From assembly GCA_010093815.1 (NCBI GenBank), contig ML996570.1: a DNA stretch of 64,000 nucleotides, one strand, 5' to 3'. Made by a program: the position numbers and the translations under genes. How positions within the stretch are numbered: the stretch's first letter is position 1; the number at the start of each line of letters is the position of its first letter. Origin of the DNA: Pseudovirgaria hyperparasitica (taxonomy: Eukaryota). Shown here piece by piece: positions 1 to 64,000 of the stretch. Under the pieces are notes generated by a model. It searched no databases and had not been told where the DNA came from. It saw nothing but the letters and a program-made list of their open reading frames with translations.

Positions 1-93
1 GGCCGCGCGCAACAGCGTCTGGAGTCGCACAGCCAAGCCGAGCTGAGCAGTTCTATCTTTGACTATGCCCAGGCCTTCTCTATGCCTCCATAG
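1..93 (+). CDS. Possible 3' end of a gene entering from the left edge (…GRAQQRLESHSQAELSSSIFDYAQAFSMPP*)
   Basis: Frame 1 is open from base 1 to TAG at 91-93 and is followed by pyrimidine-rich UTR-like sequence; no family recognised. Confidence 0.25.
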   Translation, partial: GRAQQRLESHSQAELSSSIFDYAQAFSMPP

Positions 94-2165
94 GTCCACT
101 TCTTTGGCCTTTATCTCACCTCATCTTGGGCTGTTTCACATTCGAGCGCGGGACGAATGCCGGTGCTTTTTGCAGGTGACACTCCTCACCGATGACCAAT
201 CGATACCCACCGCGCTATGATTTTCTTTTTCCCTTTCCTTTATCATCGACGCCACTGAATCATTGTGGTACGAGTCTTAAACGGCTTCAACGGTGCTTGA
301 TTATCGACTAAGGAAACACATAGGCCGGTCTTCTACTAACGTGCTAAGACGACATGGTTCTCCAGACCTAAAAGGCATCCACAGCGGCGAACGTTGAGGT
401 CCTGACTCAGGTCAACTCTTTCGGTTGCCTTCACGTATTTGTGCTTGCTCGTACGAAAAGGCACCGACGCGAGGGACAATCCGCAAATAGCCGACTTGCA
501 ATCCCTATCATCAGATGCTGTTTTACGCGCGTAGTGATGCTGTGCTCAAGACAAAGTTCGGAGAATGCCCTCAGTTCACTGACTGCTATCGTAGCGGGCA
601 AAGGCTATACCTGCAGAAGAGTCATCAAGTTTCGGTGTTGCAGGAACTAGTTCCAATTGCCGGATATTGCCTCAGGACCGATCGGTCAAGTCCTCCTCGG
701 TCAGACTATGCATTCGTGAGGCACGCCGCACACGAAGTCAATATCCAGATTACTGCTTCGGAGAGACTGAGATATTGCGTGGTCGCGTAGAGCGTTCATC
801 ACCTTCGAGTCTGGAGCGTGTACAAGTTCTTGTGAGGCCCCTTTCTCCGTGCAGCAACATCATTCGATCTCACGTGTCGCCATGCGTACGCCTCACTTTT
901 GACACCGTCGACTTGCTGTAATCAGTCTTCGCTGGCAGTGCAGTGGAGATCGTAAGCCATTTCTGGAGTCAAAACTGTGGAACCGAACTGAAGTTCCACC
1001 TGGCGATTGCCAGAGGGGTTCGTAGTGCTGTGGGCGGGCTCATAGATCGAGGAATGCCTGTTGAGATTCTCACGTCCCATCCAGGGATGACATTACAGGG
1101 CTTTGCATTTCATGGAGTTTGGAATCTCGTTAATCGCCCTCCCGCGTCTTTTATGCGTCTTCGTGGACCCAGATTAACTCCATGCTACCTTAATTGTGGT
1201 ATCTGAATGTGATGTTTGGCATATGACATGGTGAATGCACTCTTAACCACATCTGCTCACTGTTGGGGTTTCTGAGCCTAGTGGAGGTGGTATCCCTGCT
1301 GGACTGGGTCACAGAGGGCTTCTTTGCGCTGCCCTTGAGCACACTCAATGAGCCTTTGCATCGTTCCTGGTTGTGTCAAGGCTGATATCAGGCATGCTTG
1401 GATACTGAGACCCTGAGCGCTCAAGCGGTGCTCCCTACCCTTCTACTGCCAGGAAAAGTGTGATGTGAGGCATGCGAGAATGTTACGTCTTCCAGCGCCA
1501 CCCAAGTACGCCAATTTCTTCATTTGCGGTGATCAAGAGCTTTCGCTAGGCATGGCTGTGAGACTGTGCGAAGCTCGTAGATGACCATCTCATGGCGACG
1601 GCTGTCATGACCAAGAAAATAAGCGTCGTTCTCATACAGCTGCTGGTCACAGTCTTATTGTGTGCTAATGTCTGTTCTATGATCCAGACATGACTTTCGA
1701 AACGCTGATGGCGTCGCAAGCCTCAACGTATATATGTCCCCACGGCTTGTAGTTGGACCTGAAAGACTTTGAAACACCGTACGAACAGATGCGTTCTACC
1801 GGGAACCATGAGCGCGTCTACATGGACTTGATGGACTGCTGTATTATATCCTTACGAGTGTTCTGGACAAGAGTACTCTCTCTTTACGACCTCCTGGGTC
1901 GCCATATATCCATCAAATGACGACGACGAATAACCGGCGTTGAGCTGTCAAACCGGATGAAATACTAGTTTCTCTCTCGCGCATCCTCTCTACCAGCCTG
2001 ATATATTGACTACTAAAGCAAAAGGCTTCAGACATCCATCCATTCATCCAGACACAACACTTGGGCATAGTATGACTTCAAAGCGCAGATTATACAACCT
2101 CCTTGAACCAGTCATACCCACACGATCCTAGAAGCCTCTTCATGACCACACCGCAGAGATATTTT

Positions 2166-2166
2166 C

Positions 2167-2198
<32 letters not shown>

Positions 2199-2199
2199 C
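2166..2199. repeat. (CAA)n microsatellite, ~11 units
   Basis: Perfect caa run seen directly. Confidence 0.95.
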
Positions 2200-4501
2200 C
2201 AGAAAAAATTAATCTACGGGGGTGTACTTGATACTAGATCGACATCGTTCAAACACCCAACAACCCCCTGCTATCCCACCTTTCAAAGCTCTGCATTCAA
2301 ACTCTTCATCTCCCGCGAGTCTCACACTGGAGTACAAGCCCCTCGTCAGCGTCGAGTAATGACTTGTACTATCTAATACCTCCCCTATATACAGGCAGAC
2401 CGTTCTCCCAAGCACAATATGACATAACACAACACGACGTGCGTCATATCTCTCCACCACGGCCTCTCAACCTCGCCCTCGCCCACGCCCTCGGTCAGAT
2501 GCGAGATTGAAGAGATGAATGGATAAAACGCATAGATGAACACAGCATGGATAAGGGTCAGGCAGAGGCTGTGGGTTTGAAGGCGCTTGGGAGATACGGG
2601 TCTGCTGGACGTGGATAGCTCTGTGCTTGGAGGGAGTAGGGAACAGGGCATAGGGCGTGTCTCGAAGGTGTTTTTATGGTTCTTAGGATGTCTGTCAGGA
2701 TAATTAAGTGGTGGTAGTAATGATGACGTAGACGACGAGATATGAGAAGGGTATATTATATACAAGGCACGTACCCCTAGATCTCCTAGTAGGATCATAT
2801 GAATATGAATCCCATGGTTTCATAGTACGAGAGTAAAAATAGAAACAGCGATCGGGATGAAGTCTCGACTCATTCAGCACAGGGAGATATACAATCTCTC
2901 TTCCATGCCATCCCCCCTCTCTACCATAACGTAATTCCTATTCAAGCACCAAAGCCCGGATTTCTGCACCAGCACTCTACCAAGTTTTTTGTCATATAGT
3001 CTCTAATTATGTGCGTGTCGCGCTCTAACAACTCTGCTTTCGCGGTGCGAGGTATGGTATGTATGTATGTTATGTGTGGATAGTAGAAGTAGGACTCATC
3101 AGCATACCGCGTATACTGATTCGCTGTCGATATACTCGATTAGGTTTGTTATGTGCCATGTATCATGTATTTGGCTGGGCATGTCGTGGTTCGTAAAGAC
3201 AGTTGCCTTAAGAAACGATATTTCGAATGACTGGACTTGGGAAAAAGCGCTCAGATCCATGGCAGAGCTGGCTTTGATGATGGCGGATACATACTCCCCA
3301 CTCTATTTGTCCTCTTCACGCTGATGATTCTCTGCTTTCTCCTCCTCTTCCTTCCTTGGGGACACGGGAACGCGATATACAGCTACGACATCCCTTCTTT
3401 TCTGCCTAGAGAAGTGGTGTTCGTCTCTAATAAGTACGCAATAGCGTCCATGTTACCGGATTCTGTAGCTCGACTGGGTAGTAGTTCACGCACCGAGGGT
3501 TTTGCGCTTGATATATGTCTTTACATCCTTCTTCGTATTTAGTCCCGTTTGCTGGTATGTCGTTTCGTGGAATCTTGTGGACTATATCTGGTGTTGGGCT
3601 TGGATCTTGTGGTTAGGGGTAGAATAGGGGAGGTGTCTATACAGATGGTGGTTTGTTAGTCTGTTAGTCTGTCACTTGTTTGAAAAGAGTGGTGATTGTT
3701 GAAAGAGGAGTGGAGGAGGTTGGTGTGTATGGCGTGTGATGCGTGGTGAATCTAGTGATTAGATAAACACTTAATTATTTCTTTATCAGAGGTACGCAGA
3801 GGGAGAATATGTATATAGGGAAAAGTGCTAAGACTTGTAAACGCTGGTACTAATGTCCAAGCACAGAAAGCCTATATGACCTATCAGCTAATTGACATCC
3901 TACCCAATTATCTTTCCATTCATACATAAGCAACGTCTCTAGTCCACCGAAGCCTCAATATTTCATAGCGTTCTTAGTTGAAATGATATTTCTGTGCAGC
4001 ATTGCCGTCAAGCAGGAATAGCTCAATCTGAACATTGTTCTGCTTGATTGCTCCAGTCAATTGATCGTTTGACGCACTCACGTAGCCAGCTTAGACAAGG
4101 GTACCCTTCGACAGGTGAGATGTCAGGGTAATGGATGGTGTTTTTTTTGCATCTATTCTTCGATGGAGTTAAGTTGTCTAGCAGAGGTGGTGCGATGATA
4201 TGGATGTGTTTGTGTAGGTGTTTGTATAGTGTTGGGGTGGTTGATGGCAGGGGACGTTTATGTGGTAGGAATAGGGAGGAGGTTGTATGATAGTTGGAGG
4301 AGGGATGGAGACTGTTGGCTTTGTGAGTGAGAGAAGAAGCGAAGATGGTGTCTTTGATCTGTTGAGCTAGGTTGTATGGGGATTCTGGTGTGCTAGTAAT
4401 CAGGAATGGTTCTTTGAACTTGAACTCTTGGGGAGCGAGTGGATTTAATGAATGTCATGCTTATTCTCGATTCGAAGATTGTATGATAGTGGTTGTAAAG
4501 C

Positions 4502-4600
4502 ATTTGGCTCTATAGCCGTGTTGATTTATATATCGAGGTATTTGGCTCTACAGCTGTATTGATTTCTGTATCGAAGTATTTGGACATATATAACACGTTG
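4502..4600. repeat. Degenerate 38-bp tandem repeat, ~2.5 copies
   Basis: atttgg-initiated units start at 4502, 4540 and 4578; copies 1 and 2 differ mostly by transitions. Confidence 0.8.
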
Positions 4601-5294
4601 AATATCTCTCGTTCCACCACCCTTAGCATTGGCTTGAGTTAGGAGAATAGCTGGTTCAGAGAACTGAAAATGACCTTCTCATATACTTTTTCGTTCATGC
4701 TGCATCAGTACTAGGTCAATAGAGCAAAGTATTCCAATGACACTCCCTAACATCCGTCAATCAAGCTCACTTGAGCTCAAACTTATGTGAGGCTGCTGCA
4801 AGTATCTCAATCCCTCATAGAAATACCGCTGTATTCATCAGCAACGTCCCTGTATACCTGATAAGGTGATGGAATTAATTGATCATGAAAATTTGAAGGC
4901 CTAGATTATGGCTTTACTAACGTGTAACAGGCTTATTTCACGGTTCTACTTTTCGCAGTCGATATCTATGGAAGTAATAGGGAGAATCAATTTATCTCCT
5001 CATACTATGTTCTATAAAAGCTCTATAAAAGCGTCCACGTAACATGAAAGCAGCAGGCCGAGGTGCATGACGCGCTTGTTGTCACGAAGTTCACCGCCTA
5101 CAGTGAGTCGCGGCAGAATAGCTAGAGATAACGTCATTGGTCGGCGTGACGCTAGGAATCCATAGGTATCTGGGCAACTGTGAACACCTGTCATATACAC
5201 TGCACGCCACCTATCTTCGCAGAGAGCGTACTCTGCTGACTTGGATCTCTGCCTCCGAAGATCCCTCGAGTTCCCACCATTGAGCAACTAGAAA

Positions 5295-6258
5295 ATGTCC
5301 AGGAACCCCACCATAAAGCGCATCCGTAGGTCACAACCTATCGTGCTTCAGACTCACAGCTGATGTGGACACAGTCAAGGAAGCTGCCGAGCTCGCGAAT
5401 AATGCATCTGCAGACTTTCACGCGGTACCTATGGATGACAACCTGTTCGATTGGCATTTCACACTACGAGGACCACCCGACCCCTCTCCGTATGCCGAAG
5501 GCATCTATCACGGCCGCATAGTGCTGCCATCGGCATACCCGCACCGCCCTCCCTCTTTTCGCTTTCTCACCCCATCCGGGCGCTTCGAAATCAATCGTGA
5601 AATCTGTTTGAGCATAAGTGGCTTCCATGAGGAGTCATGGCAGCCGGCATGGGGCATAAGGACAGCACTTGTCGCAATACGAAGCTTCATGGACACAGTC
5701 TCTGCAGGCCAGGTTGGTGGGCTAGAGTGTGATGCAAGTACGCGAAAAAGGATGGCAGAGGATTCAAGGAGTTGGAAGTGCCCAGCGTGTGGACATACGA
5801 ATGAGGAGATCATGAAAGAGAGGGAGAAGCTTGCGGGGCCGACTGGGGATCAGGCCAAGAAGGATGATGATGTTGTGCCAGAAGAGCTGAGGCTAGCATA
5901 TCGTGAAGACCTAGGAGCCGACGCGAAGAAGACAGAGTCGAAGGGCAAAGAGAAGGTAACGGAGCCGGAAGCTCCAGCTCCAGCAGCCGTTCCAGCAGAT
6001 TCCTCAATACCACCTACGCAATCCACAGTAGAATCAGCACCTCCATCAAGAATGGAAACTACAAGATCTCCGCCCTCCCTTCAGGCCCGGCCAATCCAAG
6101 TCCCGCCGACCCAGACAACGCATGCCACGACCCAACAACGCCAGGCAGCGCAAGCGACACCGCAAAACGCCAACAGGGCTGTCCCAGCGTGGGTAGACCC
6201 TGCAATATACGCCCTCATAGCCATCCTGGCATATCTGATTCTGAAAAAGATGGGTTGA
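5295..6258 (+). CDS. UBC6: Tail-anchored ubiquitin-conjugating enzyme E2, Ubc6/UBE2J family
   Basis: Intron 5326-5374 joins MSRNPTIKRI-LKEAAEL; motifs DWHFTLRGP and TPSGRFEINREICLSISGFHEESWQPAW (active Cys); C-terminal hydrophobic anchor. Symbol indicates family, orthology not tested. Confidence 0.9.
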
Positions 6259-6938
6259 GCATATAAATCAGGTGGCACTTGTTGAAGTTGGTTATTCAAG
6301 GCGTTGGCGGTACTCAATTGGCGCATGGTGTCACTAAATACTAGGGCACGATATAGGCGTCATGTGTTTCAGCGTAGAAGCTCATTAATGGCCAAGAGAG
6401 CCTTAATGTGCAATTTTGCGCATTGTAGAGATTTGGCAAAAATCTGCGGCGAGATCTTCTGTGTTGGGTGGAACAGATATTCTACCTGGATCTGCGGGCA
6501 TGCAACTCATGCTACGGTCTGAGCATCGATGTCTCGCCGTTTTAACACACTTACAGCCGAAAGCTTTATGACATCGAAGCTGAACAAGGATGGGTTTCGT
6601 CAGCAGGAAGACTCTGCTATTATCAGTCCTGGACGGGAGGACACCCAAATGTAATTGCTGGTTTTACGGCGTTTGGGCATACAACATACGTCTGAGTCGG
6701 ACATTTCATTAATGCCATCATGCCATGCATGCAATAAAAGCGCTTTTTTCCATTCCGTCTCCTCTATTGTTACATGTGGTGCATGTGCTCTCTTTGCTGG
6801 CCTCGCGTGCGAATTGCATCACGAACCCTCGAGAGCCATCTCGAGTTCGGCCTTTCTTTTCACATGCGTATACGTTGACGTGGTAGGCCAAATCATCAAG
6901 CGTTGCCTGAAATTGATGATGTCTTCGTTTCGTTTTTT

Positions 6939-7841
6939 GGTCTGAGGCTAGTCAGGTTTGTGTAACTGTATTCAGGGTCCAGCCAAGAGCTTCACTTTTG
7001 ACCACGAACTTCCACGACAATGTCCTATTGACTGCCTATTTCAGTGTACACTCTCTGAGCAGTGACTGTCATTGGCTGTCGGCTCGCCATGACGTATAGC
7101 ACCCGGTGGGTTTCATGTTTGTCTATTTAAGTATTCAGGGTCCAGCCAAGGGCATCAGTTTTGACCACGAACTTCCACGACAATGTCATATAGACTGCCT
7201 ATTTCAGTGTATATGCTCGAGCAGTGACTGTCATTGGCTATCGGCTGCTACAACGTCTATCACGGGGCGTGTTTAGTATTCAGGGTCCAGCCAAGAGCAT
7301 CACTTTTGACCACGAACTTCTACGATAATGTCCTATAGACTGCCTATTTCAGTGTATATGCTCTAAGCAGTGACTATTATTGGCTGTCGGCTGCTACGAC
7401 GTCTATCACGAGGCGTGTTTAGTATTCAGGGTCCAGCCAAGAGCATCACTTTTGACCACGAACTTCCACGATAAATGTGCTATAGACTGCCTATTTCAGT
7501 GTATATGCTCTGAGCAGTGACTGTCATTGGCTGTCAGCTGCTATGATGTATATTCATAGGGCGTGTTTCAGGTTTGTCAATCAGTATACAGGGTCCAGCC
7601 AAGAGCTTCACTTTTGACCACGAACTTCCACGATAAATGTACTATAGACTGCCTATTTCAGTGTATACGCTCTGAGAGATGGCCGTTATTGGCTGTCAGT
7701 TGCTATGACGTATATTACCGGGCGTGTGTTTCAGATTTGTTTAACAAAGTGAATAGCCACCGAAACAGGAAATCCAATGACCATCATCGTGGAAGTTCGT
7801 GGTCAAAATGTGAAGCTTTTGGACGGACCCTGGCTCAGACC
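6939..7841. mobile_element. Foldback/MITE-like non-autonomous element: five tandem 145-163 bp units plus one inverted partial unit
   Basis: Units starting gtattcagggtccagccaag (or near-identical) at 6968, 7131, 7276, 7422, 7584; reverse-complement copy ~7750-7832; outer 8-bp inverted tips ggtctgag (6939) / ctcagacc (7834). Repeat structure is certain, mobile nature inferred. Confidence 0.55.
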
Positions 7842-8222
7842 TGTTATCACAGTCTGGTATGAGCATTTGGCAGTTAACCATCCTCATGAGTGCCCACGAT
7901 GACTTGTCTCATTTAAGGAGCTATGGATTTTCTTTCCAGTCGTGAAGTTCCAGCCGTGAAGTTCCAATCGTGAAGTCCTTCCTACTAGTCACATAACAGT
8001 AGAAGCAAGCAGGTGGCACAACTTCTAGTGGTAGTCTTGCGCTTGACCGAGACACAAAAATCTCACGGTTGAACAAGATACAAGTGTATCCTTCACGGCG
8101 ACGAGAGCAAGCTGTCACTACGCTAGCTGGTTTGAGTCACAACGTGCCTTGACTGCCGATCGCGTTCTGCTGTCATTTTTGGAAATTCCCTTTATAATTA
8201 ATTTATTCGTACAGAAATTCAA

Positions 8223-8353
8223 GCCCCAGTGGGAGAATAGTCAAGTAGTTTCACGACACCTACCACTGAAGCAAAGGACCAGATGAAGGACCTAAATATC
8301 TGCAGGGGCGCAGAGGCGCATGATCTCCGGTTCGATCCCGGGTATGAGCTTTT
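8223..8353 (+). ncRNA. Putative RNA polymerase III unit with tRNA-like 3' minihelix (orphan tRNA-like RNA or tRNA pseudogene/SINE head)
   Basis: TATA-like tttataattaa at ~8191; A-box-like tgggagaatag at +8; T-arm tccgg-TTCGATC-ccggg with B box ggttcgatccc at 8329; T-run from 8350; no 5' acceptor strand complementary to tatgagc at the expected place. Confidence 0.45.
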
Positions 8354-9145
8354 GTTTTGAGTTTTGACCGCCCGATTTTGGGTAAGACTTTTTTTACTAT
8401 TTTGCTGCTCCTTGTTGCCCTGGCTTGTAGTTTTACACCTTTTGAGTGTACTGTAGGCTCTGTAAAAGATACTTGATGCGTCTGGAATCTAAGGATGCCG
8501 TGTAGATATCTTTAGATAGTGTCATTACATGAAGATGTTTCAGTCCATGAAATCGTGTGCCGGTCCCTTATGAGGGTTCTAGAACCGAGTCCCTGTCTGT
8601 ACAAAGGACTTCTATCGTCTATAATACATGTCGATGCAGGTTCTGCGGCGAGATGAGTCTGGTGAGTCACCTACATGAACATACTAGGACATTGAGCTGC
8701 TCTGCATGCTAGCGTGGCGAAGACGACTGTGACGAAAGTGTTACCAGCTTGGACATTTTGAAAACACCACAAATGGAGAGAGGACATGACGAGTCGCTGT
8801 TCTTTTGCTGGGCAAAAGGCCGCGAGTTCTGCGAGTGCAAAACCCTACACGCCAGCGCAATTTAGTCACACATTACGGAAGGGACATGCTGGGGACATGC
8901 TGAGGACATATATTGAAAGTAATGAAGAGGCGGAGTACAACACGTGGTCAATGTGAAATCATTCCCTGCTCTCTACTGACGTCGTCTTGAGTTGGTTTCA
9001 AATGGCCGGAGTCGACTGAAAAGGGGGAACTTCGAGAACACTCAACAACGTAGAGACTATCATCCTCTTCAGTACCTACGAAAGCCCTAGTGTAGCTTGC
9101 AACATGTTTTTTTAATGCGATAGTGTAGTATCTGTTCAAAATAAC

Positions 9146-10674
9146 TCATCGTTGATGTGAAACTCGTTCTAGCCTATCATCTAAACTCGCATCATGCACT
9201 ACAACTGCCGTCCTTGCCCTCCTTTTCACAACTGCCTGATGCCTTCTCCCCTTTACATGTTTCATCCAATCCTCTTCCGTTACCGATACCGTCCCACACG
9301 CTTCACATGTCTTCCTCTGCCACAAGTCCGGCCTCGTACTCAGATCATAGCTACTTTTCGGGCTCAGCATCTCTGCCGCAGCCTCACCAAGACTAGCCGG
9401 CAATGGCATTTCCTCCACGCCAGCCAGAAACCTCTCTGTAAGCTCTAGTGCAGGTTTCTCTACATTTTCGGAGAAGGTTGATATATCAGATCCATCGAGC
9501 AGATACAATCTTTCAGAGAGATCAGCTGCTTGAAACGCATGCGTGAGTTTGGTTCGTATCCACTTGACCTGACTCTTCGCATACTGTCTCGTGGCAATCT
9601 TGACCAGATCCACGGCTTCAGCTTTTGCTTTCTCTAGCTCTGTGACTGTGGCCGGTGGATCAGCGCGCGTGAGTGCTTGGTACGTCTCGAACTCCTTGTA
9701 TCCAATGGATATCCAGATACCACGCGTACGGTCGACAGTCTCGCCAGCGGCCTGACGAGCAAGGAGATGTGCGTCTAAGGATTGAACTTCAGATAGAAGA
9801 CCAGAGGCGAGCATCTTGTCGACGCGAGCGGAGAGTCGGTCTGGGAGAGTGGTCGGGGGCACGTTAATCCAGAAGACAAGGGGGTCGTATGTCAGGCGTG
9901 CCGCTGGTTTGACAACATCAATATCAGGCAGAGCGTCCTCGTGAGTTGGATCAGAAGCTCTGCGCTGGCGTTGCTCGTCGTATATCTGTGAAGCTGGCCT
10001 GCCGGTTTGCAGGTAGATCTCAAGAGACCGTTGAATTTTGCGGTGGTCGTTTGGATGCCAGCGGTCTGCCATCACGGGGTCTACTTCGCGCAACTTCGCG
10101 AGAATCACGGAGCTTGGTTCGTTGAGAATGGGGTATTTGTCGGCAAGGACGGGGACATGGTCTGGCTTGCGATCTTCTTCTTTGACACCTTGATCGAAAA
10201 CGAGGGACTGGGTGTAGTAATGCGTGCCGCCGACGAGGATCGGGAGACGACCTCGTTGTCTAATATCTTCAATCTACATACTCATCAGTCTACCTTCCAT
10301 GCAAACCAAGACAATAACCTTCATACCACATCCTTCGCCCTCTTTACGAACCGCTCCACTGTCCAGGTATTCTCCTCCAACCCAACCACACCCAACAAAT
10401 GATGCGGCACACCTTTCATCTCCTCTTCAGTCACTTTGTTAGTAATGATTGGAAGTCCGTTATACAGTTGCATCGCATCGCCATTAATAATCTCGCCATT
10501 AAATTTGCGGGCTATCTCAACCGCCAACTGCAGGTGTCAATTGAAGGGCGCGCCTCGGGGTGAGATTGCGGCGCGACTTACCTGCGATTTGCCCGTACCC
10601 GTCGCTCCTACGACGGCGACGAGAGGCTTTCGAGGCAAGCGCGCCATAGTGATGCCTCGAAGGAAGCGCTGCAT
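9146..10674 (-). CDS. MOD5: tRNA dimethylallyltransferase (isopentenyltransferase)
   Basis: P-loop [55 protein letters not shown]-terminal C2H2-type zinc finger; introns 10528-10581 and ~10274-10326. Confidence 0.95.
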
Positions 10675-10907
10675 ACATCTCACCTGGCCCGGAGGCTATT
10701 GTGTGATGGCGGAGGTCACGATAATTATGGAGGATCGCGACCTTTAAGTGGGGATTTTTCTTAAATGGTCAGTGCGTCATGACGAGTTGGAACGAGACTA
10801 GGGTCTTCTCACTATATATAACTGGTCGTCCCTCGCATTCAGTCTCAGGAATTCCTTTTCATTCCTCCATCCTTCGCCGTAGTCGTCGATACTGTGTTGT
10901 AGCAGGT

Positions 10908-11810
10908 ATGAGTTTGGGAGACCAAAAAATTGCACCGTCCATCTCGGTGACGGGACTTAGCTACAAGTTCCCCGACGGGAGCACGGGGTTGTCCGATGTT
11001 TCGGTGCAACTACCACCAGGGAGTCGCACCGTGCTGATTGGAGGTAACAATTCAATCGTCCAAGAACGTTCAAAATAAAGGGCTCACCATACTATAGCCA
11101 ATGGCGCGGGAAAAACAACCTTACTCCGCCTTCTGTCCGGCAAACGTATGGCGCCATCAGGAACTGTTAAAATCGCCGGTGTAGATCCATTCGCAGAAGG
11201 CCTTGAAGGTGTCACTTATCTTGGCATGGAATGGGTCCTCAATCCAATCGTCAGGACCGATATTGATGTCCCAACTCTCCTGGCTTCAGTGGGAGGCGAC
11301 TACTACACAGCCCGACGAGACGAGCTCATCGATGTCTTGGATATCGACACTACGTGGCGCATGCACGCAGTCTCCGATGGAGAGCGCCGAAGAGTTCAAC
11401 TTGCCATGGGGCTGCTCAGACCTTGGACGATTCTCTTGCTTGATGAGATTACAGTAGACCTTGATCTGTTGTCTCGTCACAACTTTCTAAGCTTCTTGCG
11501 TAAGGAGACCGAGACTCGGCCATGCACGATCGTGTACGCAACTCACATCATGGACAACCTTGCTGAGTGGCCAACCCACGTCGCACACATGAGTCTAGGC
11601 CGTGTTAAGAAATCTGGGAGTCGGGACGATTTCGAGCTCGATGGCAGGGATGGCGGGCCGGCTCATAGCGCGCTTGGAGGCCTGGTCCTGAAATGGCTGC
11701 AAGAAGACCTTATAGAGCGGGGCCCTCGCAAGGGTACGAGTGGTCAAGGCAAGACCTATCAGTCTTACGAAGGCAAAGGAGGTTATGGTAACGAGAAGGC
11801 CAAGAAGTGA
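10908..11810 (+). CDS. CAF16: Soluble ABC ATPase, Caf16 (CCR4-NOT associated) family
   Basis: Walker A GANGAGKT formed across intron ~11044-11097; signature variant VSDGERRRVQLAMGL; Walker B LLLDEITVDLD; YATHI; no TM segments. Confidence 0.88.
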
Positions 11811-12763
11811 GGAGTATGATGCACCGCATTGCCGGAATACGCAGTGCGGTAGGAACCATTCAACAGGACTGGCGAATTCAACACGCCTATACAAGCCGAC
11901 ATCAACGTCGGTAAGAAGATCAGGAGTTCAAAGGAGGGGAGTCACGCTCAACGAAGGGACAGAGCAGGGTAAGCCCCGGCTTCAACTGTAAACTGCTCAA
12001 CGTAAACAGACTGGACGATGTCGACATAGCGCGGTCGGGAAATGGCGCATCAGGTATGAATGGAGGCTGTGTAGCAAAACGATGTTTGTGTACGCAAGGA
12101 GATGGAGGATCCTTTTGATCATGGAAAGTCTAGAGAGTAAATACACAAATTCGAAGAACTCGCGCTCCGCATCAGCGAATCTGGAGAAAGTGTACCATCA
12201 AAACTGAATACATAGTACATTTGACGAAGCGCGACCCAAAGAGGACCAGAGATATATCAACTTTTGCGGCTTCCGACAGCTGATCACTTTATATGCAACA
12301 GGTGACGACACACGTGACGTCCTGAGTGATCGGCGCGTGGATGACCTTGCCAGTAGACGGCCCTTCCACGAGTACGAGCGCGTTTGTCGGTGCGACAAAG
12401 TCTCACTTTTCCGCAAACTACTGAACACACGTCTAAAGATCAAAAGACATCCTCAACGCTCGTTTGCCCACGCGCCCTTACGCATTGCTTTTTCCCTCCT
12501 ATATCTCGCCACCAAACATGTCCATGTCGCTATCACACCATCGCCGATCCACAGCGGCAAGGATTAGTCACAGACAAGGCCGCCGCGAGTCGCCTGCATG
12601 ATCTCTTGACTGTGCACATGGCTGGCATGTCTTTCACCATGTCTTCACTATGCTTGCCTGCGTATTCAGCTTGTCTAGGCATCACTCCTGATGTGCTGTT
12701 GGAGTAGTCATAAAGCCGGCCTATGGCACTCAACTCGTTCTGAGCTGCAACACTCTTATCACA

Positions 12764-13945
12764 ATGTCCACTCACGACGGCGAGACGCAGCCTACCAAGG
12801 GGCAGTCTTTGTCGACAGATATCAATACTGCAACTCGGTATGCATACAGGATATATGGGCTTTCATATCAGGTCATGCTAACAGCCTGCTACAGCTCCCA
12901 ACACACACAGCTTAACCGCCTCATAACCTCCCGTCTACCGCTCTGCCTTCCCCCACACGCGGCCTCTCCTACCATCTACGCAACTGGCCTCTCGCACTTC
13001 GCCCACGTCTTCCTCACATTCGAATCACTCTTCCACGACATAGCAGCCCGCAGCTCCGTCTCAAATCCTGCGCTCTCCACCCTTCTCGAAGACCCTTGGG
13101 TGCACGTCCCGACCGCCGTCGACCCTCCAAGCAATGCCCGTCCACCAACACCCACCAATGAGCATGACGAGGACATACAATCCTTTCTCGCTGCCTTACT
13201 TCCACGCGGTATGCCGCGCTCACGGCGGCTCCTCGCTGATCTCACATACCTGACCAAGAAACACCCCGCCGATCTCTCCGCATCGCTCGCACGCTTCCCA
13301 GGCGACGCAGTCGCAGACTTTGTATTACATATCAAAGAGACAGTTGCCTGCAAACCGCATGTGCTCGTTGCATACGCATGGTGTTTCTACATGGCCGTAT
13401 TCTCCGGTGGACGGTGGATCCGTGGCCAACTCACAATGGTCGGCTGCGACTTCTGGCTCTCTACTGACCCTGACTCCCGGTCGAGCACTACCGACTCACA
13501 AAAACCCTCATTCTCCGCTCTTGGCCTCTCCTTCTGGAATTTCGACGGCGACGCCGACGGCGAGGATATCAAGGCGGCTTTCAAAGAACGTCTGGCCAAT
13601 GCCGACGCTCTCATCACTCCCGACGAGCGTGCCGATATTATTGCCGAGGCACAAATAATATTCGGCTTCTGCGAAGATCTAGTCGAGGAGTTAGATGACC
13701 TGCTCAGCACACCGGATGACGCACCAACTCCGGTCGAGCGTGTCGCTGAAGCGTACTTACCACCCATGTCGCCAGTGACAGAGACGCCCTTGAAGACGGA
13801 GGTGAAGAAAAGGGAGACAATACGGGATCGGCTAGATGTGTCTAATCTTGTGACAGCGACGGTGGTGGTTGGTTGCGTGTTATGGTATGCGGTGCATCTG
13901 CTTGGCGCATCGAGAGTGGGCGCTTGGCTGGAGTATGCTCTATGA
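12764..13945 (+). CDS. Heme oxygenase-like protein with C-terminal membrane anchor
   Basis: INTATR-SQHTQLN (proximal His) after removing 57-nt intron 12838-12894; LVAYAWCFYMAVFSGGRWI distal helix; IIAEAQIIF; C-terminal TM. Confidence 0.85.
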   Translation: MSTHDGETQPTKGQSLSTDINTATRYAYRIYGLSYQVMLTACYSSQHTQLNRLITSRLPLCLPPHAASPTIYATGLSHFAHVFLTFESLFHDIAARSSVSNPALSTLLEDPWVHVPTAVDPPSNARPPTPTNEHDEDIQSFLAALLPRGMPRSRRLLADLTYLTKKHPADLSASLARFPGDAVADFVLHIKETVACKPHVLVAYAWCFYMAVFSGGRWIRGQLTMVGCDFWLSTDPDSRSSTTDSQKPSFSALGLSFWNFDGDADGEDIKAAFKERLANADALITPDERADIIAEAQIIFGFCEDLVEELDDLLSTPDDAPTPVERVAEAYLPPMSPVTETPLKTEVKKRETIRDRLDVSNLVTATVVVGCVLWYAVHLLGASRVGAWLEYAL

Positions 13946-14212
13946 GGCCTGGCAATTTGGGCGCGCAATCATATTACTCTTCACGTTTGTTATGGGCATT
14001 GCGCATTCTAGTATTAGACAGATACCCCTATCCGATACTTAATCATGCGCACACTTAGAGAGGCGTTCATTCAATACCATCATATTCATCCTATGTGTAT
14101 TGCTGGTGGTATCAGTAAACGAAGCCCGTGCAATGTCCATCCATCAAAGTATCAATCGCTCTCTATAAACGCCTTGATTAATCATCAACATCGTCCAGTA
14201 CATTATCACATC

Positions 14213-15940
14213 TTACGACTTCGGATCCACACTGCTCTCCCTCAATGGCAAGCCCGGTCCTTCAGGTCTCATCGGAGCCGCTCTACCTTCTAAGCTCAAC
14301 GGCGTTCCGCTTCCAGAGCCTCGATGAGGCGAATTGGTGCCCGTCATCGGCGTTACATACCCGCTCGGTGGCACTGGAATGGAGATACCTTCAGGGCTGC
14401 TCGGGATCAGGTTAGACGAGATGCCCGGGATCTTTATGCGTTTGGCGACGTTGTTGTAGCTTGATGGTATAATCTATGACATGACAGTCAGAATGACAGG
14501 AGACAAAAAGCAGGTGGGGCGGCGAACCTCGATGATTTCATCACGGGGAAATTGCAGTTTGGGAATGTCTGCGGCATTACAAGCCATGAGATAGCCGTAC
14601 AAGACGCGAAGTACGGATTCGTGTGCGACGATGAGGAGGTCGTTCTGCTCGCGCTCGAGCTCGAGGATGATTGGTTCCATGCGGACAGCGAGGTCGTGAT
14701 AGGACTTTGGAATAGGTTAGTTTTTGTTTTATTTAAGATTCTGAAACGCTGTCACGGGGCTGGTGGTTTGTCTTACTTCTGCGCGTGGGTATCGATGGTG
14801 GTACGGATCGGCTTCATGCTTTGTTACTTCGTCGGGGTATTCGAGGCGGATCTTCGCTTCGGAGAGCTTCTCGCATACACCGGGGTTCATCTGGCTCATT
14901 TGGGAGCGCTGGCGTACGCGGTAGCCGCGCTGCTCGAGGGGTGCGGCTGTTTCTGCGGAGCGTCGGCGTGTGGATGTCCATATGGTTAGGGGCTTGAGGA
15001 CAGCGTCCGGGTTGCCTTGGGCGATTAGGGTTTTGTGTTCTTGCTCGCGGTGCTCGAGGAGGGCGGTGGTCATTTTTCGCGAAAAGTCTTTGCCTTCTTC
15101 TGAGAGAGAGCCGTCGGCCTTGTACGAGTCTTCTTCTTTGGTTGTGCCGGCTCGTGCAAAGTATGTTTGCCTGGATTTGATGTGTAGATTCAGTAGGTAG
15201 AAGACTATTCGTTGTGATAAATAACCGAATGCACAGTTGTTTAGCATTACACGTTCACCGGCGTTGATCATCTTGATCCAATGAAGGTCTGGTTCTTCCA
15301 TGGTCTCAAAGTGCGGTATCCTGCTCGATATTCTCTGCAGATAGTCTTTGATAGCATCTTCATCAGACCATCCTACATAATCTGGGGACGAAATCTTGAC
15401 GCTCCGGACATTTTCCTCGATGATTTTCTCGTCAGTACACATAGACTCGATGAATATGGTCTGGATGTTGCGCTTTGCAAATTCCTTGGCGAGCGATCTG
15501 CGTCCGATAGACATGGCATTGACAGCATCATAGATGGCTACCTGGCCGTTTTCGTGTTCCAGAAAGCGGTAGATATCCTCTCTACATTTCTTGAGGATCT
15601 TGTTGCGTAGGAGTACAGACGAAGGGGAAGCGTTTGTGAAGAAGTAGTCGTCTGGAACATCTTTCCCAGGGCCCAGAGTTGCACGTCGATAGTCACCCAG
15701 ATGGAACACGTGAGTCTTCACCCCAAGCCATCTCAAGTAACGAGCTAACGCGACAGAGACGTGAGTCTTTCCGCGAGCAGGAAGGCCGACTGTGGCAATT
15801 GCAATTCTGCCGGAATGAAATAGACGTCCGGACTCTGTACTGTACAACTGCGCGGGTGCCATTTCTTCCTTTTCCGGCAAGTCGTGGATTCCGTCAATCA
15901 TGGTACTGGAACGTCTACGAAATCTGGGCGAGTTCGCCAT
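14213..15940 (-). CDS. 6-phosphofructo-2-kinase/fructose-2,6-bisphosphatase family protein (YLR345W-like branch)
   Basis: VGLPARGKTH P-loop, LGDYRR, YHHRYPRAE, LLIVAHESVLR; two introns near 14708-14776 and 14474-14528; stop at 14213. Confidence 0.92.
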
Positions 15941-16667
15941 GATTTCTGCTGTTCTGTCATGTAATCAGTTTAGGTTTGTTATCTTGCTATGTGGCGATTG
16001 CTAGGTGACAATAGTGTTTGGATGATGTTTGAGGACGCACAGTAGGGTATCCATATTGACTGTTCACGGGTATATCGGCCCGCAGATATGACACAGAGGA
16101 CTTCGAAGATACGCGGAAAAGCTCAAGCAGTTAGTACAGATATGCCTGCGGATCTTGCAACGCAAGTGTCCAACGTTGTTGTGACGAGGAAACGGTCCTT
16201 CGGCGGGGACCCAACGCGGACGGGAAAGCAGGGATGACGCGGGTGTCACTAGATTATTCTTGCTCTTGCTACTCGCTACGTGAATGTCGAACTCATAGTA
16301 GGGAGAAAACCTGTACTCAATGCCGAGCTAACAGTATAGCAGTTGTAAGAGCTTTATTATATCGCCGACGACAGTATCTCAGGCCGCCATAGATTGGCCT
16401 TACTTGGGACGCCGACGCCAAGCTCACGTGAGCCGGGGCAACGCCGGTTCTACGACCGCGTCAAAGCTCTGCGCTGCGCAGCTCCTTACAGAAAAAGTTG
16501 GCTTGACTTTGTCAATATCCGCCCATCTATCGTCCATCTCGTCGTCGTCGCCAACCCGTCAAATTGTACTGCGGTCGTTCTTCTACGCTGTCTCTACCCT
16601 AGCACGAAAGTCTCATTGAAATTCGCCCCGGGACCTTGTGCCACTTCTACCTTACGTCTTCCTCGCC

Positions 16668-17854
16668 ATGGCGCTCGACACGAAAGATGTACCGCTAGTG
16701 ATTCCCCAGCCATCAACCACAGGGGGCATATTTGGAAGAGTCCAAGATGTATATACTGCCTACTCGGAACGAAGGGCTGCATTAGGTCTATCGAACCCAG
16801 GGACAGTGGATAATATCTCGCGAGAGGTGACGAGTGGAGTCTTTCTAAACAACCAGAGCTTCTCTGGTTTGCGCGCCGACATCACCAAAGCATTCAGCGT
16901 ATCGCCTTTGTTTCAAATATCTCATGCCCTCTCCATGGGTTCACAAGGCCTGCCGCCATATGGGTTCACAGCGCTCTTCGGAAACAATAGGGTAAGTGGA
17001 CGCTCATAGCTGGCTTGCATAATCCGGCGCTGATTCTTCGACACAGGTTTTCTGCCAGGCCAATATTGACAACGATTTCGCTCTACAAGCACGTTTCAAT
17101 TATCGCTGGACACCTTCTCAAGTAACAAAGACGAACGTTCAACTGGCCCCCCAAGCTGGTGGTTCCATGATATCCCTTGAGCATGACTTTACTGGTGACG
17201 ACTTTACGGCATCAATAAAGTCCATGAACCCATCGATACTGGATGGGGGGCTGACCGGGATCTTTGTGGGCAGCTATCTTCAATCCATCACTCCTGCTCT
17301 CTCTCTTGGTCTTGAGGGGGTCTGGCAACGTGCGGCTACTACACACGGTCCTGAGGTAGCTCTCTCATATTCTGGAAAATACAAGGGTGAAGACTGGCAG
17401 ATTAGTGCGCAGGTCCTGGGTCAAGGTGCTATTGAAGCAGCGTACTGGAAGAAATTGACCGACAAACTTGAAACTGGTGTGTCTACCAGTCTGCAGTTTG
17501 CTGGTCTGAGTGGCGCGTCCATGATGGGCGGTCCTTCGAAAGAAGGAACTACAACAATCGGCGCCAAGTATGATTTTAGACAGTCACAATTCCGTGCTCA
17601 GATCGATAGCAATGGAAAGGTGTCGGCATTGTTGGAGAAGCGTGTAGCACAATCGGTTCAGGTCACCTTCTTCGGTGAAATTGATCACTACAAGGTACGT
17701 CAAAGATGATTATAATCAAAATTGTACTTCTAAGATATTGACACATTTTTAGCCCGCCCCGAAACTTGGTCTCGCAGTCTCCATCGAAGCTGCCGGCGAA
17801 GAGGTATTGGAACAGCAAGAAAAGCTAGGCGAAGCACCCGCGATCCCCTTCTAA
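16668..17854 (+). CDS. TOM40: Mitochondrial outer membrane translocase channel Tom40
   Basis: LGLSNPGTVDNISREV, FSGLRAD, FQISHALSMG, GAKYDFRQSQFRAQIDS, LLEKRV, C-terminal …PAIPF; introns 16992-17046 and 17695-17752. Confidence 0.97.
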
Positions 17855-18416
17855 ACCACAACAACTATATTCCCGGCGTAATTTTGCCGACAGCGTTTCA
17901 GACATGCGAAATCTTCTGCAATCTGTATTAACAAAAGTCATGCATGGAGAACGCCTTTCGACCACCTCTCAATCGAAACTGGCGTCTCTCCAAAGGATTA
18001 TCTGCATAGAAAGCTATCAATCGAGTTTCTAAGCCGAGACACGAATGTATACGGAAGGGCACCTTTATCTCTTGGATCGAAGTAAGCAAAGCATAATCGT
18101 TCCGCTGTCACGAATGGTGGCTGTATTGATGTGGATGGAACGCGGCGCATGTGTTCAAATGAGTGGGTTGCGTGTGGCCCTTGTAATTGTATATATTGCC
18201 CGTTTTAGATGATGGAACCTTTTCTTCTCTGCAATTGATTGCTTCGAAATTCGTGAATTGTGTGCTATGAGATACGTGCGCGAGTACCGGTACGGTCATG
18301 AGAAGCGACAGAAAATAGTAGTAGTACACATTATCCCAGGCTCAAAAAGATATCCTCATAAGCCACCAGAATCATAAAATATACAAGAAACCTAGTGTCA
18401 GGGTCTCAGCTAACCT

Positions 18417-18987
18417 TTACAAGGATGCCTTTGTTTGCTCCTGGCCCTGCGGCTGAGTCAAAAGCTATCATAACATTAGCAAAACGTCCTTCACTGCATG
18501 ATCAGATCGAATTGTCAACTCACATCGTTCGCGCTCTGCTGCATCTTCATCTCTCGCTCCATCTCTGCCATCTGCTGGTCCTCAGCATAGGCCAGCGCCC
18601 ACGGCACAGCGACCAGGATCGCGCTCGTGCTAATCACCCATAGCGCCTTGCCAGAGTACAGTAGACCGCTCTTCACCCAGTCGGTTGTGGTAGAGACGGT
18701 TGATTGCACTTTGTGGCGGTACGATGGCGGAATAATATCTTGCAAGGCGGCCAGACGTTCGGCAAGGGTTTCGTCGTCGGGTAAGGAGGATGTTACTGAG
18801 GATGTGTCAGAATCTAGGAGGCCTGTTAGTTGAAGGTCCATAGGCGCAAACGCGGAATGTGTGTTAGGAAGCCCGTCGCAGCATATGGGGCCTTACCGTC
18901 ATCGGTGTCCCAGTCGTCCTCGCCGTCCATAGGACCAGTCTGGTCGCGGGAGAACTCCTCATCGAGCACTTCTTCAAGTCTGACCAT
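18417..18987 (-). CDS. TOM22: Mitochondrial import receptor Tom22
   Basis: Acidic N-terminus MVRLEEVLDEE…DDWDTDD, ETLAERLAALQDIIPP, GKALWVISTSAILVAVPWALAYAEDQQ; two introns. Confidence 0.95.
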
Positions 18988-19824
18988 TGTGAAGCTGTGT
19001 GTACGTGATTGGATAGATTGAACAGGTGGAAAGAGGGCGGATGGAGTTGTTTGGGATGGTCGCGAAGTTGGTGCTGGGAAAGTCTCAGTTTGGGAACTTT
19101 TGCAGGAGCTCGGACATATCGTCCCGGGTGAACGTCGGGATCTGGGATCAGGGGACTCTCGCGACGTGTCGTGGCCGTCATTCCCTAATCTCTATAAAGC
19201 TCTTTGAAGATAGTTCCACAAGAGCCTAACTATATGAAACAATCTTGCTGGTAAATGTCTTTTGCGAGACTGGACTGTTATACATGCCCAGGACCTCTGC
19301 GCAAATGTTCCAATGACCTGATCCGGATTCTATAGTCTATATAGCCTTTGCCCACGATCATGTTCATCTCATTCTTGTGTAAATGACGTAGCAGCTTTAT
19401 TTCGTACGGAGAACTGTGCTGGACTTGCTCATATAATGGGTTCTAAAATTCAGCCAGTTTTAGCCAGGCGCAGCACATGAGGTATACCTCCGGGAGCGGG
19501 AATACCGTTCAAAGATGATAGTTTACCTTGCATTTTCTTCCTGCTGATTTCTATCGCGCCGATAATTCCTTGTCTATCCGATTATTAGCGTCACTCATAG
19601 GTGAGTGCCGTGGTTGCAGATGAGTCGTTTCCAAACTCAATACACAAGGCCTGCCTGGTAATTAAGTTGAAGTGGATAATCTCCTCGAAGGACCCAATCA
19701 CAGCTTCCGTTTGAGCCGTTCCCAAAAATCCATATTCCATCCTAGCACATCTACAACCTAAAGTCGCTTTCTCACTTAGTAAACTGCAGGATATTAGTTA
19801 CTCTTTTTTCATGCTCAGTTAAAC

Positions 19825-19937
19825 AGTCCCGTGGCGCAGTGGTAGCGCGTCGTTCTTATATTGGCCGGTTTGATCACCACTAATATGGCTTGTTGCAGGC
19901 AATGCGAATGTCGCGGGTTCAATCCCCGCCGGGACTA
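19825..19937 (+). tRNA. tRNA-Ile(TAT) with 41-nt intron (19861-19901)
   Basis: Acceptor agtcccg/cgggact, D arm gcgc-agtggta-gcgc, anticodon TAT at 19857-19859, T arm gcggg-TTCAATC-cccgc, T-rich terminator downstream. Confidence 0.92.
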
Positions 19938-20284
19938 TTCAGTTTTGTTTTGTCGTTCGTCTACGAACAAGATTCATAGAAATCTACAAAATAATCAATA
20001 AATAAACAAATACGTGATCATTTATTCATTAACTTATTATCATTATCATCATTCCTTGATTGAAATAGTTTTCAATGACTAGACTAGGTACCTGCGATTT
20101 AGTATATGTAGATAGGTAAAAGAAAGGTACTTAAGCACTACTATAGTGATCAGTTATATGATTTATCTATCCATCTCAAAGATAGTAGTATATATACCTA
20201 GAACCATCTAACGAGTCTACTTGCTATAAGAAATAAAGAACCGACCTACTCCCAAGAAGACCGTTACATGTCCTAGTATCATAG

Positions 20285-21667
20285 CTAATCCCATACGTCA
20301 AAGTAATCTGGTATTTGACTTGGACTTCTCATTCCCCGATGGTATCCGTGCTTCGGCCTTCTTGGCCGAATCGTACTCTGACAACGTGGGCATGCCTTCA
20401 AAACACAGCCCGGACACTGTAATAGATACGTCCAAGTTTCGTAACATCTTGGGCATGCTGCACGACCGTGAACTTTTGGCCACCAGCCCCCATGGTCGCA
20501 AAGATTCTTGCGCGTTCTGTCACCGGATAATGCATCTTCCCATGCGAATGATAGCGCCTCGCGGCGTGCTCTTGCCTGCTGCGCTGCGGCTTCTCGGGCG
20601 CGCTCCTCTTGCTGTTTCCGTTCCCTTTCCAAATGTTCCTCCATTCGTTGTTTTTCTCTTTGTCGCAGTTCTCTCAAATACCGGTCAAACAGCTCCTGTT
20701 CTCTCTCGCGCTGTCTCTTCAGTTCCTGTTCTCTCTCGCGCTGTCTCTTCCGTTCCTGTTCTCGGGCTTTGGCCGCTCTTTCTCTTTCTGCATTCTCCCT
20801 TCGTTGTCTCTCGGCGTTCCCTCTCAGCCGAATCCGTTCCTGGATCACCCGGATCCGCTCCTGGTCTGCACTGTCTGCACGATCAAGTTCCCTCTTCAGA
20901 TTGTCCCGTAGATTCTTTTGTTTATCGATCTCTTCTCGTTTCTGCGTCAGCCACCGCTCTTTCAGGTCCTTTTCGACTCTCCGCTCCTGTCTCTGCCTGT
21001 CCTTGCGTGCTTTTTCCTCCTCGCTTTCTACCCTTGCCTTGTACAGTGGGGATAGCAGCCATGTTGTCCAGCCGTTCTTCTGTGCTTCTGCCGCCGCCTC
21101 AGCTGCCGCGATGCTGTTCAAGTATTTAATCTGGGATTCCAGTTGCCGTATGCTCCTTTGTAGCTCGAAGATTACTGAGTCTAGTGCGGAATCCTGCGCC
21201 AACCAGCGTTCTTTGCGTTCTTGCTGGGCCTTCACGTACGAGGCAATCTGCGCAGCTTCACCGCGGGTCTGCGATCGCGAGGTCTGGGCATGCTGTTGTC
21301 CAGAGCCCGTCCGCTTGATCGAGGAGTAATAGAGACTATCGTATTCTGTGCGTTTGCTAGTGTCCTTTAGTGTTTCGTAGGCCTGTCCGAGCTAATTCAA
21401 ATGAATTAGTGTTCTATTTAGCGAAAGGGGTCTTCCTGGATTAGGAAAGCATGGTCTCTTGGAAAAAGCCATGTATAAACAGTGATAAGTTAAGACTTTT
21501 TCGCTTACTAGCTGGAAAGCTTTAGTAGCATCGCCTTTATTGGGGTTTCGATCCGGGTGTAGTTTGAGCGCCAACCTTTTGTAGGCTTTGATTATCACTT
21601 CGATTGACGCAGCCTCGTCGACTTCCAGGATTCTATAATAGTCCTCTGTGACCGGCACCGGAGCCAT
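20285..21667 (-). CDS. DnaJ-domain protein with long charged coiled coil and C-terminal Cys/His-rich zinc-binding domain
   Basis: DYYRILEV…KLHPDRN J-domain exon 21667-~21509, intron to ~21391, then R/E/Q-rich coil and CDH…CPRC…CPGC…CPRC. Confidence 0.88.
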
Positions 21668-22305
21668 ATTCGCATGAAAAACTTAGGCACAGATTTGATT
21701 TTTGATATATATATATATATCAGAGGCTCTGACAAACACGCAAGTGGGAATGTGAAGACGCAGCCTATTATATCATTATGTGGTCTTCCAATCAAAACTT
21801 GCTTTTTTTTTCCTTGGCCCGGCCCTGTTCTGGATGTGTTATTATTGCATGGATACCAACTAATATCGCAAGGATGTAAAGCGTTCAATAATATTTACAT
21901 CGAAGCGAGCAAAGTGTGGCCCGTTTGCCATGGGCGAGCTGAACTTTTATTCCGACTTTCTTTTGGCGGTCTGTATAGTGCCTTGTGCTACCACTTGTCG
22001 TTCCCCAAAGGAAGCCACTGAGCTGCGATGTACTTTGGGTCAGCATACCGAAGAGACCATGATTTCAAGAATTCTGGAGTGTAGTATATCGCTTGTTACG
22101 TTATTCAGCTGGCTGTCTATCCTGTTTGTGAATGGCTTAGAGCGTGGATGAGCATTGTGCATGTTGGTCATCGAACAGTACCCAGGTGTGCGACATTGAT
22201 TTGCATGGAGGATATAAAAAACACTAGGCCCCGCATGCAGGACATCAAGTAAACAATGCCAAAGTATAGGTAAACAATAGCCGCGCATAGGTCAAGACCA
22301 CCCAG

Positions 22306-23256
22306 TTACTCCTTCTTGCTCCCAATATGCAGCTTCTCCTTGAGCTTGGCCAGCTTGCTAACCTTCTCCTTGCCAGACGGGGACGGTGATGTTGCAGTCT
22401 CTTTCTTGGCTGCGCAGTTTGATTAGCACTTCAGTCGGACCGAACCTCGCAAGCAGAAGTTGCGGCATTGGAAGAACTCACCATCCTTACTGGTATCCAA
22501 CGGCTCCTTGTTTAATGGCTCAGTTACCCCTGAGCCAGGCTCCTTCTGCGCAATAGTCTTCGCTGGCGGCTCGACCGTTGGGTTGGCTTCCTTTCTATCG
22601 TCTCCAGCGTCTGGCTTGTCTGCATGGAAATGAGTTTCCGGGGCGTTCGACTTGTGAGCGAGGATGCCAGTGGGGTCAGCTTCAGGGTGTTGCTTGCTGC
22701 CTTCTTTGGGCTTGCTATCAGTCTTCTCCTCGGTATCTTCCTTGGGGGTCTCTTCGGTCTCTTTAACGGCTGGTATATCGGCGGAGGTGTCCTTGGTGGG
22801 TTCTGCGGCGCCGGTATCTTTGGCAGCTACGCTCTTGGTCGTGTAGTCATCAGTGGAGGATGTTGTTGGGTTTGCTTCGGCAGCTTTGTTGAAGTGGTCG
22901 TCGGAGGCAGGTTCTACAGCTCCAGTCAGTATGTCTCCTCGGTGAACCCTCTCCCGAAACTCCATGCTAGCAGTATACAGAATGAAAACACGGCGGCAGT
23001 CCGCACTCGTAGCCATACCAAGCACGTTGACAAGATATGCTTGAATGCTCGCAACAGCACCATCGGCGTCGCTGTTGCTGGCTCGCCCGCCGGGCGGAAT
23101 ATGCTCACCAGCATTGCCCTTGTCAAAGGGTTCCCCTACACCTCCTTGCTCACCATTCTTAGGCTCAATGCCTGACTGTTGCTGGGTACCTTCTCCAAAA
23201 ACCATTTTGCTGGCTGTGGTCACTGCTGCATTTGCGGCGTTCGTGATGGTCTCCAT
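22306..23256 (-). CDS. Small hydrophilic (hydrophilin-like) fungal protein
   Basis: METITNAANAAVTTASKMVFG…EPFDKGN start; introns 22914-23108 and ~22410-22481; ends KEKVSKLAKLKEKLHIGSKKE*. Confidence 0.75.
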
Positions 23257-24235
23257 GTTGGGCTGGCGGGGTATCGGGGATATAATATAACACGCGGACT
23301 GCGGGAAGAGTGTAGCTCGCAACGGGGATACGGCTTAGATTCTCAAGTTGATCGCGATCCACCGGGGTACGACAGTTTGAATATGTAGGCAGCAATGGAC
23401 GTGTAATGCCAGCAATTAAGGAGGGGTGAGCGGCTAAGGGATTGAGGCACGAGGACTGCGGCGAGATAGTGAAGACTTATAAAGCGAGTTGACCGGGAGG
23501 CAATCTGGGAAGCGGAAGCGCCCCCAATAGCCAACCTTCTGACCATAGAGGGATGTATTACGTAGCCGCCGGGTCGCTGTAGCTGTTTGCCCTATGTTCC
23601 TTAGTTAGGGAAGGGAGGTAGAAGCCGCCAGCGACAGCAAGAAACAGATTAGCACGGCCTGTTGGACAGGCTGCAGTGTGTAATCTCTGACTGGTCTGCT
23701 CCCTGCCTGTCTGTCTTCTGGGATCTGGTTCTGCGTCAGATGCATCGTTGGCACATGGTCACGCACATGGTTTATCCGGGCGTGGGATCTGAGGTGTATC
23801 GAAATGACGTAGTGAGCCGGGTGCGGGGCGGCCGCGTAAACAACTTGCAGCGCGCTAGACGTAGGCATCTAACATCCGAACTACTTGTCATGCCGCTAAC
23901 TCGCGATTCTGCTGGTACGCCTGGTAGCGTGCCGATAAGCAAAGGTGATTAAACGTTTCGAATAGGCCCAATTACTAAATTACGACCTGTCAGGAGCGGC
24001 GTACGGCCACAAAGATTATATACACGCACGCGCCTCTTGCGATCCCTGGAATTGACTTAGCAGACTAAGACCGATATCCTCCACAGACAGATATTTTTAC
24101 TCAAGGTAGCCCAAGCTGAAAATGCGTTAAAGGGATACACGAATAGAAAAAAGAGCTTACCATACAAGAATCGGTAAGGGCGTAGAGAATGCATTGATGT
24201 TACTCAACTGACGACAGGTTGGGAAAATGTTCATA

Positions 24236-25702
24236 TTACCGTGCCTTCTTGGCTTCTGCAGCAACAGCCTTGCCGTTGGCATTACTGGCCTTCTTCCCCT
24301 TCTTCTCCATCTCGACCTCGACCTCGACCTCCTCGTCGCTTGCTTCATCATCACTTCGCTCGTCTTTGGCCTCCCTATGGACCGCAAATCTATATGCGAT
24401 GCGCAGAATGAGGAAGAACCAGAAGAGATTGACAGCTTGCAAAGCCGCCAAGAGTGCGAAAGTAATGAACTGACTGAGCGTACATTTATACTGCTGGGTT
24501 TCCCAATTCAGTTCGAAAGGACCGACAGTCATAAACTCGTTTGTAATCGAGTACATCACTTTGAGATTGATATAGTGTCGGAAGTAGGCCCATGCGAAGA
24601 GGAAAATACAGAAATAGGGACCCATTATGGGCGAGTCGACGTAGTTCATGACCTTGGATGTCTGCAACATGGACAGGTTAACAATAGTCCACAGTTGAAC
24701 GAAGGAATACTTACGGCAAGGAAGAAATCACTGACGTCCATCGTGATGTAGATCGCCAGTCCCATGTATGTGAAGTGGAATCGGTAGCTGAGGCCAATCA
24801 ACAGCAGGGTTATAATGTGATGCGCCACAAGTTCCTGAAAGTCTTTCCGCGGCTTTTCCAATAGCAAGACGAGGACGATCATCTGCTGTGCCCAGTAGCT
24901 GGCTTGCAGTAAATAGTATGCCTTGAAGACTGCTTCATGCGTCTTATGCGGAAACCCTTCGTACATCCCGGTAGTGTTGAAATACCACACCGGTGTCCTA
25001 GACATAACCCACAGACCATACGGACCGAATATCGAGAAGTATATCGCAGTGTAGAATTGTTCCATGAATCTTGATTGTTTGGCGCGAGACTTGATACCGG
25101 CTTTGATCGCAAGAGGTCGAATTAGGCGCTGCATGAGGAACTCGCGCGTAAAAGAGAGGAATACAGTATAGAACGAGACAAACGCAAAGTCCAGCTTGCC
25201 TTTGCCATATTGTAGCGGTTTATCGTCGCCAGGCGCTTGCGGAAGAGGATATGAGAGAAACAGAGCGGGATAGACGGGGTTACTTTTGGAGGGATTTGTT
25301 AGGTATATGGCGACAACGATGAGACATATGGCGAGCGGATTGACCCATGTGTGTTTCATTGAAAACTGTTTCCAGCGTCGGAACAAGCTCTTGACCTTCC
25401 TTCTCTTCGAGCGACGGTGTTTGGTCCCGTCCGAAGACGATCGCATCGCATCCTTTCACGTCAGCTAAGAATGCTTTTGGTATGAGCTGACGACTCACTT
25501 CGGGTAATGGAGAAGGCGGCGGTGAAAGAGTCGCAAATGATACTGCTGTGTTGTCTCCTGGAAGTTCTGCGCCTAGCCCGCTGGACTTTCGCCGCGGTCG
25601 TGTGCTTATTGTTTGTCTGCCACCGTATGATTTTTGTTTGCCGTCGCCACGAATGGCTTCATAAGCTGTGGAGACGGCCGGGAATGGTTCTGAGGATGCC
25701 AT
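24236..25702 (-). CDS. LAC1: Ceramide synthase (TLC domain), Lac1/Lag1 family
   Basis: KQSRFMEQFY, EKPRKDFQELVAHHIITL, DVSDFFLA-TSK, WAYFRHYIN, LQAVNLFW; two introns; LAC1 vs LAG1 assignment by resemblance only. Confidence 0.9.
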
Positions 25703-26144
25703 GCTATGCTGAATTAAATGCTGTTGATGTGCATGGAGCTAAGTTTATCGTAGGAGAGAGCTGAGGTGGTTTTATCAGGAGTACATCTCTTAATTTCGGG
25801 ACCCTGAGCAAAGCTCCTCCGCCCGAGCACGATCGGCACTTTAGTTACCGTATTATTTGTATAAGTCAGCGCTTACATACCATATAGCGCCCCTTTCCTG
25901 AAACGTTTGACACAATGCTTAGTGGCAGTCAAACCTGTATTCACGTCCAGGAACAGCATAATCTGTCGTTGGATATATGAAAGTACTGAGGTGGTTTTGC
26001 CGTTAAGAATCTAGGATGTGCTACACGTGTCGGGTGGATAATGACTTGTCAGATATGACGCTCCTCACGATATAAGGTGCTATCAATGTAAAACTTGGTT
26101 CGAATAGACCATGTAGTCGATAAGCTAAGGTCCATGTAATAGCT

Positions 26145-28213
26145 TCAGTGCGAGGGTCCATCCTTTGACATACCAACGGCTTTCCCGTTCTGGTGCGACT
26201 GTTTGAGCATTTGCGTGGCACGCGACTTCATATTATGCTCCTTGTGACCCTCACCGTCTATCACCAACGTAGATGAGACACTTTCAGTATCTGATGCAGG
26301 TGTGCTAATCTGACGCACCAGACCTCGGACACCGCCTGTTTTCCTGGCAGGTAGCTCTCCCTGTCCTGCTGTCGCAACATACAAAAGGTATTTGAGATTG
26401 GGTAATGTCTGCCGAATGTCCAGTAAGCGTAGTCCGAGCCGATTCGACAATATCTCGATATCTTTGTTCAGTAAAAACACGCCATATTCGAACCGATATC
26501 TAACGCTACCCTTTAAGAAAAGGGGATAAGTTCTTGGCCCGCTTGTCTGAGATATGGGGTCTTCCACGCATGAGGTTGATTCTCTGGCTTTGATTGGATA
26601 AGGCAACGGAACAGACATGTAAAGTGCCAGCTGATAGACAACTTTGGCTACATGTCCCAAAGCCGCAGCAATCCCTTGTTCCTTATGATCGTTATCGAAA
26701 TCGGAATTCGGTAAGGCCAGACCCCGGATCGTGAAAGCAAGGGGCTGATCTTTAATCGGCTCGATTGGATAGATTCGCATTAGATCCTCACAGATACGGC
26801 GCCGTTGACCATTGGATTCCTCGTGGATTTTAGTCAACTGCAGTCGCGCATTCTTTATGACATCTTGAGCCTCATCAATCTGGGCCTGCGCTGTCTCCTG
26901 CGCCTCTCTGCCTGTTGCTATGGCAGTGCGGCGGGACTCGATGGATTCTTGGAGTGCCTTTCTCTGTCGTTTTGCAGCCTCTACTCGCTTCTTCTGTGCA
27001 CTGACTGCTTGCTCTATCGTCTTCACGCGGAGCTCTACTTCAGGTACCTGGCGAATTAGCGTTTCCGAGCCTTTGTTCTGTTGAAGTATGTCCTCAATCT
27101 CTGAAGCCAATCGCTCGCGAGTATTGATGGCATCTTGTATACAGTCATCAAGCGTTGAAAGTTGCATGAGGGCATCGTACGGCGATGTGGCCGCACCGAC
27201 AGCCACGCGTTCTAACGAGTCTTTCGCCTGGGAGCGAAGCTTGAACGGAGTCGAAATGTCCAAGAAGCTTGTATAGACACCGTCGGTCAGGTGGAACAGA
27301 ATGCAGTTTGGAGGGAATGGCTGCCTGAACGTTTCGAGCTGCACGCATCAGAGAACTGATATCGTGATAATGATGTTCTGACCTACAGATTTGCCAATGT
27401 ACTGGAGGGCACGGAGATCTACGTCATACTCGATAAGTAAGACATATTCGGCCACGCCGTCCATCTTCGCCCATATCTTGACAGTAAGGGCGCATAGCCT
27501 CGTTACAGCGGGACCGCACGGGTCGAGATCGAAATATCGAAACGTGGGATTCTATCGATGGTCAATATGTGAAGTCAAGCTCACTAGCCATCAACCCTTA
27601 CCATCGCTTTTCCGGCAACTTCGCTGACATAGATGGGGTCTATCAGTGAGCTGTGAGTAAACAACTCATGGCAGTCCAAAGTATTTAGGCGCACCAGCTT
27701 GTGTCTCAACGTGCAACGAAAAGAACGTCTCTGCCATTCTCCCTTCGGTTACGTCTTCCAATCTTTTCTGACGAGCAACTGGACTAGCTCCTGACCATTC
27801 CATCGTACTTCTTCTCCTCGTTCTAGTAGCGCTTGGTCGCGTGGGCGGTGACTTGTCTTCTTTTGTGACTTCATCCTGGGGGGCTTTCGAGCTCCCGGGA
27901 CCACGTAGATCTGCAACAGAGTGGTAGTGTTCTAGCGGTCTACTTTCGCGCAAGGCAAGGGCCTTGGATGCAGATTTCAGCGCCGAGGGTAAACCATCAT
28001 CATCAATGGGTGCGCGACGGGTACGTGAGAGTTTCGGGTTCAGAGAGAGGTTGCGGAGAGTAAGGCCGTGAAGGTGTCTAAGACGGCGATTCTAGTGGCA
28101 TATGAGCGATGAGCGACGTTCAATACGAGGTGCAATCATACGTATTCGAGTAGCCACGGCTTCTCGCGAGGCAGCGGGCTCTGCGTCGTACCACTTTGAA
28201 GATCTGAAGCCAT
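26145..28213 (-). CDS. VPS38: UVRAG/Vps38 subunit of PI3-kinase complex II
   Basis: REKPWLLEY-NRRLRHLHGLTLRNL, PIYVSEVAGKAM-NPTF (C2-like), coiled coil, AAALGHVA…PLPYP…RFEYGVFLLNKDIE…QTLPNLK; four introns. Confidence 0.88.
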
Positions 28214-28605
28214 CCGAGCTTGCGGGGATAGGATCGGCTGCGGAGGTGAACGCTCGCATGAAGGCGAGTAGTGGCAATCAGCAAAAGAATGTTAGGTCAT
28301 TGCGGTAAGTTGTCTTTCCAGGCCGATATTGACATGAGTCGCTCTGCACAATTCATCTCGTGGACCGACAAGCTTTGTTGACTTCACTAAGGTGCAGCCC
28401 CAGGCCCAAGAACAATGCTCCTCCCTCTGGTCTGTTTGCGCCGCTAGTGCAGTTTCGCCGTAATTTATTCAGGGACCGAATTTGTTACCCGCATGCACAC
28501 TAAGCACAAGCTCCGACTCCGAACTTTCTGTGATTCTGAGCTCAACGACTGCAAGCACTCGTCTGCTCAAGCCATCTAGATCCGCAATTGCGGATTCTAC
28601 TCATC

Positions 28606-30530
28606 ATGGCTAGCACAACGGCAACAGCCAAGCTGACGGGCGCGTCGACTGCGCTCAATCAGGAACTTCTTCGAATGTTGCGAGGCCCGAGACATGAACG
28701 GGTGTTATATGTGTTTGAGAATATCCGGACGAAACAAGTTGTGTACTCACTGAAGCGCGATCTGTTGGCATCGGACAAGCAAGTGTGTGCTCCTATATTG
28801 ATGTGTCTTTTCATCGGGTTCTGACCGGCTCACAGGAGAAGAAATCGCTTCAACAGCTTACATTTGTAGGCAAGGGCTCAGTTGCACCAGAAATACGAGA
28901 AGATTTGTGGAAAGCTTTGGCTGTGGTACATTTTCGGGATCAGGACCTTTGTCGCACCGCTCTTCACAAGCTCCGCGAATACCGCATGCTACGAGAATAC
29001 AATTGGAGGCAAAATTATGCGAACCTGAAGAAACTCAAGAACAAACAAGTCAAACTGCTCCAACAGCGTCTTGAAAAGGATCAGGAACTATTAGAACGGG
29101 GAGAGGTTACAGAGGCAGACATCATGCAAGAGCTGGCAAAGCAGATGGGCCACCCCTCGTTGCTGGACACAGATATCGAGGTAGCCAACTTCCGGCCGAA
29201 GAGACATAGTCAAAGGTATAATACTGCGACCAAGCACAGCAGACATCTGCAGAAATGGCTACAGGACCGAAAAAAGTTCTTGCAGGATCAAAAAGCCAAT
29301 AGCGTTGCCGATCTTGCCCATGTTCTCAAGGGAATCCATGGCATGGACATTGCAAAGCAAGCAAACGAATTTCTGGAGAAACAAATTGCATGGTTGAAGG
29401 CCCCTGACGCGGAATTTGCGCAGCTCAAGGAATGGGCCAAAAGCGAGGATCACGATCACGAGGAAGAACTGAAGGAGGTTTGGGAGACGTGCACGAGGCT
29501 CTATCAGCGCGGCAAGAAACATCCCGAGCAGCGTACGACCGACAAACGTCATGCCGTCCGTACAGCCGAGCGCCGCTATAAAGCTCTCCTCTCTCTCCGC
29601 GAGGCTCGCCAAGCCCGCGCAGAAGGCGACTTTGCCCGCGCGACCGAGCTCGAAGAAGCCGTGCTGCGAGGCTGCAGGCACGAGATCCTCCACCGCGAAA
29701 TGCTCGAGCGCCGCACCCTGGATCTCTTCAAGAAAGTCGCACTGGAGCGGTACAACGCCAACAAACTCGTCTGGCGCCCCGAGACCCGCGGCGCCGTGCT
29801 GAAACCAATCTTCGGCGACCCAAAGAAATCCGTAGTAGCCTACGACAAATCCGAAGGCTGGCACGGCAGCCCACAAGGCGCGTACATGCCGCGCGCCCCG
29901 GTCAACTTCAAGCACTGGCTCGACAATCTCCAGCCCCGGCCCCCGATCGCGCCCAGCATCGACCAACAAGGTCTCGCCTTCCGCGCGTTCCTGGAGATGC
30001 TGCGCAACCGCGACATGGACTACTCCTCCGGCACCGGCACGTCCACCCTCAACGCCGGCATCTACCAGGACACCCAGACCATCACCAAGCCCGGCGCCAT
30101 CACCCCCTTGCCAGATGACGACCCCGCACAGGTCTTCATCGAATGGGGCGACGTCGCAAACGCAGAATACGTCCGCGACAAAGACTGGCCCGAGCACGTC
30201 TCCTTTGCAAGCCTCGACATCCCGGGCCAGCGCGTGCTCAGACCAAGCGCCATGGCGCCCCGCCCGCGTCTATACGAGGACCTCCTCGCAGAGTATACCC
30301 AGAGGGCAGAAAGGGCAGCAATCAAGGCGAGAAAGGCGCGGCGCTGGGCTGAGAGGCAGGCAGCTGACGCGGGAGCCGGTCAAACGCCTCGGGTACAGAA
30401 GAAGACGGCTGCTGCTGCTGCTGCTGCTGCTGCGCCCACGGGTATACTCGGCCAGACTGAGGTCTATCTGCGCGCGTATCTGCCGTTTTTGTTCCGCGGC
30501 TCGGCGCCCGCGCGGAGGCAGAGTCTGTAG
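28606..30530 (+). CDS. MHR1: Mhr1 / mitoribosomal protein mL67 homologue, greatly extended (~623 aa)
   Basis: YVFENIRTKQVVYSL, LQQLTFVGKGSVAPEIREDLW, HKLREYRMLRE, QKANSVADLA, VFIEW…AEY…WPEHV; intron 28783-28835. Confidence 0.75.
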
Positions 30531-30699
30531 GTGGTCCTACCTAGATGCGATGAGAGGATTGGGAAGGAGAGGGGAGGGGGAAGAGGGATAGATGATCGAG
30601 CTGTTGTGTATATGTAGATATATATCCCTCTGTATGTGTGTTGTTGGTGGAAGGGGTGTATATCAAACCGTCATGCTAGACTTCTAACACTAAGCGAGA

Positions 30700-31640
30700 G
30701 TGTGTTCTTGTATGTACGTATGTATAGTGTAGTATAGTATAGACAGAGTATAGCAAAACACACACACACGCGTATCATCCTCTATCTAATCCAATCTAAT
30801 CCAATCTAATCGAAATCAACCGCAAGCCAACCCGTCATGAGACACAACACTAAACAAACTGCCTTCCTACTTGTCGTCCAGTACCAGTTGTATATTAGGA
30901 CTACATGCTATCTGCTATATGCTATATGCTATATGCTATATGCTATATGCTATATGCTACATGCTACATGCTATATGCTATATGCTATATGCTATATGCC
31001 ACAGAACATACTCCTTCCTTCCTCCATTCCTCAAACGATCTTCCACTAACATAAAGAGAGACAAAAAAGCCATCCAATCCAATCCAAACAACGAGCCCTG
31101 GACAACTGGAACTATACGTACGTACGTTACGCTTTACTTTATTAAATACTCGAAATACTCCCAACACTCAAAGACCCATACTCATGACCAACCACACTCC
31201 TCCTCCTCCTCCTTCTCCTCCTTCTTCTTCTTCTTTCTTTTGGAGAAAAAAACTCAAAGTATACCCCGAAAATTTGAACCCAAATCCTCCCAACTCAATT
31301 CAACTCAATCCAACTCAATCCAACTCAATCCAATCCAGTCTAATCCAACAAACTAGTCAACCAACTAGCTCAACCAACTAACTCAACTAGCCAGTAACCC
31401 AGCAGCAAACAACGAAACCAAAACCAAAACAAGACAAATGTAAAACAAGACGAAACCAAAACAAGACAAAAGTGAAAAAAAGAAAGAAGAAAAAAACGCC
31501 GTCCGCAATGCCAAAGGAGAGTTATATATATATACCTGTGTATATGAGTATGAATATGTGTATGAGTATATGAATATGAGTATATGTGTATGAGTATGAG
31601 TATGATGACCGATGACCGATGACCGATGCCGATGCTGATA
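30700..31640. repeat. Microsatellite-dense intergenic tract: (GCTATAT)n ~30901-31000, (AACTC/AATCC)n ~31290-31390, TATGAG-like hexamers ~31540-31605, (GATGACC)n ~31604-31630
   Basis: Repeats seen directly between the convergent MHR1 and rhomboid 3' ends. Confidence 0.9.
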
Positions 31641-31818
31641 AATCTCCCCAACAAAACAACAAGTTCGATACTGTTTGCACTGTTGCCCGAGTAGTCTGGT
31701 GGGGTGGGTATAGAACCGCATCATGTCGGTACGACGTAAACAAAACAAAACACCCTCAAAACATCTCCTCATACCAGATACCAGACGATATGGTATGCCT
31801 CTCCCTACCACAACACCG

Positions 31819-33545
31819 TCATACCCCCCATCCCATCCCAACCCACTCGGCATCCATCCCAAACAACAACTCCCGCTTCGTCTGATTCGACACCTGAACC
31901 TCGGGTGCATTCCCCTGTTCACACCAATTCTTAATCGGCTGCAAATTCAGAAACGTCAGTATACACTCATTACTTCCCGATTCATGATACGCAAAAACAA
32001 AAAGGGCAGACTCACAATGCACAACTTCCGACACCACTGGCACTCGTTACGATCAACATAAAAGTTGCGCAGCAGGAGGATGAATCCAATCAGCACGGCG
32101 ACGAGCGCGCCGGCGCGGAACAGCCACCACGCCCACCAGAGCGGCTTGCGGCCGGCGAAGAAGCCGAGTGGCTGACGCACGAATGCCTTGATGGCTGGCT
32201 CGTCGTCCTGCGCGTTTCTGCTGACGGCGGCGTATGGGGGTTCGTCTTCGCCTGTGCGGGCGCGGAGCACGTTGGGGGAGTGTAGGATACATATGCCTAG
32301 CACGATGCCCATGAGCAGGCCACCGATATGGCTGAAGTTGTCCAGACCGGGGAGGAATCCGAGGATGATCATGACGATGATGTCGAGCATGAGGAAGAGG
32401 AGGTCTTTGACGGGACTTGGGCGGTCTTTCCAGGTGTAGAGAATGTCAAGCAGAACGAGACCTATGATTCCGAATATGGCGCCGGATGCGCCGACGGAGG
32501 AGAGCAGCGGCGCGGCGTAGTTTCCGCCCAGGACGAAACCGAAGATGCCGCTGCTGAAATATACGAGGGCGAAGCGGATGCTGCCGACTTGTTTTTCCAT
32601 GTCGCGCCCTAGCGTCATCTGGAGGAGCATGTTGAACGCGATGTGTATGATGCCGACGTGTAAGAAAATGGGCACGATGAAGCGCCACCACTGGTTTGGC
32701 TCCTGGCTTCTGTCATCGACAGCGGTGCCAGGGGGTTGTGTTGGGAAGCCCCCGAAGCCACACAGCTCGCTCAGGCTGCAGAAGGGTCCGGTGAGGGATG
32801 TTGCGTTGGGACATGGCCAACTGACGGGAGGGTCCCTGCCGGTAACGTTGACGAGGTTGTGCATACAAGGCGTATATCTGGAGCCCATGTTGATGAGCGT
32901 CCATGGCGAGGGACCGATCATGAAGTTGAAGCTGGGCTTGATCATGATGGGCGTTCCAGTTGCAACAGCTGCGGCGGTCAGTAAGAAGCCAATAAAAACA
33001 ACAAGTTCAAGCAACTCACCATTCTTGATCAGCGCACCAATGAAGACGCCAATCTGCACCAAAGTGAGAGTAAAGCACACATATGTAATCTTTCCCGTGA
33101 ACCAGCCTTCCTTCTTCCGCACATATCTGCCGTTGTTTCCCCTTTGACCGCGATTCTTGCTCTGGCCTTCCGCGTCGACCCCATAGACGCCATTCCCGTC
33201 CTTGGGGTTCAAGGGCGCTTGGCTTGAAGCAGCGTGAAGTGGAATCGCGTTTTGGTCGGCAAAGGGATCGGAACTGTGATTGTACGGAGAAGGTGTTGCG
33301 TAGGGATTACCGGCGGCGCCATGATACGACGAGTCCATAGTCTGTAGGCTAGGCTGATGGCTGATATCAGGATGTTGGTGACTGTATGCTTGATTCCTGT
33401 CATCAAAGGGCGATGCTACTGGAGATATGTCGTGCGCATCGTGTTGCCTGCCTCCTCCTACTCCTCCAAGAGCGCCAGAGCTCTGAGGACCTGCATGGTG
33501 AAAGTCATCGTAAGGCTGGTTGTTGTAGTAGTCGTTGGCCGCCAT
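31819..33545 (-). CDS. Rhomboid intramembrane serine protease
   Basis: QWWRFIVPIFLHVGIIHIAFN, catalytic GASG and SHIGG; introns 32969-33019 and 31939-32015. Confidence 0.93.
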
Positions 33546-34778
33546 GATGAGCGGAGACGAAGTTTGGGTGATCCTTCGCAGAAGGTCACAAAGCTACAAT
33601 AGTCGGACGGGACGGGGACGAGAAGAGTTGGAATGCTGTTTTGGCAGAGCCGTTGGGTTGCGGGGGGACAAGGCTATTTGCTCGGAGGAGGGAGGTTTGG
33701 AGCGGCCGGGGGGAGTGAGTGTTTCAGAATGAACCAAGCGGAGCGAAAAGGCAGACAGACAGAACGACAGACTGGCGCTGGTGGTGGAACGAGGGTCGGG
33801 ATTGCAGGACCCGTCAATGCAACAGCACGCAAGGGCGGGAGGAGTATTTTACTGCAAGGCAGGGTGGTAAGGTAATTAGGGAAGAAAAAGAGTTGTTTGA
33901 CGATAGGATAGATCGGGTCGGTCAGGGAAAAGCTGTGGTGGTAGATCTACGGCGGTTCCCTGCCCAGCAGCGCCACACAGCCACAGGCAGCCCCAACTGA
34001 CATCCCCATTCCCTGCTCTGGCCTGAGCATCATCGAACCCAGCGCCAGCCAGCCAGCCAGGGCTCAAGCAAGAAGAAACACGCGCAAGGCCTGCCGGTGA
34101 TCTGTCAGTGACCGGGGGAGTTGGTAGGGCGTAGGTAGTTGTGTACTATCCATTCATTGTCATATATAAGCTGCCTCACCCTCTCACCACCTACTACAGC
34201 CCAACAACTCATATATATACTCTTCAAAAGCGCTTCAACATATCAAATCTTCATTCTCCATTGACCTAATTGTTTCACGCCTTTGTTTGTCGAGGCCATA
34301 AATAGACCCGGACTTCGTTTCGTTTCGTTTCAAAACCAACGTTGTCGGTCGGTCCCTTTGCGTTGCGCCACTGACGACGCGTGGCTGAGCTCGCATTCAA
34401 TCCCATACAGGAAACAGTACAGTACCCGCCCCGGCCGGCCGCCCCACAACAACGACCCATTCATTCCATGAGCCGCGCTGTGCTGTGTGGGACTGGTGTA
34501 CGTAATGCAACGTGTGCTCAGCTGAGGTTGTTCAAAAAGCCCAAAAGAAAATGTTTTGCATCGTTGTTGTTGTTGTAATTAACTACTGCATTAATTGGGT
34601 TCATCAACAAGCCAGCCCTGTGGCTCTGGGTATCTCTATAACTAATCATCATTCAAGCTTTTTCCCTCACTCCCCATCAAAATGCGCATGCGATGATTAT
34701 TTTGGTGTATCCAAAAACTCCACCTCTATCCATCCATCCATCCCTTGCAACACCCAGTCCAGTAGGGTCTACTCCCCT

Positions 34779-37700
34779 TCACGGACCGCCCGGCGAGCTT
34801 GAATGTGTCCTGGTCTGCCTCAGGCTTGGATTCATCATCTCTGATCCGATCGAGTCTACTCGTCCATGATTGTTGTGTGCTGCCGATCTTCGCACTTCTG
34901 ATGATGCGCTTTTCGCTGCTGATTCCTTGAACGATTCAATCAACTTGATAAACTCTCGTCGGTATCGCGCGTCGCTAAACGTGATTGAGACGTCCGAGTG
35001 TTCTTCGCGATCATGCGAGACGCGGTGTGGTACGTTTGTCGTGTCTTCGGCTCGTGGGTCGTTGGCCGTCATCTTCTGGATGTCGAGGAGCGATCCGCTG
35101 GCTTTGTTGAAGACGCGCAGTTTGGCGTCGGCATCGTTGGACGTTGATAGTGAGCTGCCGCGCTTCACTGTGGAGGCATTAGCCTTGCCGATGACTTAAC
35201 GTGGAACGTCAACGTATTACTCACCGCTCCCTGCTGTCCAGATCTTCGCAGGGTCACGCTTGTTGTCGTCGGCGTGTACTCTGAACGTAAGCTGGCAGAC
35301 TCGCCCACTCGGCGACGACCGTTCCCACAGGATCAAATCGCCTGGCCCATAATCTTTACCGAGAAAACTTCGTCGAGATTTGAGTCGTCGGACCGTACCA
35401 AAGAACGTCATGGTCCAGCCGGTTATACCCTTCAACAACTTCACGACCCCTGGGCCGTTGTCAGCGTGTGCTAATTACTGGCTAATCCCACACAGCATAT
35501 ACACCTACCGGAAGGTGGGACCGGAAACTCATGATGATCACCAATGGCAAAGTTGATCACAGCCGTGTTGTCAAACTCCTTAATCTCCTGACACTGTGCC
35601 CTCATGCTTGACTTCGCCTCTGGCTCTTCTCGCAGGTTCGAGATGTAGGTGGGGGAGCTCAAGTTCAGCATCTTGATCTGGAATCGGTATGCTCGCCTGC
35701 TATACCGTTGGATTTCGTCATCGAAGAGTTGCATTTCAAAGTCGATATCGGGGTAGACGGAGTACAGAGTGGAGTACATTACTGATGGTTCGGTAGGAGT
35801 ACAGAGAACGAGCATACGGTAGTCGAGAGCAAGCTGATTCGAACGAGGTAGGATGCGAGCAATGTTCCAGACGTATGCAAACTGACTCTGGGCTTGATTC
35901 TCCGAGAGTGTGACTTGACCGCATTGACGCACCTTCTCCGTGTCACCTGACGGCGATCGCAGACAGTCCACCAGCCTTTTGCCCTGGGAAGTAGTCATTT
36001 GTATCGAGACGTGGTGATTGGGTGTCTCGGGGCAATATACCCAGTCATACAGCTCACCCCAAGCACCTGTTCCCCTCTTCTGAACATGATTGCAGTCCGA
36101 CCACCACAAGGATGTCTCGTCCGCATTGACCTGCGAGAAGATGTTTGTGAGCGGCAGCCAGTAAGAGGTGCACTGAAGTCTCGAGTTGCTGCCAGGGGCA
36201 CTAACGACCATGCGACGAGTGTTCTTCCAGACTGTACTGTCCATGCTTTCATAGACTCGAATAGCACGCGATTGCCCGTAGCATTCATCACTATGATCCG
36301 ACAAGTCTGTCCCCTCGTAGACTAATAATGACATTATCGGTGCCTCAAAGAGCTGGCGCTCGTGCCCTTTGGCTCCACAGAGACAGGCCAAGCCTGAACC
36401 TGTATGCTCATGTGCCGAAATACCGAGCCCTGGCGGAGACGAGGGTGCTGGAAGCGGAGTGAAAGCCGGAGCATCGTGATTAGCGCCCGGAATGCTGGGA
36501 AGACGGCCTGACCGTCCACCGGAGCTACGAGATCTAGTCATGGAAAGAGACGTCACTTTGTCTCGGCCAGGCGAGCCGGTCAGCGGAAGCAGATTCGACG
36601 ATGGGGTTGGTGGTGTATTTGAGGCCGAGGAGCGCAGTGACGTTCGCGGGACTAGTGAGCTACTGCCTTTGGGCGGCGGGGTTGAATTTGAATCCTGTGA
36701 TGGTCGTCTGTCGGTGAATACAGGCCGAAAGCTAGCTGTGGTCGTATGTGAAGGTAGACTTGGATGTTCAATACGAGGCGGCGTCATATCTGTCGGGCCA
36801 ACACTTGAGTTGGACCTTGAGGTAGGGCTCACGACCGACGTCTGTGATCTCGAGACACAGCACCTGCCGACGAAATAATCGTCCATTGAGGTATTGTGGA
36901 AGTGAGCTTGGATGTCATCGACAATGTCTGCTGCGGTCGGTCTATCGCCAGGATTCTGTCGGAACTGTTGACATGATCAAACGGGATCCCGAAGTGAACA
37001 CTCGCCAAACTCACCATCTTCTCGATCCAATCCAAAGCGACATCGTCGGGAGAGCCATCTCTTATGTGGTCCAGCCATGCTTTGGCAGCTTCAGGTTGAC
37101 ACCAGTAGTCGACTGATGGACTATTCTCGTTGAGCAGGAAGCGGTCAAGGTCTTGCAAGCTATGTCCCTTGATGACGGATATCATCTCGATGTAGACGCA
37201 GGCCAAGGACCAGACATCAGACTTTTCATTCCGGGACTGACGATTCACAACCTCGGGGGCACAGTAGCGTAGCGTGAACTTTCCGGGGTCGCCTGTGGTG
37301 GTGGCAGTTGGGAGATCATTCCAGTCATGGCTAATGCCAAAATCGCAAAGGTAGATCTGGCCATCGTTGAGCAAGATGTTGCCAGGCTTGATATCTTTGT
37401 GTCTGAAACGATTCTCATGACAGTAGGAGAGTGCGGAGGCTATGCAACCGAAAGCGTTGCGCAGCCAGTTGACCTCTTCGCCGAGCAATGGCTCTTTGGC
37501 CTGTCGTTCAAGCAGTGTCTTCAGCTCCAGTTCAGCGACGGGAGTCAGGATCAGGGAGAAGGACCACAGGTCGGTATAGCTGCCGACATAGCTGACGAGA
37601 TGTTTGTGGCGCAGGCGCTGCAAGGCCTTGAGCTCCCTTTCGAATTCCTCGAGCTTGCGCTGCTGGGTTGCGATATTGTTTCCTCTCAGGATCTTCTTCC

Positions 37701-38220
37701 GGGCAAAGAACAGACCGGATAGCTTATGGCGTACACGCTCGACGGAGGCCGAGCCACCTCTGCCCAAGTTCTCATATTCGTCAAAGTGGGCATGACCGTC
37801 ACGGATATGACGGTGGGTCAGCATATGGCTGGTGAAGTTTGAGGCATTCATGAGCTCGGTGCGGGAACAGACGATCCATTGAGAGGTAAGAAAGTTCTCG
37901 AGAAGGACGTCCTCGTCCCTGAGCTTCATGGGCAGATAGATTTCACGAAAGGGAAAGGCGAGATCGTGCAGGTTGTCTTGGATGAAGGAGTGGAAGATGG
38001 GAGAGTGCTGATCGAGGCCAAGCATGCGCAGGAGACAGTAGAGGCGTGGACGAGAGAACCAATCCTTGGTGTCGGGATGTGATTGCAAGGTGTTTGCGAG
38101 ATCGAGAAAGACGGCATCGTCAATGATGGTGTCTGGAGGAGAGGATGGGATGAGAGCGTTGATGGAACGACGGACTTCGGCACGGGTGAGCAGCTGCTCG
38201 GGATCCCCAGACTCGGTCAT
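34779..38220 (-). CDS. Large fungal Ser/Thr protein kinase with long uncharacterised C-terminal region
   Basis: LGRGGSASV, FARK, HKDIKPGN, DFG, YCAPE, SDVWSL; introns at ~36965-37014, ~35452-35504 and ~35168-35224 link ORFs 36829-38220, 35471-36886, 35217-35444 and 34779-35168. Confidence 0.8.
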
Positions 38221-39538
38221 GGTTCCGGGGCGGCGGTATTATTATAGGAAGCTGGTAAGCTAGAATGACAGCAGCAATAATAGCTACAACTGGCAGAACT
38301 TGTGGGGTGGACCAGTGACATTGTACCCGGCCGCAGCTGCATCAGACGAGGAGAAGGGCCGAAGAAGTCACAAGGGCACGGAGGATGGTGGTGGACAGGA
38401 CATGTGGAGAGATGTGGTGAGGGAGAGAGTGTAAGAGGGTGAGTGAGAGAGGCAGATGGAAGTACAGGAGCTGGAGTGGAAGAGAGGCTGAGGATGAGGA
38501 TGAGGAGGATGATGATGATGACGGCAGTGACGCGTGGAGGAGGCGGAAGATGGATGGGTGGATAGAGATGAGAACAAGCTGCAGCAGTGTAGTAGTTGTT
38601 GTTGTTGCAGCTGTGTGTACAGTGTATGTATTTCGACGTGTGTGCGTGTGTATAGGTAGTAGTATAAGAATGGATGATGGATAGCAAAGCCTGTCAGCGA
38701 TGGATGAATGAATGAATGAATGAATGGATCGTATCGTATCGTGTGTCCCTCCCTCCCTGGACCTTGGGGATGGATCTTGGATCTATTTGGGAATTATCCC
38801 CCCCCCCCCGGTCCCTCCCCGTTTTCTCCCTTGGACCCCCCAAAAACCCAATTCCCCGCCAATGCTTAGGCGGTCCTGTCGCCCAATCGTCGCTTTGCAC
38901 GGGCACCATCCAGCCCGTTTGTCCCGCCTATTAGGCTTGTCCAAGCCGCCAAAGCCCCCACCACGGCCGCCTAATCCGCCCCGTCCTGCCCCCCGTTCTA
39001 GCTAGCACATGGCGGGGGATCTGCTCCAGCTGGGCCCAACAGTGCGCACGCAGCAGTCCAGGACAGTACAGGACAGTACAGTAGTTCTTCTGCCTCCCTC
39101 CACGACCAACACCACCACCACCACCACCACCACCACCACCACCGACCGGTCAACAGCTTGTCTCGGTCGTATAGGTTGGTTGGCATTATGCAGCTTGCCA
39201 CTCATCTCTCATCCATCATTCATTCATTCATCCATCCATTCCCCCATCCATCAACATCTCAATCCAATCCTGTCCATTCAGCTGACCTGCCATGCCCGCC
39301 TCCCTATTCACTTCGTCTCCTCGCCAGGCAGCAGCACATCTTCGCCCTGTCAATTGATGCCTGCATGCCGTGGCGTGTAGTACAGCATGGCCCAGAACGA
39401 TACACTGCTGTGCTTGTTCCACTGCTCAGCCTCAGCCACCATGCTCCCATCTGATACATGTCCTCCTGCCCACTTTCATATCATGCCTACGCCGCCTACG
39501 TCCCATGCCTTGACCTCCTTCACATTAGTCTGCCTATC

Positions 39539-42306
39539 ATGGACACTTCGAATCCACCTCCAAACCTGAAGAATGCTGACAACGCTGCTCCAGGAGCAAG
39601 AGGCCCCAAAGATCGCCATTTTGCCGCTGCTTTCTCGGGTTGGTCTGCTCAGCAATTGGACGACGCCGTCAAGACTTTGGTCGACCAATCAGATGGCTAT
39701 CTGGACGACTACCACCACTACCTTCTTCGTGGTGCCTACCTTGCCCAGTCGAAGAAAGCGTTCGATCGACCAAGAGAAGATGGTCTGGCCCTGAAAGAAC
39801 GTGAACAGCAATATCTCAAACTCGAACGAAGTGACCGTCGAATCGACAAGTTCAACCAGCCCTGGCGATTGTATTTCCTCATCATATGCTGCAGTCTGGG
39901 CGCCGCTGTGCAAGGATGGGATGAATGTGAGTTGCTTCTGTATCTGCCATCAACATCCAACTTGTCACTCACATTCCTCCTATAGCTGCGGTCAATGGGG
40001 GTAAGTCGGCCATGCTTTGCATCTATATCTATAGAACCAGCATATCTTCATCACAATTCCAACACTGAATCACCCTAGCACAAATCTTCTATCAGCCTGC
40101 TTTCGGAATCGATGGCAGTATAGGTCTCAAGGGCCTTATCAACAGTGCTCCTTACCTCTGCTGTACCCTCTCTTGTTGGTACGCTACATGGTCCTGGCCT
40201 TCATCGTCCAACTTTGCCTGCTCACTGATTTACTCCAAGGCTGAACTACCCCATGAACAAGCTTCTTGGCCGCCGAGGTACCATCTTCTGGACATGTCTT
40301 ATTTCCTCAATCACCTGTCTGGGGCAAGCTTTTCCCCAGACATGGCAACAGCTCTTTGTAGCTCGACTTTTGCTTGGTTTTGGTATCGGGCCAAAGAGGT
40401 ACAATCATTATTAGTCTCCAAGAACGACTCGGCTTAACCATTCTTAGTGCTACTATTCCCATCTTTGCTGCTGAGTGTGCTCCATCAAACATAAGAGGAG
40501 CGTTGGTGATGATGTGGCAGGTACGAGCTTCCATCTCTTGACGACCTACCATGGCTGAAGACACCCATGGGCAATCTTCTGTATAGCCAACGTAGCATGA
40601 ATTCAAGCTCTAGAAACCACTGTCGCATCAGCCTCGCTAATAGACTGCCAGATGTGGACTGCTTTCGGCATCATGTGCGGCTACATTGCTGGTGTTGTCC
40701 TTTACAACGTTGGTTCTGGAGCCTCAGCCCAATGCAGGTCTCCCGATGCTGACAAGACTATTCTTGCCTCCGCTCACTGTGTAGGATACTACCCATAATC
40801 TCCCCTCATCAATGTTGCTAACATATCCTGCTCAGAGCCTAAACTGGAGGCTTATGCTTGCCAGTCCGGTATGTTCCCACCTTTGACCATCATTACGACA
40901 TACGCTTACCATGCTCCCGATGATACTGCCTCTAGTCGTGGTCATGTATATTTACGTCCTGCCAGAGTCCCCTCGATGGCTCCTCCTAAAGGCAAGAGAG
41001 GGCAAGGATAAACGCAGATACGAAGAGGCCTTCCTGGCTCTTCAAAGACTCCGCCACACCAAACTCCAAGCCGCCCGTGACCTGTTCCTGATCAACCACC
41101 TGCTGGGAGAGGAGGAGAAGATTATGAAGTATGACAAACCATTCCTGGAGCTCTTCACAAATGGTAGGAACCGGAGAGCGCTGACGGCGTCTGTCATATG
41201 TATGTTCATGCAACAGGTATGGACACGGATGAGTCTTGAGCCTGAGATATATATTGCTAATCCTCTTAGTTCTGCGGCATCAACGTACTCATATACTGTA
41301 AGCGTACACCACCGCCAGTCCAAGATCAGTCTGACACTCTCCAGATTCCAGCGATATTCTCGTACATAATGCTCACTTCAAGGAACGGCAGGCCCTTTTG
41401 ACGAGTCTTGGCTTCGGAATCCTCAATTTCGTCTTTGCATTGCCAGCTGTCTGGACGATTGACTCGTTTGGTCGCCGCAATCTTCTACTGTCCACCTTTC
41501 CTTTTATGGCTCTGTCCATGCTGCTTGTCGCCATATCCTTCCAATTGGGCCCTGCTACGCCAATCGTCGGCCAAGTTGGCGTTACATCGGCGTCCTCGTC
41601 AACGGACACGCAAGCATCCCGTGGCCAAGTAGCTCTGCTATTCGTCGGCATGTATCTCTTTACCATCTTCTATTCTCCCGGCGAAGGGCCTGTCCCGTTC
41701 ACGTACTCGGCAGAGTCAATGCCTCTTTACAACAGAGACTTTGGTATGGGAGTCACTACTTCGATCAATTGGTGAGCCTTGCCGTACCTGGAGTCTGTCC
41801 ATCCGATGGCGAACGCCAACTCCTAACTCTTGAACTCTAGGTTCTTCAATTTCTTCTTGGCCATTACCTGGCCACCCTTCCTGAAAGCCTTCACGCCCAC
41901 TGGTGCGTTCTGCTGGTACGCCGCCTGGAACGTAGTCGGTTGGTTCTTGATCGTGTTTCTCGTTCCCGAGACAAAGGATCTGAGTCTCGAGCAACTCGAC
42001 CACGTCTTCAGCATACGCACACGTGAGCACGTTGCGCACGGCGCCGAGCAGATCAGTTGGTTCATCAGGACATACTTTGGCCGCCAGAAGGGGCTACGGC
42101 AGCCCGTGCTATTGACAGTCGACGAGAACGAGCCGCGCTTTGTTAGCCCGGAGCGGCGACGGCATTTCAGCGAAAGCTACCCAATGTATGACTGGGAGGA
42201 TGATGCCAGGCCGAGTGCGGAGGCGTCTGGGCGCGACTCGAACAATCTTGGAAGGGCGAGCACACGAGACTCGCGATTTGAGAGAATGGGGAGTCGAGAC
42301 TACTGA
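39539..42306 (+). CDS. MFS sugar porter (inositol/polyol transporter-like), ~10 exons
   Basis: GAAVQGWDE, LGRRG, AECAPSNIRGALVMMWQ, PESPRWL, QQFCGIN, IDSFGRR, SPGEGPVPFTYSAE, VPETKDLSLEQLD. Confidence 0.9.
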
Positions 42307-42769
42307 GTATTGTAGTAATTTATTTGTAAAAGGTGATTCCCATGTTTCTCGGCACATTGCTCCCTTCTGGTAATTAGCCTCTTGATGGGACTATCCAATT
42401 TTCCAACCGAGATTGTAAACACTGCATGCCCCATATTAATTATACCCCTATCAAGGTTAGCGTCATACTTACCCCGGGCTGCAGCCCGACGTCATCCACA
42501 CCCACGTGGCTGCGCGTGCCCAACGTGTTAAACTTATCCCAACCTCTCCCATCATGATATATATATATATATCCACGCCTCCTTGCGTTGTGTGAAACGC
42601 ATGCCTCAACATGGCGATTGCCAATCCATGAGTATCAGCTAGACTAACACGTAGAGCTATCAAAAACCCACCAATCCTTTGCCAGCCCCGGTCGTCTTAT
42701 AGTGTATTCCATCCTGGATATGCGCCGCGCTCGCTTCTCGTATCACACCTCTCACGGAAAGGCCTCACG

Positions 42770-44419
42770 ATGATAGGCACGTCCACTGCTGAATGGATCT
42801 TTATTCTCCTCTCCATATCCCTACTGCGTGCCATCGCGCCTCTTTCAATCATTTACAGCATTCTCTGGCTCTTCTTCCCGATTGCTATCGTCAGGAAGCA
42901 TCCACTACCATTCCTGCTCAAGATATATGCCCTTACCGAGTCCGCATTCTTTCTGTTCGTGTATCTCCCTCTTCGAGCCCGCAGCCAGTCCGCGGCTGTT
43001 CACCCTCCGCTGGCAGACCGTGCTGCGCGAGAGGCACTCTTCGAGGAATGCATGCAAACCTTGGACGACCCTGAGACCTATCTGCGCAAGTGGTTTCTGG
43101 ACGCGCCCCTGCATGAGATCAAAAGGGAAAACCTGCGCGAGTGGGTGCGGTGGGGGTTCTTCTCGAGAAACGACGTCGCGGCCAACTCGCTCGACGAAGA
43201 TGAGGTCGAGCAATATGTCGTTGGGCTCGAGAGGAAACTTGGGCGTACGATCGAGGAAGGGAGAGGGACGGCAAAGTCCTTTCGCCTGACGTTTGACAGC
43301 GTTGGGATGTCGCATCGACCCTTGGTCTGGTATTTGGTCAGTCTCCCCAGAAGCCCCGTGTTTCAATTCCTGATATCTACCCTCCAGCTCGTCTTCATCG
43401 TCGATGTATACACCACAACCCGCCTGCTGTACGCCGGTCTAACCTACCACCGCCTGTCCTTCCCTCGCCTCCTCCTCACATTCCCCCCTCAACCACTCCC
43501 CCTGGCCCGGCACAAGTCCCCCTCCGAGACCCTCCCATACTGGTTCCGTCCCCACACATCCACAACAACAAGGCCGATAGTATACATCCACGGCATCGGC
43601 ATCGGCCTCTACCCCTACGCCACCCTCCTCGCCGACCTCGCCCACGCCGACCCCTCAACCGGCATCCTCGTCTTCGAAATCCACCCAATCAGCGCCCGCA
43701 TCACCCAGGCAACAGCCTCCATGCCCGTCCTCGTCGCCGAAATCCACCGCGTCCTCACCGCCCACAACATCCGCGACTGCGTCCTCGTCGCAAACTCGTA
43801 CGGCACCGCCGTCGCATGCAACGTCCTCCGCTCAGCCCTCTTCGCCACGCCCGCCCGCCGCCCAGCCGTCCGCGCAACCAGCACCGCCTTCTCAAAACCC
43901 CACATTGCCGCCCTCGTGCTCGTCGACCCCATCTCCCTGCTCCTCCACCAGCCGGCCGTGGCGTACAACTTCGTCAAGCGGGCCCCGCGGCGCGCAAACG
44001 AGCACCAGCTGCACTATTTTGCGAGCTCGGACATGTGCGTTGCGCACACGCTCTCGCGGCACTTTTTCTGGACGGAGAATATCGTGTGGAAGCGGGATTT
44101 GATGGCCCGGTTTGGCGGGCCCGTGTGTGTTTGTCTGGCGGGGCGGGACCTGATTGTTGATGCCGGGGGTGTGTGGAAGTATCTTACCGGGCGGAGCAGG
44201 GCGGAGAGTGTTGGGCGGGATCGGGATGTCTACCAGGAGGGCTATTTGCGGGTGCTGTGGTTTGAGGATAGGGATCACGCGCAGGTGTTTGATTACAAGG
44301 GGTGTAGAAGGGCGATTGAGAGCGTGGTGCGCGAGTACTGCGGCATCAGCAGGCATGGCATCGAGAACGACAACAACACCAACAACAACACCAACGCAGA
44401 CCACGTATCCAACCCCTAA
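42770..44419 (+). CDS. Membrane-anchored alpha/beta-hydrolase fold protein
   Basis: N-terminal TM, IVYIHGIGIG, nucleophile elbow ANSYG, LVDP, GRDLIV, DHA; probable 51-nt intron 43337-43387. Confidence 0.85.
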   Translation: MIGTSTAEWIFILLSISLLRAIAPLSIIYSILWLFFPIAIVRKHPLPFLLKIYALTESAFFLFVYLPLRARSQSAAVHPPLADRAAREALFEECMQTLDDPETYLRKWFLDAPLHEIKRENLREWVRWGFFSRNDVAANSLDEDEVEQYVVGLERKLGRTIEEGRGTAKSFRLTFDSVGMSHRPLVWYLVSLPRSPVFQFLISTLQLVFIVDVYTTTRLLYAGLTYHRLSFPRLLLTFPPQPLPLARHKSPSETLPYWFRPHTSTTTRPIVYIHGIGIGLYPYATLLADLAHADPSTGILVFEIHPISARITQATASMPVLVAEIHRVLTAHNIRDCVLVANSYGTAVACNVLRSALFATPARRPAVRATSTAFSKPHIAALVLVDPISLLLHQPAVAYNFVKRAPRRANEHQLHYFASSDMCVAHTLSRHFFWTENIVWKRDLMARFGGPVCVCLAGRDLIVDAGGVWKYLTGRSRAESVGRDRDVYQEGYLRVLWFEDRDHAQVFDYKGCRRAIESVVREYCGISRHGIENDNNTNNNTNADHVSNP

Positions 44420-44441
44420 TAAATAACAAAAACCCCTAATC

Positions 44442-45940
44442 TCACCCCATCCACCCCCTCACAAACCCCATAATCCCCCACCCCTTCCTCCTCCGCTCCT
44501 CCTCCTCCCGCTCCCTCTTCCGCACCAACATCCTCTCCCACACCCCCCTCTCCATCGCCAAAACCTCCCGCTCCGTCATCTCCCCCATGCCGAAATCCGG
44601 CGCCGTGTCCGGGGAAGGCACATACTCCCCCTGTCCTTCCGCATCCCCGCCAATCCCAGCTACCCGCACCGCCTCCTCCGCCTTCCCAACAAGCCACTCC
44701 CCATGCACAAGCCCATCAGCCCAGTGCGCAGGCAGCCCCGCTCGACCGACCCACGCGCCGACAAGCGCGCCCGCGACAGCGGCGTTGGTGTCTGCGTCGC
44801 CGGCTTGCATTACTAGGTCTGTGATTATGCGTTCGAAGAGGTGTGCGTTGGTGTTGTCGTTGTCGTTCTTGTTGTTGTTGTTGTCGTCGTAGTCGTTGTT
44901 ATATCCACCAGCGCAGCCGCGCATAGCAAGACGCAGCGCGAGAATCGCCGCGCCAAGACACTTATACACGTAGCCCATGCTGCGCCTCTCATCCAGCGCG
45001 AGCTGCGCGTACGTGTCTGCATAAACATGTCTGTCGAACTCCGCCTTGTCGAGCAGGCGAGCAGCTTGTTCGTCCGTTAGGACATCGCCTTCCCCCTCCC
45101 CAGCCCTCGGATCAGCATACTCCCCCCTCGCGCGCACCCACGCCCAACTCCTCTCCAGCAAACAATCTACATCCCCCTCCCGCACGACCGTCCCCCTAAC
45201 CAACCCCCTAACCAATCCCCCAACAACACAACACGCAACAACACACCTCGGATCCGCATGCGTCACAACCCCCACCTCCGCCGCAACCCTCCACACCTCC
45301 TCTTCTCCCCCCGGCGCCCCGAGAACACCAATCACATGCGTCCGCATCAAGCTCCCGTTCGCCGCCATCCTGCGCCCATGTCGGATCCAGTACTCCCGCG
45401 AGACTTGCGCTGGGTCGGAGAGGTAGTTTGCGCTGGACACGACGCCGGCGATGGTGTTTCCTGTGCCGAGGGGGGGGCGGGAGAGGGCGCGGATGCCCTC
45501 GCGGGTCCAGCGGCGGAGGCGCGCGGCGAAGAGGGGGGCGGAGAGGGGGGTGGGGGTCGGGGTGGAGAGGTAGGTTAGGAGGAAGAGGAGGGCGTGGTCT
45601 GTGTCGTCGGTCCAGGTACGGGGGGGGAAGCGGTCTGTGGTTGGTTGGGTTAGGATGGTCTGTTTATATGGTTGGAGGAGAGGGAAGAGGGAGGGAAGGG
45701 GGAGGAAAGGGGAATGAGAGGGACGGAAATACCCCGGTGGCTATCACCCAGCAACGGGGTCACGGGCTCGACGAGGCTGAATTTCGCGGATGGATAGGCT
45801 TTTCGCGCGGCGTCTTGGGTGAGGAATTCGGTGTAGAGGCCGATTGTGTCGCCGAGGGCGGAGCCGAGGATTGTGCCTATGGCGCGGTCGGGGGCGGTTG
45901 GTGGGAGGGGGGATGGGGGTTGTTGAGGGGTGGTGGACAT
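44442..45940 (-). CDS. ADP-ribosylglycohydrolase (ARH/DraG family)
   Basis: GSALGDTIGLYTEF, WTDDTD, AANGSLMR, VTHADP, GDADTNAAVAGAL; one intron ~45635-45732. Confidence 0.92.
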
Positions 45941-46578
45941 TGTGGGAGGTTGATGGGTGTGAGATGTGTTTGACGTGTGGGTGTTTGGCTTTCTTTTATA
46001 TATCCCCCTTGGCATGTTGTGTCGGGGGGTTTACGTTCAGGCAGCAGCTTTTTGGACATATCCACCACTATCTCGTATTCGGCACGTGGTGGCTGAGTGA
46101 TGTACCGCACGGATGAAAAGGTCGTGGTTTTGGGTTGTCATGGTGATGAGTAGATGGTGCTGGAACCAAAGTTTGAGTTTGGGTCGTCGGCTCCAGGGGA
46201 TGAGAAGGATGGATTTGTGGTTTCGGTTTTTCAGGCTTGGATGGGATGGGATGTGGTTCTAGTTGAGGCTGACACGTGAGTGAGAGTCCCTTTTTGGGTT
46301 TAGCGTGGTTCTTTGTGAATATTTGCGCGGACGTTGGAACGTCGATATTCCACCTCGGACTTTTCTTAGTCATTCTCAAGTCTCGCGCGACGACCCTGGT
46401 TACATGCTTGGAGGGTTCGATGACGTCGTGGTGAAGGTCGCTGGACACTTACTGCATGCTTATAAGGCTCGATGACAACGTGCTGGAGGTGATTGAAGAC
46501 TTACTGCCTGGTACTTGGACCGAGGAGGGATCAACATGACAGATTATAAAGTGCAATAAATTGGACACCTTTAGTCCA

Positions 46579-47953
46579 TCACCCCATGGACACGCGGATG
46601 TCGACTGTCCTCCGGACCATGATCTGGTCAGACCCGTGCTCCCTCAACGACTCGGCGTCGACAACAGTGGAAGGCTTGCGACACTCAATGAGATTCCTTG
46701 TATCTGCGTGATCTGGCCGTAACGGACCCAGCTCCATCTCTGGGTTCTTCACCTGTCTCTTGAACCCCCGATCCCTGAATCGCGACCGGCTCATGCTTTC
46801 GGACAAAGTGTTTGACCTACTCCTGGGCTTGCCCGCAGCGCGTTTCCTGTACATGTCGTGAGGGTCCATCTGCCCGGTCGTCGTCGAGAGATATCCCGTG
46901 TTGAACAGGCGCAGAAACGGCCGCATGCACGGGATCGTGGCGGAGACAATGCATAGATGCATCTCAGCTTGGGTGTAGACTGCCGTTTTCACCAGCGACC
47001 AGGTAACGTCGGGCGAATCAAAGGCCGACATCAGATTCCAGAGGCGGAGGCCACCGAGGGCCGAAATTCTGTGCATGGCTTAGCATAGACCAGATGAATA
47101 CAAGCATACACTACCCACGGTAACCGAAACCAGAATGCCGTGACGACGATGAATTTTGTGGAAAACGGAGCATGGAGATTCCAGACGAGGTATATCGGCA
47201 ACGCCAATAGCATGAGCTCTGTCACTGAGCCAGAAGCAAAGATGCCTATCCATTGAGGTTCCTGTTTACGTTCAGCTATAGCCAGGCATCTATATAGGGC
47301 AGATCGTATCATACCGACTGTTTTAGACAGACATGGAAGGCGTCAATGTCATCAAAGTCGCTGCAGGCCACGCCGACGATGATGGTGCATGCGAAACCCC
47401 ACATTGCTATCACCATAGAGACGACCAACGAAGCCATAGTGTGCCGCCTGGCTCTGGTCAGGCGATAGATGAAGAGCGAACATCCTGCTCTAGCAAAGCA
47501 GAGCGCCAGGATGTACAAGACGTTACTGATCCACAGAGTCTGAGACCATCAGCGAGGCAAATTCATGCAATTGGACATACAGACCCAGTATGTATGGCGT
47601 TGCGCGTCTTGGGAAAGATTGTGTTCTCGCTGCCCAAGACCGCTGCCGATTGACGACGCAGTGGCAACCGCCTGACCAAACCCAAATAGCTTCTCTCTCA
47701 TCAGCAAAGGCCCTTTCATTCACTCGTTCATTTCTATCATCGCACTCACAGTAGCCAGCGTTATCAGCACGTCGTCCCATCTGAACAGCTCGGCAAAAGG
47801 CCACCTCGTCGTAAGGCGGAAGATGTAAAACAGACAAGAGCACGTCAGACACAGCACCATCGCTACTGTTATGAACGGGCTGTGGTCATTTGCACTGACG
47901 GCATCGCTGTAAACGAGTCCGCGATGCTCTAGTTGGCGAGTAAGTGTTGTCAT
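46579..47953 (-). CDS. PTH11-like integral membrane protein (fungal rhodopsin-like domain)
   Basis: Hydrophobic exons with RWDDVL, LYILALCFAR, LALPIYLVWNL…KFIVVTAFWFR, EMHLCIVSATIPCMRPFL; several introns, boundaries approximate. Confidence 0.8.
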
Positions 47954-49324
47954 TGTTTGGGTACGTGGGCGTGATTGAAGAAAGACCCAACATTCAGGAC
48001 TACATCACGAAGGTACGAGGATTGAAGGAATATCACTTTAACCCAAAGCCTCCGCAAGGAGGAACAGGTTATTTGAGCCATGGTCACATTTCGAAACTCA
48101 GCCTTGCGTCTTACATCCAAGACCAACTAGTCAGCCCTAGGATTTGAGTTGCTTGCGCAGGTCAGCGTCTGCGATATATTGATTGGGTCAGGGAGCTGTA
48201 GTTCTGAACATATACCGCGCCGCGCTCAAGGCGTCTCGGCATCCCGGGGAAAATATAATAGATGAGATGAAGGGCCGTCTACATACCCAGAGCAAATCAG
48301 CGCTGCTCTACCTAGATACCTTGATAGCAGCAACCTCTCCCCTGGAAAGCCAAGCACATTGACGAAACTCTATACACCTATCACTGAATACGACCGCCAG
48401 TCGTATACGGGAAAATATCCTATTCTAGATTTTTTGTCGACCGACCGGATGAGATGTCTCGGTGGTACGTACAGATCATGAACCGGGCCCTCTCCCGGGT
48501 TGCCTCCGGATTAAAGGTCCGTGTGTACCCATGGATCCAGCATTTGTTTGGGACAAGATCGACAAAAGCTCCCGCTCCCGCTTCCGGGATCCACTAGGTT
48601 TAGTTCGCAGACGTCAAAGTAGCAGTCGAAGATTGAAGATGACTGTCGCTGCGACAGCATGCTGGACATGATTTGACACATGTACCAACCCCCCAGACAA
48701 ACAGAATGATTTCTGAAGTAATTATCAGAATCTGGGCCTTCGCCGTATACAAAAGAAAACCCAAGGGCAGGTTTCGGGCAAGGATGAGCGCTCCACAATA
48801 GCCCCGCTGTGGTTCTATTCGTGTTATCTCGGCAGCTCTCGCCCTGTTCCCTCATTCCTGTTATTTGCCGCGCTTGCAGGCCCTTGCAATGCGTAGGCGC
48901 CGCTGCGCTGTTCGGCGTCGCCGTGTTGGTGTACTCCGGGACCATCCTGGGGTGGATCTACGTTGAAGTCTGACACAGTCACTCACTTCCTTCCTCCTCG
49001 TGCACCGTGCAACCAAACATATCGCAAGTCATTGTCGTCACAAAACCTCGGGGGTCTCTTGCCCTGTACCTATGATGGCTCGAATTTGCATCATGCCATT
49101 TGAATTGCAGCATGGGATTACCAAACTGTCGGGACGCCACAGTGTAATGGATGAGACTAGAGCAACGTGGTAAGAAGGGTGATTAGAGGATTTCGGTCCT
49201 TTTCTCGGCCCTTTCCCTCTGCCTCCTCTAGTAGCCTCTCGTTTCTGCTCCTCCCGAGGAGTTGAGTTCTTCATGTGAGGGACGGGACTGGTTTTCTACG
49301 TGTCTTTCTTGCACACTGCCCACC

Positions 49325-51247
49325 ATGGTCAGCTTCGCGAGCATGACGAACAGGTACCTTGCCGAGACGAAGAACGAGTTTGCTCTGGAGTCTCGGACCC
49401 TTACCGACAACGATGGCCTCGCGGCCGATGCCAATGGCACGATACAAGATGGAAAGGATATGGCGAGGCTTGGTAAGAAGCAGCAGTTCCAAGTACGTTT
49501 GCGTATTTTCCCGGGTGTGTGTCGGTCGCCACATGAGCTCACGGGAAATTATGTAGAGAAACTTTCGGTTCATTTCGATTCTTGGCTTCACGTGCACGTT
49601 GATGTGTACGTGGGAATGTCTGGTCGCGAGCGCGTCTCTGGCATTGATCAATGGCGGTCTTGCGGGGTTTGTGTGGACTTGCTTTGGCACTACGTTCTGC
49701 TACACGGCGGTCATTGCGTCGATGGCTGATATGGCCTCGATGATGCCGACGACCGGTGGACAATACCGTATGATTCCTCCGCTGTGGGATCCGATTCATG
49801 AAATGTTTGAATTGACAATGTGGGTTTAGACTGGGTCTCGGAGTTTGCGCCAAAAAGCAAGCAGAAATTCATGAGTTACATGGCTGGTACGCACTGTGAG
49901 ACTCTGGCCTTGGTCATGACTTTGTCTAAACACAATCTACAGGATGGACTGCGTCGTTGGGATGGCAAGCTGGTCTTGCCAGTACCGCGTTCCTTTCTGC
50001 GACCATGATACAGGGCCTGGTTGTCCTGAACTATCCCACATATGAGGCTCAGCGCTGGCACGCGACACTGATATTCATCGCGGTACTCTCTGTCTGCATA
50101 TTCTTCAACACCATCGGGGCCAGACACCTGCCCCTGATTGAAGGCCTGATCCTGATGCTTCATATCATGGGCTTTTTCGCTGTCGTGATTCCGTTGTGGG
50201 TATTGGCGCCCAAGATCTCGGCAAAAGAAGTCTTCACTTCGTTTTCCAACACCGGAGGATGGAGCTCTGTTGGGAGTGCTTGTATGGTGGGACAGCTTGC
50301 ATCGGTATACTCGTTTCTAGGACCCGATGCTGCTGTTCACATGGGTATGTGAACATACCCGAGCATTCCGACGAAGATACTGTACTAACAGCATACAAAG
50401 CTGAGGAAATCCGCGACGCATCCAAGATCGTCCCCCGCGCCATGATCACCACCGTCCTGGTCAACGGCCTGCTAGGCTTCGTCATGGTCATCACATTCTG
50501 CTTCTGCATCACCGACCTGCCCGCCGCCCTGGACTCCCGCACCGGCTTCCCCTTCATCGAAGTCTTTCACGCTGCCACAGACTCCAAAGCAGGCGCCACG
50601 GCCATGGTCTCCATCTTCATCGCCCTGCTCATGTGCTGCGCAATCGGCAACCTCGCAACCGCGTCCCGACAGTTCTTTGCGTTTGCCCGCGACGACGGCA
50701 TGCCGGGCGCGCATATCTGGAGCAGAGTCACCACCGTCGGTGTTGCGATCCCGCTGCATGCGATACTGATCAGCATGACCATCTCCATCGCCATCGCGCT
50801 CATAAACATCGGATCGTAAGTCTCCCCAGCCCCGGTACACAAAGTCACCACCTATCTATCCCCTAACCCCCAGGCACTAACCAAACCCCACACAGCACCG
50901 CAGCCTTTAACTCCGTCGTCTCCCTCGTCACCGCCGCCGATTTCTCAACCTACTTCCTCTCCATCATCTGCATCCTCACCAAGCGGCTCCGCGGCGAGCC
51001 CCTCCTGCCGTCCCGCTGGAGCATGGGCAAATGGGCCATCCCGGTCAACATCTTCGCCTGCGCCTATCTCATCTTCGGCATGGTCATGTCCTTCTTCCCG
51101 ACGTCCCGGATCGGGCTGAGCCCCGAGGGTATGAATTGGAGTGTGCTGGTGTACACGGTTGTGGTTGCGGGGGCGGCGGTGCTGTATTTGGTGCATGGGC
51201 GGTACACGTATCGGGGCCCGGTGGTGAATGTGAGGCGGGTGGAGTAG
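49325..51247 (+). CDS. APC-family amino acid/GABA/choline permease
   Basis: DMARLGKKQ, NGGLAG, MADMASMMPTTGGQYHWVSE, GPDAAVHMAEE, SRQFFAFARDDGMP, MNWS, YRGP; five introns. Confidence 0.92.
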
Positions 51248-52148
51248 AGGGTGGTTGGGCGGTGTGTGGTTCATGCGGCTTTTTGGCGCATGAGTTGTGC
51301 TATGAGAAATGACGTTGATTGCTCATCTGGAATGGCATAGATAGAGGTATGGGGTTATAGATGCTTTGCCGCATAGAGATTATCTGAGCATACAGTTGAG
51401 AAGGTGGAAGTCGGGTGTGTATACATCCTCATCAAATGATAAGGCAACAATCCATGTCTGGCGTTGTCATCTTAAACGCCGGGCTGCCGCATAGCTTGGT
51501 CCATGGAGATTGTTGCCACCGAATGCTATCATTGGTTCGTTTGGGCTGCATTCCACATAATCCGTCGCCAGTATCTCTGCCACAAAGCAACGATCGAGCA
51601 GAAACAAACCAGACTACACCGAGACCAATACACAATGTACTCAATGTCTATCATATCAAGCCTTGTCGGGCTGAGAATCATCGCTCTGCAGCGCTGACAT
51701 TTGACCGCCCTCTGGCGAATAGACCCTCACGATATAGGCTGGGATCACACAAGGCTGGCTGCCTCTTCTTGCTGACCCATCATTCTACCTGCCTGACGCC
51801 TCTTCTTCGTATCTGCATTGCTTACCCCGCACCATGGGTGTCAAATCAAACGTAAAAGCATGTACTTTGTCTTGCTCTTCAGACTCCAATGCTGACCTAC
51901 TCTCGATCATACTCGATATTGTACTCTAAGCTAGTGTAGACTGTAGAATCCCCCTTCTCAAGTAGACCTCTCCTGAATTCGTACGTCATTGAGGATACTT
52001 CGAGTAAGTAACTTTAGTCTTTTGTACAGATGGACTTGTCAAAGTCTCACATGTTCCCTTATTCAAGATCCAGAGAGCTTCGATTCTAGTATGCTGATGG
52101 TGGACTCGGTGTAGGTGCAATTCTCGATCCCCGGGGTCGACCAAAAGA

Positions 52149-53462
52149 ATGCAAGCACAGAATGAATCCATAGACCGGAGCGTCTTCACCGTGATCTCGC
52201 CTTTAATTCAAGACAAAGGAAAAGAGCTACACTTGAAGAAGAAAAGGGCACAGTTTGTCACAGACCATGATGCCGTCCTGAAGCAGGAAATCAAGCGATG
52301 GACCTTACCAGCCTTCCTCGAATCATTCGCTCGACTGTCGCAAGCTCATGTCTTCAGGTCCCCTAGGGAAGAACGTGTGTACTTTGGGGTGTCGCAGCAG
52401 ACAGTCAGATCCCAAGAAAATGATCCAATGGTCGGACCTTCAGGAAGTGGGACCGCCGCGGATGCTGTGGCAGACCCAGAACCAGCTCCAAGTCCTGGCA
52501 TACCAAATGAGCCTGTCGATGCAGAATCCGACCCAAAGACTGATGACACTGCAGTTGCTGGTAATCGCTTTGCCCCATTCTCTGTTCTCATTAGCTGACT
52601 GACCGACCCAGACTCGGATCCGGAGGACGCAAAGTCGTCGTTCCAGCCACAGGAAATCATTCTATCGATAAAATATTCCCAGCCGCCACTATCTGCTTCG
52701 CTGCCCCAGCGAATCCAACGGCCACTCCTCGACGACTTCCAAAAAGCCATCGAGCAAGCATGTTTCGATTTCGCGGAGCGGCAGGTGCCCAGAGTTCTTA
52801 GCGAGAAGCGATGGGAATCGGCGGACGCTGTGGAGGTCACCAAATGGCGCAGGATAATTCCACAATCTCTGTGTGCCATGTACAAGAATGACAGCGAGGT
52901 TACACTGACAGGCATGAGCAACATGTTTCACAAAGCGTCACAGCTCCGCAATGCCGCAGTCCATCGCGAGCGTCTGTCAGTATCCAAGCTCGACTACATG
53001 CTCGATGGCTCCGTTGTCCTGGCAGGGTATCTCAGGGACAAGGACTGTGAAGACCGGTTGCGAAACGACAAGGATCTGGTGCGGAAGTATACGTCCGAGG
53101 TGGAAACAGACCAGAAGAAGCGTCTGAAAATGTTCAAAAAGCAGGTCGACGAGAAGAAGAGGGAGTTTGAGATCTGTTTGCAGCAGATGGGGCAACAGGT
53201 TCTCGAGGACGATGCACGCTTTTCCCACGCAGCTTACAAGCGGCTGGAGCAAGAGCTTCAGACTAGTAAGTCAGCTCGCAGTGGTAGGCTGCAGGATCGT
53301 GTGGGAGTTCTTTGTCATAGTCGTCCGTCACTGCGAGGTTACTGGGAAAATATGGCCGAGATCAATGTAAACATTCTGTGGGACAGTGCTGTATGGATGG
53401 CTGCGATTGGACTCGTGCTCAGTTTGTTCCTTGCTCCAATTTTCGAGATTTGGCCATCGTAG
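52149..53462 (+). CDS. Uncharacterised protein: helical domain with RNAAVH (RxxxxH) motif, coiled coil, C-terminal TM
   Basis: Intron 52561-52611 (gtaatc…gctgac…cag) joins ORF 52149-52598 in frame to ORF ending 53462. Confidence 0.7.
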
Positions 53463-54269
53463 GGGCTGCTTTTCTGCTCTCAAGTTTCGCTGTTCCTGTC
53501 GCAAGTTTCGCTTATAGACCGTTTCGCTTCGTCTGACAGCTGTTCTTGATCCCTTCGTGATAGCTCATACTGACTGTGCAGGTTGTGATCTGGTTGGTTT
53601 GTCATACATTGTTACATGAAATCTGAGCTGTGTGACCGACTGTATGCAATATTGATAAAATCTAGGATCCCATCGAAAACGACAATAATGAAGACGATGG
53701 AATGGAAAGTCGAGCAGGCTAAGTCTATCTGTGGCTATAACAACGACACTGGCTATAGTTCTTGAGACTTTGGTGTGAAGTGACAGGTCCGTGGATTGGA
53801 GAGATGATTGAGCCGTAGCTTGGAAAACACCGTGACCGTATCGACCGGGGCAACTGTTGGAAAAGTAGGCAATTCTTTGCAGTCCCACGCAGCAACTCAT
53901 CGCCCTTGACATGGATACTTGGTATGGATATTTGGGTGATGGCGCGGATAAAGACTCACCGGGCCTTGAGCACGAAGTTGCAGTTGTATCTCGTTGTGAG
54001 CCTGCAACTACTACGGGGCAGTCAGAAAAAGGGGTTATGTACATGCAAAATCCGAATACTTCTCCAGGTCACTTCTCCATTGCGTACATGTCGTGTCAGC
54101 TACAGGTCGCAGGAATCTCGTAAACTGTATTGGACCAGCTTCAGCTATATTAGTGTAAGAATGTCGTGACTGGCGTACAATGGAGCCAATTCCTCCATTG
54201 TTCTTGGACCCAGTCCGGTAGATGGAAGGAAAACGCCAAAATAATCTTATACTCCATAATGACATTGGA

Positions 54270-55136
54270 CTATACACCGCTCGCACCGGGAGCTTTCTCA
54301 TCTTTTCGCAGGCTCAAGAGCAGCTCGCGGAATCTTTGCTTTTCTGTCCCACTGCCGCCCCCACGGGTCCCCTTTCCACTCAGATCAACAAGCTTCGCAA
54401 TACGCTCCCAGCTAGTGCCACCCGCCGTAGTGTCTTCACGGCTCTTGATAAAGTCTTCAGCCTCGCGGCGGGTCTGTGCAGTCTGTTTCTCTTTCTTGTT
54501 GTTGTAGTTCTCGTAGAAGTCGTCAATCTGCTCGTGAGCGGCTTTGATGGCCTCGGCCTTGCGGTTTGCAGATACCTCGTCGCGGTGTTGAACTTGGAGG
54601 TCGCGCTTCTCACGCCATTCTCGGATTACTTCTGGCTCGGGCTCGTTTGATTGCGGAATATAAGACGACGCTGTGGTCTGCGGCGCGCCGGGGAGGAACG
54701 GCATCGAAGTTCCAGTGATGGTGCCGCCAGGAGCCATGTGCTATTATGTGTCAGCTGGTCCTGACGCCCGCAGATATTCTCAGCATACTTCATTAGATGT
54801 GTCTATCGCAGGAAAGTCGTTGTTGAATGACATCTCCTCGGCATTTCCCGGTGGTTGATATGAGCTACCTCCACCCAGAAGATCATCATCGCCGTCCTCG
54901 ACCGTAGCTGCGAGGTTGTCGTTGGGAGAAGCAAACTGATTGGCGTCGTCGCCCAGCGCAGCACGTTCGCGGGAGAGAAAGTCATCACCGTCGGCTGAGT
55001 CGCCGACTAGATCAAAGCCAGCCTGTCCTCTTGCCTCTGTCTGACCTGAGACCTAGATTAGCCGTCATGCGCGAACAGCTGCGTACCACATCATACCTGC
55101 GTCGATCTCGTCCAAGGAGGGAAACCTGTCAGCCAT
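54270..55136 (-). CDS. CLC1: Clathrin light chain
   Basis: MADRFPSLDE, DFLSRERAALGDDA, EPEVIREWRE, IDDFYENYN, GTSWERIAKLVD, RFRELLLSL…APGA; two introns. Confidence 0.96.
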
Positions 55137-55537
55137 GATTGCGATTGTGTGTTTGTCGGTGGGTTGGCGGTGCTGTGAGTGGGCTACAGGATCTTCAACT
55201 GGTATGCGAGTGGATTGACAGCCAGGCAAGGGTATTGAATGAGCTGTTGATGGAAGCAGAAGTTGTGATGTTTGAGTGGGTGGAGGCCAAACTTCACCTC
55301 CGAGCTGCCCTACTCGGCGTTTCTACGGTTCTGGCTTGCGCTAAGGAACTGCTCCAACGGAGCTCCCCAAGCTTCACGGTAATTAGACCTTGCCCGTACC
55401 GCAACATCTCATACGACAAACTTTTGCGCAGACAACCAACTCGGACAGCATCGTGTAGTACATCTGAAAGGGCTTGAAGCTTCGCAGTGGGACGAATTTC
55501 TGTATAGTCACTCCCGTAAACGTGTCTTGTGCTTGTG

Positions 55538-56954
55538 ATGGCGTACACCGATGATGCCGTAAAGGCCAAGCTGTCTGCTCTCAATGAGACGCAGGATGGC
55601 ATAATGGGTGTTGCGCAATGGGTCATGTTCCATAGGTACGACTTGTATCGAAGTCGTGACAAGCGCGCAGTCTAACAATGATGTGACAGGAGGCACGCAG
55701 ACAGGACTGCTCAGCTCTGGCTACAACGACTGAAGGATTCAACGGCGACCAAGCGACTGAATCTGATATACCTCGCAAACGGTACGGTTATCCCCTGATG
55801 ATGGCCAATCTCATACTGACGTGTTATCAGAAATTGCACAACAATCACGCGTTCGCAAGAAGATGGAGTTCATATCAGCCTTCTCTCCGGTGCGTAGTCC
55901 GACAATGAAACACAACAGACCTAACGAGAATTAGATTGTTGCCGAGGGCACCACAACGGCATATAGAAGTGCGACACAAGAGCTACAACAAAAGATACGG
56001 AGGGTGGTCGAGGTGTGGCGACAGAGGAATGTGTTTGACCTTCCCGTGCAGGAATCAATAGAGAAGGGCCTGGATGGTATGCCGAGTGCTTACGCTGGAC
56101 ATGCAGTTGGCTGACCGAGACTAGAGATTGACAAGACTCGACAGGGAGGCAAGAAAGGCGGTCTTGGAGGATCGCTGTTCAGCTCTGGACCCACGGCTCC
56201 TACCGAATTGCAGCCACTGATTGCTCCACAGAACGACCTCACCAAAGCCGAGATTGCCTATCGCTCCGTGATTGAGACTGCAAATGCAGAGTATGATAGA
56301 GTCACCAACCCTGACGCCAAAGCTCCCACTCCGCCCGTCCATGCCCACCAATTGAGCAACGTTTTGAAGACTCTTGCGAATGCAGAAGGGGCCGTCGCGC
56401 AGAGTATCAAATGTCGGCGTACACTCATTGAAGGCTTAGAGAAGCTTCTCGCGACCAACCGGACGGCATTGAGTACTGAAGAGACATACCACTACGAGCT
56501 GTCATCTAAGAAGACGACGATTGAAGCAAAGAAACGTGAGGTTGAGGACGGCATTATGCGTGGTCTGACGTCTGGACACGCGGGCAATGGCGCTGCGTAC
56601 GAGGACGAGACCAACCGCCCGGACGTCGAACAATTGACACCACCGCCAGTAGAGTCGTTGACACCAACTGGTTCACCGCCCCCACAGGATCAGGCTGCAG
56701 CACCTGTCGAAGCCGATGCTAGCTATGACTATCCTCCCCAGACGCGCGCTGAACTAGATGGGATGGCTGATGCAGGGCAACCTGTTAGCCATGAATCTAA
56801 TCCGGGCTTTGGGACCGTACCAAGTTCACTGAAGCGCCAGATGAGTGAGGAAGGCGGTGGCCTACCCTTTAAGAGACGCAGCTTGAAGAACGACGGACCA
56901 GAGTTTGCAGGGGAAGTCACCCTGGACGCAGATGTCGCTGATATGCTGGGCTGA
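55538..56954 (+). CDS. RTT103: Pol II CTD-interacting (CID/RPR) domain protein, Rtt103/DUF618-like
   Basis: MAYTDDAVKAKLSALNETQ, AQWVMFHRRHA, KRLNLIYLANEIAQQS, RRVVEVWRQRNVF; four short introns. Confidence 0.85.
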
Positions 56955-57489
56955 GACTCGGCATACGGTCTTTATGGTGTACTCGGGCCACCATCTGTTC
57001 TTTTCTTCACATTAATAGCGGGGGGTTCTGTGTCTTCTTCGCGTTGATAGTGGTGGGGTTCTCTGTGCGAACAAATAATCATATAGTTGTGATTCACGGT
57101 CTTCAATCGAGCACCAGGAGCAGGTTTCCATGTATTTTAACATATAGGTATTCACTTTATATACTCTGCTTCATAGCGATATCTACCAGAACAGACAGCT
57201 AGGCACTGCAGTATCTACCGCATAGTAGTAAAGTCCCCTTTGGTGGTACACACGTATGAATCCCCTGAACGCCCGCCCCAGCCTTACACTATCCCCTGGC
57301 ACTGCCAACAAGCCTCTCAAGAACTGAACTCGGGATGGTTCCCATCCTTTACCCTAACTACAGCACAAAACACAAGTTTCCGAGTTGAATTCGAGTTCAC
57401 CCGAAGGCCATATGTACATGACCATGCCGGCGGGGAGGGGTTATACCACATGCCCAACGATCGAAGCGCTATCACCCAGCGGACATCGC

Positions 57490-57735
57490 AGACATTGTAG
57501 ACATTGTAGACTGTAGACACAGTACAAATTGTAGATAGATTAGATATATTAGTTATATTAGATATGATAGATATGATAGATATGATAGATATGATAGATA
57601 TGATAGATATGATAGATATGATAGATATGATAGATCTGATAGATATGATAGACATGATAGACGTGATAGACATGATAGACATGATAGATCTAGTAGAAAG
57701 CGTAGACACAGCAGACACAGCAGACACAGCAGATA
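57490..57735. repeat. 9-bp minisatellite family (ATAGATATG)n with variant flanking units
   Basis: About 14 near-perfect units 57560-57690 plus degenerate 9-mers (gacattgta, gcagacaca) on both sides. Confidence 0.92.
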
Positions 57736-57993
57736 TATCAACCAATAAATCACCAACCCGCACCGCAAGCAGCCCTCTCCAAGTACCCTAAAGACAGATA
57801 CACACTATCCAACAACCTCCATTCTTCTATATCCCGCGTCTTAAGCGAGTCCAGAGCAAGACATATAAACATACAATCATACAGTCAAACCCCCTGAATG
57901 ACCCTCCCTCACGACTCCCTCGCTAGAAACGTCTCTCAAAGTCCAAAGCTACCATTGCATACATCCTCATATTTCACACTACTTCCCCTTACC

Positions 57994-58170
57994 TTTCCCT
58001 TCCCTCTATTCCCCTTCCCTCTATTCCCCTTCCCTCTATTCCCCTTCCCTCTATTCCCCTTCCCTCTATTCCCCTTCCCTCTATTCCCCTTCCCTCTATT
58101 CCCCTTCCCTCCATCCCCATCCCCTTCCCCTCCCTCCGTTCCTTCCCCTCCCTCTGTTCCCCTTCCCCAA
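57994..58170. repeat. 15-bp polypyrimidine minisatellite (TTCCCCTTCCCTCTA) x ~7 with degenerate tail
   Basis: Seen directly. Confidence 0.92.
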
Positions 58171-58770
58171 ACCGAAACCTAACCCAAGCTCCAATACCCC
58201 AGAAAGGACTCCCCCCAGCCCCTCCCCTTCCCCCAGCCCGGTCTACTCCACCAGTAATATACCCCAGGTAGTCCGCGAAACCGGGGGCTAGTAAGTGTGA
58301 AACCACCCATAGTATCAGTGCGGGGAGGGGGAAGTGTGGGGTTTATGACGATGGGCTGTTGGAGAATTGTACTTGATATCAGTGGATGAATGGATGAATG
58401 GATGGATGAATGATGTGATGTACCCGGGGTGGTGGCGAGGTCGGGTGATAGAAGGGGGCGAGGATTGAGGATTGGGGGGATGGGAGAGGGGAAGAGGGAA
58501 GAGGGTACGGGTAGGTACTGCGGACGCTGCCTTAGTGCAGATCTGCGATATCAAGGCCGAGGACAGGGACATTAGAGATCACTTTAATGACGCGGGACGG
58601 ATTGTGGTTGATACATGAAACTAGAAGAATGCTCATTCGTGTGGTATATACATGTCCACTTGCATTGGCTGATATTCCCCCGCAAGCACTCCATCTTCGG
58701 CGAGAGCGCCTCGTTATCATGGGTATACTATATGAGTACGGTCAAGGCGGGGGGGGGGGGGGGGACCTAC

Positions 58771-60043
58771 TCAGCGCTTCCTTCCGCGGTGAGAGGTGCT
58801 GTTGGATACATTCCTCGAAGACGTACGTGCCTTGCTGGATGCGGTTGGCGCGTCGAACGAGCGGGTTACGCGTTTGGCTCTTGGTGCCGCTGGGTTTTCG
58901 GTGGCTGTTTCGGGGGAGTCGGCCTTGCGCTTGCGGGAAGATGGTTGTGGTGCCGGGGATGGGGATTTTGCGTTGTGCCTCTTCTTGGTCTCTGCAGCCG
59001 TGAGGACGGGGCTTTTGGTGTCGATAGTCCTTGAGGCGCTCTTTGAGGTGTCTGAGGATGACGGGGTAGGTGGATGTTGAGTTTGTCTTGTCGGCTTTGT
59101 GGTTTGTGGGGTCTGATGCTTGGTGACGGGCTGTTCGTCGACAGAGCTGCCCGCGGGTGTCATCGTTTCATCCTTTCCCTCTTCGGTCGCACCGTGGTGT
59201 GACAGGAAGTTGGATATGCCCTCGGCCGCCGGATCGTCTTCATCGCGCTCGAATAGGTCGTCTGCTAGTGCTCTGGCAACATCGTCTGCATCCTCTTCTC
59301 CACCAAGCATTCGCATCGCATATTGGAGGAGCATATTCGGGTCTAACCCCTGGAGCCCGTTGCCTGCGCTTCCGAGCCGACTGACCAGAGCGGCTTTGAA
59401 GGCATCCTCGTCAATCATAGGTGCTCTGCTGGCTCCGTCTTCAGGCGGGATATCGAAAGTCTCGGCACCTTCATCCTGAGCTTTAGGCTTCTTTTTGAAC
59501 TCCTCCAAGGAGCTATTCGCAAATCTTGTCCGCCAATCCTTCAGGAGAGCAACAGGCTGCTGAGCATCAACATTCATAGGCTTCGATGACCGATATGTCC
59601 GTTCCTTCTGCGTCCTCCAAGCAACCGTCGGTGTTGGGGACGACGGTGGCTCTGGTCCTTTGCTCGCCGATAGTTTCCGCTTCTTCCTTCCTCTTGCAAC
59701 GGCACCAGGCCTTTCTCTCCTCTGGACGGTCGTTTCGTTTGTTGCACCGGCACCGCGCCCGGCGTCGTAGTCGTAGTATCCCGCAGAGCCATCTTCAATG
59801 TCTTCGTAGTAGTCGAAGCGATCCCAGTCATAATAGTCGTCGTCGTCTGCGAATGGAGGGGGAGACGCCACGGCGCGTTCGGCGAGGTCGTCCTAGAGGT
59901 AATTAGCAAGCCAAGGCGACATGACATGTGAGCAAGGTGTATATAGGCAAGCATACCGCTATGTGATATCCATCCTCTACGTAAGTGTAGTCTAGATCGA
60001 ACTCGAAAAAGTCATCGTCAGAGTAGTCGCCGTAGTCCGACAT
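58771..60043 (-). CDS. Hypothetical protein, acidic N-terminus and basic low-complexity C-terminus
   Basis: MSDYGDYSDDDFFEFDLDYTYVEDGY exon, intron ~59893-59956, then 366-aa open frame with VALLKDWR and RKRK-type NLS-like motifs. Confidence 0.75.
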
Positions 60044-62361
60044 TGTCGCGTGTATGCAATTGGTGGAGGGGGTGTCAAGTGTGCACCATATGTCGATAGG
60101 CGTTTGTCAAGTAAGGGGATCAAGACTCGGAATGTTTAGGATATCAGGACGGGATGCGCGGCATACGTCACGCGTCACCACTCGACAACAGTAGCGGAGA
60201 ACGATGTTTTTCGTTGCGGAGTAATGGGACACTGAGCGAATAGAGGAGGCGAAATGTGTGGGATCATGAGTGAATCAGGGACGACTTTCATTGACGCGCA
60301 TCACGTCCGTAGGTGCCTTGTGGATGGGGTGAAGTGTGTTTGGACGCCATGGTATGTCTGGGCGAAGTTGCGCCAACACACGCTGTTGGTCGGGCGTGCT
60401 GGTTGGTCGACCAGAAGACCTGGCGCTCCTCAAGTGCCCTGAGGATGATCAGCTTTGCCCTTGCTCCACCCGCATATCTTGTGGGAAGTAGTACAGAGTT
60501 GTAGGTTCAGATTTCGGCTTCCATCAAGATATGCCATCTGGACTTGGGCTATATTCGTAGTTATCGAGGCGTGCAACCGAGAGAGGTTAGTGCCGCCCGA
60601 CTAGGTTAGCACCGATTGGCCGTGAATAGACATGTACAAGGTAACTTTACTCCGCTCTTCGCTCTGCTTACTTTTCTCGGAGTGCGACATGCATATTCAC
60701 ATTGGCTCTAGACTGAGGTTCAAAATAAATTCCTCCGCCAATGTGGGTGGACAAGGTATTGTGTATCACCTCAAAGCCGTCCAAACACCTGAGAAGCCAG
60801 CAAAACATCCTTCTACTTGTTGAGACGATTTATCCCGGGACACAGTCTTTCCAAGATCATCAACGTGTAGCCTGGCTTCGCTTAAATTAGGAAACAGTCT
60901 CGCCCTGGTTAGAATACTCTGTACTTTTGCAACGTGAAATTGGTGAAATAGTCTACATGCTGCAAGTCGGGCATGCTGTGGCGGCGCCGTTGAGCGGCGT
61001 GGCTATGAGTGTGACTGTAGATTGGGCTAGATGTTATTGGAATGGACGTTTCGTGACCGGCACGTATATATGTAAATGTCTCGCCGTCTACCGTGAGTCG
61101 GGATGATATGCTGGACCCGGATTTACAAGTCACGGGAACGAAGCGGGACGAGACTTGAAGGCCGACGGAGGGTGATGGAGGTGATGGAGAGTAAGATGAA
61201 CGCTGGGGAAGCGGCTATACTTTGGGCTGTTTTGTCCAGACCCGCGGAGTGGGCAGAATGGCAGCAGCTTGTTTATCCTTGAATCCGGAGGCCCCGTCGA
61301 GGCGTGGGCACTGCTACAGTGCTACTGGCAGAGACAATCAGATGATGGCTAATTCTGCGCTATTACTGTTCCTGCGCGAACTTGAAGAGCAGAGAATCGA
61401 GTCGCGTTGTAGACGACTAGGAGTTAGATCGCCCGTCCACAAGGCAGGATGCGCAGCCGTCAGCACAGTATTGCTGCCCCTTGGAACGCCCTCAGCACGA
61501 CAAGTGATGGATCTGTGTAGATCAACTGCTCGTATGGCCCCGAGCATGCCTGGATGACTTGGACATTCTCACATCATATAAAGACTCGAATAGGCTTTGA
61601 TCATAATATAACTAGTTACATGATTACGCCACACAGGAGAAGAGACTCGCCTAATCCATTTCGTACAAGAGTCTAAGCCTATTCCGGGAGATAGATTAAA
61701 ACTAGTAGGGATTCTAAGCGACATGAGGTAGAAGCAATGTGGAGAATGGAGACGAAGAAGTGTACCATAGATAGGTCAACCGTCACTGTTATGATTATCC
61801 TGACTGTATCGACAAGACACCACGAGACTAAGTGTGAATGATCCCTGGGGTGAGTGTCTTTCAGATGTCCATTATGCGTTTGCAGATGCGTGTTCTTGCA
61901 ATATACGCTTCATGGTTACACGCAGGCCTGCAGGTCGGCCACGAAGATCCCTATCTGGTCCAAATGTGCAAAAGAATAAAGTATTCTGACTGTGCCTGCA
62001 GACCCAATAGTCTCCATCTGTGGCGCTGGCCGAGACTCCCTGCTCATCTCCACAAATAAGCTGCTAAATCGTCGACTAGGCGTACACTCGGGTTAGCCTA
62101 TGAAAACAACGCAGTATTCCAACCATTTGTGGAAACGCGCCGTAGGGCTCGATGGAACGAGGCGCATCAACCAAATCCTAAATCCGACATCTTGCAGACC
62201 CAGATCCCATCGCACATTCCGGTGGCTTGCGGTTCTCGAGAGTAGTTCATGAGCAGTCATTCTAGCCATGGCCCCTATGATCGCGTCTTTAAAACCTGTT
62301 GTGTTCCCGAACAACTGGTCTTGCGATTGACCCTGTAGCCGCTTCAGTGCCCACTTTCAAC

Positions 62362-63908
62362 ATGGTAGCCATATCAGAACTCTTGATCGTGCTTGCTACA
62401 GCCTTGTCTGTCGAAGCCAGCTCCAAATGCTGCGCTGCAGGTTCGCCTACCACATGTCCTTCCACAATTCAAGCTCTGACTATACTAGATAAATGCTTCG
62501 CTTCTGCGAAGCTGCCGGCAAAGGCAACGCCAATTGTGTCCGCTTTCTGCCAAAAGTACATTCACAAGACTCCTGGAACGGTCACAGTATGCTACACTTC
62601 CCCCTGAACGTCCGGCCACACTGACGAAGCGCATAGGTCACGGTGTCGGCGACAAAGGGATCGACCGTGTCGCCCACTCCTGTTGTCGTGACACAGCCCG
62701 GAAACCCAATAACAATCCGGACCACCCCAATTGTGACTTCGGTCTTGACCGTCACCGAGACACAGCAGCAAGTCATCAGCTCCGGTGCCTGCGGTACCAC
62801 TGTAACAAGTCCTTATCCAACATCAACCAACTATCGCGTTCGCGGCATCGATCCAGGCTCTCCTAACCAACGTCGCCACGTTCCCGTCATTCCCGATTTC
62901 CTTACGTCAAACTGCAATCCAAAGGATTTGCCCGCAAAGGTCAGCAAGGCCTGCTCCTGTTTCCTTACCTCTGCTACCACTACCGTGACTGCAACCCAAA
63001 ACGTGGGCACCACGCTCCCGGCTTCCACTCAAGTCGTCACCGCGCCCGGCACAACCGTTCTGGAGACGGCCAGCGAACTCTCGTCCATCATCACTGTCAC
63101 CCAGACTGCCGTACAGACTCAGACGACCTGTACTGGCGCCTCGACTACCGCGACCGAATACACCGGCGTCTTCTCTTGCGGCGTTCCATCCCCGACGGCA
63201 GGCCAGATTGGCACGCCCACTTGCGCAAACGACAACGTGCCGCCCGGCGAGACCAACAGCCCATTCCGCGTCGAAGGGGCCTCCGAGGGCAACATCTTTG
63301 ATGGCTGCATAGTCAGTGGTCCACGCAACATCACCACTCCTTCTGGAGGCACCCACCTGTGCGATGGCACAAACAACAATGCCAACCCGGCCCCCGGTGC
63401 TACCTTTACCACCGATATCCAGTCTGCCGGCAACCAGGCCGGCTTTGACTTGGACGGCTCCTACAGCAACCAGTTCCAAGACTTCTTCATCACTCGTATC
63501 TCCGCCACCGCGCAGACCGGCAATCAGTTCTGGGGCGTCCTCCGCAACAGGGTCTTTACTGCTCGCGGCGGCTGCCAGGAGCAAGTCTCGCCCGCGGACG
63601 AGGCGCTCTGGGCTTATGACGCCTTTGCACCCAACAGAGTCTTCCTGTCCACCTCTCCCGGCTACCAGGTTGTCCGGCTGGGCGACCAGCAGTCCATCAC
63701 CGTGACGGTGCTCGCCGGTAATCCGAACAGCGGCAACACGATCCCTGCTCAGGGCGCTACCTTTGGAACTGGTACTGTTGCCGGCTCCGACGGCAGTATC
63801 CAGCTTACTGTCCCCAGCCAGCCCGGCTGCTATCTGTACAAGGCGGAGTTGTCCAACGCCATTCGCAGCAACGCGTTCTATTTGTCTGTCTTGCCTGCCT
63901 CTTCTTAG
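62362..63908 (+). CDS. Secreted protein: signal peptide, Cys/Thr-rich fungal region, C-terminal DUF4430/transcobalamin-C-like domain
   Basis: MVAISELLIVLATALSVEA signal; intron 62587-62636; SKACSC motif; RVEG…TTPSGGTHLCDGTN…DFFITRI…FWGVLRN…GGCQ…DEALWAY. Confidence 0.75.
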
Positions 63909-64000
63909 ACGGGCTCCCGTATACTTCCATACTGTCTTTAATATCTTGCTCGATATCACTTCGTGCGTTGAGAATACGATGCTTTACATTTTGACTTGTG

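Follow-up and report, generated by a model that had tools for sequence, protein, structure and literature searches.

Genomic context of the element

The DNA analysed here, referred to below as the window, is a stretch of 64,000 nucleotides from Pseudovirgaria hyperparasitica. Within it, a 2.9-kb spacer separates a UBC6-like E2 gene (5365-6258; UQ_con, E = 7.9e-18) from the MOD5 gene, of which one exon, coding for an IPP-transferase, corresponds to a minus-strand ORF at 9146-10108 (Pfam IPPT, E = 1.3e-35). The product of this ORF is 100% identical to the P. hyperparasitica protein named tRNA isopentenyltransferase by NCBI, and the next best match reaches 58% identity. The lineage is therefore isolated, and an analysis of covariation had no close relative available to it.

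The spacer carries an element with several signals typical of RNA polymerase III (Pol III) transcription units. It had originally been predicted to be an orphan gene for a structured RNA of approximately 130 nt, with a closed, non-tRNA 5′ domain joined to a tRNA-like minihelix. The element is located 416 nt 3′ of a tandem/foldback repeat and 796 nt from the MOD5 stop codon, and thus does lie between the foldback element and the 3′ end of MOD5, where the original prediction had placed it.

The neighbouring foldback-like repeat is a tandem array at 6968-7808 with a period of ~162 nt (7130-7727, 4.0 copies, 87% matches), in which 7748-7808 forms an inverted arm facing 6996-7364. This repeat is itself multi-copy in the genome, with summed contig depths in sequencing run X1 of 6562 (7600-7650) and 1228 (7753-7803) versus 343 for unique DNA, and it is also present in runs X3 and X4. 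The DNA between the foldback-like repeat and the element under study is single-copy except for a 14-nt tandem repeat, TTCCAGTCGTGAAG, at 7934-7976 (3.1 copies). Elsewhere in the window, minisatellite arrays are found at 57496-57702, 57964-58171 and 30887-31019, and their periods are 9 nt (TAGATATGA-like), 15 nt (C/T-rich) and 14 nt (CTATATG-like).

tRNA-type motifs of the element

The features of the window copy are collected in Table 1. The TATA-like tract, the canonical T arm with its B box and the downstream T-run that had been noted originally are all present. The A box proposed at that time is only partly evident, in that the T at +8 (8230) and the A at +14 (8236) are found but the D stem is absent. 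A much better A box and D arm is formed by 8238-8257 in sister copies of the element, and this site is mutated in the window copy. The tRNA positions assigned to 8231-8257 represent our own reading by standard numbering.

Table 1. Features of the element copy in the window
Feature	Position	Strand	Basis and remarks
TATA-like tract ctttataa	8190-8197	+	Read in sequence; -33 to -26 from the family 5′ boundary (8223)
Stretch with ≥80% likeness to other genomic loci	8224-8383	+	Contig depth and loose ends
Relic of a tRNA 5′ part	8231-8257	+	Acceptor-like gggagaa (8231-8237), then T8, A9 and D arm/A box (8238-8257)
Equivalent of G18G19, missing in the window copy	8247 (A), 8249 (T)	+	Sequence and sister-copy variants
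Middle region	8263-8303	+	Motif cca..tgaag twice (8263-8271, 8279-8288); peak of the summed depth of the family
Anticodon-arm-like ccaga...tctg	8279-8302	+	Read in sequence
GC hairpin gcgc-agag-gcgc	8308-8319	+	Read in sequence
T arm tccgg/TTCGATC/ccggg	8326-8342	+	Exact B box GGTTCGATCCC at 8329-8339
3′ acceptor-like heptamer tatgagc	8343-8349	+	catgagc in most copies
T-run TTTTGTTTT, putative Pol III terminator	8350-8358	+	Read in sequence
Second, longer T-run (T7), possible back-up terminator	8389-8395	+	Read in sequence; terminator role conjectural

Read from left to right, the unit consists of tRNA parts in tRNA order, stretched by ~70 nt. A leader of 8 nt from the family 5′ boundary (8223/8224) is followed by an acceptor-like heptamer, the D arm with the A box and an anticodon-arm-like stretch, after which come a GC hairpin in place of the variable region, the T arm with the B box, the 3′ heptamer and the T-run. 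The hexamer CTGAAG (8266-8271) presumably resembles the loop of a GAA anticodon. Together with the stretch ccaga...tctg, which we take to be similar to a GAA anticodon arm carrying a short insert at 37/38, it provides a lead towards a tRNA-Phe origin. The element does not form a cloverleaf with a paired 7-bp acceptor stem, given that tatgagc makes at most 3 of 7 pairs with either gggagaa or the more distal gccccag (8223-8229). For gccccag, this agrees with the original prediction. The inserts and the unpaired acceptor imply that the unit cannot make a tRNA.

Additional copies in the genome

Copies of the element were sought by placing the contigs of four public runs (X1-X4) on positions 7600-9100 at ≥80% likeness. 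Runs X1 and X2 comprise genomic contigs and may be the source of the window, and the kind of X3 and X4 is not on record. The summed depths over bins 8212-8262, 8263-8313 and 8314-8364 are 1177, 2950 and 2229 in X1 (flanks 343 and 301), and 1137, 2812 and 1911 in X2 (flanks 296 and 284). Depth over 8212-8364 is approximately 4-9 times that of the single-copy flanks, although summing the depth of contigs does not give an exact number of copies. At 8110-8211 and 8416-9100, depth is at the single-copy level.

The element is therefore multi-copy, and its description as an orphan cannot be maintained: at least four loci besides the window's own, with other flanks, are represented among the contig pieces listed. 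Two contigs, of 14,058 and 19,639 nt, match 8307-8383 with 7 differences, and a third, of 69,693 nt, matches 8297-8359 with 2, before each continues into DNA unlike that of the window. The loose ends listed are located before 8216, 8224, 8258 and 8261, as well as behind 8359 and 8383, and their flanks differ. The copies are thus dispersed and, as expected of a SINE, their flanks are unrelated, although one copy does share upstream sequence. In this sister copy, whose loose end lies before 8216, the 9-mer CCTTTATAA occurs upstream in register, as does TATTC, and an ungapped comparison by eye gives 17 of 30 identical bases. Another copy remains alike past 8359; there, a comparison by eye gives 13 identities in 30 positions, and transitions account for 12 of the 17 mismatches. 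One copy, seen in X2, X3 and X4, has unrelated sequence directly before 8224.

No second copy is present within the 64-kb window, as judged by blastn with word size 7, which returned the self match and 18 matches of ≤29 nt (E ≥ 0.19). A T-arm-like match at 21545-21557 was rejected as unrelated sequence.

In X3 and X4, contigs of 1,221 and 1,451 nt terminate in one sister copy, and the window's own copy is uncovered. Run X3 also has a 308-nt contig (7793-8100, depth 3.1) that is identical to the unique spacer, and nothing over 8110-8211 or 8365-9100. The ratio of X3 to X1 depth varies along the stretch from 0.009 to 0.44. Among runs recorded as RNA, none contains the stretch. Our guess is that X3 and X4 could be RNA of the same strain, and these runs have been used neither for nor against expression.

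Variation among sister copies

At 8247 and 8249, where the window copy has A and T, the majority of the family reads T and G (926 of 1269 depth units in X1, 843 of 1138 in X2). With these two majority bases in place, 8238-8257 reads TAGTCAAGTTGG...A...CGAC, which supplies T8, A9, G10, A14, G18, G19, A21 and a 3-bp D stem. Most sister copies thus have a canonical A box and D arm, and the A and B boxes are in the right order and on the right strand. With respect to an internal Pol III promoter, the B box is exact, and the A box is canonical in sister copies and lacks the GG in the window copy, with a spacing of ~90 nt between the two boxes.

The window copy differs from the family majority at five sites or more. 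It lacks the CTG or TG that the majority carries after 8257 (926 of 1269), has G rather than C at 8277 (majority 1930 of 2983 depth units) and has T rather than C at 8343 (majority 986 of 1286 depth units). The last of these converts a G-U into a G-C pair of the predicted minihelix, a one-sided change. Two changes seen in some sister copies break the T stem, namely C to G at 8327 (306 of 2766) and an additional A after 8341 (353 of 1996), each amounting to approximately one copy-equivalent. Overall, copies differ by 2-8 substitutions per 63-96 nt (3-15%) and by indels (C, TG or CTG after 8256/8257; A after 8341), and the 5′ half is common to fewer copies than the 3′ half. No variants at ≥10% are listed between 8278 and 8326, but this apparent invariance is not secure because a variant of a single copy sits at the 10% threshold in the deepest bin. 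The pattern suits decaying repeats better than a constrained gene family.

Comparison with tRNA genes and known RNA families

A scan against Rfam 15 (4227 models), which had been suggested alongside the original prediction, yields no match for the element at the gathering thresholds or even at E ≤ 10 (queries of 601 nt and 137 nt). The sole match nearby, to CRISPR-DR63 (E = 5.9), is a chance hit. The tRNA model RF00005 (gathering threshold 29 bits) likewise leaves the element unmatched at E ≤ 10, and scores 52 bits for a tRNA elsewhere in the window. No tRNA gene is called at the element by ARAGORN under default settings, with or without introns. Relaxed settings (-ps80 and -ps70) generate models for Gln(ctg) at 8200-8351 and for Lys(ttt), which we rejected as low-threshold artefacts; in the -ps80 model, 70 nt are inserted at position 28/29 and the acceptor contains A-C as well as T-T mismatches. 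A plainly decayed tRNA, named in the original prediction as an outcome that would speak against a novel RNA, is largely what is seen, with tRNA parts in order, inserts and an unpaired acceptor.

Other known RNA types were considered as sources of the 5′ portion. The region around 8236-8260 is reminiscent of the box A region of 5S rRNA, and a 5S-derived head was dropped when no 5S match was obtained at E ≤ 10. A C/D snoRNA in the 5′ domain was also rejected, in that no C box/D box pair is visible by eye at its ends, and inspection of 8223-8315 by eye reveals neither a C/D nor an H/ACA box arrangement. Two 21-mers from the core (8288-8308 and 8305-8325) have 0 matches each in 241 million metagenome records, a search by exact words that misses diverged relatives. 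Among titles and the beginnings of abstracts in the literature on SINEs and tRNA-derived repeats of Dothideomycetes, filamentous fungi and this species, we found no paper that describes the element.

Chance occurrence of the tRNA-type motifs was assessed within the window and in 300 random first-order Markov windows. Two T arms (5-bp stem with a GTTCRANYC loop) occur in the window, one being that of the element and the other that of a real tRNA (19913-19929), and the element is the single case in which a T arm has TTTT within 16 nt. The random windows contain a mean of 0.14 T arms each, and the combination of T arm and T-run was observed in 0 of 300, which indicates that the 3′ end of the element is tRNA-derived. 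The real tRNA is a genuine, 113-nt tRNA-Cys(GCA) gene with an intron at 19825-19937 on the plus strand, recognized by Rfam and, only with the -i option, by ARAGORN. Its flanks consist of gatatta at -35 to -29 and TTTTGTTTTG downstream, and the terminator TTTTGTTTTG is common to this gene and the T-run of the element. Given the T-arm statistics and these tRNA-Cys-like flanks, the 3′ end and flanking signals of the element look like those of a Pol III tRNA-type unit of this genome.

Evaluation of the proposed fold

The complementary blocks on which the original structure was built (gcccc/ggggc, agtgg/ccact and cagat/atctg) are present in the sequence, but the fold that they were proposed to form lacks thermodynamic support. 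The whole unit (8223-8350, 128 nt) has a minimum free energy (MFE) of -34.1 kcal/mol versus a mean of -34.6 for shuffled sequences (z = 0.14), and 112 of 200 shuffles are at least as stable. Similar values are obtained for the 5′ domain alone (8223-8309, 87 nt; z = -0.21, 85 of 200) and for the minihelix part (8310-8350; z = +0.35, 122 of 200). The element therefore lacks an excess fold signal. Moreover, the structure originally drawn, with G8318-A8347 opened, has an energy of -26.6 kcal/mol and falls short of the MFE by 7.5 kcal/mol. Base 8227 is claimed by both the gcccc and the cagtgg stems, and the hairpin at 8308-8319 competes with both gcccc/ggggc and gcgcatg/tatgagc. The MFE structure uses other pairs.

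The pairing of gcgcatg with tatgagc, on which the predicted minihelix depends, involves 6 of 7 positions, with a mismatch between G8318 and A8347. By our own arithmetic, ~1.6 heptamers pairing with tatgagc at ≥6 of 7 positions (G-U allowed) are expected per 120 upstream positions. The acceptor-like pairing is thus at the level of chance and constitutes no evidence for a minihelix. Among the sister copies listed, no compensatory, two-sided stem changes are seen. Neither the closed ~87-nt multibranch domain nor a functional acceptor and T minihelix is borne out by these results.

Possible origins of the element

We judge it moderately probable that 8224-8383 is a decayed copy of a low-copy, dispersed, SINE-like family whose source was a tRNA gene or the Pol III transcript of one. 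Signals of the Pol III type and a 3′ end of tRNA origin are both upheld, and the option of a SINE head, which was left open in the original prediction, comes close to the data. In such a family, a master copy in which both the A box and the B box are intact would bind TFIIIC and would be transcribed by Pol III from approximately 30 bp 3′ of the TATA-like tract to the T-run or T-runs. Its copies would presumably have multiplied through reverse transcription, with duplication of DNA as the less likely route, and would then have decayed. Having lost the GG of the A box and diverged from the family majority, the copy in the window is probably silent or transcribed only weakly, a relic that serves no function itself.

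Some expected marks of a SINE are missing or ambiguous. As a candidate for a target-site duplication, only the trinucleotide aag recurs (8221-8223 and 8384-8386); direct repeats of ≥4 nt were not found flanking the family ends, and the window copy shows no tail that is A-rich or LINE-like. Old SINE insertions can lose both target-site duplications and tail, according to a report on Aspergillus fumigatus (PMC5063351). Further observations count against a simple SINE. The TATA-like 9-mer shared upstream is not predicted by retroposition of a Pol III transcript, and the A and B boxes, 90 nt apart, are more widely spaced than would be expected in a SINE head. In addition, likeness continues past 8359 in one copy, and therefore the true unit may exceed the transcript and be worn by repeat-induced point mutation (RIP). 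The apparent ends of the unit may only mark where identity drops below 80%.

These last points lead to an explanation that we consider unlikely, wherein the tRNA-like stretch is the best-kept part of a longer, older repeat, such as a MITE, a solo LTR, another transposon or a segmental duplication. Such a repeat would have captured or overlapped a tRNA gene, and the ends at 8224 and 8359/8383 would be the points at which identity falls below 80%, possibly through RIP-like decay. The homology upstream of 8216 and that past 8359, where differences are mostly G/A and C/T, are both in accord with this idea, as is a TpA/ApT index of 1.08 in 8001-8500 versus 0.71 for the whole window. The dinucleotide tg (8180-8181) and the pentamer atttt (8175-8179 and 8375-8379) can be read as LTR-like ends. 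However, the would-be LTR terminates in cg rather than ca, one copy remains alike to 8383, beyond that end, and no terminal inverted repeats were found. The single-copy depth on both sides also argues against a longer unit, and the second RIP index (1.10) is not below its usual cut-off of 1.03. Finally, the ordered arrangement of TATA-like tract, A box, B box and T-run on one strand suits a Pol III unit better than a coincidence within some other element.

Distinctly unlikely, in our view, is a family of tRNA pseudogenes generated at the DNA level, in which a tRNA locus was duplicated with its promoter and terminator flanks and without retroposition, the gene having internal insertions and a small duplication. 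This explanation would accommodate the TATA-like homology upstream, which is common to at least one other copy, the match between the flanking signals and those of the real tRNA-Cys gene, and the preserved order of the tRNA parts. Against it stands the copy with unrelated DNA immediately before 8224. Furthermore, the same rearranged body is found on at least three different long contigs, and therefore the rearrangement preceded the spread, as would be the case for a mobile master copy.

There is a small chance that the copies are instead functional Pol III genes, a small family whose RNA of ~130-170 nt would have a structured 5′ domain freed from the tRNA-like minihelix by RNase P or RNase Z. 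In favour of this, T arm, B box and T-run have all been preserved, bin 8263-8313 is the deepest and the overlapping interval 8278-8326 has no listed variant at ≥10%. The copy with the shared TATA-like tract shows better conservation of the element than of its upstream flank, and the change at 8343 strengthens a minihelix pair in most copies. Set against this are the absence of excess fold stability in every part, the energy deficit of the proposed structure, the chance level of the minihelix pairing and the divergence of 3-15% among copies, with indels and T-stem-breaking changes. The apparent invariance in the deepest bin is not secure at a listing threshold of 10%, the core 21-mers are unmatched in the metagenome records, and no compensatory change is found among the copies listed.

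A more elaborate version, to which we assign a slim chance as a whole, envisages ~4-9 Pol III genes forming a lineage-restricted family within an isolated branch of the Dothideomycetes, each producing a transcript that resembles a stretched pre-tRNA, with a ~90-nt non-tRNA domain and a T-arm minihelix. The core at ~8263-8326 would be conserved, the minihelix would recruit TFIIIC and serve as a handle for RNase P and RNase Z, and some copies would keep the TATA-like tract.

A chance assembly of motifs in AT-rich intergenic DNA is scarcely credible. Although each of the stems can arise randomly, as can an isolated T arm (0.14 per random window), a T arm with a T-run appeared in 0 of 300 random windows, and the element is repeated, its sister copies having an A box.

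Relationship to known systems and significance

Known cases in which a tRNA-like element acts as an RNase P/RNase Z handle or as a Pol III promoter include MALAT1 mascRNA, tRNA-snoRNA dicistronic genes, SNR52 and RPR1. The element differs from these in the chance-level pairing of its minihelix and in its lack of a fold signal. It resembles tRNA genes and pseudogenes (RF00005) in its T arm and B box, a discriminator-like base and the T-run, as well as in the D arm and A box of sister copies, and it resembles the tRNA-Cys gene of the window in its upstream TATA-like tract and terminator. Unlike tRNA genes and pseudogenes, it has unpaired acceptor strands, no anticodon arm in register and ~70 extra nucleotides.

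The tRNA-related SINEs of filamentous ascomycetes, among them the Mg-SINE of Magnaporthe, offer the closest parallels to the reading we prefer, that of a SINE-like repeat derived from a tRNA. As described in the A. fumigatus report, tRNA-related SINEs of that species (AfuSINE2) are 140-493 bp long and of low copy number, their A box is more degenerate than their B box and none folds into a cloverleaf (PMC5063351). In its features, the element is like AfuSINE2-type SINEs in being short, of low copy number and located in a gene-rich region, in carrying an internal B box together with a candidate, more degenerate A box, and in forming no cloverleaf. It is unlike them in having neither a target-site duplication nor an A/T-rich or LINE-like tail, and in the position of its B box, ~90 nt after the A box and near the 3′ end of the unit. 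Given this position of the B box, the whole unit is best read as a stretched tRNA rather than a tRNA head joined to an unrelated body.

The importance of the element beyond annotation is small. It does carry the lesson that a novel structured RNA deduced from hand-drawn stems can vanish once controls for copy number and shuffled sequences are applied. Should the minority reading of a functional family prove true, the element would represent a rare tRNA-like processing handle on a family of fungal Pol III RNAs. On the SINE-like interpretation that we favour, the finding would add a low-copy family of tRNA-derived repeats to the genome of an isolated fungus, whose nearest sequenced relative shares 58% identity in MOD5.
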